Assembly: GCF_000150275.1 (NCBI RefSeq)
Contig: NW_002060953.1
Location: 2,332,414-2,396,413, forward strand
Reading direction: 5' to 3'
DNA length: 64,000 nt
Origin: Trichoplax adhaerens
Lineage: Eukaryota; Animalia; Placozoa
Part shown: piece by piece, positions 1 to 64,000 of the stretch
How the letters are laid out: the number at the start of each line of letters is the position of its first letter
Numbering within the stretch: the stretch's first letter is position 1
The notes under the pieces: generated by a model
Told to the model about the DNA's origin: nothing
Database searches by the model: none
What the model saw: the letters and a program-made list of their open reading frames with translations, nothing else
Made by a program: the position numbers and the translations under genes

Positions 1-534
1 AAACTGCATCTTGTCAAATTGGCTGTTTAGAAGCTATTGAGGTTATTTAACGAAAACTTATTATAGTATTAATAATTTTAATGTTTATTTGCCGACTGAT
101 TTCTATACAACCTTTGAACGATGTATAATAATATGAATATTACAACTTCTGTAAAATTTTACAGGACTATTGTTTAGAAAATAGTACAGTCTTCCATTTG
201 ATACAAAAGATCCTATTGATGCTATACAATTTGGACATAATTGAAGAACTTCCTATTCAACGCTGGTTTACAAATTTACCACCCGAAAGTGATGAAACAC
301 TCTCTCAGCGAAAACGATTACGCGAATTAGTAAGATAAAGCTATATCGTTTATTAATAGCAATCTGATTACTATATATGTATATTCGGCTTTATGTTAAG
401 TTTTGTCGTTAGTAGGCAAAATGCCGTACTTGTTTTTGCTCATTGGCTACATTTATTGTATGATTGTATAGGTGCAACCATTCATCAGTTGGCTGAATGA
501 AGCCGAAGAAGAGTCCTCTGAGGATGACGAGTGA
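1..534 (+). CDS. EIF2B5: eIF-2B epsilon subunit, C-terminal W2 domain (3' end only; exons ..41, 165-329, 472-534)
   Basis: Spliced translation ..CLEAIE|DYCLEN..LLMLYNLDIIEELPIQRWF..|VQPFISWLNEAEEESSEDDE*. This matches the eIF2B-epsilon C-terminus (AA-boxes, WLxEAEEESSEDD). Introns are GT-AG and in frame. Confidence 0.9.
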
Positions 535-2290
535 AGTGTATAAATTCAGTGAACAATACCTATGAATACCGGATTATGGCTTTAGCTATTAAGCCAAGAG
601 ATAACATCCTATCATATTTTAACATGTATCATTTATTTTGTATATTAATGTATGTCCATTGTATACTTTATACGCTCAGGAATTCTGAAAGGGTAAAATT
701 ACTATTATTTGCCATGCAGTTATCGTTATAATACGTACCATCCATATTACGAACGCTAAATACTCGATAATTAACGAATTATCTATAAATTGGATTATTT
801 CAATAAAGGCCTTGAAATATACGTATAATTTTCAACCCCTAGTATTTTCTGGTCTCATATTTCTTAATCTAAGTGCTACTATACGTATACCTGTAGTGCA
901 GTTCTTGTTAACATCTCAGAAGTAAAAATGAGCCGATGGTTACTTCATGTTGGATGTTTTATACTATCAATGTGCATAATGGCTTTTTAATTGCCGTAGT
1001 AATATAGCATAAGCTGCGTAATTGTTGTAGTAAAAATAGTCGAGCATCATGACCATATTGACTGAATGATTATCCTTTCTGAACGTAGCTGCGTTTGCAA
1101 GAACACTGTTTATGCGTAACATGTTGCTGGTATATACAGTATATTGAAAACTTTTTTGTGAAAGTTCTTGAGAGATATTTACTATATTTTGTACTATCAG
1201 CTCTTCCTCTAATAAGTATTACAAATTCAATTCGTGATGCTGCTCTTCCGATATTATTCAACACGCAATCTTGTTTCCTTTAGCTCAAATTTACAAGTTC
1301 AAATGTAGAAATTTTCTTTTGCACTGATCATATCGCACCTGGTAATTAATAGAGTAAGTCAAGAGTTCATTAAGCATATTATCCTAGCAAGCATCTGACA
1401 AGAACTAGAAATATTTCAAGGATGTATCGTTATCACGGAAATATGTTAAATATTAGGATCGCATTAAGTTAGACGTGAGAAACATCGCCTTAACATATAC
1501 AAATAATAATTAGTACAGAGATCAACCCAAACGCAAATTACTGTAGTGAAAATTTATGTTAAGCAATAACAAGAAATCATGACAATCACTGTCGATAATT
1601 ATAATTCAATTATATTAAATTGGAATTTTTGCATACGCACCCGTATAGTTCTTATATTCCGTAAACATAGCGTGCATTACTGATTGAATTCAGAAACGTG
1701 TAATGCTTACGATCAATTTCTTGCCTATTCTAACTCGTAGCATGACAAAAGAGGCGATATACAGAATTATTTCAATACTAGACTGGTTGAAAGCACTGGC
1801 AGCTAATCAGTCTGACATAAATGTCACGCAGAAACTAGACTAGATAAATAATAAGCTACAGTATTGTAGTCTGATAGTTAATTCAGGTTATAAATACGAT
1901 AGCAATATGTACTACGACGGATCATCCAATCCAATATGGTAATAGCTACAGTATTTACGTAGACATTATTTACACCAGCTAAAGAACAATGAACTACCCA
2001 TGTCAAATATAAAAGACAGACTATGGTGAATTCTGGTGAGGTAATTTTCCTCTATGACACATGGTATACCCATTCGGAAATGATTAGTGCAAATTAAACT
2101 TCATAGTCGGTAGTTTTTTTCAGGACAATGTTATCATTTATTGATACATATTTAGCTTACTTTATTTTAAGCAAGATTACAATCGATCAAATACTAAATA
2201 CATTCGGAATGGATCCAACATGCACTTGTAGTACGCTTCTCGATTTGATAACTACGACGTATATTCAAAAATTCTTTTCCTCCAAAAGAT

Positions 2291-3646
2291 TTATTCGTAA
2301 ATCGATTTATAGAGACTTGCATTCCAATTGACTAATTCATCCTCATTAAACCACAACTTAATTTCCTTGTTAGCACTTTCAACAGAGTCGCTTCCATGGC
2401 ACACGTTTCTAGTCAATCAGATATAATTATAGCAAACATAAAGTTATGACCGGCAAAATTGAACAGACGTCGGGAGTAAAGATAATAGACTTTATATACA
2501 ATGGTTTCTGAGCTATAGCAATTAATTCAAGATAAGATTAAATTTATTAACTGAATACTAATTAGAATGACAACCAGTTTTCCTCAAATAGATGTAGTAG
2601 CTTGGAATGCAAAGAATACAATATGTCAAACTGCTGAAAGCCTTACCGTCCCAGATCAATAGCGTAATCACCACGAATAGATCCAGGAAGTGATTTCAGC
2701 TGAAAAGCAAATGATTTCATTTAATCGACATCTAGCTATTACCATTAATTGTACAGTATCGAAACAGGTATATACTGTTTGTCAACATTTCGCTTAGAAA
2801 CTTCAAATATTCCTACCGGATCAGTTTCTCCTAACATTCGTCGACCGGTTTTAACTACATCTTTACCTTCCCATACCTAGAGAAGAAAAATTGGATTGAT
2901 CAAAAAAAAGGATGACAAAAAAAGTTGAATCGACGAATAAGAGCCCCACTTCTAGGCAACTGGCATCTATATAATATAGTGACACCGTCCAACAATTTGC
3001 TGGACTACGTCTATTCCTGGATTCTTACCATGCATGCAACTGGTCCAGATCCTATAAATGCGACAAGACCATTGAAGAAAGGTTTTCCTGCTAAATCTGC
3101 ATAATGCTCACGCAATAACTCTTCGCTAGCCTACAAAAGCAAAAGGAACATTCGTGTCATTTTTCCATAAATACCCATATTTTCCATCCTCCAATTGCTA
3201 ATCACTATCAGATATGCAGGTATACCGGTGATGAACGACCGCAGTTTAGTTAGTTTTACCGTAACTACTGTTACCACGTGGGCTAAAGTCAAGTCAGACT
3301 GCTGTATTGTTACGCCTGGACTCAGAAAGATGAAAAGAGAGTAAACTCCTTAATGTCAGATATACTACACAAGATTCATATTCCACTGGCATACAGTATG
3401 TCGATTGGAGCATTACGATTGTCGTTTTTTCCATCCATTACGATGAAAAAGCCCTTGACTTGCGTGCTGTACAGTACGGTAACATGAGACATGTATCTTA
3501 AACGTTGGTTAGTGACAACTTACCAATTTAAGCTTAAGAGCTACCAGTTTGTAGCCACGTTTCTCAAATCTGCTGATAATGTCGCCGACAAGGCCTCTAT
3601 CGACACCGTCTGGTTTAACCATGATATAAGTACGTTCATTGGCCAT
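2291..3646 (-). CDS. NME: Group I nucleoside diphosphate kinase (NME1/2/3-like), 5 coding exons; possible 27-aa N-terminal extension from an ATG at 3727
   Basis: [31 protein letters not shown]..|[29 protein letters not shown]|[20 protein letters not shown]|[14 protein letters not shown]|[23 protein letters not shown]. The catalytic His motif HGSDS is intact. Confidence 0.97.
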
Positions 3647-3840
3647 GATGTTTTTCTGTTGTGTTGGTCCAGTGACTCCAATCAGTTTAAAAAATGAAGC
3701 TAAAAGGTAGCCGAGAGTTAGAATCATTCGAGGGATTTTACTGGAAAGGACTCACGTCTCCGTGTCTCAGTGCGATATGGTCTGGTTTAAGAAAGACAAA
3801 AGGAGGAACGAACGATCGCGAGAGGGTACATTAAATTTAA

Positions 3841-4350
3841 CGTACAGTACAATGTACAGTACATCTCTCTGTACAGTCCAGAGTGTACAGTACTGTACTG
3901 TACAGTACAGTACTGTACAGGAGAAAGTTTGAATTACGGGTTCTCGTGCTTCTACTGAACTGTACACTGTACACTGTACAGTACAGTACAGTGTACAGTA
4001 CAGTACAGTACTACCGTATGCAGCTAGAGGTTTTCATTGTCTGGTCTGGACGTCTGGACCCTGATCCAGTCAGTTGATTGAGCGACCGGGGAAACTGCGC
4101 AAGTCTGGTACAATATTATTACGTCAATGTAACACCATGATAGTATGGTACTGTCCACTGTACTGTACAGTACATCCGATACACGATTTAGGTGAAAACT
4201 GCAATCGTAAAGTACTGTACATGTACTGTATATACTGTAGTGCTGCTTATTAATATTAGATACGTGTACTGGACGTACAGTACAGTACATACAGTGCTGT
4301 ACAGTATTTTACTTCGTGCAAACGGACTTCTATGTACTGTACACTGTACA
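3841..4350. repeat. TACAG/CTGTA/TGTACA simple-sequence island (two sub-blocks, ~3841-4015 and ~4140-4350) between divergent NDK and golgin-45
   Basis: Dense 5-mer (cagta) and 7-mer (tgtacac) units and palindromes such as tgtacagtactgtac. It produces spurious TVLY/STVQY ORFs on both strands. Confidence 0.9.
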
Positions 4351-6428
4351 GTAATGTATTTGGCTATTGGATGGAAATCATAAAGGCAGGAACTCTTCAC
4401 CTCGAACTTCTTATGGTGGAAACTGGATATGCAGTAGTGGAAATATGGCTTGAACGATGCTGTCCTATGCGCCTCAATGTATTTCATGAATGATTAAAAG
4501 ATGGCTTGTGAAAACTCCACATCTTGACACCATCCAGTATCGGTATTGATAAAACAACTAGAAAGTGAGCTAAGATTAGGATTGATTCCTTGCTTTGTTT
4601 GTCTATTTCTTATGCTGACTCTACGATAGCAATTTGGATCAACTAGAGCCTCCAGATAGTTTAGTACTTCGATCATAATCACCATTTGGATAATGGCTTT
4701 TGAGACTTATTCTTGAATTGATCCCATTTGTATTTGGTGTTTCTGTTAGACTTATAGTATATAGTAGAGTAGGGATTCATCGGTCATGAGCATGATGATT
4801 TTTGCATTGAAAAGATAGGAGTACACTGTACGAGTGTACGTACGTGTCAACGATGTCGAAATAGACGTGTACTGAAAAGTATCTATAGGAAAGGTTCAAA
4901 AAGCGCTACTTGCTGGCAATTGCAGTACCAATATTACTATTACAATCGTTTCAATTGTATCAGTGGAAGACAACATGGAGGAACAGTGAGCAAAATGATT
5001 GTATGTACAATCCTTTTAAATGAATTTGCTCTACAGGATTTTGCAAATCTCCATTGCTGTAGCATCAGGCCTGATTATGATAATACATCATCGTGAACAT
5101 AAGGATTATTCTGGTGAAGGAAACGCCTTGCAAATGGTTCCCTTTTCGAAGGCCTATATTTTAATAGTACGCTGATAAATGTTTCGAAATCTTATCCCTA
5201 CTCGCTGCTGCAGTGGACGTAATGTTATCCAAATTTGGCAACTGATTGATTGTCAAATGATTATACAGTATAATTAATTTGTACTTCTACAATAATACAA
5301 AACAGATTCTGTCCAATATTTGAGTAGAACTACCGCCTGATTACAAAAGGTTTCTGAAGAAGCAACTTAATAAGATTGCAAAGTAATATCATGGAATGGC
5401 GTAGACCTAAACTGCATTCATTTTACAATGGTAGCCTATTTCTAGTTGTAGTTATAAATTTATAATAATGTTAGTATCGGAGTACCAGTTGTTTACCGAA
5501 TGGTGCATAGGTACTTACTACTTACTAGTTAGAAAGAATCGTATTGGTTTGTGTGCTGCATAGCATGTTATAAACCTGATATAATAGTATGTGTCAGACA
5601 AACTAGAAATAGGTAGAGCATTATGTAACTTGGTCATCGTCGAGTTCACCCATTTTATTAACTGACTATTTCGTATCCTATCTTGTCTTAACCATAAAAA
5701 GTACTCCACTACTATGGCAGCCATTGACTGTATTGCTCTTGTTAATATCATACTACACTTATCCTTAGACATTATTGACAAAATTTAATCACGCTATACT
5801 GTACGTATGGGTATTTTAATTAACACCACCCATCGATGATGCACACGTCTGAACGTCTGAATTTTAATTCAGTTATTCAATACTACCCGGTAGTACTGAC
5901 AGGTCTTAGTACTGTATTGTCTTGTTAATCATAACACGTGAGTGTTGGATTGTAGAATTCGTCAGTAATCAGTCCTTTAAAACTTCTGATATCCTGATTC
6001 TTTTCATTCATTCAGTTCTAGATGTTTTGCAGAAATATCTTATAATCTGCAAGCCAACTGCAGCGACATCATTCTCATTCTCTATGCGATTGTTGTCCTT
6101 CGTTTTTGAAAGTTTACATGTTATAACTCGCCAATTCGATCACACTTTTGTTATTAGTAACATGAAGTACTGGTCTGATAGCAACTTATTCTACCTTAAA
6201 ATTTATTCCTGAAGGTCAAAATCTTCACTCAATTCGACTTTTGCTAAATATTTTGGCGAGATAAATCATGCGTAAGTCATAAAAGTAGTTTGTCCTGTAA
6301 TATCAGACTTAACTAGGTCTTTCTTGATATCCCATGTTCTTTCGCTAGAGTTCACTTTTCATTGTATTTTATAATGAACACACATTTATAATCTTCTTTA
6401 CTTGTAAATGATCATTTAAATATTGAAG

Positions 6429-8703
6429 ATCGTAAAGGCAAGAGCATAATAACTACTGCTGCCTCGCCACTGAAGCCGAACCATCGCCTGCACATATTCA
6501 ACTCTTTGCAAGATGATAAATCCGAAAATCTACCATTAAATGAATTACCGGCAGTTACTATAAAAAACAAAATTACCCAGAATGGATCGGCAACTTATAA
6601 CATTGTGGAGTCCAATAAGAAAAATTTAAAGTCCATTTCTTCGATTAATGATAAGATTCCAAGAAATAGCGGCTCAAGCATATTATGGCCAACACCTAGT
6701 GCCACTGTTGATAATGCAGAACGCGCAGTTGCTGAAGACGTATCAAGAGGTTTGTAGCAATACTGTATAATACTATGGTACATTCAAAGTTTATATATGG
6801 CTATGTTTTGCCAGAAGTTGCCAATGAACTCACCTGTGTGGTTTATAGTATCTTCAAATTGTTATTATCAGTCAATATTTATCTACTATGTCATAATAAG
6901 CCGCCAGCATATTATTTCGCTGATACCAGTAATAGTGGAGACTAAGCATCAATGATTTTAGAATGATAAATTATCTTTAGTAATTTTAGCTACTTATAAC
7001 AGTACTCTTTATTGTCTGAAACGAAATACGAATACGGCATTCTGTCCACTTATTTCTTTTCTTTCATTTGATTTATTCCCTTTCTAGTTGCTAGCAATAA
7101 CGAAATAATTCAACAATCTGTCTATCCCGATGAACAAAAAAGTGCCCAAGCATATCAAAATGTGGATAATAATAATGCAACATATAAGTTAGAGGAAGAA
7201 GAAGATGAGACTGATATAAGTAATTTAGATACTCATCGTTGCTCGTATCGTGACTTGCTTGAAGAAACGAAAGAACAATTAAAAAAATTAGACTCAAAGT
7301 TAGAAGCACAACTGATTGTGAGTATGAGTTGGTCTTTGTTTCGTAAATGTTTTTCCTTCGATTTGTTATCTTCCTTATTCTTAGTTAATGTTTACCTAAG
7401 TAACCCATTGACTGTTTGCTTAGCCTAATTCTTTAAATTGCAGGTAAATGCTGAGCTTAAGCGATTATTAGTGGCTTCTATAGGTGATGATATTGGACTA
7501 AAGTAAGTCTTGTAATGTTAAGGTCTCTTTATGTTAGAAATATGCTTGTTGAGTAGTTGTCTGTATAGCTCTAGTATTCTCTTTTTAACATAAAATTTAA
7601 GTCACTTCTATTTAATAGTGTATGCGTATATTGTATACAACTTCTTCAACTACAGATTAGAGGAATTAACGAAAGATAAAACTGAATTAGCAATGCAAAT
7701 TGAAGACTACACGAAGCAGATCGTTGAAGATCGTGAGAAGTTGGACAATGCAGCCATGAAATGCAATGTTTGGAGAAGCAAATACTTGGCTAGCAGGTCG
7801 ATATTTCATGATTGGCTATAGCGTTGCTAAGATTTGTATTGCTACTCTCGGCTGAAATTTTTTATGTCGTAGCAATTATGCTTGTAATTGTTATGGCACA
7901 AGAAATTGACTATTTTAAATGTTTACAGGGTGATGATTGAACAATTGATACATTGGAAACTTGAAATGTATGATTACTTAACAGAATATCACAACGGCAT
8001 CAAAAATATACTGAATGACAGAGTGACTTTAGCGAAAGATCTTTTGATATCGAGCAGGTGATGAATTTTCCCGATACAAATCGCTCTTTGATTGTTCGTG
8101 AATCTAACATACCAATCGTATTTCTCTGTTTTAATTATCGAAACTGTTTCTCTCCTACTGTAGAAATCTAGAAAGCATTCATCAACACCTTAACAAAGGG
8201 AAAGCCAATCCTGTGTATTCTAAGGAAATTCATAACGAAAAAGATGTAATCAATGTGTGTAAAGATAATAAAGAATTAATACAGCTGATATCAAATTGTT
8301 TATCGGTTCAACCTGACGTTAAAAGTAACTACCTAGCCATCACTCCTTCTGACACTGAACATTCACTGCAACAGGTAATAGCTAGTATTTATCGACTAAT
8401 ATTAGTTCTCCATAAGTTTAAGGAAATTCTATGCTAAAGTATCGCTTTGCTTGGCACTATTAGTTAACACTTGAAGTTGACGAAACTGGAATCTTAGAAT
8501 ATAATCTTGATCGATTCTCTCAATCATTGGCAAAAGACGTGGAAAAACACTTTAAACTATATCGGGAGAGGAAATCAAATGCACCAAAGAAAATTACCGG
8601 TTCTCAATCTTTCAAGGAAAATATTCACAAAATAGCTCAGAACTTTGATTTTCCAGCGATAGACTGTTGCTCCCAATGCAAAGGCGAAATACTTTTAGTT
8701 TAA
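6429..8703 (+). CDS. BLZF1: Golgin-45 (JEM-1) homolog; start codon / first exon not identified
   Basis: Spliced VNAELKRLLVASIGDD..DREKLDNAAMKCNVWRSKYLASRVMIEQL coiled-coil signature. The C-terminus CCSQCKGEILLV* matches the golgin-45 CCxxCxGE-hydrophobic end that binds GRASP55. Confidence 0.88.
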
Positions 8704-10159
8704 TGTTTCATTTGAATGCATTGTATATATAATTCTTTATTGCTCTTTGTGAATCTTTAATATTTAAAGTTAGAGAGCTGCGTTATCTGAGAGCAATGCT
8801 TATTAGTATTTTAATGTTTTTAAAAAATTGTTACATGTACCTGAAAAAGTAATAGATTAACCGCAATATATGAAGATTTAACATGCTTAGGTTGTATTAT
8901 AAACCCAATTTTTAAGATTGTCTAGTTTGGATTTGTTGCTAGTAATACGAATTCGTACTGATATGCGGCTCTAGAGGTGTTTCACATGCTGATATAAAAT
9001 GAATCAATTAACTGGATTTCTAGCCGCTTGTTACTGTAATAATACCTTGTTATCATATTAATACAGAACGTGAATGGGAAAATGCGAGAATTATTTGTAG
9101 CTTGTAAGACCCAACAGAATTTAATATAGAGCAATAAATGATATTAGTCGCATATTAATTTAGAATGACTTGTTTTTATTATACTGTATGATTTGCGTTT
9201 TCGATACATGCTCTTTATTTGCGGTATTCCCAGTTCACAGTTGTAGTATCCTAAAGTGGTAAGTGCTACTATTCGTACTTCCAAACAACTTCTCGTAAAA
9301 ATTTGCAAATTGTTGGTAGAAGCAGTCGTACTGGTTATACCTAACACCGTAATAATCATAGTAGATCGCTTATTTGTCACGATTGGTGCAATTTATTACT
9401 GCATGATATTCCTTTACTATTAGCTATCGTCCATTCCGCACATTCTATAGTATGTACGCTAGAGAATTTACAGCATACTGCACATGAATAGTAATTGTAC
9501 AATTATAGTAATCACACAAGGAGTAAATAAGAGAGTTTTTATTGCGAACATAAGCGGAGGACAGGCGATTACTATGTTCTGCACAAATAATGAAAACTAT
9601 GAGGCCGACAACACTCACTCCTAAAGTACAACGGTGCCTAATGTAAAGGGATCGTGTTGATCCATGTATGTGTATATGTATAGTATCATGAGAGAGGTAT
9701 CCTACGCGTTTATACTGCAATAAACGTACATCATAAACAGGATGCTGTATGACGACGAAAGCAGTCACTTGACTTAGCTCGAAGCTGAAAGTTTCTACGA
9801 TATTCATCTCTTTATAGGGAATCAACTCAACCCGAACTTCATACGATGCTTAAATTTGTAAAGTATAAAGTAGGCGAAGTCTAACGAGCGTGAGTTGAAA
9901 TTTAATTCTGTCATCACACTGTATTATCATTACTATAATTACTACTAGCAGAATGGCCCGCGTTGCTACGTGCTGGACAGTATTAGACAAGCTAAGTTTC
10001 CATGATTTATTATTCCTCTAGAGTCCAGAAATGCAATATTAAATGATAACTCTAGTTGCTTCGCTCTTGTACTGTTTGATTCATTTATTAAATTTCAATT
10101 AAAAGAATCATAAAGTTAATTTCGATTTCATAAATTTTTATAATCGTTATAAACTCGGA

Positions 10160-10390
10160 GCTACAGTACAGTAGATCCTCTCAACTGTACAGTATAGTAT
10201 ACTGTACATACAGTACAGTGTACTGTACGTACTATACAGTGTACCGTACTGTACTGTACTGTACAGTATACTCAGTGTACAGTGCACTGTACTGTACGCT
10301 CCGAATCAGATCGACTCATTTCTGGTCAAAGTCATCGAGATTTTTCACAGTACATTGTACAGTACAATACAGTACGGTACTGTACAGTAG
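10160..10390. repeat. TACAG/CTGTA island immediately upstream of RNF7
   Basis: ctacagtacagta..actgtacagtatagtatactgtacatacagtacagtgtactgtac..tacagtacggtactgtacagta, ending ~250 nt before the ATG. Confidence 0.88.
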
Positions 10391-10642
10391 TCCAATGCAT
10401 TACGGTAGTCGGGACCCTGGAAATGAATCCGGCGACGGGTAAGAAGAAGTTTGCCATCTAGATAGAAATTAGAAATTATTATTAATTGCTGAACAACCTT
10501 AGGATATTACTACATAAACATACAAGTATATATCGTTATATATACAGTACAGTAAGCGTACGAGTGCAGTGTGTTTGAAGTTGATAAATGGAAAGATGGT
10601 TAAGTATTCATGTGGTAAAGCCCATTAACAGAAGGTTAAGTG

Positions 10643-11417
10643 ATGGAAAAATCGAGTACCTCGAAAAGCTCAAAGCCTGCACCTAAGGAAGAAAGTTTGT
10701 TTACAATTAAAAAGTGGAATGCCGTGGCGTTGTGGTCATGGGATGTTACTTGCGATACATGTGCTATTTGCAAATTACTGTTAGTAGGTATGAGAGGAAT
10801 AGTCGATAAAAAACTTAGGATCAATCAACTGTAATTCATATGAAAGGAGTAATGAAGCGTTGGCGTGAGTAGGAACCTGCGATTGTGTTGACTATTCACG
10901 TACAACGATGGTAAGGTAGGACAAGTCCTATGCAACTTGTCAGCAGGAAGGGTAGAAAGACTTCATTTTGCTCTATAGCTAATTGATTTGCTACAGCCAT
11001 ATGGAAGTTGATAATTTGGGCTAACCGATAATGATTGATCTTTAATAACAGATGCATGCATGAAGTGCCAAAACGAAATTAAAACAGAAGATTGTGTCGG
11101 TAAATTGTTATCCATGATGGACTTCTCTTTGATTAGTTAATATTAAACGTAGAAGCAATACCTACACAGTTTCGAAATTTTACAGTTCTGCTTTCGCTCG
11201 TAGTGATAATAGATTTGAAAACTAAAAAAATAAGTAGGTTCCCCACTACGCAATTGTAATTTTCAACTGATTTAATCTATTTGGTTACTAAAATCTAGTT
11301 GTTTGGGGTGAATGCAATCATTCCTTTCATCGATGCTGTATTGCCTCCTGGTTAAATAAAAGCAACCGTTGTCCGTTATGTCAACGTGAATGGATTGTCC
11401 AAAGAATTGGTCGATGA
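10643..11417 (+). CDS. RNF7: RING-box protein 2 (SAG/RBX2); exons 10643-10787, 11052-11099, 11299-11417
   Basis: [66 protein letters not shown]. The WSWDVxCDTC and [11 protein letters not shown] motifs are RBX2-type rather than RBX1-type. Confidence 0.95.
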
Positions 11418-13233
11418 CGAATGACTATTAACATTGTATTATCTCTCATTGATTTAGGAATCAATTTATCAAATTAATCTACACTAAAGTTATATCAAAG
11501 CAGGATAAATTAGCCTACTTTCATACCCAAATTTTGAAATCTATGAATATTTTAACTATAATACAATTAGCATCATCTTATAAAATTACTCCATTTAACA
11601 TTAAGAAGAGATACAGGTTGAGCTATTACCGCGATCAAAGTTCTACGATACTGAATAACAGAGTTTTTAAGTTAAGCTTGGATGGTTAAAATACACTCGT
11701 AGTAACTATGCCAATCCGAAATGGGAATTGAAACCTAAAAGCTCAACATCAATTTTAGATTTCATAACTAATCAATAAGCATATTTTTTCGTATAATTAT
11801 TATTCTAAAAGGTTAAAGGAACATACTTTAATGTTTGATTGGTATAAACTATTGAATTACCTTGTTATCAATTGATTGAATTATTGTCTGTGTTCGGTAT
11901 CTATTACTGTATATTACTATCTAAAAAGTGCATAATTTATGGTAACGAGAAGTAGTACATTGGCATAAAAGCTACTGCTATCCACATTAAATTTCTCGCA
12001 GTAAAGCTGTCTGTCCATAAATCCTTTAATATTGATGATGTTTCTGTATTAACATTACGATTTGGAGATTCTTAAATAAAAAGAATAATGTTTAGTTCTT
12101 TAGTTCAAAGTTTATGACATGGCCCTGCTCATTTAACATCAAATGAGCTGCCTTTCTACAAATTTATATGTAATTCCTTTAGTATGTCCGCTCGTAACCT
12201 AAACTGCTAAAATCTGCGTAAGTGGTCATACTCAATTTGACTAGGTTAGATGCAATTGGAACGAAAATCGGAATATTATAATGAAGTCTCAACCTTCATC
12301 TGTCTCCTGACTTGAGGAATACAATTATTTTGTAATGTTAAGTGTAATTCTAGCAATAACTGATTCTTAAGAATCAAATGTATTCATTATTGAATATGAT
12401 ATGAAATATTAGAAATGAATCTACCAGTAAAATCTAATTTCGTGTATGTGCTTCAACATGCAGAGATCGCAAATGGCATATACATTATAGAGTACTCGAA
12501 AATAAACAGTATTTCTATGTTCAGATCAATACAGCATAAAAAAAAACTTAGTATTGCTTACATCTGTGAATTACTGCTGTCTCATCCATTACTCAATGAA
12601 AACGTTAATAACACCACTTAACTGAAATTATTCTGGGTTGTCCTAGTAAAGCATTGGCAATTACTCATACAAGCACTTATGTTAAAATGAATAAAACCTG
12701 ACCCTACCATGACCTGTACAACACCAAAGTAGTAATACTATAATTACTAACGTGCAAAAGCCATGCAATACAGTACTGTATATCAGGCATAATATAATTG
12801 ATTGTAATTAATTATGCTGGTAGTGGATGCATTCAACAAGTGTGATGCTTAGAACACTACTCGTTACCGTCTTAAATCGATATACGAGTATAACAGATTA
12901 AAAAACTCAAACGGAAGTTTCGATCACAGGCTCTGCTACTACATTAACTAACTATTACATCATATTGTTTCAATTTTAAGGGAGGATATAACTATTTGTA
13001 TTGTTAAGTTATAATAGAATAACAATTGAATAAACCCAGTCGAATTGGGTGGTGATATAGTGTATAGTATACCGTAGGCAATTTAACAGATGATCAAACT
13101 ATTACCGTAACGTTGTACAAGTGCAAATCCTCTCAATTTTATTTTCTATACCGCTGAAAAAGATTTATATTAACTTATCAGGAGAGATTATTTCCATATT
13201 CCATTTACATTTTATAGAAAATTTACGCGTAAT

Positions 13234-16200
13234 ATGAGTGTTAGACGCCAGCTAACAAGAACCGATTGCTATCACGGCAATATCGGCCGAAAGAATGCAG
13301 AAGAAGAACTTAGAAAATCTATCTATGAAGTTGGTACTTTTTTAATACGAAGTAGTACGGACAAACCAAATTACGCTCTATCGCTAAAAAGTCCGCTAAA
13401 ACAATCTATAGCTCATTATTTAATTTTATGGCACGGCCCAATTTATCAACCGTTTTACAGCATCGAAGGTGGCCCACTCTTTCCCAATATCAGTCAATTA
13501 ATCTCGTTCTATACCCGCTCCAATGAAGGTTTGCCTTGTACTTTAGGCTTTTCAGTTATTAGTAATCCGATGCCAAGACTACAGCAACCACCAGCTTATC
13601 CGGAAACACTTATTGATAAGATCCATGTGGCAGCATTTGCTGGCGATTTAACTACAATTCAAGAGTTAGTCAGTTTAAATCCGAACTGTGTTAACATTAG
13701 AAATGCCATGCAATGTACACCCTTACATGTAGCCTGTCTGTGCTGTCATGAAAATGTCGTCATTGAACTATTGAAAGCCAAAGCCGACGTTGATGCCGTA
13801 GACATCAGAGGATATACGCCGTTAATGGTAAAATTAATGCTATAAAATTAAGTAAAACCATTTAAAATAAATATGTGAATAGGTCTACTTATTCGCTTAT
13901 TTTCTTCCATATAACGTGGCCTACATAGTTAACTAAACGGGATAGAGAATTCTGACTGTTCTATACTGTAAATAATAAATGAAGTTTATTAGTTAATTTA
14001 TAGTTGTACAAAATCGTTATTATGAACTAAATTACTTACTAACCCAGTAATCGCATTTGTCTACACGATTGTAGTGTATGGGTTTATAACCTATAACTAC
14101 TATAATTAGCTGAATTCGTTACAGTGACATCGGGTAGATTACTAGATTACGTGTCATGACTGTTAATAGTATTAGCTCTGATGCGAACATACTCGTATAC
14201 TCTATATCTTACTATAGTATGCCGCAACTGTTGGTCATACGACTATATGCCAGAAATTATTAAATGATGGAGCCAACTTGGCCCAACGTAGTCCTGTTAC
14301 TGGAAGATATGCACTTCATGAAGTAGCAATGAGAGGATATCACAATTGCTTACAACTATTATTGGATAGAGGAGCTCCATTACTGGCTACTTCATATGAT
14401 AATAAAACTCCTTTAGATATTGCGAGATTCTGGAATCGAGAAGAATGTTGCAATATCCTAGGTAAATGTCTTACATTATTATAACTACGTAAAAATTTTA
14501 ATGCGAAAAAAAGTTATTGAATTAATAATAATTGTCGGTAGACCGGGAAAGTAAGAGGGAAACTGGAACTATGGATGGCGATTGGTTGCACCAGGACATT
14601 TCTGATGAAGTAAAATTTTTACGATTCAATCAGTTAACTGATCATGCAAGAATATGTACTAAATTAGAGTAATTAGCTACTAGTGAATAATTGTAGTAGA
14701 TATTGCCGTAATAATTTTATAATAAATTATTTTATCCAATTTTTTGTAACCATGAGATATTAGTACAATACTGTGTTTCGCATATTATTTAATTTTCATG
14801 AAAATTTTTATTAATAAAGCAAGCTAAAGGCCTCATACGTGACTACGGAAACACAGAAGGACTTTTCATCGTAATTAAAGTTGCTGATACGGCCAATCCT
14901 TTCTTATTGCTTTTATGCGATGGCACACATATAGTTTCATATCCGATAACTTTAACGGTATATGTTTCTTTTCACAAGTTCGAATGTGTAATATCAAGTA
15001 GTCAGTGTCTTAGTATGAAATATCTAAGAAATATCATTAATTAATTAAATTATTTTACTTACTAATACAGTCCTTTATCACAGCTAATTATGGAAATATT
15101 TTTTGTTAGCAGGGCAACGGATACTCCATTCGCGATGGGCCAGTGTTTAGCTATTTATCTAATATGATCGATTACTATAAGAAATGGAAGGATGATACCT
15201 TACCGCTTAAGCTGAAAAATAATTTATCTAATAATGTATGTTAACTCATTACATAATTAGAGTCAATAATCGGATTTTGAGATTTCCTTCTGTTATAATA
15301 AAATCCAGATATCGTAATGAGATTCAATGAATATATGTATGCACGAAATATCACTTTATGAATCCAAACAAAACTAACGGTTTTTAATTATAAATATATC
15401 TAATTGATAGACATTTGATGCATTAAATTTATCCAATAACAGTCTGTGCTAGTATAGATGCTACGCAAACCAGATATCCCTTACACACTTTTTGATTGAA
15501 TTAGTACCTCAGGATTAGTACATTTTGCTCTGTACCTTTGTACCTAAACGTTGCAACATATATTTCTCTCACCCTTAAGCAATTGTCTTTATTCCGTAAT
15601 TAGGTAAAGCCTACTTCATCTACAGCTCATCTAATCAATTACAAAGACATGGAAAAACTTGGCGAACTTGGATCGGGTCAGTATGGTACCGTATACTCCG
15701 CTTACTGGCATCAGGGCGACGGGAAAAAAGTAAGTAAAATATCGTAATTACTGTATAATTTGCGTTATTTAACATTCAGAAAATGGAATTATTGCCGCTA
15801 ACATTCTAAATTGGTGCAATACTTTAAACAGATAAAGGTTGCCATGAAACAATTTTCGAACGATTTAGATACAAACATTTCTAGTGTAAGCATACTAATT
15901 ACAGCTAGTCGATTTAGTAAACTGATTTGATTAGTAAATCTAATTTACCTGTCAATCAAAGACATTTAAAACAATAAAATCTACCTAATTGGAAATAAAT
16001 TCGATACTATACGGTATAATAATACCTTTTAATCAATATTAGGATATATTAAAAGAAGCAAACATTATGCTAAATTTAAATCATCCGAATATCGTTCGCT
16101 TGTTGGGTATGTCCATACAGCCACTCGTTTTAGTAAGTTGAAAGTATTAAAAGAATAATTAGCTAAATTAAGTACGGCTTTGCTCTATTTACAGATTGCA

Positions 16201-17562
16201 CAATTTGTAAGTAAAAGTAATCACCTCTAAATACAATGTAAATCTATTTTAGATTCAAGAATTAGTGGTTATGGGATCGTTGATTGATCATGTTCGAAGC
16301 TGTGCTGAAAAGTCAATAACCATCGCATTAGAAATTAAGTTAGGCTGGGCAAAGCAAATAGCAGCAGGAATGGCTTATGTTCAGAGTAAAAATATTGTTC
16401 ACGGTGATTTAGCTGCAAGAAATATTCTCATGCAATCTGAAACTGTAGTAAGCATTTGATATTTCTCATCAAATGAGGGCATTAGCAAAAACACAATATT
16501 CATAGTACGCTCATTTTCTGCGAACTTAAACTGTAGGATAGGTTTAATATATTTAAATGAAAATATGTACTGTGAATAGGTTAAAATCACTGATTTTGGA
16601 TTAGCAAGTACAACTGATAGATATATCAACAACCCGTCTGATGCCAAAGAAGACGCAAATAGATTATTTCCAATTCGATGGTCAGTAAATAGTACCACAT
16701 TTTCGACAGTCATCAAAGTTGATTGTTAATTAGATTTTGAAATTACCTTAGCTAATGTTAGGATGATCTCTATGCGCATGTAATTTACAAGTCTAATTTA
16801 GCTTAGACAGAGCAGCATAGTATGTTGTTAAAATTGTTACACTAACAGACGATGACTATAATTACTTCTTTTTTGTTTCAGATATCAACATGTATAAATT
16901 AATATCCGCATTCTTCATTTCTTTTAGGTATGCTTTTGAATCTTTATTTGACAAAGTATACACAAGTAAGAGCGATGTTTGGAGTTTTGGTGTTTTGCTA
17001 TGGGAAGTATTTAGTGATGGGCAACAACCATACAAAGATATACCATCTGTGCGTGAGGTAATGGTATCATTATTCAACTTGCACAGTAAACTGCTTTAAT
17101 ATAAATCTATTATAAACTTTTGATAAGTTAGCAACTATACAACAGGCAATTTTCGGATTTATGAATATAAATCAAGTATAATTTTGGATATTGTAAGAAT
17201 AAGCATTGCAGAATATTGATAATGTAGATTACTTAGAATCTTCTACGCATAAATCTGTATATACGATTGTTTAGTTTTATATATCTCATGGTAGAATATG
17301 TTAATATTGTAATCTCTGAAAAATAGATCTGGTAAATTATTATCAGTCATAATGACGGATGTTTACTTTTTTATTCTGCTAACTTAACGACTAATAATAG
17401 ATCATGGATTATTTAATTGCTGAAAAAAGATTAATTTTACCTCGTGGCTGTCCAACTGATATTTGTAATATCATGAACACGTGTTGGAAAAGAAAGCCGG
17501 AAGATCGTCCAACATTCGCAAAGTTACAGCAGACCATCGATGAACTAATTCAGAGTTGCTAG
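13234..17562 (+). CDS. SHARK/HTK16-like non-receptor tyrosine kinase (SH2 - ~5 ankyrin repeats - degenerate SH2 - kinase)
   Basis: SH2 ([11 protein letters not shown]), ankyrin repeats (TPLHVAC, TPLMYAA, ALHEVA, TPLDIA) and a second SH2-like domain (WLHQDIS..GPVFSYL). Kinase motifs [48 protein letters not shown]. Confidence 0.9.
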
Positions 17563-19162
17563 AAACAAGATTGATAGTAGTGATTTTAATCAGAATCAAA
17601 AATTAAATTCTCGTTCTTCGATGGTAGTACTGTTTAATTTACCAAAAAATTAGGCTGACTTGGACATTCCATCTTTTTAAGATTGCTACTCTCTAAAGCC
17701 ACTAGAATTCAAGACAAACTTTCTTGGATATCTATATAGCTATCAGCTAATGAATGCTTCTTTGTGTAATGAATAGCACTATACTGACAATATAAATTAA
17801 GTAGCTTGCTGCAAAACAAATTATTAAGTTAAGTTTAACTCCGGGGATTTGAGCATATTCAGTTTATCGTCCAATTAATTACATTAATTGATTAATCCTG
17901 TAACCTAGATTACTTTATTTACAATTTTCTATTTCATATTAAATCTCATTATGTACATTATATTATCATTTACCTTTGAACTCATTAAGTTTTTACCCTG
18001 CTCTAAATAGCTTTAGTTAATATTCATGGTCAAGCAACAGTTAGCACGTTACAATACTTTCTGTGATTGTGGATCGGAACAATAGAGACTAAGAGTAAAT
18101 ATATTACTTGTGTAATTGTATTAAGAATCGGTTTATTCTTCCATTTAAAATTTTGAATGTTTAGAGTTTATTTGCATGTTAACTTGGATAGTGCTTACGA
18201 TATAATTGCTAAATACATCAGTAGGTGCCATTACCGGCGTTGAAATGATACCATAATCCTGGAATGATATATTGGTATTATATCCATTGCAATTAGCATG
18301 ATGTGTTTAAAATATACTTGTGCTTTGCTTTTAAGTATTGGTAATAGCTACTGTTATCATTATTCTAAGAAAATAAAAGCATAAGTAAAGAACAATTGTA
18401 TTAATCTGCTTGAAGGATAATTCCTAGCAGAAATAAATTTCGTAACTTATATCTGCATAGTTAGCAACAAAAGAATTTTACGAAGTTGAATTTAAATGCA
18501 ACTTAAAAAGATATGGGCTTTTTACGCTTATACTATATCTAACAAATTGCGTTGATCCTAAATAAGTAAATACAATACATTCAAACTGCGATATTCACGG
18601 TCTTAATAAAAGAGAGCCAGTAAATTTCATCAAAACATGCATCCAATAATCGTGCTAAAACAGAAGTTTATTAGTTTGTCTTATGATATTCAGAAATTGT
18701 AATAAGGATACCTGCGAGTGAAGCTATCAGCTTTCCGTCGATGTATTCATTTAATCAATAATTATCTACCATATAACAATAATTACTTATAATGCTACAT
18801 AATGAACAAGTACAATATGTAAAGATTAACTGGTCGCGATTTCTAATGACGAGTTTTATAGATCTGACCATAGCTTGAAATATATGATGTTTGACTCAGA
18901 ATTCTTGCAGATAAAGATTCTCACAAAAACTTGCATAGAACATATTCTTTATGATTAATATATTGAAAAGTTAAAGTTTAGTTTATCTCATTACAGTAAA
19001 CGTAAATATTTACACGTATGAACTATGCAATATTGTCTTGCCTTTCGTCAGAAGAAAATTTTAGGATATCAGAAATTACGATACTATGTATTAAGATACT
19101 CGTAAATTGCAAGAAGTTAAGATTCCATTGAAACCGTAAAATCTTTCATAATGATGAATAAT

Positions 19163-20204
19163 TTAAAATTTGATTTGTTCCGATAAAATTAGCTTGCTGG
19201 AAATAATATCTTTTAGCCATTTTTCTCGAAAGAACACTTGGCCAGGCCTACAAGAGTTTAATGGCATAATTTATTATCACAGTTACTAACAAAGAATATT
19301 AAAATTTTGATGAAGTAAACAATCGTTTATATGATCAATTGCCCCTCGATTTATACTACTATACTCGTATTTACAGTTCATAAACAAAAACAAAGATATA
19401 GCTGGAGATGAAATTGTACTGTACTTAATTTATGTAGACATTATCATTGTAAACTTACCGGTGCACCAATTTATGAGTCTCAAATACGAAGAAGACTTCC
19501 ACTGGCAGATCCTAAAAAGCACGTCAATATAGTTTGATAAATATATAATACTCCAGTTTTTATTTAATTGTAAATACTATCTCTTAATTTGGCTTGTAGG
19601 GATAGTACTGTATAACATCATAACTCACTTTAGGCTTTATTTCGCTTAGGCATATCGTAAAATAAACAGCAGCAGTAGCTCTAGGGATGGGTTTTCGCCT
19701 TGTAGGTATACTCCATAAGACGCGATATCGGTATAATTTATTATAAGGGTGATCATCTTCTTTCAAGAAATCAATGCAGTATAGCCAATTACTTTCGTAT
19801 TGCCATGTCTGTTAAATAGGTTAAAGCAAACTGCTATAGTAATGTATATCTTTTTTCAAGCACAGATACACACAAACACACACACACACTTATAGTTTAT
19901 TATGAATCTCCTTAACCTTAATGTATTCGTTTATTTGATCTTTTCCTTTTTCAATAGTAAAGTCGTTGCAAGTAGCCCATGATATATTAGGTCCCTTCTC
20001 GATGAAAGTGTTATTGTTGGGTAATGTTACTGCAGGCTCAAAATCTTGATATGTTGCACGACTTTCACTAGAAATAGTTGATTCCACATCATCTAATTTA
20101 AAGTTTGGAGAAGGGGTACTTCTAAATTCACGTTCTAATTCTTTATAAGCTGAGGCAATAATTTGATTGATAAGAGAATGAGCTTCTTCTTGTAAAGCTG
20201 CCAT
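19163..20204 (-). CDS. AKAP14: A-kinase anchor protein 14 (AKAP28)-like, 4 coding exons
   Basis: N-terminal amphipathic helix EEAHSLINQIIASAYKEL, then PNISW..FTIEKG..WLYCIDFL..YRVLWSIPTRRKPIPRATAAVYFTI..LPVEVFFVFE..LVHRPGQ..FREKWLKDII, typical of the AKAP28 domain. Confidence 0.9.
19861..19889. repeat. Short imperfect (CA)n microsatellite in AKAP14 intron
   Basis: cacagatacacacaaacacacacacacac. Confidence 0.7.
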
Positions 20205-20724
20205 ACTATGAGAATAATATTTATTGGTTTAGCATAAAGTAGGCGATAATTGCAAAGAAAATCGTTTACAATATTGATTGATCGTCATCCGTACCTACAG
20301 CAATTGGTGTTTCAGTTCTTTCAGCAAACCTTGAAAATACAAGATAATAGTACCTTAACTGGTCAGAATCAAATCTTGGAGAAAGATGATTTTTGTTAGA
20401 AGTGGAAATACTAAGAAACCTTCTTGCAGAAACGGGTTTTAATTATTTATTTTTATTTCATTGATCAACTATCAGCTGGACCCAGTCCGCATTGAACTAA
20501 TTCTATTTATTGAGGCCTTGAGTTATCCGCTACCAGTTAATTCTATCGTATCCTAATTATTCCCTTAAAGAATCAACAAAGTAATAATGCAGGGGTTGTA
20601 CTATGATGATATAGTGCAGCCTATAATTATACATTTAATCATATGGATTTGATGTCGGTCGTGTTTTACAGTTTTCTGGTTAAGTCGAAAATAGCATTTA
20701 GCATAGTAAATTCTCTTGCTGTTG

Positions 20725-21790
20725 CGATGTACACTGTACACAGGATACTCTATCGCAGCACTGTACTGCATTCGCATCACTTGTCGTCATAGTAACGAAT
20801 CCGTTATTGCAGTAATAGAGTACTGTACATTGTACAAGTGGACATTGCAGTCCAGTAAGACTAGAGCGCAGTACAGTAAGGTAAAGACATCATGGGTAGG
20901 ATATGATTATTCATAAACTAGTGGCGAATAGGTATACGGTATACTCGTCTTTCGTGAATATTTCGATGGTACAGTATTCCTTTCGTTCCTTCAAAGACTA
21001 TAATGCGTAGACCAATCTTTACAGTCGTTGCATATCATGTCCAATTTTTTCCAAGTTATACTGTATCTACAGAAGGCAATGATTCTACTTCTTTGGTGTT
21101 GAGGAGGATAAGACAATCTTCGACACCGCTGTACCATAGTAGTCCTTCATTTTCCGCAATTTATCAAGAAATATCGTAGATACGTTTCCGTTCATTCAGA
21201 GCTGGTTAGAGGCAAATCAGGGCATGTTATCTAGCCTGCAGTAAAACCTATCGAAGCTGATCAGGCTGATGGATCTAGGAGCTGATCGACATTTGACATG
21301 GTCCAATGTCTACTGTGTACTGTACAGTGTACAGTACAGTTCGCTACCCTACTGTGTTCAGTGTGTGTGCAGTACAGTACAGTACAGTACTGAACATGAC
21401 AGTACTATGAAGTACAAAATCTTTCTAGTCTTACCAGCAAGATTTTACTACAGTGGCCCATGTAAGGTACTGTACATTGTGCAGTACTGTACATACAGTA
21501 TGTACACTGTACAGTACTATGGTGCAGTTTTCGGAAAAAAAAAAAGAAAAACTCTACTCACTGTGCAGTACTGTAACTCTAAGACTGTACAGTACTGTAC
21601 AGTACTGTACAGTGCACAGTACTGTAACTCTATGACTGTACACTGTACACTGTACAGTACAGTACAATACAGCTGTTCATGAACTTCATGGTTTGATACA
21701 GTACAGTATAGCAAAATCACGCAGTTTACAGTACACTGTAGTGTAGTCTCTAGTCGTAGCATACTGTACACTGTACATACAGTATGCTAA
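20725..21790. repeat. TACAG/CTGTA/TGTACA islands between divergent AKAP14 and PSMD1 (weak block ~20725-20880, dense block ~21310-21790)
   Basis: Long runs such as gactgtacagtactgtacagtactgtacagt, plus an internal 26-bp duplication (21566-21591 / 21617-21642). Confidence 0.92.
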
Positions 21791-22052
21791 CCATAGCACA
21801 TCAAATCGTGCAAACCAAAGCGGACTGTAACTATACATTCAACGGTGCTGAAGCAACACGGCGGTCTCCCTACTGACGGTACTGTACTGGAGAACCTTTG
21901 CGAGTTTGCCCTGCAAATTTTCCCACTGCGGTTGGCTTTTCTTCTATTGTGCAATCCGCAACGGTAGCTTGAGTTCATTGACTGGAAGTCTCCTTTCCAT
22001 CCGCCATCCATTTTCTCTGACTGGTCAAGAAATCTCTTCAAGCTTGATAATC

Positions 22053-25000
22053 ATGACCCTAACATCAGCAGGTATGTCCATTCTGCTTGTAAACTAAAAG
22101 TAAAAATGGATGATGGTTAGCGCGATAAAGTAGATGAGATACGCTAAGCAGTTCTACAGTACGGTACGAGTTCTATCGTGCTTCAATGATTCTCGCTGAC
22201 TTCACTCTGAGTCATCACAGACGTGGCCATTAGCCAATCCATCAATCGACGACTTTTACTTTTAACAGGGTAGACTAGCTTCCAGTTATTCTTCAATCGT
22301 CAATAAAATAAATGTTTTAAAAGTTGGATTAGCTTCTTAGGTAAAGGATGATCATGATAATAGGAGGAAGTCAAAGTAGAATGAGTCCGAGTGACTCAGT
22401 ATAGTCATTGTAGAGTAGACGATACGAGTGACAGTCTGTACGACTTTTGGCTTCGAGTGACTGAGGGTAGCGTTGAAAGTCGATCCATCTTGGCTGTTTT
22501 ACTATCCGATTTCCTGTATTAACAATTTGTAATTCAAATTTTGTTTATAATTTCTTTTTTGTAGCTGGAATTATTTCCCTATTAGAAGAAGAGGATACGC
22601 AATTAAAGGTTAGTCGTCGATGTCTACTGAATAGCAAAAAATTGTCTTATTCTACAGCTGTAATATGTCGTAGTTAATTCCATCAAAGTGATAACTGACG
22701 TACAACGATACACCATAGATGAATAAGTAGCATCGTGAGCGGCTAAGTTCTAGGATGACTTATAGATTGTTAACCTTAGCTATTTGATGATTGTTTCTAT
22801 AGAATTTTGCTTTGAGTAAATTAAATGACGTTGTCGACGATTTTTGGGCAGAAATTGCAGATTCCATTGAAAAGATGTATGTACAAAATGTTCAATTGTT
22901 CTATTTTGCCGTCAAAATTCACTTCATCCATAAGAGAACTTTAACTTAAAGTTAAATACAGTAATCTCTTTTTATCGTTCTACTTGAACTAATACATAAT
23001 AGTGAGGTATTATATGAAGACGCTGGATTCGAATATAGACAATTGTCGGCACTTGTTGCGTCCAAGGTACGCTGTTTGCTTGTAAAATTCTGAAATACGT
23101 TTGTCACAACTCTCTTTACTCGTATTGACAAAGGAAGCTATCAACTTGTGATCAGTATTAAATAAATTACCTATGATATGGTTTTAATGATAACATGCTC
23201 AAATTGATAGGTGTACTATCATCTTGGATCATATGAGGATTCATTGACTTTCGCCTTGGGTGCTGGACCGCTTTTCGATGTTAATGCTATATCCGAATAT
23301 GTTGATACTACGATATGTAAGATAGAGTCTATGCTTCACTACTAGTAATATGTTAATAATCTGATAATTAAGATGGTATTGATGTTGTAGTATGTCACCT
23401 ATTTTAATTTTTTACTAATGAAATAACTTGCTCTATTCTCCTAGCCAAATGCATCGATCATTATATTGGTTTAAGAGTGAAGATAATGGCGAGCGAAGAT
23501 ATTACAATAGACCCTAACTTGGAGGACTTAGTTAATAGAATGTTTGCCAGAAGTTTTAAAGAAGGGAAATTTAAGCAGGCTAGTTCTTCAAAGTTTAAAT
23601 TCGGTTTACCAGCATTTTAAAATGACCACCCAGTATTAATGAGCTCTTTGTAAACCAGGCGGTTGGCATTGCTATTGAAGCTCGGCGTATTGATGTATTT
23701 GAAAAAGCTATAACCTCATCTGTATGTTTAATCACCTACTGCTATTAATACATAATTCTATGATATAAACCAATTTGAAAGTATAACTATAAATACGCTA
23801 ATCATTATCATTTTCGAATGAGATAACATTACCAAAATAGGTTAACTTCATTTCTTCATATCCTTTTGATATATTCAGAACAATGTAGAAGAAATGTTGG
23901 CATACTCTTTTAAAATTTGTATGTCAGTATTGGAAAATAGACAGTTTAGAAATGAGGTACTCGATATTTTACGTGAATGACTGCAGCATGATTACTTATG
24001 AAAGTGCTGATAAACAATACTAGTAGAGAACTTGAAATTAATTTGAGCCACTTTTTTCATGTTCTAATAGGCTTTGAGAGTGATTGTGAGATTATACAAT
24101 CAAGCATCGAAGATCGACTACTTAAGCGTGTGTCAGGTAAATATTTAAATCCTGCAGTAATGCTAGTAACTGGTATCTTCGTAAGAACTGTATAGATATG
24201 CTTCTATTCTAAGTGACAATCATCGAACCTGTGAAGTAGTCTAATAACTGTAAGATGTGCTAAGCAACTCATCATAGTTTGCTTATTATTGCTACCTAGT
24301 GCTTAATTTATCTGGATGATCCTGTGTCTATATCAACTATTCTCACTCAGTTAATCCAATCGAATAATCAGGTATTTTGTATACTGTAAAATTGTGATTA
24401 TAATGAGCACAATCTTAGTACCTGCAATTTTGTTCAACTTTTGCACTTATTCTTAGGATGACGTACTGTCTGCGTATCAAATTGCGTTTGACTTAGTTGA
24501 GAACGCATCTCAGCAGCTCTTATCAAAAATTCTGAAAGAATTCAAAACAACTCTAGATGCGAACAATACAATGGAAGTTGAAAAGTAAGTATTTTGCAAA
24601 ATTAATTCAAGCATAAATATAAACGAAAGTGCTGATTATTAATTTTATGTGCTACAACTGTAGCAACGTCGAAAATACGGATAGTCCCTCTGCAGAACAA
24701 ACCAACGAGTCTAAGGCAGACAATCAAAAATCAGATTCGAATGAGGAAAACAGGACGCAATCGTCATCTGAACATAGCAATATGGATAAAATTTTGGAAA
24801 TATTACGAGGTGACATTACCATAAAGTTGATGTCAGAATTTTTATTTCGGAAAAATCGTTCCGATATGCAAATACTTAAGATTACTAAGGTAACATGGAA
24901 ATGGATTGAATAAATTTTTTGCGTAATAAATAATCTATAAGTGTTTTCAATGATTAAATTTGTAATTGTATCAAAATGTAAAGGACTACGCACGGAATGG

Positions 25001-28000
25001 AATGGCTCACACAGCCACTGTTATAGCGAACGCGTTCATGCATTATGGTACCATGTCAGATACATTTTTAAGGTGAACTATAGCTTCTACTTTTAACTCA
25101 GGCGTATGTATTGACTTGCAGAATTCAATATAAAATTGTTTATAATATGATTTAATATCAGAGACAACTTGGATTGGTTGGGTCGTGCGGCAAATTGGGC
25201 CAAGTTTACAGCCACAGCTAGTTTAGGTGTTATTCATAAGGTACAGTATTTTCTTTGTAATTTCCAGCATTACGGTAATTGAAATGGAATTAAAGGCGTT
25301 GTAACATTGATTTCAAATGAAAATTATCAGGGTAACGAAAAGAACTCTATCAAGCTTATGTCACATTATTTACCGAAAGATAACACTTCCAGTAATGGAA
25401 TGCAGTCTGGTGGAGCATTATATGCTTTGGGTGGGTTGCATTGTACTATTCAGCATTCTTTAAGCAAATTTAAATTAATTGTATGGTAGTAATATCCGAC
25501 TTAATAATGACCTTGTTCGGTAAAATTCGTATTTTGATGTTATAGGATTAATTCATGCTAATCACGGTCATGGAATCCTTTCCTACCTTCGTAATCAACT
25601 AAAAGAAGCTGCTAGTCAGGTAAGAGTGATCCTAAGTTACTTATTTTTATCACTGTTATAATTATTACTACATCGTAATGCTTTCATAAATTTTTAATAA
25701 TAAATAGCCAATTCGACATGGTGCTTGCCTAGCGCTCGGTTTGGCTGCATTAGGCACTGCTAATCAAGGTATGTATGTCGTTTATTATTTTGGTCGCGGC
25801 TATATTTGCTAATTTTCATCGTCATGGATTTTATCATACAGATATATATGATGATTTATACGATTGTATGATTCACGATGAAGCCGTAACAGGTAAGTCT
25901 TTATAATGTTATGTACTATCAGTACTGCCCTCATTATCTATGTAACTGGATCACTACTGCGCCATATTTATAATAGGTGAGGCTTCAGGGTTAGCGATGG
26001 GTCTAGTTTTGATTGGGAGGAAATCTCCGGAACCACTGGAAAAGATGATAACGGTACATTGCGTAGAAATTAATATTTTGTCAGATGATGTTAGCTGTGA
26101 CCTAATGGTTTGAAAGACAATACATTACAAGATATTAAAATTTCGCCTTCGTACGCTTGCTTTTAGTACTTGAAAGAAACAGATCATGAAAAAATAGAAA
26201 GGGGCCTAGCGCTGGGGATTGCACTTGTACGCTTAAATATTGGATGTAATTTAGTGATGCACGGTACAAATCTTATGAAATATTGCTTTACAGATTATGT
26301 ACGGTTGTCTAGAAGAGGCTGATATCGTCATTGAAACACTTTGTGGAGATGAGGTATGTCTTGATGTAACAGTATTAAAACTGTGGTATTGTAGATACAA
26401 AAATTATCGTTGTAAAGAAACATTAAACTATAACGCATGAATTACAGAATTCTAATTTGCGTTGCTCCGGAATGTATACTATTGGTATGGCATACTGTGG
26501 TAGTGGGAGCAACAAAGCAATTCGACAGCTATTGAGGGTTGCTGTAAGTATAGTAGCTATTGGTAACAATTTGTTGGTTGCCTATTTATTCTGTTTACCG
26601 CGTTATGTAATTGTTGATATATCGACTAACTGCACATATTGATCTAGCATGTTCTCTGCTGTATTATTGTTCTAGGTTAGCGATGTTAACAGCGATGTTC
26701 GGAGAGCTGCTGTTGTATCTATCGGATTTGTGCTTGTTAGGTTAGCTGTTCGTTTTTAGATTATTAAGTTGCTAGATAACTTTAGCCCCCAATGCTTGCT
26801 CCTATGTAATGTTTTAACAAATTATCTAGATCTCCGGAGCAATGCCCTAGCGTAGTGTCTTTGTTAGCAGAGAGTTACAATCCTCACGTTCGATATGGAG
26901 CGGCTATGGCACTTGGTATATCATGTGCTGGAACTGGTTTGAAGGTACAAAAAATGCTAAAATGTATAAAAATTATGATGTTAGCTTCAACGCATCTTTT
27001 AATTAAATACAGGAGGCTGTAAATATTCTTGAGCCCATGATGCACGATTCCGTAAACTTTGTTCGCCAGGTAATCGTTTGCTGATATTTCATGGCTGTCT
27101 CTGGTTCTGTAGTGAGTAATGATGATTCGTTGTTTTATTAGGGAGCTCTTGTTGCTATTTCGATGGTTCTCATACAGCAAACAGAAGCCACAAATTCTAA
27201 AGTATGTGTAAATAACATACAGATGTCTTATAGGAATAAGTTAATGTTGAATAACTTGTATAAATGACTAGGCTCCAACCGTAAGGGAATACTTTACAAA
27301 AGTCATTGCCGACAAACATGAGGATAGCTTAGCGAAGTTTGGTGCTATTATAGCTCAAGGCATTATTGATGCAGGTTACGCAACAGTAATAATTAAAAAT
27401 AACAGTATTGTTTTTTTTAATTTCTATGATTATAACTATTTTATTCATTCAAACAGGTGGACGTAACGCTACGATATCTCTCCTAACAAGATCTGGGCAT
27501 GTCAGAACTGAGTCTGTAGTTGGGCTCCTGGTTTTTAGTCAGTTCTGGTTTTGGTTCCCGTATTGTCATTTCCTGTCCTTAGCGTTTACACCAGCTACCG
27601 TTATTGCATTAAATTCTAACTTACAGGTAAAAGTGGAAGACCGTAATTTTGGGTTTACAACTAAAGTAACAGGTTAACTTATCCGGTTAATATAGATGCT
27701 TAAAGTCGATTTCAAATCCAATTGTAAGCCTTCCGTGTTTGGTTACATCCCTTATATACAACCATCAAAAGAAAAGCCGAAAGGAAAGGTTCGAATAACT
27801 TAAGTACTTTCATACGGAACAGTATTGCATTTTGTGATGTATTGACTATAAGGAAAACTTCTTTAGATACCTACCGCGATTTTATCGACAACAGCGAAGG
27901 CTTTAGCGAGAGCAAAGAGAGGAGAAGATATCAAAAGTGCAATAAAAAGTGAAAGAAAAACCGAAGAACCCATGGAAGTTGTATGTTTAATACTATTTAA

Positions 28001-28622
28001 TGTTGTTGAAAAAGTTAATGATTAAAAATTGGCCGTATGTAACAATTGTATTTAATACATATTAGGATACGCCATCGAAAACTGAGGCTAAACCCGTAGA
28101 GAAGGAATTAGACTGGGAGTTGTTACCTAATCCAGCACGTGTACTTCCGGCACAGGTTAAAAAAATTGATTAAACATGATGATACTTAAACATTGAGGCC
28201 TATTACACGATCCATTCTTGGAAATTGATCGTAATTTATGTTGTCATTAGTTGAAATACATCGAATTTCCTAAAACTGACCGCTATGCTCCTTTAAAGAA
28301 AGTAAGTATTAAGCATTAGACTGACGTATTGAGCAAACTTTCTTATGCTTGCAAATTTTTAAGAGTTAAATCATTATGCCTGTATCTTATAGAGTAATAA
28401 AGGAGGAATTGTCATGATGAAGGATCTAACACCTGGCGAGAGCCAAGAAACATTAGAACCTTTACCAGGTTTTATTGATATTTTATAAATTTCTGGCGTT
28501 TGTAGATTAGGCTATAAAAGTGTTATCATTTCTTATCATTATCAATAGATGTTAATATTCGTAGTATAGACGAAGAGGAAGAAGCGGAACCACCTGAGCC
28601 TTTTGAATACGAGGAAGATTAA
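22053..28622 (+). CDS. PSMD1: 26S proteasome non-ATPase regulatory subunit 1 (RPN2), highly fragmented into short exons
   Basis: MTLTSA|[20 protein letters not shown]|VYYHLG; [25 protein letters not shown]; PC repeats ([22 protein letters not shown]); [15 protein letters not shown]; C-terminal [14 protein letters not shown]. Confidence 0.98.
23579..23658 (+). other. Non-canonical GC-AG intron in PSMD1
   Basis: Restoring the conserved FKQ|AVGIA peptide requires the junction aagcag|gctagt...aaaccag|gcggtt. Confidence 0.75.
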
Positions 28623-29648
28623 TTTTTTTGAACTTAGTCATCACGTAGAATGGCTGCTAATTTTTGATCGAGGTTGTCAATAAACTTATACTTGTATTTG
28701 TGTAAGTTACTTGCTCGTAGAAGCAAAGTTTGTTTATTAAATTTCTGTATTATTTGCCTTGCTTAGTTTCGAACTGTGACAAATTGATTAAGTTCGAAAT
28801 AAAGGCGATTAGTATTTGCCATATAAAAATAAACAATTTTTCAATTCCCATAACTATGATAGCTTTCTTGTCAAATAAACAATATTGCGTAGCAGATACC
28901 TCAAGATAGTCGATAATGGTCAGTGCTATTATTGATTTATAGAATATAAATACTGCAATTAAACGACCTAACAGTGCATCGCAGCAGGAGAACAATGCAA
29001 GTATTGATAAACAAAATGAAGGATATTAGCAGAAGTTGATGCTACAAAATACTAAATTGTCTAGATAACAGATATGTACCATGACTGAAGACAGTATTTT
29101 ATATTATGAACCCAGCTTCCATCTCAAAATGCATGCTGTAACTTAGAAAAATGAGGAAGCGGATACTGCAACTCTAATTCAGCAAGTTTAGCTACGTCAG
29201 ATTTTCGATTCAACTATTACCTATCAAATAAATCTGAAGTACTGAAACTAGACCTGGTCTGAAACTGAGGATCGCTAGTAGAATAAAAGTAGTAAACTTT
29301 GCGTAATCTGATTAATTAATTATCTACGTAAAGCTATTTTTATCATATCGACTTAGTGTAAGTACTGTAAATCAAATAATTAAAAGTTGCAATCAGTTCC
29401 AGTAGCAAGGTACAGTATATTTCGAAGTCATAATTTAATATACTGCCAGCGATAGTTTCAGATACCCAACAGCTAAATACCTAGTCAAATAAATGGAACT
29501 GACAAGACTAAACTTTAGGAACAATTCGCTCCAAGTCTGAATAATGACTGCTTGTACAGTACAGTACTGCATGGTATCGTGCAACTGTCCATTTTAGTCC
29601 AGGCTTGAAATCCCACTGTTTCAGTCAAATTGAAGGGATTGCACCAGT

Positions 29649-30059
29649 TTATATCGTAGAAATAGTTGGCACATTACCCTTCTTGCCATTCGGATCCGTC
29701 TCTGGATTGTTACTATTAAGACCGAGATAAACTTCTGTTGAAATTTTGGAGTTAATGAGTGCTCCCCAGGTTGCTACCAGGAACGGTACGCAGTAAGTTA
29801 GAGGGATCTTCCAATAAAGATCGTTGGGGAATTGACCGATAAAAATTTTATTCCCAGCATTAATCGAAACTAAAATTGTGCCAACAACAATCGCCGTTAA
29901 GAACGACTTGAGGAGCAATGGTTTGTGCTTGAAAACACAACATCCGCATAGAAACTTGGATCTGCCGTGACTTGCAGTCATTCGAAATATCAACTTGGAA
30001 GATTCGCAGTGGCCACACTGCTCTATCATTAAGATAGGAGTGTTTTCAGCTGAAGTCAT
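29649..30059 (-). CDS. Intronless small two-helix membrane protein resembling the bacterial NrtS nitrate/nitrite transporter family, with an N-terminal CxxC..CxCC module (136 aa from first ATG)
   Basis: Uninterrupted ORF. The core SFLTAIVVGTILVSINAG..LYWKIPLTYCVPFLVATWGAL follows the NrtS pattern as I recall it (A-x-VVG-T/S-IL-xx-IN-x-G .. LTYxVPY/FxVxxxG). This is recognition from memory, not a database result. Confidence 0.75.
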   Translation of the reverse strand: MTSAENTPILMIEQCGHCESSKLIFRMTASHGRSKFLCGCCVFKHKPLLLKSFLTAIVVGTILVSINAGNKIFIGQFPNDLYWKIPLTYCVPFLVATWGALINSKISTEVYLGLNSNNPETDPNGKKGNVPTISTI

Positions 30060-30264
30060 TTTACACCTTCTACCCAATGACTAACGGTTGGACTGTAAAA
30101 TTACGTGGAGGGCATGTTCATCAAGATCTGACCATGAAAATACTTCCACCCTTGCTGAACGTGAAAAATGTTTACATAACACGATCAGCGCTTACTATCG
30201 GTCATGTAATTACATTATAATTTTACGCTAACTGTATTGAAGACTTGAGGATTTTTCTTTCTTT

Positions 30265-30600
30265 TACTGTACTGTATGCAGTATGTAAATTAAAGAGCTG
30301 TAAGATAATCGATAGCAACGCTTACCGTACTGTATAGTACAGTACTGTACACTGAGTGTACAGTACCGTAAAGTACCGTGTTCCACATACTGTACACTGT
30401 ACAGTAGAAGATAGTACAGTACAGTGTATTGTGCAGAAAGACTGTAGTGACGCTTCGTACTGTAGAAGATGTACTGTATAGAACGTGAATCTACAGTCGA
30501 GTGAGTAGACCACACGAGAAAAGCAAAAGTTTGTTGCTTACCCCCTCTCTTATGGTCTATTGTACCGTACAGTACAGTGAAGTTGAGTGAACACTGTAAA
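30265..30600. repeat. TACAG/CTGTA island upstream of the NrtS-like gene and on the 5' side of UNC80
   Basis: gtactgtatagtacagtactgtacactgagtgtacagtac..tactgtacactgtacagta..gtacagtacagtg. Confidence 0.88.
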
Positions 30601-32843
30601 CGGACTACAAAGCTAGAATGCAATCAGAGACTCAGACAACGGAGGAGGAAGGTCTCTGTTGAGTTATACTGTAAGCAAGATCGAAGCGCAGTGCTGTAGT
30701 AAAATTTTGAAGAAATCCATTTTTTGTTTCGTAGTCAGTAGCATAGATTTAAGTCGATTTCATTAAACAATCTATCTGTTTCTTTGTCGTAGATTCTCCT
30801 GCTGCGTACATAAAAGCATAGTATACGAATATTGACATTAATACGTAAATATGAACTGTAGCAAACACTCGTTAGCTCTTTAGCAGTCACTCTCTTTTAA
30901 AATGTTATGTTCGTCCTTGTCAAAAGTCCGATCTGTTATTGTTAAAAACAGAAATCTCTTCAATGAATTTGTGTTTAAGCGTAGATGCGTTGAAATGGAC
31001 TGATGTAAAGGAGTTCAGTACTGAGATCTTAGTGAGTGTTTTCTCGTTTGGTCGCTTGCTGCAGTTACTGCAATGAAATACTCACAGTACAGTACTGTAT
31101 GTACTTAACAAAAAGAATGCAGTAGCTAGTTGCCAAAAACATTCACAAAAGTCAATCTGATACTGTCAGCCTTATCTCCAAGGTTACAAATTTCGATTAT
31201 GATATTGAGAGGTAAAAGAAAAAGCTTTTACTTTTACCTCCATGAATTCAGATTTTCCATTTTTTTTTTGCGCTTAAGGGCTACTGGATCATAATGGTAG
31301 TGTTAGCTGAATTTTATTCTTATCTAAATGCACTTAGTAAGGCTTGCTACCGGCGAACTGGCGTTATCCTAAAATTGCCGCTTCCAGCATGATAATTTAA
31401 TTTAAATTTGTCTTATACAATCATGCATATATCGGACACACGCGTACATATACTATATACGGACGATGCCATCCAGGCTCTCAATTCAAGAACAGCCTAG
31501 CGCAATCAGTCCAATCTGTACGCAATAAAGTTATAGTGATTCACAACAAGAATCTCTGATATACCATCGCAGTTTCTAAAAAATATTGAAAGAGCTGATC
31601 CAATTTCTCGATCCTGACCACTTACAGTATATATATTGAATCGATTATGTTGGACTGCCTGGTTGTTTCAATTTAGGATCATCATAGCGTTGCAAAATGA
31701 GTAGTTACAGACTACAGAAAGGCTGAGAGTGCCATCCTTGAGTAGTTAAATTGCTTCCTAAACATGATTACGTTCTGTCATACCGACTATATGCGTATCA
31801 TTCATTCATGGCAGTGCTGCGGAAATGGCATTAATTTTTACGACCAGTGTCATATTCATAGTTTCTTTCTTTTTGCTATATTCTCGTATTAGGCAATTCT
31901 GCCTGCACGACTAGCGCCTACCTATAACATTAGTAAGCCACTACAATCCGATACTTCATTACTGTAATAAGTCAACGAGGATATACTTTTATATGAGTTC
32001 TATCACCTGCCGGTATAATTTTACAGATTGCATTAATTCATAAATTCAATATTTCTATATGTTATTGAAACATCAGTGATAGTAATTATACGGTATGATC
32101 GAAAATTGAATTGATATGTTAATAAATACAATATTAATCAACTCGGCATAATAAATAAACACAGGTGCGGAAAGATACATCATGTGATTTCGAAGAGAGA
32201 GCCAATGACAACTATTCTTCATCGATTAAGATCGAATAGTCAATAGAAATCTGCCATTGATCACTCGTGATGATAATGGTGGGTATTTGTGATTCTCTAT
32301 TGATCGACACTATGTATTGCGCTTATAACGACAGAAATTAATCCATATCATCTCACTAACGTTGCCAACATTGTCTCTACAATGATCACTAACCAATATG
32401 AAAACGAAGATTGCTTTCAACATAGTCCACTAAACGAAGGTGCGTTTTTATGCGACCCTTCTTCATCTATTCAGTGAACTTTAGATCCAAAATACGATAA
32501 CCTAGTGCAAGACACGTATCATTTTAATCATTGGATAAAATTTTCATGTAGAAAATACGTATGTTGTTGCTATAGAGAGAGCGATTTAGAATATGTATAA
32601 CTAGCCTATGCCTTATCCTCTATAGAACGAAGCAAGGTTAAGCATGACGATAGTGTTCCTGATCTACTAAGCTATTGATTGTGACTCAAATTGAGACAAT
32701 AGAAAGGCAAATAATGGAATATTTTTTTCTTCATAGAAAGTAATAAGTGAAAAGTCAGCTTACATAATAATACTATTTATTTGAATCCAATCTATAGCTT
32801 TAAATCGATAAGAAAGTACAAGGATAAATCGAATCACCTATCA

Positions 32844-35800
32844 ATGGCTGCAAAGGAAGTCAATCATGTTCCTTTGGTCATACAGAATTATTTCTGGAAA
32901 TTACAAAGGTAGGCCTATAAAATAAGCTATCCAACTCTGATTTAAAGTTATCCCTCACACACTTTAAACTTCGGTCTAATTGACTCTTAAATAAACCAAA
33001 TTAGAAAATAGCAAATACAGTGTGATATTGAAGAATACGATAGGAAAATAATTCTCATCGTTAATAAATTGACGATTGCACAGAACAAAGATCATGATTT
33101 TTGCTTAGATTAAGAAGTCAAGTCTCTATCCTAACTCTTGCATTTCATGCTTTACTATTTCGATCATGACTAATAGCGTGATGGTAACCAATAGAATTCA
33201 TTCGGAATGAATTTATATAAAGCAGTCTAGATTACTTATTATCGTGCAAAGACTATGTGAACTTTCATAGTTAGAAACGTCTGAAAATTTACACTCATCA
33301 CAAATAGAATCTGACAGTATCTTCATACTATAATCGAGATTAGACTCTCATTGAGAAAATCTAGGATTCGAAAATTAGTCTCCGAAAGCCAACTGCTAAG
33401 TTAAATCCCTCCATATCGAAATATTTTAAAATGGTTTAATTTAATGACGCTACAATAATTGGCTTATCATTTTTTTATTCTATGTGGAAAAGTGCAAATC
33501 CACTTCAATGTTGATATGACATATTCTTTGAATATCCATTTGTTGGTAACAGCAGCATGTTATACTTTCACTATTTACCTCTGTTCCTGAAATCGACCAA
33601 GTTATAATTGTTAAAACTACTTTAATACTCCTTTAATATTACCGGTAGACCTATTATAGTCGGATAGAACATCTTTAACAAATTGAATTTGGGCGTCATT
33701 TTCTCTATTGACAATCTATATCTTTGTTTTCTACCATCAATGATTCTATGCTCACCTATCATATATCTCTTCAATGGAACGCGATAGCCCATTTATGAGG
33801 CCAAAACTGGGTAAAAACTGTGATGGAATATGCGTGGTAAGTAATTCTCTTACTATTGATATAATATTTTGATGAAAATTGCCAATAAAGGCAATGCTCT
33901 GACTTAAAATAAGTTGTATAAGATGGCAAGTATTCGATCCTTAAAAATTATGAATACTAGACTTTTATTTGATAACATTTTAGTATTCATCACTTAGTTA
34001 TTGAACTCTAATCTATAACTCTAATCTTGGCCCATATACTACTAAAAGAAGACTATAGTAGTCTTTCTCGCCACTCTTGTTTTAATTGTAATACATAATC
34101 TTGATGGATAGTTAAGCAATCCACGAAAAGTAAGTGAATATTCGAGAACATTAATCTGTCTAAGGTACTAACGTAATAGTTATTAGGAAGAATCAAATCT
34201 GGATACCAACTACGACAATAATAATTACCATGCAATAAAATAGGAAAACTAATAATTTTTAATTGTGTGGAAGACTCAAAATAAAATACTCTTAATTTAC
34301 GTTACTGACAGGCAAATATAAATCTAAGCAGTTATCAACAGCATCCTCAGTCTTATTTGTGTTCATGTGACATTATGATACATTCACTATCAAAATCTAC
34401 ATAATTGCAACCATATTAACTATTCTTGAATCATGCTATAATGTCCAAAATTTTAATAGTCACGGATCATATATGCAAGTTAGTGGAATAAAACTACAGC
34501 AGAATTCTAAAAAGCGGCATATTTCACTGATTCCCTCTGTAAAAATTCAAACTTTTATGTCGATAATAATATACTTGAGCGAAAGATAAGCAGTTTAATG
34601 AAAGTTCCGCAACATTCGCTGTGCATTAAATTGCCAACCTTGATGGAAAAATAGTTGCTGCAATAACGTATTGATGTGGAAGTAAAATTCTAATGAATAT
34701 TGCTCTATCGGCATTGCCTGTTCAAGCGCGTATGATTTAGATTTCAAACATCTAGTTTTAAACTCATATGATTTGATTGTTCCATAATAGATATTAGAAA
34801 GAATAATTTGCGAGAATAAAATATGTGGTTTACCAGATGGACTCATCAAGGCAATCTCATCAATATCGAGATGGGATTTTGTGGCGGCCGCTACGCCTCA
34901 TGTTATACGTTGTTGCTCCGCCATGCTAGCGAATCGAAATCAGTTTGATAGAATGAACATCGCTGAAACTAAATTAATGTACACCTTACACTGGATTTTG
35001 CTGGATGCTCGAAGTGAATGCAGTACTGAATGTATTTTATCCATGGAGGTGATCCAATTATTTGTTCAATTAATGGTGCCCCATGCTTACAATCTTAGAG
35101 ATGCGGACTTAACATTTAGACTAGAAAAAGGTATTAGAATTTGGAAAGCGTTGAGACATCATCAAGCACCAGAGGTACCCGCTTTTACCGGCCAGTCTAT
35201 TAATCAGAATCCATTATTACAACATAAAATGGTGACTAATTTTGATACTGCTGTAGTGCGATGTTTAACTTCCTCAAATTGGTCAGAACAAGGTATTACT
35301 TGGGCTATTATTTATTTGCAGCAACAGCTAACCTACTCTATCAATTCAATGTCTCAGCAATTGCTAGCAGATAGTGATAATATTCGAGAAGCGCGCTCAG
35401 CCTCTTGTTCTCGAATGCGCAATACTAAGCGTCATGTCCTTCAACACCAGCAACGAAGTTTAGATCACCGCTCCGGTAAAGAGAATACGCAAACGACCAA
35501 CCTCACATGTAATCCCTTAATGTTACATCAATTAGCCGTGAATGACATTAGCTGTGGAAATAGTGAAGCAGGAAGCAGTAGTGATATCGATGATGTTGAT
35601 TCGGCATCTAAGGAAGCCTATGATCTCTATCGTGCTAATATTTCAAATGCATTCTGCCACATCGTCAGGGGTCGAGCAAACCCTAGATTATGTGATTTAA
35701 TTTGCGCTTATACCTTAACTGTTATAGATTCTAATTTTTTACCCTGGAAGTGCCTAGAACATTATACTAGCCAGGAAAAAGGAAAGCAATTACAGGACAT

Positions 35801-38800
35801 GTTAGCCGTATACATGGGAAAAGAATCGTCTAGTAAATCAGATTTAAGCCATGAGGCTCTTCAACAAGTCGGTCAAGCATATGAGATTTATAATTCTATT
35901 TTAATTCTCGTCGTCAATGTATTTAAACATCTTGGTTGCCAGTATGGTTGTGGCGAGGGCATCCGAGGCACACATGGCGATAAACTACGATCCCAAACTA
36001 TTGATATACTGATACGATTACGTAACACAAGTAAGGTATTTTTTACCGCTTGCCTGAGAAATTTTATCGTCAATAATGCAATACAAGATACTCTAGATTT
36101 CTATCATGCTTTATTGGGATTTTGCTGTGCAGAAAGTGGCACAGGTAATGACATGGTACATCCTATGAACAGCCAAAATTTAGGTTCAATAGAAAACTAT
36201 TTGCTCCTATCGACATTACAGACATTTTTGCATCAATGCCAACAATTTGATAATGCCACTCATCGAAATGCGGTTAGTATTATTATGTCATTAGTAAGAA
36301 TTAAATGTTATTCTCGAATGTTTTATTTATTTTAATAAAATTGTACTCATATGATATCTTTCTACTTGGCAATATGCTTTTAAAATAAAGGCATTTAGTA
36401 AAACTTCCGTCCACCTCAGCCATTATAGGCTGACGAAATGTAATCTCGTTGCTTCTATTAACATGAAATAATGACTTTCCATACTTTGAATAATAGACAC
36501 TCTCAGGAGAAATTCGCCAATTACTGCGACATATTAGCCATGAATATCCGGACGTTTATTCACGGATTGTTCTAACCATTCTTGTCAAGTCTTGTAAATT
36601 ATCGAATCGATCACCTGGGCTCTTTAGCAGTAGCGTACCTTGCTCAGATTCTGTTCCTTCATCAGACAGTGATTTTACTGTCTCTTGTTCATCATCATTT
36701 TCCGGCAATGCTGATTCATCAGCCGTACATAAACCAAGAAGCTTATTAAAGAAGTTACTAACATCAAGTTTCAAAGAAAGATGTATGTGTGAGTAGCTTA
36801 TCGTTGACATGAGGCTCATTAGCTATTATATCCTTGATAAAGTACTAATGATGCATCATATAATTATTGCTATTTTTTACTGCACATTCGCATATGAAAT
36901 TTACGCGAATCTTGCTAATGATATACACTTAGTATTGCCGTAATTAAAATGATTGTGATACAGTGCTTAATAGACTGCGTGATTATAATATTTTAACTAT
37001 TTGCTAATATGTGTTAGCGGATACAAAAATGAATAAAGGAAGTAGAGGTGAAATATCGCCGAGTCATTTACCATCTAGCAATACTGCCAGTAGTTCCGTT
37101 ATCCAGGACACTGGAGAGATTACGGAACAGCCAATGACGGATAGAAGTACTCAATCATCGGCTACATATGGTATTTCTATTTCATAATGCAAATAAACTA
37201 CAACAATAAAATTATTTATAGGATTAAGCTTAGCTATATATAAAGATATAAATTAATATAAAGGCTTTATTATTATTTTAACAGCAAGTAAAAGCCGTAA
37301 TGACTATGCAGCTGAAAGAATCCACAGCAGAAATACTGGTGCATCTGTGTGGAAAAAGCACTTATCCTTCCTTAAGTTAGGTCAAAAGGCCAAAAAATTA
37401 CGCCGAGAATCCAGTTAAGTCCTATGCAACGAATTGTATTCATTTATTATTATGTTACCAATTCCTTATAAATAATGCCGGATGCCTTCTACTAGTTTCA
37501 TTTAAATTCACGAATTACAGGCTGATAATTCATATTCTCATGTGAATCGAAACTAATAACGTAAAGGTATATTCGCTAATTACTATAAAACAAATTTTAC
37601 CTCAATCACCCCTGGAATAGGCATTTTATCCGAAGAAGGTTCTGCTTACGCTAACTCAAGTGCTAGTATTCAAGCAATGGAAATTAAGAAATATTTAGAA
37701 AATTTAAATTGTGGAGTTTTGGATTTTTCCTTTTTAATTGAATGCTCCCAACCAGGCTCTGTGCCTAGCCCCGCTTTGTTAACTGCCATATTCAATCTGG
37801 TATGTCGTAAGTGACTCATTATGCTTATCATCTATATCAATCTTAAATTTCATGCCTACTACATTAATGATTCCAATAAATTTAAAGCTAATATGTTATC
37901 CGCTTAAATATGTATCACTAAATATTTTAAAAATGACTGATGTTGCTATGCATAGCATACAATACAATGCTATAGTCAATAAATTCTGTTAGACCGTTTT
38001 AGTAATAGCAACACATATACAAAAACGATTATAAAATTTCTGAATAGAAATCACCGATTGTTGCGAGGGCTCTTATTTTTGCTCAACTTGCTCATCTTGT
38101 GAATCGATGCCGTCATAACGAATGGCCCACATGGATGACGAGAAATTATTTACAAGGTAAGTAAGAGTTTAAAATTCGTTAACTAAATGAAATGTAACCT
38201 AGATATTTAAACATAGCATACAGTAATTAAAAGAATATTTTATAATGCTTTACTAATAGTCATGATCATTGAAATTGTATAGGTCGTTCGACTACAGCTG
38301 TTAAACGGCGAAACGCTCGTCATAAGCAAGCAGTAGCTGAATCATTTTATCAATGGGGTGTTGCCATCGGCAATAAATTAAGGGAGTTACACGAAAGTGA
38401 AACAATTGCAAAACATAACAGTGCAGAAGCCCATTTTGAACCTTGTAAGCTCTTATTCTCGATCATTAAGCTATAAAAAAATTAGCAAGACCATCTTTGA
38501 GCTAACTTAAAAATGTTTATAGTGTCATCTTTTATTCAATACAAATTATTTTCATACATTCCTTAAATGAATCCGGGATTACAGTTGAGATCACCACCTC
38601 TTGTCCCTATTCATTGAAGCTCGTTGCTTGCCAATTAATCTATGAAATTACGGCATTTTTTGTGGAAAATCCAAGTGTGAAGACAAAAATCGATAACTAC
38701 ATATCGCCTAGGAGAGAGGAGCCTCGTAGTAGCAGAGCAAGTGTTAAGCAGACTGTCGGTTTCAAGAGACGAAGGAGGACTATTCGAGTTAGTACCATAG

Positions 38801-41800
38801 TTTTACTCCAAATAAATTAAAATCTATTTCGAATATCGTATATAGAGATTAGATTATGTAGCGATAATTGACTTAAGAATTTCCATTTGAATTTTATATC
38901 AGCAAAAATCCAGAGCTAGCAGTGCAAATTCCTCTCCACGCTCAAGAAGGACGTCCAATGTTGAAATAAATGATGATGACAGCCCGCTTAAAGTGTCGAG
39001 TCAAAGTTTTGATGACCGAAAACCTATTAAAAGCCCAAGTGCAAGTGTTAAAGGTGCCCCTGCCAATTTATTTGAAAGGAGACATTCTTCAGTGAAATTG
39101 GCTAGGACTGTGGTCTATGGCATATCAACAAGTATTTATTCACCGCGCATGCATGGCGGGCGTACTAGCATTTCTAAATCATGGCGTAAAAAATCAAGTA
39201 TGGCAGCTGCAGAAGTAGAAGTAGAAGCAAAGGATGATGATAGCAGTATTTTTAAACGTAGGAGCACAAAGAGGAGAAGGCAGTCGCCTCTAGACAGAAC
39301 CATATCTGCGGAACTGGGTGGTGTAGAAAATAGACGACGTTTTATGTCAACTAGAGTCCGTAAAACCAGTAAAGGATCCACGATAAGCAATTCATTCCGA
39401 CAAAGACTCATCCATACAGCAAGAAAATTCGAACAATCAGAGGATAATGAGCCAACATCCCCAACAGTAAAATCTAATTTTGATATTGATTCGTTCCCTT
39501 GGATTCGGTCAGTTCTACAGCTATGCACAGATAAAGACTTCAGCTGCAAATGTTTGCAGCAAGGTAACAGTAAATGTTATGTTAGCTGTCATCGCTTTCA
39601 GACCGATTGTTGCTACCAACTTTCGAACATCATGAAGCTAGTTTGCAGTCGAATTCATATACCCGATGAGTTATTTATTGCCATTTTGACATCAAGCAAG
39701 AGTCCATATGAAAATTTTACTTCATCAAATAAAAGATTAACTCCGTTTTTAACTTACTTAGATAAAGATGTAAGTGGTTCATGTTCGAGCTATATTAGAC
39801 TTTATTTAACTACATGCATTTGCCTATTTTTTATTACTCGATTCGTGGCAATTGTTAATTATATTTCGCTAATGATGAATTTTTACAATTCCTAGATGTC
39901 TTGCATTGCTTGCTCACCATTTTCAGTCATGTCAACTGCTGCAGCAACTTTGCCTGATTCAACCTATGAAAGCCTTATTCCTGTAACATGGCAATTGCTG
40001 TTAGAATCGGAATTAAAATTATCGTCTGTTGCTTGTAAGTAATATAGTTAAAACCAAATCTCCCATGTCTCATATTTCATCGACTCCTTATAATAATCTG
40101 CCTTCCTTTCTTCAATTCTAGCTACAGTTTTCCTCTTGGCCTCTTCCAGGAAAGAGGAATATGTGCAAGAACTCCTTCGAGGCGAATTTAACTCAAAAGA
40201 TGCTTCACGTATCGTTAAATGTATCCAAAGGTTTGTACAAAAGTACTATTGCCTGAAATTTTAAATTATTAAGTTTATCGTTTCATAAATATAATTTAAG
40301 TTACGTTATAACTCTACCTTTTCATTTAGGTTTAGCATCTTATGGAGGAATCGATATAATATGTCTCCTAAGCTTCCGCATGCCGCTTATAAATATTTTA
40401 AGGTAGTGGAGAATGTATTGTTCAGAAGAATAAATGATGGTTGCTATTTTTACTTTCTATCGCTATTTTTTTTAAACTCTAGTTCGGGCCACCACGTGTT
40501 AAATTTACTTTACCTTCTCCTGCCTTGGGTCTACCAGCGCAAGCTGTGCCAGATATTTCGTGGGTTTTTGCATCACACTACAGAAATCCTGGAGACCTGG
40601 ATGATAAGGTAACTTTTGAATAATTGTGATTCAAATTCGTAATGATAGAGCAGTTGGACTGGTGTAATCACAAATCATTTATCCGCAGAATCAATGTCAT
40701 TAAGAAGGATGCAGCGAATTCTATTACCCTATCAAGCTTTTTAAACAACTTCATGTACTTTTCTTAATCTATTACTTTAGCTTTCCATAGTTGGTTACCG
40801 AACTGAAGTAATCTCTCAAAGAAGAGAAAAAAAAGAAAAAGAAATAGCACAAATGAAAGCAAATCAGAGAGAAAACTATAAATTGCTCTCCATACCGCTG
40901 ATATCGCACGCCTGTAACCAAGACGAAGGCGAAGGTTAGCCGCAGTATCGTCATTTATTCCAAGAACTTATGTTTAAATAGTTTGCGTGGTGATATTATC
41001 CTTGCTATGAATGTAATGTTGTTTATTCTAATACTATAAACCAGAAACCGAAGGGCAAGATAAGGAATACAATCGAATCATGCAACAACCTTTCTTTCCT
41101 CCTTCGCTCACTGCTTCGGTAATTGATTTAATAGCATGCCTGGAAAATGCTGCTACGGATTTTAACGGCGTATCTGGTAAACTTTTATTCAATTACTTCA
41201 GTTATAATTGAATTATTGATATAACGTTCAAGAAGTCCTTTCGCTGCCTTAATTACAAATTTATAGCTGACGTACCGCTTTGATTTATCGACGTAGTTAT
41301 GAAAACTAGCTTGCAAGTAATATGGTCTTGTCTGGTTGAAGAACCATCGCTGTTTTTTCGACATTTTATCGAAAATTTGTTGGATCGTGGTTCTCAGGTA
41401 AAGCTATTTCACAATTACTCACACTGGTACCAAAGGTGTCGTGACTACAATGTCTCTACAAAAGATAGCATTTCCAACCTACAAGTGCTCATAAATACTG
41501 TTTCATTAAAAGTTTGCTCTCGCTGTTTTCAATTTAGGATTTACTACTGCAATCCATTCGTAAGCTTTTGCTTTGCTTACCTTATCTACCTCAGGCTGCA
41601 GCTCATTTTTTACTGAATCATTTGGTATGAAGCATACATAGATTGCTAAATCATAGTATTAACAACGCTAATGCACTTTATCGAAATTTAACTTTTTTTG
41701 ATCGCTACCTTGGCTGCTAAACAATTAAGATTGCTTAACCTTGTAGTACATTTCGCTTCGGTTAGGTTGGAGTTGTAATGCATCAAGTCAATAATCCAAC

Positions 41801-44800
41801 AGAATTTTCCAAGCGCTCCATCATGTCTGTAATGTCAGTAGTATGGCAGGTAAAATTTATTGTTCGGTAGATTACAAGAATATGACACATTTAGCTAGAA
41901 AAATATTACCCTTAATATTTTACCTATCCCTCAGGTTGCTTCTCACGTCCATGATGTCAAGTTGAAAGATATCAAAGCCACTCTTCGAAAGGAGCAAAGC
42001 GATGTAAAAATTTAAAGACATACTATCCTATTAATTGCAGCTAAATAAGCCTAGCATTCTCAATACTGTAGCATTTTTAAATGTAATTTTCGAATTTTTA
42101 GTCGACGGTATTAATTTGCGCTGGAGGTCCGGGAGCTAAGGTAAATACAAACTAAAAACACTTGATAGTTATCTATTACCTGATTTCAGCTGCAATATAA
42201 AGTATTCATTACAAAATGCTGTTATTTTGACAGAACGTTATTTTATGAACTAAAATTTTATCTTACAGAAATTAAAGATTTTTTCACCGGAAAATCTAGA
42301 AACTGCTATTGAAGTGCCGCTGCATGAGGTCAAATTGCTATCACGTATTAATTTACCGCTAGTCTAGGGCATTAAGTTGTTATTTTCGTGCAAAATATTA
42401 AGAAGTAAAAAGGTTTATATTTCCTTTAATTTTTACAAGTAGGACATGCAAATGGGACGTGTTTACGATTTTGCCATTGCTCGATCACATTCACATCGCG
42501 ACGAGTATTGCTTAATAGACCAGAAGTCGGGTAAAGCAAATCATACTTTCATATCACCTAAGATCATTTAATTTTGCTGCTTACAGAACCAAAGAAGTTT
42601 AAGCTTTACTCTCAGCAAATTTTAAATATCGAATCTTCAAATAAGCGATTCTTTCATATCCTTAGATTATGTTTTCGACTCAAAAGACTATGTCATAGAT
42701 TTCTACAGTCATCGTAACAATCCACCACCTAATTTGTTGATTAAGAAATTATCTCGCAATGACAAGGAGCAACGAATTTCTGCACAGGTGTGGCTGATGT
42801 AAACTAAAATAGTAAAATAGTTACAGTATTGATGAAATAATGAAGTATCACTGACCATTTAATCCAATTGCAGCTTTTCTAATAAATTCTACTACAGTGA
42901 ATATTTCAATGATACCACATTAAATCTTATAAATTTAAAAGATTATAACTAGAAAATTGGCAGAAGTCGGGAAATTACTTTTCACCCAAGTGCTAGTCCA
43001 CGTTGATGATAATCAGGTAATAAACGAAATGCTTAGCATTAAGCTAGCTATTGAAAAATCAGATATGACATAAATTAATTATCATATTTGTACAAATAAT
43101 CTTTTCTTGAAAAGCACTTTACTGGTGAATGTTTATTTTAATCTTGAATAGATCTTACAGCAATCCTTACAGCTCCATTCTGATTTAGTGAAGCTGCAAT
43201 CATTCCCTAGGACCGCAATTGATGTCGATTTCGTTCTTTGTGGTATAGAGACCTATGGTCGTGTAAGTGGGCGCAATTTACTTTATATGGAACCTTGAGA
43301 AGCACTTGAAATTAGTGGCTGAGCTACACATCTTTATTATCAAGAGTGGCTTAACATTGGCCTTGCTATGTTTTATTTATAGGAATTAATCACTACAGAT
43401 ATTGTGCAAAGGCTTTCATGGATTAACTTTATCTTGGAATTGTTTCAAGGAATTGGTTCGACATCGTCATATTTATGGTCTGATGAATTCACGTCGTATA
43501 TTAATATCATTAACGGAGCAATATTAATGCATAGTGAAGAGGTTATAATCCTGAGATCTGGTCTGGCAGTGTTTATAAAAATTGCTCAACAATTTGGTCA
43601 ATCGTTTATAAATAATTGCGGGTATATTACGCTTACCACTTATAATACCTAGCAAATCTTGAAATGAAAGTGTTACTTTAATTAATATAATATATATATT
43701 ACATCTAATAGAATAATTGCTTCTACCAATGTCAATGCTTTAATTCTTCAAAATTTCTATATTCCAGTTATAATTGCATCCTGCCGACATTAATACAAAT
43801 ATATGCTCACCATTATCATAATTCGTTGGCTAAGCAAGCCATAGAGGTAAGCATATAGCGTTAATTCACCTTATCTAGTAGTATGTATGCCGTCAATACT
43901 ATATTATTACATTAAGTATAATAACCATCTGGCATAAATTACTCTAATCATGTCATCTATTGTATTCCAATTAGTTTACATGGAGTCAATTCTATGCAAT
44001 ACATAGGAGCCCTTTCTTACTCCGGGTATAATTGAAATCGTTAATATTATGACAATTTTAGTTCAACTATTTCAATCAATGCATTTAGTAATCGTGAAAC
44101 CGAATTCGTTCTAATAATGTAACCAAACTGAAAATTTAAATTTTCTTCGCTCTGCTAATACATTAAATAACTTGAGCCTTCTTTAAGTTAATTGTTTTTT
44201 TCTACGGAAACCGTAAGTGCCTCGCTATAATAGAACCTTTGCTATCAAAGCCAAACATTGCCGTGAACGAAACCGAAAAAGTAAGTAATTTACAATAATA
44301 TTAGTGGATAATATCGAAAAAAGTAAAACCAATACTAACAATGAGTTATACCTCAGATATCAGCTCACAACATGTTTTCCTTATTGATGTCCATGGAATC
44401 GAAACCGAGTGATCCGATTGGTATTCTTGATCTTTTCGAAAATTTACCCAAAGCAGCAGTATGCAGCGATTCAAAATTCCAATTCAACATCTTCTATTTT
44501 ATTTTACGTAGCAATAATTAGAAAGTTTTACTCGAATAATTACCGAAATAATTTCCATCTAGTGCTGATATTCAAGTTCTGTGTTTTAATCTAATTTGAC
44601 TTAACCTTTTGCAGGACAACTGCTACGATTCTGTAGATTGGCAATTCGACTTTAAATTAGTTATTCGCCTCTGTGTAGTAGTATTTGTTTATGCACCAGA
44701 AAGTAAAAGAAGCTTTCAGTTAATGGTAAAGTAGCTAATACATAATTTGTTCCCGGTTTCGACAGCAGTTTATCTACTTTATTGACTAACTTTCATTTTA

Positions 44801-47800
44801 AACATGCTAGAGTATTCTCAATTTATTATTGCCCTACTATTACGATCATCTCCGAGAGAAAACCCGAGTGAGCAAACAAAAACTTATTGATTGCAAGCTT
44901 GAAGTGGATGCTCTAAACGAAATTGCTTCTTCCATCCATTTATTACTGAAGAACAGTAAATTCATGGCAAAGTTAGCTTTCATCATTACTAATTAATATG
45001 ATATATCTTTATCATTTCTTGTTTAAAAGTAGTGAAAAATACAGAGCATTTTTGCGTAATTACTTAGGAGTTTTACCATACCGCAAAAGTTATATAATCA
45101 TTATGTACTGCATGGTGATAACAAGTACAAAAGGAAAGATATGGAAAGCAGCAATCATAGTGTATTCATTGATGTAACAAGTTCCATAACTGCTAATCAA
45201 ACATTTAGTTTAACTCGGCAATCAACACCCCCTTACAGGTAAGGCTCTCAAAATACAAATGGTAAACGGTAATTTAGACGGAGAAAAACTTCTTGCTTTC
45301 AAATTTACCACAATTCTAAACTAATACTGATTTTTGGAATTCGATCTTCTATTACAGGCAGGGAACCTTCGAACAGGCATCTATGTTTCGTGAAGGCGAA
45401 AAATATGATGGTGGTGCACGGATCAAAGATAGTCAACGCGGAGACTATCTACTATCTATCGTGTCTACATTTGTCACAGTACACTTGCAACGTCTAACTG
45501 AATTAAGTCATTACTTACCAAGGCAATATTCCATTTCTGACGTCTTTGATAATAATTGCTTTACGGTAAAATCAATTACTGAGAAAAATCATTAATATAA
45601 TCAGATCCTTTTTATTAACAAATATGATCACTTTATTACATTTATGATAGATTATTACCGATGTGACCGTATCTTTATTCAAGCTGGCTCTTTATGACTC
45701 TAGTGTAATGCGAAATGTGAATATCTCTAGGTAATGGCATTGCTTTGACTCGCTGGTAGTTATGACTTGAAATTTACCTTCTATCACGACATAATCTAGA
45801 TATTTTACACAAATTATGCCTGCAATTGACTGGCTACACCCAAATTTGTTCAAGTATTTTCGATCATTTATGAAGAAGTTAGATAAAGTACTTCATAGTT
45901 CAGCTAGAATGCAAGCATTCCAGGTATGGTCATCAATTAAGTGATGGATTATATTTGTAGATACTGCAACCTAAGCTAAGATATCGAGAATAAAAATAAT
46001 ATCATAAAATAGTCTAGCTTACTTCATTATTGCGCTGTTATATTGATTAATATCATCATTGCTACATGGTTTTAGACATCCCAAAGTTGTGAATTAATCG
46101 TGTCTCTGGCAAAAGGTGATTGTCAGTAAATGCAAATAAACTGAAATATTTACAGCGTTTAAGAAAATATTTTGGCATACCGTTGATAAACACGTAAAAA
46201 GAATAAGACAACCTCTTAACTTTCTTTTTTCTTAGGATTGACTACGATCATTCAGAAAAAGAAAGAATTAGCTGGTGTTCAAACAGTACAGGTTGTTTTA
46301 AATTAAAATTTTAACATGATCCTATGATGTAAACCACTAATGATTTAGTATTACGAAAGTATTGTATTATTAAAGTAAAATTATGTCTTGTCAATAGGGA
46401 GTAATCAGTAGCTTAGTATCCTTTCTATACGAAAATGTCCCTCCATTTGATGAAGGAATTTCTGGATACAATGATACAACTTTAAATAGAGTACCCGATG
46501 CCTTCCAACAAGCAGTGCTTGACTTGGTAGTTGTTGAACTTTATACAGTTAAAGAATTTTCATGTTTAAGAGCAGCTTGCAATAACGACTTCGAGTTTGG
46601 AGATAAAACCGAAAAAGAGCTGGTCTTTATCCGCTTTTTGATACCTCTAACCTTCCAAATTGCCAAGCATAATTTCTTAGGCATGAAACTAACTTTTGAA
46701 TATATTAAGAATGAGTGATTGATCCTTTGTTGACAGCTTAAATACAATACTTTGTGTCATGCTTTGACTAGAACAAGCAAATAAAGTTTTAAAAACTTAT
46801 TATGACATTATTATAGGTGAAGACTGCTGCGTCTTGTATCCTGACATAGTTTTCTTAATGAAGTGTTACCTAAGTGCCCTAGCTAATCAAAGCAAACAAC
46901 GCCGAAAACTGATGCAGTTTATGCCAGAATTAATTGGCCATCCCCCTAATAGTTTGCATTGCGGTAGTTTTAGCTTCTTACCGAGAAAGAACCTGTCGAA
47001 ACTAAATGAAAATAAAATAGAACAATTGCAACATATAGCATTCCTAGGTAATGTAACTTTGATGTTGATTATTTCTTTGCTTACGGTGAAGCTACTTTGA
47101 GTATTAAGTTGGTAAAACATTGGATTAATTTCGTAAGTGTGGCAATTGTCTTTGTATCGTTTTATGAAAGGTCTAAAAGTCTTGATTACCAGTTTCCATA
47201 AAGTACTCGGAAATCATTGGCTGCTACTGAGTAAATTTATCCAAGAATATTTCACAACGGAAATCGGTATGAGTATTCGGAAATTAAAATTTTTACCCTT
47301 TTAGTAACAGAAACACCTATCTATGACCATAAAGGTGTATTCCTACAAATAAAGTATTGCATATATATGTTAAAACTAAAGCCCGAATCCCATATTTATA
47401 TTTAAAGCAGCACAAGGTATTTAAATACTTTAGGTACTAGAGTTTATATTGCAGATAGAATAATTATGAAATTACTATCGTTTATTGTTGGGAATTGTTT
47501 AAGTTGAGAAATGTCGACTCAATACATTTTATCTCTTCAATCTTGATCTAGACAATGAATGCTTAAGAATAGCACTTTTGGACTTTATTAAATTTACCAT
47601 GATGTATAGAACTCCGTTATATCTACATCTGCTACCGTTTGTCAAGTCTTCATTAGTGAGGATTACAAATTTAATTGGTCTTGTTATCAACTGCATATAG
47701 TAGCAGATATAAGATACCCCTAATCCTTTTAAATGACGAAGCACGTATATGTCTTTTTGTCTTTTTAGACAGAATTATTTGAAAAGAAGGACAGAAATGA

Positions 47801-48287
47801 GATCATGAAGCAGCAAATTATCGAAATTCAGCAAATTTCAATGCAGCCTTTCTTTGATAGCGCAGAATCTTGCTTAAGCAGACTATATGACGAATTTGAA
47901 AAAATTACGTTTACGAAATTGGTTTTAATCGATAGTGAGAACATTCAAGACGATGAAATTAATTCTATACTTGATACGCCTACAAGTAACAAACTCTTAG
48001 TCAGAAGTAAGAGCTATCCATTAATGTTCAACGAATTTGCTAGTAACCGTGATGATGATGAAATCGTCCATCATGATCGTAGTATAACACAAGCTACAGT
48101 TTTCTGTTCAAAGCTAAGTATTAATAAAGCTAGGATTAATTTTATGATTGATAAGCATCGTTGTAGAACTGAAGATATCAAAAAGGCTAAATCTGCCGAA
48201 GAAATTGTAACAGAAATAACTTGCTCCAATGAAAGTGAAAATTGTAACGAATGTGACAATCAGGATTTACGAGAGACGATACTATAG
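32844..48287 (+). CDS. UNC80: Protein unc-80 homolog (NALCN channelosome subunit), many exons
   Basis: N-terminus VPLVIQNYFWK..FMRPKLGK..ENK..ISRWDFVAAATPHVIRC..AETKLMYTLHWILL. Internal hallmarks LGCQYGCGEGIRG, CSQPGSVP, SPIVARA, RFSILWRNRY, IWSCLVEEPSLFFRHF, FPRTAID, FYAIHRSPF. Most exon junctions that I traced joined in frame; not every exon was checked. Confidence 0.95.
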
Positions 48288-48372
48288 CCAGAAGACTGAT
48301 ACTGTTCTATTATTAAATTAACGTTTTATTAATTAATAAGAACTTATTAAATTTTTCTAAACTTCTGAAACG

Positions 48373-48399
48373 TGTAAAGTCTTGTAAAGTCTTGTAAAG
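48373..48399. repeat. 10-bp tandem repeat (~2.7 copies) in UNC80 3' region
   Basis: tgtaaagtct tgtaaagtct tgtaaag. Confidence 0.7.
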
Positions 48400-49228
48400 A
48401 TATTATGGTCCAAGTTAACTAAATAAGCAGATGTTCACAAGTTAACTTTAAATTAATAATATTTGAAAGTTCGTATGAGTAAACGATTATATTTATTGGA
48501 TAACATATACTTAAACATAGCATTTAAATAAACGTTTGATGACAAATCGTTTTCCAAATTAATCACATATTGATGCTTGGGCATTATCTAGTGATTGCGT
48601 CATTGGCCAAGATCATTAGATCCTTTAATAATATTATCGACAGTCATTCTTAGTTCTAAATGAATTTTCGATAATTCTCTAGAGAAAATATTTAGACTAA
48701 ACGCTTACAAAATTAATTGTAATATGCCAGCATAGCTAATGTATAGATTCATTTCCACAGTTTTCAAAGATACTTGGTAGTTTATAACGAAGAAATAGAA
48801 GGAGATATTGCTTATGCAACAGTCAACTGTGATTTACTTGAATTCGATATAAATTTAGTACCGTAGTTTTTGACATGATTTAACGCTTTAGAGTATAGCG
48901 TGGATTTAATAATTTGATATTTAGTTTTAAAATGCCGATTATATGCTTTAATATACTGGTACAGATATTGGAGTAGCAAATCTGAGAAGCAAGTCATTTT
49001 AATTAGATATTGAAGAGACATTATTGTGTTTAGGTCTTAAATAGTAGCTGTATGAAATCTAGCTAGATTTTCTTATCTGTCTACATTTATCATAAATATT
49101 GTTAAATTAGCTATATAAATGAGTAGGCAGACAATCTATTCTCTTCCGCATTCAAGAACGTATGAAAATGCAGATATTCACGTATATCAATAACAGTATT
49201 ATGTATTTCATGGTATACGATAGCTTTC

Positions 49229-50137
49229 TTATGGCCGTATTTTTACAGTGCTGAGGCGCAGAGAAACTTCATAATATGGTCTACGTGGCAATCCTAGTGA
49301 TATTTTAAGATCTGTGACAAAATTTAAAATTTATCGTAATTAATCTTATAAATTAGACTGCTTTTCATGAGTCTCTGGTAGAGCAATGGGTCTGTTGATA
49401 CTTGTCACAATTGACCAACTATTTTCACCCGTATTACTAACGGTTAATTTGCGAGCGGTGCCTGGTTTTCTGACATTACTTTTTCCTTCGGAGAAAATAG
49501 ATTCGTACGGATCAGCCTGACTGCGTCTTTTTTTACGGATACGATAGATGATATAGGCGAGTGCTATCAAACCGGCAAGAATAAGGCAACCAACTGCTGC
49601 AATAATAGCGATATAGGTTACTTCCTCTGTTCAAAGGAATTGAAATGACATATTAATGGCTTTTAAAGGTTAATACAATCTCAACAGAGTTGACATATTG
49701 GAAATATCTTAGCGAAATAAATATCTAACGTTATAACTACTGAATATTTAGGCACGAAATGGCTCTCAATGATTGTGACGTAAAATAACAGCATTTTTAG
49801 CTACCAGGAAATAACTTATAAAACGTCTATAATTGTACTAGCATCATTATTTCCTATTCTTTGTATTTTGTAATACTCGCAATCTAGTGTACTGTTGCAT
49901 TGCTGCTTCCCAACCTAACTGATTTAAGAAATATACAATACAAGCTCTGAGATCGTAGGCGCGAAATCGTTGCCGATCGCAAGTAATCTACTGCAGCTAG
50001 CAATAAAAACTGAGTAGTAATTTATAATTTGTAAAGGAAGGATTGTTTTCATACGGAACAATTGTTTACTTGATATATATTGGATTACCGTTTGTGGTTC
50101 GTACCAAAAGATTCGTCGAATTTCTTGAACTGCTCAT
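49229..50137 (-). CDS. Orphan ~109-aa single-pass (type III-like) membrane protein; exons 50137-50089, 49626-49429, 49311-49229 (alternatively unspliced to a stop at 49346)
   Basis: MSSSRNSTNLLVRTTN|EEVTYIAIIAAVGCLILAGLIALAYIIYRIRKKRR..PYESIF.. GT-AG junctions are phase-consistent. A clear TM helix is followed by a basic stop-transfer cluster. Confidence 0.65.
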
Positions 50138-52171
50138 GATATGTCATTTAGATATCGTGATTCTGTAGATTTTGAGCCCAATTAATGTGTTGCATAAGCC
50201 ATACCAAATGGATCTAGTAATGGTGGTACCAACGGGAAGATTGATTGATTGATGGGGAAATTATGAAATTTGAGAATAACTGAGGCTAAAGGTGTGTCTA
50301 TTCTATCTAGACTTGGGCGTTGTTTTTCGTAACTTATAGAAAAATCAATCCTGGAACGTGATCATACGAATAACGTTAGAAATAAAAAAGGAATGAAGAA
50401 AACGAAATAAAACCAAAGAAATATGCTATTTCTCTTGTGCTTGTATGACAGAAATATTAAAGCTAAGTAGCAGATTTGATGAAGACTAATTCCAATACAC
50501 TTTGTATTCCTAACTGATTCCATCAAGTTTAACCCTCAAACTAATGGAAACAATCAAACAGGTTGATTTTGCGATTGTAGTCTAAAAAGTATAGTATATT
50601 TATAGTACTCGACTTAGTGTAATCATTCAATTACTTTTAATTATAAATTAATTTAGTTACATTGCAAGTGACTGATAAATTAACCACTTTACGGCTGAGA
50701 CAGTAAATCAGTTTATCAAACTTCTAGCACCGAAAACGCTCTTAAAATATACAATTTTAATACTCTATATCTTAAATTGTTAAGTAGCGTAATCTGATAT
50801 AACTCACGCTGTTAACTTGTTTTTGATGAAATCGTTGATATATCATAGCAAAGCCGTTTTTATTTATAGTAAAAGAATTTAAGTTTCATAGCGAGACATT
50901 TACCTACAAACTGGAATCGTAAATTTATCTCCAGTTAGTCCTACTGTGATTTGCTCTTAAAATAATTAAGTATCTACTGCGAGCGTAAAATACTATAGAA
51001 AATCATTAGTAAAATAGTACTTTGACTACTCCTTTGTGTATTGTGCAAGAGTAAAAGAGTAAATAAATTATGCTCCGTTACTATCATACATAAATAAAGC
51101 GGTAGTTTTATACCTAACCTATGAGTTGATAATATTCAATGTCCTAGTAAATAAGCTAGCAAAAAAAGATCATGAATATGTTGCGATGAAGGTTGCAGTT
51201 AGGCGTAGCTTTACCAGAAAAATCAAATTGTTATGCAGATGAGCATTAGTATAATAAGAACAATTATAAAGTAATTAATTAATTAATTCTAAAACCATTT
51301 CTTCTCTGATCCTGCGTACTGAACTGGTAACTATGAAACCGTATATATCCGTAATTCGTATAAGTAACTAAGGTCTATAGCTTGTATATAGTAGGGGCGA
51401 AACTGAGCGCTGCTGAATATGTAAATAGTAGGTTTACTTTGAAAAGCGCCACAGGAATTTATTGGTAAAAAATTTAAAGACTCGAACGCTAACCTAGAAT
51501 TAAAGTGAGCATTTAAATTGGCAATTGATCTTACATACGGTACATTCACGACATTGCTCAATTTCTAGGCAATTACTTATAATTGGTATCGATTGGCATA
51601 GTTGGAATGTACTGCACTTACTCTCGAGTGTTGATAAGACGGCATATTATTCAAATATGATTTATTTAATCATACCTGAAAGTACAATTAATATGAAACA
51701 AATGGAGTATCCCGTAAATATAACTAGCAGATAAAAGTCTTAATATAATCCACGGCTAATATTGAACAAGATACAAATAATGATCGAATATTTACATGTT
51801 TATCACAACGACGACAATATAATAATTCCTTAAAGGCCATAAGATATACACATCAATGCGTTGAACCATACTATTACCTTTCCTATTGTCGGTAATAAAT
51901 AATGCATCATTACATACAGAAATTTATATAGAATTCTTTGACAGCTAATTCAACGGGGGATTTATAAAGAAAAATAGTCTAATCAAACTTAGCCAACTTG
52001 ATGACAGCAAACACCTACATTAATGTTTGTAGCGCAACAGATGCCCGTATTTCGCTGCAATCTAACTATTCGTGATGATTTTACATGAAAAGTGAATGAC
52101 TCTCCCTTCTGCTTGCAAGGTAATTTGACAATGTGTAGACAATCGGTTAAGCCTCAAAAGCATAATACATA

Positions 52172-55100
52172 TTAAGGTGGCGATAGCACATTGAAATACT
52201 TCTGCATATCCACAACATGACTAGGATTGATGTTGTAAACTGGATGCGTTGGATTCTGAAGAAGCCCATAAAAAAGTAAATTATTATTATAATTAGCAAA
52301 AATGAACGGCTTAGTTGTTCTGTCATACTTACTGCATGCCATTATAGAAAGTTATTATCGGTGTTTAATATCAGAAAAACTACTTTCACTTCATAACCAT
52401 ACTGACAATATATCAGCCAGCATATATTTGACCTACTAGTTCGTTTTCCGGATCTCCCACAACACGTTTAGTTTTATATTGATTGCCAACATGTTGAGCA
52501 ACTGATAGTCCACTTAGACCATAGCAGGTATGATAAAAGTCCCTAGGCCTAATTAAATAGGAGTAAATTACCAATTAATATATAGTTTTAATTGGTACAA
52601 GTCTTATCAACGGTACACTTACTTTCCAGGTTTGTCGAAACAACCACCTTTAGGATGCTGGCAACATGCCAAGACATATTCTTGTAGCGCAACTATAATA
52701 AGTTACATCAAATAAACTATACAGTATATAATAGATTCTGTAACCCTATACTTTAACGACATCGAATACTATTTAGAAATTTAGGAAAAATTAACGATAT
52801 GCCACTATTTAGAAATTAATATATGAAAAAATATTCTAAATATTATTTTCATCATGCAATAAGCGCAAAAACGGATAAGAAGTTAATGACCAAAACTTAC
52901 CATCGTCAAATAGCCATTCTTCAAGATCAATGGATTCATCTCCTGTTGCATTACAGTAATCATTAGAATGAAAGTCATTGCTTTATTAAAATTCTTAACA
53001 CCCTCAAAAATATTTTTATCTTACCGTTCATGAATAAAACTAAATTCAATAATGGGAACAATCCTCCTTGCCAAAATGAGTAACATCCATCAACTAATTT
53101 GTTTGTTCTGCCCTGATAATTGCGTATAAATAATTGCAATCCGCTGAAATGTTTGTTCCTTTTCATTTAGTCTTAAATCATTATTAAAAAGTCTAAACAG
53201 CTGAAGTACAGGCCAAGCAATTGACCAACAATATCACTATTGACTGACTAATTTCATACCTGGAATCCACCTTCAAATTGCATCTGTTTTCTTGCCGTCC
53301 ATCTCTAAAGAACAAAAGAACCTGATGTCAGCAATTACGATTACTTAAAAATACTGTACATGTAGAAGATAGTTGTTACTGCCATCATACAATTGTACAT
53401 TTTGATTGCTTATAAAAGCAACCGAAAACGTTGCTGAAAAATAGTTTCTGAGAATTGCCTACCAATAATTTTTGACAGTCTATGACTTCTTCATGGCCGA
53501 GAAGTACTAAGGCCGCAAAGCCGCAGAAAGAATAACCGCTGTGAGCTTCCATTCCTATGTTGTAAAGAATATAATATCCTAATCTTGTCTATATTTCTAA
53601 GCTTGACATCCCAGATATAGATATACGCTAATGTAAATAAAACTTTAGAACGCTGGTCACAATGAGTGAAGTAGTCTTTACCAGGAATACTGCCTATGCC
53701 TCCTTCGTATGTTTGACATCTATCATATTGGTGTATAAATATATATATAACAAAAAATTAACACGATACCAATATATAAATATCGACTGGAATTAAACGG
53801 AGAATGCAAATACTGTATAATATGCCTACCGAGCAATCCATTCAGGAGTATCCTTGAAGAGCTCCGAATTCGCAATATTAGTAAGTCTTGCAGCTACAGT
53901 AGCACAATAGACCCCTCTATTGGGTAGCAATTCAGATATTTAACATCTTGCAAGACGTAAAGAAAAGAAATAAATAGCTTGTAGCTGCTTGCCTAACGTC
54001 AACTTCTCCATCATCATGAAGTCGGAAGGCTCCTTCAGGAGTCTTCAGACTTAGCAGGAAATTCTGTAATGCCTTCCTTTAATATTAGCGAGTTTTAAGT
54101 AAGTAATAAAACAGGTCAATCTAAACACAATCGAAATTAACCTAAGATAAAACGAAAGGATTTTTATCTATGCAATTAACTTTGGGGATAAAGTCAATTG
54201 ATACTCGTGATGCTGAGTAAAAGTTTACAGTTATCGAACAAGTTACCTATTTATCATTTGATATCCTTCTTTCAGATTGACAATGCAAACTGCACAAATA
54301 GCAGCATAGGTTGGAGCTAAATGAGGTATTTGTCCTGGACCGCCTGGATCACAAATGAGAAAAACGGACAGAATACGCTTCAATTTTACTGATTAATCGT
54401 AATAATACTCAACAATTAATTTACCTCCGAAACCTCCATCAGGTGACTGACATCGAGAAAGGAAATCGATTATGCTAAAATGGGATCAATCAATCAATTA
54501 ATTCATTTACGATGATTATAAAGCAGATTTTGGATTACTGAATTAGCAAAGCAAGAAATACTAAACTTTACTGTCGTTTTGGATTCAATTTATTAGCTCT
54601 TTCTGTATACATAACCGTGGATCAACCAACATAAAATGGAATCTCAGATTCTACAGGATGTTGCATAATAACGTTACCTATGTTTGAATTCTTCTGGTGG
54701 TGTTTTCTTAAGCAAATCTAAGCTGTGCAATATCCAATATACCAGCCAAGGTCTACTTGCATCAAGGCACTTTCAAGATAGAATAATAATTAATCGCTAC
54801 AATTCTAATTCACTACCTTATATGATAATCATTTTATCATTATCTACTCGTATATTGTCATTAATTCTTGAACAATTAAAGGCGTTCAAGTTAGGGAATC
54901 ACCAGTACGTTTCAGAGTACTGTCTCTAGCATTTTAAAGACGTCCCCAATAATATTGCTGTATATCGTGATCATAGCATTGCTGTAGCTACACTTTATTA
55001 TAAACTATAGCTAATAGTAATATAAACTGTAAGTCGTCTTGGCGCTACGACAGAAAGAGTTTAATTTAATCAATTTCCTACGCTGTAGGAGGCAATTACG

Positions 55101-55774
55101 CATAAATGTAGTTCATAGAATACAAAATTTCAATACCGTAAGTCCAGCCATGTCAAACAATATTTCGTCAATGTTACAGGCCGATTAGAGAGTTTTATGA
55201 ATTATGAATTATAGTCATAGCGTTCTAATTTGGAGGATGACTTTTTAATTATCCCAGTTTGTCAATATCGTACTCATCGCATTTATTCTACTGTATTTTA
55301 TGACTGGGCAATTCAATTCACAACCTTTCAAGATGAGCCACTTTTTGTATTGTAAGTACAGTATTAGCAGATGAAAACTGTCATACCTGATAGGATTGCG
55401 GCAGTTTTTTCAGACTGTTGTTTAAGTAATTTAGATGCTGACGGATAAACAGCTGAATCCTAAATATCAAATGCAACTCAGGTGAATTCATTCTTACAAC
55501 ACGTATCAATTCGTAGAGTGTTCAAAGCATTATAAAAGCAAGAATTGCCTATCATGGACTTTGAATGAAACTCAAACCGGTCATGAATACAGATTGCTAT
55601 CATTTAGTCAACCCTAGGGTTTTTTTTTTACCTTCCATCATGATAGACGTCTTCTTGATAGCTATAGTATTTTGCAACATTTTTCTCCACAATCCTTTGT
55701 TCATGGGAAGATGCTGTAGGGAAATTATCATCATTAACCTTCCATTCATCAGGGATACCAAATAAACGAGACAT
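52172..55774 (-). CDS. FNTB: Protein farnesyltransferase subunit beta
   Basis: CLDASRPWLVYWILHSL, GGFGGGPGQIPHLAPTYAA, GEVDVRGVYC, CQTYEGG, EAHSGYSFC, FEGGFQGRTNKLVDGCYSFWQG, DKPGK.RDFYHTCYGLSGLS, PTHPVYNI. Confidence 0.97.
53917..53992 (-). other. Non-canonical GC-AG intron in FNTB
   Basis: The minus-strand junction gacgttag|gcaagc...caatag|aggggtc restores GEVDVR-GVYC. Confidence 0.8.
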
Positions 55775-56489
55775 TTTTCAGCATACTGTAACACAACTGG
55801 ATTGAGCGTAATGATATTAGTTATTGAAAGATCGAATGGATTCAATCAGTTCAATGTTTTGGAATGGATCACTGATGATGATCTTTACTTCGATGGTCCA
55901 AAGCAATCTGCAGAAGTTGTTACTGACTCGAATTGAGTGGAAAATTGAGTATTTGTTAATTGCTGCAGCAATGCTGTACTCTCGCTACTTTCCATGTAGT
56001 CTTGAGTACTGACAAGAAACTACTGTCAGATCGGACCTATAAAGTCATGTTCAATACATGATCGAGGTTGGTTAACTCTACATCTCAAAACAAGACTCGT
56101 CTTCCATACAATGAGCTATGATTGAATAAAAGTGCATTACTATGTACCCCGTTGTCCGATACACAAAGTGGTTACGTATAAAAAATCTCTGTTGACTAGT
56201 GGTAGTCCATGAAGTGGAAGTTATCCTGTATTCCATATCCGCCATCCAGTACAGTTAGCCATGCTGGCCGATTTAATCCATACTTTTTGTACTAGAATCA
56301 TGATTGAAAAAGTTCGACTTTGATCAACGCAAGTCTTGTTAGCACATGCAGGTAATTAGAGTAAGGTTCTGTGTCAGCACCGTACAGTATTGCGCAATCA
56401 ATGCATTACAGTAACTGTCCTTTGCTCCAGGCATAATTAATTAATTTGTTTTGAGCGGTCATTTTTACCCTAATAACGTGGAAGATTTC

Positions 56490-57175
56490 AAATCGTAGTA
56501 CACTACTGTAGCTTATAGACAGCTTACTACAGTACTATGAATGAAAAATAGTGTACTGCTAGTTCAAGTTGAGTAAAGAAGAGATTCCATCAGCAAATGC
56601 GAGGCCAACTACAGTATTAGTCAACTATTTCATATCATTGAACTATACTGTATATACAGTACATTTATTATTACTGTTGAAAAAGAATCTACTTTGAAAC
56701 AACCCATTTCTCAACTGGTTAACAAATTGGGCCGTCCAGTCTGCCTACTGGTGACAAATGTACACTAGTGTACATCCTTGAGAGGTAAGTTTACGTTTAC
56801 TTAATCACTTCATACGCGTATGCTGTACAAAGATTTAGAAATGGGATAATTAACCTTTAGTCAGCTGGCGGAGTTATGCATTGAATGACAACGTACTCTA
56901 GAAGAGAGCATAACCTCAGTTATTAGTGGTTTTATATTTACTTGCATGATCGTAGCGAGCGGTTGGATTGATTTGAATAATTACTGTACAGTATATTGCA
57001 CTGACTTTACAGTATTGAATGGAAATAAGGCAGTAAAATTAGAATAGAGTCTATTAGTTCAGTAAGGTAAGCGATTCAGTTTGATATACGCACACTCGAA
57101 TATCCAAGTTACAGTACGGTATATGGTTTATTCGGCTTTTTGTCGAGAACTTGAACTACTGCACAGTGCACAGTC
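56490..57175. promoter_or_regulatory. Diffuse TACAGTA/TGTACA-motif zone with perfect palindromes between divergent FNTB and PP2A B''
   Basis: tactgtatatacagta (56646-56661), atgtacactagtgtacat (56758-56775), several tacagta copies, and a likely 5'UTR splice donor gag|gtaagt near 56785. The regulatory role is inferred from position only. Confidence 0.5.
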
Positions 57176-57624
57176 GTTGAGAATGGGATCGATTTTCATC
57201 TACTTATGACAGTATCTTTGACGAGAGATTGAGACGATCAGAGCAACACCGGACGGCGTCAATTTAGTGAAAGCTCAACAAATTCAACAAGGAGTGCTAA
57301 CCACCTGGGGATCTGGAAACTTGTTCGTCAACACTGAGTTCAACGAATTATAGCTTGAAATCCATGCTGTGAATCAGTTAGCTAAATCAAGCGTTGGCTT
57401 ATCCAAACATCTTTCACGACTAGTAACGGTCGTACGATTTAACACACCAACTAGATCACTGATCAGTATAATTATCATCCTCAAAGTGCGGTAGAATTAT
57501 CAACTGTCATATGCAACTTACCTAGCTGTAGTTTGCCGAGTTCGCTCAATAGACGATTTGACTTGGCGCCAAAGCTGCTGGATATGCTGTAGTGTTGGAA
57601 ACTATTGATCAAGTTATCAATAAA

Positions 57625-60600
57625 ATGCATGTAACCGTAGCTTTGCAAGATAAGGTCAAAGAGCTATTTTTCACCTTTATTACTGATGATCATATTCAGC
57701 AGTCGCTGAAACATGAGGTCGAAAATTTACTACATGGACAGCCGATCGGTGCTCAATCTACCTCTCCTAGATCGACTTCTCGTAGTCGTCCCATGTCACC
57801 ACCGGCTCCGCCACCTTCAAATCAGCAGCCTCGTAGCCCACGATTAAACAACAAAAATATCAGTCGAATTTTAAGCACTTCCTTGCAAGCCAATAGTATC
57901 GAAGATGCCACAGAGAACTTGACCGTCGATAGTACAAAAATTCCGGGATTTTACTTTCCTTTTGGAAAGCAAACTAGCCAAGATCAAGCTATAACGGATT
58001 TATTTTCCACATTTCCTCAACACACATGGCACTCTAAAGATTTCGGCAGTGTAGCTAAGGTAAATCAAAGCATTAGTAATTTCTATACAGTATAATCTGC
58101 TTGTATATGTGCTAGCAATGTTCCTCGTTTGTTGTCGTTGATAGTTTCGTTTTAAACTATTATAGGAACACGTTGCAAATAACAGTTTTTCAATAATGCA
58201 TTTGTTTTATCATTAGCAAATCCTTTTGCTTTTATACGCTATAAGTTGTAGAACCGTAGTTTCGTAATGATCTCTTCTTTTTAGCTGATAACCATTCACT
58301 CGTATGTGCAGCATCCTGTACCTTCCCACAGTAAACGTAAACTTGACAGCATAGTCTATATGAAATACTGTACACATTCGCTGTTATCGTTAGCAAGTAC
58401 TGAGCTAAAGACTCTAGTTCTGTATATTTATAATTTATTTTTAGAAAACTCTAACGTTCATTTACGTAAAAACAACGCTACTAATCACCTACTTGGATAA
58501 GGTACTAATGTCTTCACCGCAATATTATTTTAGGCTTGTGGTTTGCCCCACTACTTGAAATCGTCTTTATTTAATGCTGCCTGTGACAGTGGTGCGAATT
58601 CGATCACGATGCATGACTTTCAAAATTTTTGGAACAGGTAAATATAGCTCGCACTACTGTGTAACGTAAAATTACAGCTTGCACACGGTTAATGTTTTCA
58701 ATTTATTTGTTCGTTACTAGTGAAGAGTCTAGGTAATTAATTAATACTATTACGCGCTTATATCTGTAAAAAATAAGCTTGTTTTGACGACTATAATCTA
58801 TAAAAATCACTTTGTCTAAATTAAGTTATATAATTTACTATCAATTCTTAATATTAAAATGGTGATAAAGGTGTTAAAAATAATTTTTGGCTCTATTAAT
58901 GCTGTTTAGATTTACAAGCAAATACCATGATGATATTTCTCGTGTATTTTATCTTCTGACTCAAGACGCGAAAGATTACATAGAATTTGATGATTTCGTA
59001 CCTTTAATTCAGGTGAGACTTGTTTTCTACATCATCTTCTCCTGTATCATTGGTTGTAAAAATATGTCGGCACCTTTGAAGTATTACTATTGCAATGATC
59101 GGATAGATCTTCAAATCATGGTGATATGAGCAGTATCTTGCGTTCTTCATCATTAACATTAAGTTGTAGCTGACAACACCTGCATCTTACTCATAACCAA
59201 TTAATGTAGTGTATCTATTTGTACTTTCAACTAGTATTTGATAAAACTCATTATCCCAATCGCTTTGATCATAGGATGTAATCGATGAACATCCTGGATT
59301 ATCCTTCTTAAACGAAGCTGCCGAATTCCATTCTCACTATATAAAAACGGTCAGTGTAGATCATTGATGATACTTGTATCCCTTGCGAATGTAGGCGCGT
59401 ATTGCCTTACAAAATTTTTAATTATAATGTTTATGGCATTCTTTATGTATTTGGATTGTTGTTGTTAGTTGCGCATTCACGACAGTTTATGAAATTTACT
59501 GAAGTGCTTATTCTTTTATAATGCAGGTTATTGCACGTATTTATTATAACGTTAATAAAACATGGTCGTATCGAATAACACTGCCAGAATTACGAAAGAG
59601 CAATTTTTTAATAGTGCGTAAATCTCTCCAACTATAAAAATAATTGTTCGCCTTCATATCACTGTACTAGATTCCTCTGTGATATTTGAGTAAAATTTAT
59701 CGATATATTTTTGAATAACACTCAGGTATTGAGATTACTTGAAGATGAAACTGATATCAACCAAGTAAGAACTTAATACTGACTAATTACGATTTCAGAA
59801 TGATGTGTACGCAATTATACTCAGTAATTTGTAATCTTTGACCTTCTGCTCGTATAATCTGTAGATTACCGATTATTTCTCCTACGAACACTTTTACGTA
59901 ATTTATTGTAAATTTTGGGAACTTGATGATAATCATGACATGCTAATTACTAAGGAAGATCTGTATAGGCATAACAATCAAGGTTATTATCAAATTTAGG
60001 GTGACTTGATCCTCTATAGAACATTTTGTTGTTAGACATTTTTGTTAATTATCATTTTACCATAGCTCTTTCCAGAAAGATTATAGATAAAATATTCTCT
60101 GGTGCCGTCACAACAATGAAATCAGAAACACTGACTTTTGAAGAATTTGTTTGGTTTTTAATATCGGAAGAGGATAAGAAACATCCAAAGAGGTAGATTT
60201 CCTATGGGAATTAACCAGATCTACTATAGAACTTACTCTGAAGATGATGTTTGTATATAATGTCATTGTGCTATATTTCGTCTTGTAAACAATTAGCATT
60301 GAGTATTGGTTCCGATGTATGGATCTTGATGGCGACGGATATTTATCTACATACGAATTGGAATATTTTTACAACGAGCAGTACTGTAGAATGGAATCTC
60401 TTGGTGTGGAGGCCGTTAAATTTGAAGATTTGCTATGTCAGGTAGGCCAATGATTATGCAGTTGCCGCATACAGCATAACCTTAGTCAGGGCTACTGAGA
60501 GGAAAACCCGGCTTTCTTCTCAGTTGTCCCTGCCTTGGTTATGGAGAGTTGCAATTGCCAAATGTACAATATAATTGTTAGATAATTTACGCTATAGCAA

Positions 60601-61131
60601 TAAAGTTTATGTATATATTCGTTTTAATTTGATGCAGATGATAGACTTAGTGAAGCCCAAAATAGAAAATACTATCACTGTCCGAGATATCAAGGCCTGC
60701 GGCCTTGGTCACATTTTCTTCAACGCCTTTGTAAATTTCAGCAAATTTATGGAATATGAGCAACGTGATCCGTTCGCAGATAAAGTACAGTAACAGACCA
60801 TAATGTTGTTATAGTAGTTAATATGTCTTCGCAATTGTAACACAACTGGTTACAACTCATTATAATTAGGACCTTGAAGATGAATTTTCGGATATGACCT
60901 TTTGGGAACGTTATGCTATGAATGAATATGAATTACTCGTAGCCGAAGAGGGAACAGTGGAGGACGAGTACACTCTGTGAGTCTGGAGAATTCTTTTTAA
61001 AATTTAATTCCTTTATTGATACGTTAGTAATTGATTTAGTCTTAGTTCACTAGTTATAAATTAAATTTAACTATAATTCTATCATCAGGTATGACGAAAC
61101 TGATACATTCGAAGGACAAGGGCCAGTTTAA
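57625..61131 (+). CDS. PPP2R3: PP2A regulatory subunit B'' (PR70/PR72 family; EF-hand)
   Basis: [10 protein letters not shown]-terminus, [97 protein letters not shown]. Confidence 0.95.
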
Positions 61132-64000
61132 TGGCTTCTGCTTATTGTTGTGAACTTGCAATATTCTTTAAGACAAATTTTCTATGTGGTTATGTGATTA
61201 TAGGTAGTAAAATTACTGAAAAGATTTTTTCAAATAAAACTTGGTGAACTTTACTTAACTTCCAATAGGCACTGTAGCATATATTCTATTACATTCGTAG
61301 TCAAAAGTAAGATTCCTAGTGATTTTAATTAATATATATTTCAGCTTATTTAATATCTAGACAGTATGGCATAGCAAATACTGTTTACGGAAACTGTCTT
61401 AAGCTGCATTTGTAATGTATAGTAAATGCGTGTCTTTCTTACAATCTTACTTATGAAACCCAACGTTGTTAAACTACATTGTTGATAACATTGTGAGGGA
61501 TATCCTGAAATATATTCAATTTTATATTGTAAATAATTCTGAGTGAACTATGATAGCGAAGATGCTAACTATTGGCTACAGTATTAATAAATTCTTTCGT
61601 ATCCAAGAAAGAGATTTTATTCGGAAGTCTTTAATAAATAAATTAAAGTTAGTGTTAATATGATACGAATGATTTGCATTACATTTATGCATGGATTAGG
61701 TATCTTCTGCTTCAACGGTGTAGAATTTGTATTACTTTTAATTTGAAATTTTAAAATTTAACCTTTTGTCCAAACTTGTGATAAAATAGCCACGAGAATA
61801 ATAGAAAAGCTTAACACATGCAAGAATCGTAAAGGTAAACATTCTAAGGCGTGTTTTTCTATCTCGTCATTACAACAAGACTGCACGTATCACTGATTTA
61901 CAGCTGATTAATATAAAGCATGCCCGCAAGGAAGCGAAAGCAAAATTTCTTAACTATCTCACTTTGAGCGCCATAAATTTGTCGATTCTTATGCAGATAC
62001 AGCTATGCTGTAAACCGTATTAGATTGGCTGTACACTACTATATCGTAGCTAGGATTCATTAATAGTAATTTTCCTGGATTGTATTCTATTACATGCGTA
62101 TCTATACTAATTGCTGAATTTGTAAATATTATAATACGATATAGCAGCTACAGTGATTGTACTATTTAATGTTATTTACCGTATACAATTGAAAGATTAT
62201 CATTGTTTATAAAATAATTGCTAACCATAATAATTATATATTATTCATGGTATACCAACTGATACACTACGCAGATATAATATTTTAATTTAATTTATAG
62301 TTTACCCTTATTTTTTAGTACTCGCATTTAAGAAGGAACAGAGTTCTCAAATGCCAAAAGATCAGTGCATAAAATACTTTCTTTGAGACGAAAAGTTTCC
62401 AGGAAGAAGAGATGTAAGATAGGGCAGTAATCTATTCTCGAATCATCATTGCTTAAATAATTAATTAATAGACGACTTCTACGCGATATAATATTACAAT
62501 AATTTAAATTGATTGATTTTGTAGAGCAGGAACTAAAAGTTTTTCTAATAGTTATAATCAGGCTTACAATATTCGATAAAGTATAATTTTTTGACGTGGA
62601 AATTCATAGCATAATTCCGGTCGATTAGTTGATGAAATTTTAATATCTGCAACATAAATTACTTTCTTTATTATGGTTATCTTTAGCAGTATAGTCAGCA
62701 TATTTCCAACATACCAGAAAGCACTATATCTTACAGTAATTCTTATAGTTATAAATATGTATCATATGGCGTAGTTTAAATTCATTAGCTTTCCACCTTA
62801 CATCCGATCAAATTTGCACTATCGTACTTGAAATTACTAACTATACTAAGTATATTATAAATGTAGTCTTACTAAGTGAGACTATTCGTAAGAAGTTCTG
62901 AAGCCGCTTTTTACTGCTGTAGAAGTACGGCGTAAATCGGTATGAGTATTTTAATATTATAGACATGCAAAATCCGCGGAAATTCCACAGAATATAGTGC
63001 GATTTTAAGTTAATAGAGTATAGCGATTTTTCAATCAAACATTACAAACGGCGTGATACACCTACAGTATGGGTCAACTCAATTTTTGATAGACAGGTAG
63101 ACAGCTATAGTACCTCGAACAAATCTGCACAAATTTCTCGAATTAGGTTTCTATGGAAGCCCGATAAACATATGGTACCATAGAAAGATTAATTATAATT
63201 AATTGTGTTCGTATACAGGTAAGAAACTTTTAAACATTAAAATATCTTAGTCAGAAAATTGTGAAATTAGAAGCAAGTAATATAAATGTGAATATACGAA
63301 AGCGTTCAGCAATGTACGCAAGCTATATATCATTAATGAAATTGATATAGCGAGTGCAAAGAAATCATAATATTACTCATTTACTATTACAATTTTATGA
63401 AGCAGTTGCAAACATTGCTTCAGATCAGGTCAATTCAGTTAATTCATTACTATATCATATCAGTACACAAAGAAATTATGCTCTACAGCGAAAACGTATA
63501 TTTATATATCACCAATATTTAGTCCTATATTCTATTCGGTAATATTTAAAGTACTTCAATATACACAATATTTTACGTGAAAGCTATAGTGTATTTTTCT
63601 TTATCGATTATCTCTATTTAGTAGCAAGCTTGAGCTTTTCCAATACTTGTGCCATTTGATAAAGCCCATATAGTGGTCCATGGGAAACACCGATTATTTT
63701 AGATATATACCCACTCTATCAAACGTTTATCCCGGATTTTATTTATTGTCACGGAATAAGAAATCCTCAATGAAAACTGAATTCTGTGCAATATGAAAGG
63801 AATGGTAGCATCGTTAGGACTTGATGTAATCCTAGGAATCAGCACTCAAGAACCGTTGTATGAGCTAGTAATTACAGATACCTGTATTACATTTTCGGTT
63901 CGGCTGATAAATTGCCTAACAAAATGTAATATCTATATGCTTGATGTACTTTGGAACCTTACTATCGTACACTTATTTCATCCCAATCTGTTGATTTATT

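Follow-up and report, generated by a model that had tools for sequence, protein, structure and literature searches.

Background

The nitrate/nitrite transporter NrtS is credited to work by Maeda and colleagues on Synechococcus elongatus PCC 7942 and Synechococcus sp. PCC 7002 (Plant Cell Physiol, 2019), and in that founding study over-expression of the cyanobacterial protein reportedly allowed a transport-null mutant to take up nitrate again. Zinc-ribbon NrtS-like proteins of Chloroflexota, Rokubacteria and Methylomirabilota are annotated either as 'nitrate/nitrite transporter NrtS' or as hypothetical, and no characterised member of this bacterial group was found. Genes of bacterial type have also been noted in the placozoan Trichoplax adhaerens, for which twelve bacterial transfers were proposed, including BPL_N, DapF, MurA, RsmE, PhrB, GNAT and MhpC (Driscoll et al. 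2013, PMC3641634).

The window analysed here, which is the whole stretch of 64 kb of T. adhaerens DNA to which all coordinates refer, contains an NrtS-type gene between two host genes. The best overall explanation, to which we assign a probability of roughly 0.7, is that a bacterial NrtS-family gene was transferred to placozoans and kept, its product forming an oligomeric pathway for small anions; the horizontal transfer and domestication of a bacterial gene, considered separately, are very probable. No earlier report of an NrtS-type gene in placozoans was found in the searchable literature, where the locus tag of the corresponding gene in Trichoplax sp. H2 (TrispH2_006948) appears in no paper, and in the text of a 2026 compendium of metazoan transfers Trichoplax occurs only in the reference list. 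Thus, the gene looks like an unreported case of transfer from a bacterium to an animal.

Genomic location of the gene

The features of the locus are collected in Table 1. The NrtS-family gene is present in a single copy in the genome and encodes a protein of 136 amino acids, longer than the bacterial forms through extensions of its termini. It is arranged tail-to-tail (convergently) with PSMD1, also annotated as RPN2, and head-to-head (divergently) with UNC80. In Trichoplax sp. H2 the ORF product has a counterpart of 99% identity, 'hypothetical protein TrispH2_006948', and in the independent H2 assembly the gene order is UNC80, the NrtS-type gene, RPN2/PSMD1 and AKAP28, with UNC80 annotated by PF15778, PF19424 and PF20262 and RPN2/PSMD1 by PF21505 and PF18004; the neighbours that the initial annotation had named from the letters of the DNA are therefore the annotated ones. 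Over 20.4 kb the window agrees with the H2 assembly at 98.9% identity, and the ORF contains two of the differences. The exact protein is absent from a collection of 15 billion sequences, so the gene is probably missing from the public gene set of the T. adhaerens assembly.

Table 1. Positions of the NrtS-type gene, its parts and the adjacent features in the window
Feature	Position	Strand	Evidence
NrtS-family coding region (intronless; ATG at 30059; 136 codons and stop)	29649..30059	-	ORF list, sequence
5' UTR	30060..30232	-	RNA contig ends at 30174, 30232 and 30254
3' UTR (minimum extent to 29484, maximum to about 29060; overlapping with the 3' end of the convergent gene PSMD1)	29060..29648	-	
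Placozoan-specific N-terminal extension E-x-x-P-I-L, residues 5-10	30030..30047	-	alignments
Four-cysteine zinc-ribbon-like module (C15, C18, C38, C41)	29937..30017	-	conservation, AlphaFold
Predicted membrane helix 1, residues 47-69	29853..29921	-	hydropathy, AlphaFold helix 46-74
Predicted membrane helix 2, residues 84-104	29748..29810	-	hydropathy, AlphaFold helix 81-104
Placozoan-specific C-terminal tail, residues 105-136 (32 residues)	29652..29747	-	alignment
ACAGT/TACAG repeat island	30265..30600	.	motif density; directly upstream of RNA 5' end
PSMD1/RPN2 last exons	27900..28622	+	GT..AG joints in four of four RNA runs, H2 annotation, L002 collinearity
PSMD1 introns in that region	27981-28065, 28154-28248, 28302-28392, 28467-28546	+	
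UNC80 5' exons	32344..33850	+	joints 32437/32796 and 32906/33786; H2 annotation

A genomic contig (L002) from a second placozoan lineage, the third lineage in this comparison after the two assemblies, is collinear with the window from 30026 to 26867 and passes from the gene about 1 kb into the 3' exons and introns of PSMD1, so that the synteny proposed as a check is kept in both L002 and H2. The GC content of the gene is 0.41, close to that of the PSMD1 host exons (0.42), against a median of 0.63 (range 0.53-0.71) for the bacterial homologues. Bacterial contamination or a chimeric assembly might be suspected, as placozoans have bacterial endosymbionts and bacterial DNA was present in the first genome project (PMC3641634), but this is scarcely credible when the same junctions occur in two independent assemblies, the contig of the third lineage runs from the gene into exons and introns of PSMD1, the base composition is that of the host, and RNA contigs of four runs from three studies hold the gene together with host flanks.

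The T. adhaerens gene has a repeat island just upstream, which the initial annotation took as a sign of domestication because native genes carry the same repeat. There are 20 TACAG/CTGTA motifs in 400 bases (bins 30201-30600), and 339 in the whole 64 kb, compared with about 133 by a rough estimate from composition. The island is the known promoter-associated ACAGT microsatellite of Trichoplax, published in 2010, of which 54% of copies lie within 1 kb upstream of genes (PMC2871265). Its position fits, but does not prove, the recruitment of a native promoter element by the NrtS-type gene, and the island was not seen in the 286 bases available upstream of the gene of the second lineage. Thus, the island itself is real, and as evidence of domestication it is circumstantial.

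Four dense islands of these motifs were noted in the window (3801-4400, 10201-10400, 21401-21800 and 30201-30600), of which that at 21401-21800 sits between the starts of AKAP28 and PSMD1, two divergent genes. A large number of partial RNA contigs that derive from other loci accumulate at 30265-30600. Short copies of the ACTGTAC type also flank the gene, at 29553-29572 (about 80-95 bases past the stop codon) and at 30327-30411 (270-350 bases before the ATG); assemblers bridge these copies, which results in spurious joints such as that from 30351 to 29553.

Transcription and selection

Four RNA-derived contig sets from three studies, two of the sets being on record as RNA, were aligned to positions 27900-33850. 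All four splice PSMD1 at GT..AG (four introns), and no fewer than two 5' introns of UNC80 are likewise spliced in the RNA contigs. Over the ORF every set has cover and none has an intron-type joint, in agreement with the intronless coding region first noted and with the transcription that was sought as a check, although the contigs are unstranded. None of the four runs covers 30686-31083 or 31283-32277, and the cover of the ORF is therefore not DNA background. In three of the four runs the contig of the NrtS-type gene is separate from the deeper contig of PSMD1, with depths of 8 versus 196 in run X15 (contig 29484-30174) and of 43 versus 104 in run X4 (contig 29060-30232). The remaining run merges both genes into a single contig, a result to be expected where convergent genes overlap at their 3' ends and the assembly is unstranded; the RNA contigs of PSMD1 end at 28853, 28937 and 29410.

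The X4 contig ends at 30232, where the read-1 adapter follows directly and an A-run is absent, and the mirror image of this geometry is found in X4 at 32374, in the 5' exon of the plus-strand gene UNC80. Together these ends point to a minus-strand RNA starting at about 30232, and are suggestive only, the contigs themselves being unstranded. The 5' UTR carries six short upstream ATGs, which may limit translation.

The ratio dN/dS of the window's gene is 0.07-0.14 in comparison with the two other placozoan lineages, at dS values above 1.3 that are saturated, and 0.25 between those two lineages. The reading frame is intact in all six placozoan sequences. Were the gene a decaying or neutral insert, the RNA over it would be read-through from PSMD1 or noise, and the merged contig of one run, the ORF depth of 4-8 against 196-366 for PSMD1 in two runs and the upstream ATGs could be read in that way. 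This is extremely improbable in view of the low dN/dS at saturated dS, the intact frame in six sequences, the separate contigs in three of four runs, and the X4 contig that ends in adapter just as at the 5' end of UNC80. A real host gene, as proposed at the outset, is thus indicated by its place between host genes in two assemblies and in the contig of the third lineage, by its transcription and by purifying selection.

Both the protein and the coding sequence differ from those of the second lineage by 27-28%, and the mean distance between orthologues of Trichoplax adhaerens and Hoilungia hongkongensis is about 28% (PMC6067683). By this comparison the age of the gene can be bracketed: it predates a split as deep as that between Trichoplax and Hoilungia.

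Several minor observations were made in the RNA contigs. The RNA of 'organism B' (runs X15 and X16) differs from the window at eight places in 29639-30142, four of them in the ORF (three synonymous changes and T108R in the variable tail), and it is without the L112F change of Trichoplax sp. H2; organism B seems to be a further close strain. An A-to-G difference at 29799, present in all four runs, was considered as RNA editing and rejected, as the H2 genome has the same base and the change is synonymous. In run X16 one contig of low depth (5.6) links 29916 and 30060 across opposite strands, probably an assembly artefact. In the 5' region of UNC80, run X4 includes an additional cassette exon, 32624-32704, through the joints 32437/32624 and 32704/32796, and the direct joint 32437/32796 is present in three runs, which looks like alternative splicing of the 5' UTR.

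Protein features and family membership

The protein was examined for membership of the NrtS family, which had been proposed from the ORF translation. It scores 35.6 bits (E = 6.4e-9) with the NCBIfam model NF038050 (NrtS), above the curated cut-off of 25, through a match of residues 55-104 to model positions 5-54 of 56; the NrtS-type assignment is upheld by this score, and NF038050 gives the homologues from Chloroflexota 35-39 bits. Over 14 control genomes, NF038050 gave a score above the cut-off in one and any match in eight, Synechococcus elongatus being among these eight. A Pfam search of the protein returned no family, and among solved structures there was no relative by sequence and no informative Foldseek match.

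The core of the protein is shared with bacteria. The four cysteines C15, C18, C38 and C41 occur in all placozoans and, taken one by one, in 95-99% of 133 bacterial homologues, and the module that they delimit is modelled by AlphaFold as a beta-hairpin at residues 25-37. Hydropathy peaks at 46-75 and 84-103 in a Kyte-Doolittle scan, and both hydrophobic stretches quoted in the initial annotation fall in the predicted membrane helices, which have pLDDT values of 80-84 in a model with a mean of 68. The first helix ends in I-N-A-G in placozoans and in N-Q-G in bacteria, position 68 being Gln in 95% of the bacterial homologues and Ala in placozoans. A loop of 14 residues that ends in an L-Y-W-K turn leads to the second helix, the most conserved part of the family (P-L-T-Y-C-V-P-F ... 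G-A-L). Of the 39 positions conserved at 80% or more in bacteria, 35 are kept in placozoans; the four that changed are R51K, R105K, G75 (Gly or Asn) and Q68A. The predicted topology is a hairpin with N-in and C-in ends and a cytosolic zinc ribbon, on account of the Lys/Arg residues before helix 1 and the cysteine-rich module.

Both termini are peculiar to placozoans. The E-x-x-P-I-L motif is invariant in all six placozoan sequences, is absent from bacteria, and resembles what we take to be an acidic dileucine sorting signal. The C-terminal tail is variable except at its end, G-N-x-[P/R]-T-I-[S/T]-T-[I/L], which is kept in six of six placozoan sequences; the terminal T-I-[S/T]-T-[I/L] is absent from bacteria, all but a few of whose homologues stop soon after helix 2, and presumably resembles a class I PDZ-binding terminus. 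Motifs of these two kinds would be expected of a membrane protein of bacterial descent that has become fitted to trafficking in eukaryotes while its two ends lie in the cytosol.

Relatives and phylogeny

The closest relatives besides that of Trichoplax sp. H2 are full-length proteins with about 72% identity from two further placozoan lineages: P0002, found in four public runs, and P0003, P0269 and P0270, found in a marine metagenome assembly. Of the placozoan sequences among the best 120 matches, that of Trichoplax sp. H2 is named and three others were placed by identity and synteny. The next relatives are bacterial proteins of about 100 residues that are 50-68% identical over the zinc ribbon and both helices (residues 15-105). 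A search of 1.84 billion representative proteins gave 622 matches, of which only the placozoan cluster had an E-value below 1e-30, and a scan of one genome per bacterial or archaeal species found 389 stretches that encode relatives. Among the best 80 of these 389, almost all belong to Chloroflexota (Dehalococcoidia, SAR202, Chloroflexia and Anaerolineae) and the rest to Rokubacteria and Methylomirabilota.

Broad eukaryotic orthologs would have spoken against a bacterial origin, and none were found: no eukaryotic source or name beyond placozoans occurs among the best 120 matches, no other eukaryotic relatives were found in the collections searched, which carry few names, and the nearest Atlas clusters are 97-100% Bacteria. 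Every relative outside placozoans with a readable origin is bacterial, as the proposal of a bacterial origin had anticipated, and P0271, a long-branch neighbour in the tree, sits in a dense bacterial gene context. The viral contigs searched contained no relatives and thus no sign of a viral vector, and JGI metagenomes scanned with the protein and with the placozoan alignment yielded nothing.

A phylogenetic tree of about 104 usable columns unites the placozoan sequences in a single clade (support 100/99), whose stem is long at about 1.1 changes per site. The clade is placed within the bacterial rows at a depth of about ten nodes, of which most are weak, and the rows nearest to it are P0129 and a Dehalococcoidia sequence (L009). 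An AU test of the topology that keeps the main bacterial group together without placozoans did not reject it (p = 0.52, with about 104 columns). The phylogeny suggested in the initial annotation thus recovers the placozoans as a single clade among bacterial rows and leaves their nesting within the bacteria statistically optional at this alignment length. Rooting on homologues that have no zinc ribbon was tried and dropped, as these do not form a group of their own and include many truncated gene calls that begin at the internal Met.

The direction of transfer, from a bacterium to a placozoan, is one that we infer from distribution and not from the tree, because the family occurs in hundreds of bacterial species of several phyla and in one animal phylum; the absence of introns and the shared architecture point in the same direction. 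An ancient eukaryotic gene that descended vertically and was lost in all eukaryotes but placozoans would account for the long stem, and under the AU test the placozoan clade need not fall within the bacterial radiation. Such a history is very improbable, as it requires a very large number of independent losses and is at odds with the bacterial nearest clusters and the lack of any other eukaryotic source among the best 120 matches, with the lack of an intron in an intron-rich genome, with the spread of the family over several bacterial phyla, and with a core identity to bacterial proteins of up to 68%, which is high for a split as old as that of the domains. There is good support for a horizontal transfer to an ancestral placozoan with domestication thereafter. 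In outline, an ancestral placozoan would have acquired a bacterial NrtS-family gene horizontally in its nuclear genome, where it would have been kept since as a working host gene, from a donor that, to judge by its nearest sequences, can only be called Chloroflexota-like.

Predicted function

The gene product is predicted to have a four-cysteine zinc ribbon in the cytosol and, after it, a membrane hairpin of two helices, both ends of the protein facing the cytosol. It most likely assembles as a homo-oligomer, because a protein of two helices cannot form a pathway by itself, and the oligomer would form a small anion pathway, for nitrate and/or nitrite if family membership is a guide. Drawn from that membership alone, nitrate or nitrite as the substrate is a tentative proposal, held at somewhat less than even odds.

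Gene neighbourhoods in bacteria were tallied for 80 loci. In 33 of them the NrtS-like gene has a common PHP/LexA/rpsT/gyrB context, with the order nusA-infB-rbfA-truB, PHP, the NrtS-like gene and then convergent LexA, rpsT and gyrB; these 33 loci (L011, L020, L023 and L032-L086, with L091:5088-9653 as an example) come from a large group of Chloroflexota that includes a SAR202 genome. Among the 25 commonest neighbour families of the 47 loci outside the LexA context there is no nitrate or nitrite reductase or transporter family, and there is none in four bacterial contexts that were checked in full. Eight loci adjoin a CoxM-like flavoprotein. In one small clade the NrtS-like gene adjoins SelB, a SelD-like AIRS protein and a GRDB-like protein, and in an unrelated bacterial lineage it adjoins SelA, an adjacency not seen in the 80 named loci (selenocysteine-pathway neighbours at L088:1-1890, L089:1647-5334, L090:1543-5816 and L094:6398-7765). 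This adjacency to selenium genes, in two lineages only, may hint at a substrate other than nitrate.

A domesticated bacterial gene with some other role, in a pathway for a different small anion or solute or as a zinc-ribbon-regulated membrane subunit, has about the same odds as nitrate or nitrite transport. It would agree with a nitrate link that comes from the family name only, with the lack of any nitrate/nitrite family among the tallied neighbours of the 80 loci, with the housekeeping context of 33 of these, with the selenocysteine-pathway genes that adjoin in two separate lineages, and with Q68A, which alters a residue of 95% conservation at the end of helix 1. Nitrate or nitrite is favoured by the score above the cut-off of the curated NrtS model, by the 35 of 39 conserved core positions that are kept, by the restriction of the selenium adjacency to two lineages, and by a nitrite/nitrate biology of placozoans that is unusually rich (PMC7400543).

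Nitrite in Trichoplax is about 150 uM and depends on NO synthase, of which the animal has three, one with a PDZ domain, and its twelve bacterial-type NIT-domain guanylate cyclases were proposed as sensors of nitrite/nitrate (PMC7400543). A link of the gene to this nitric-oxide/nitrite biology, which we infer, could take the form of a bacterial nitrate/nitrite channel that placozoans have wired into NO/nitrite/nitrate signalling, with the new termini as sorting and PDZ-scaffold signals; this detailed scheme is unlikely as it stands. If it were true, the protein would transport nitrite or nitrate through a membrane of the host and would be the first NrtS-type transporter to work in an animal. 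A six-frame, exon-by-exon search of the window's genome for nitrite/sulfite reductase (PF01077) and molybdopterin oxidoreductase (PF00384) gave no match; this search is regarded as insensitive, having missed the expected 75-kDa subunit of mitochondrial complex I, and nothing is drawn from it.

Comparison with known systems

Well-supported transfers of bacterial membrane-transport genes that are kept across a whole animal phylum are few, and the recipient in this case is one of the earliest-branching animal lineages. Steps of domestication are visible at the locus in host base composition, a native promoter repeat beside the RNA start, and new conserved termini. A system for sensing nitrite/nitrate has been proposed in placozoans (PMC7400543), and if the substrate is one of these ions the gene would give that system a concrete transport step. 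The gene also brings into focus the zinc-ribbon NrtS-like proteins of Chloroflexota, a subfamily that is uncharacterised.

Like the transfers proposed by Driscoll et al. (2013), the NrtS-type gene is a bacterial-type gene on a large scaffold of host genes; it differs from them in that it is not on their list and in that its nearest relatives are Chloroflexota-like, not rickettsial or chlamydial. In comparison with NrtS as modelled by NF038050, the Trichoplax protein is likewise small, has two membrane helices and scores above the model cut-off, but its gene is nuclear and it bears an N-terminal four-cysteine zinc ribbon and extensions found only in placozoans, and it has Ala where 95% of the aligned bacterial homologues have Gln. 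The zinc-ribbon NrtS-like proteins of Chloroflexota, Rokubacteria and Methylomirabilota are the most similar, with the full architecture and 50-68% identity over residues 15-105, and their four cysteines and W-K-I-P-L-T-Y-C-V-P-F core are kept in Trichoplax, whereas the bacterial proteins are about 95-125 residues long, end soon after helix 2, and are encoded by genes of 53-71% GC.
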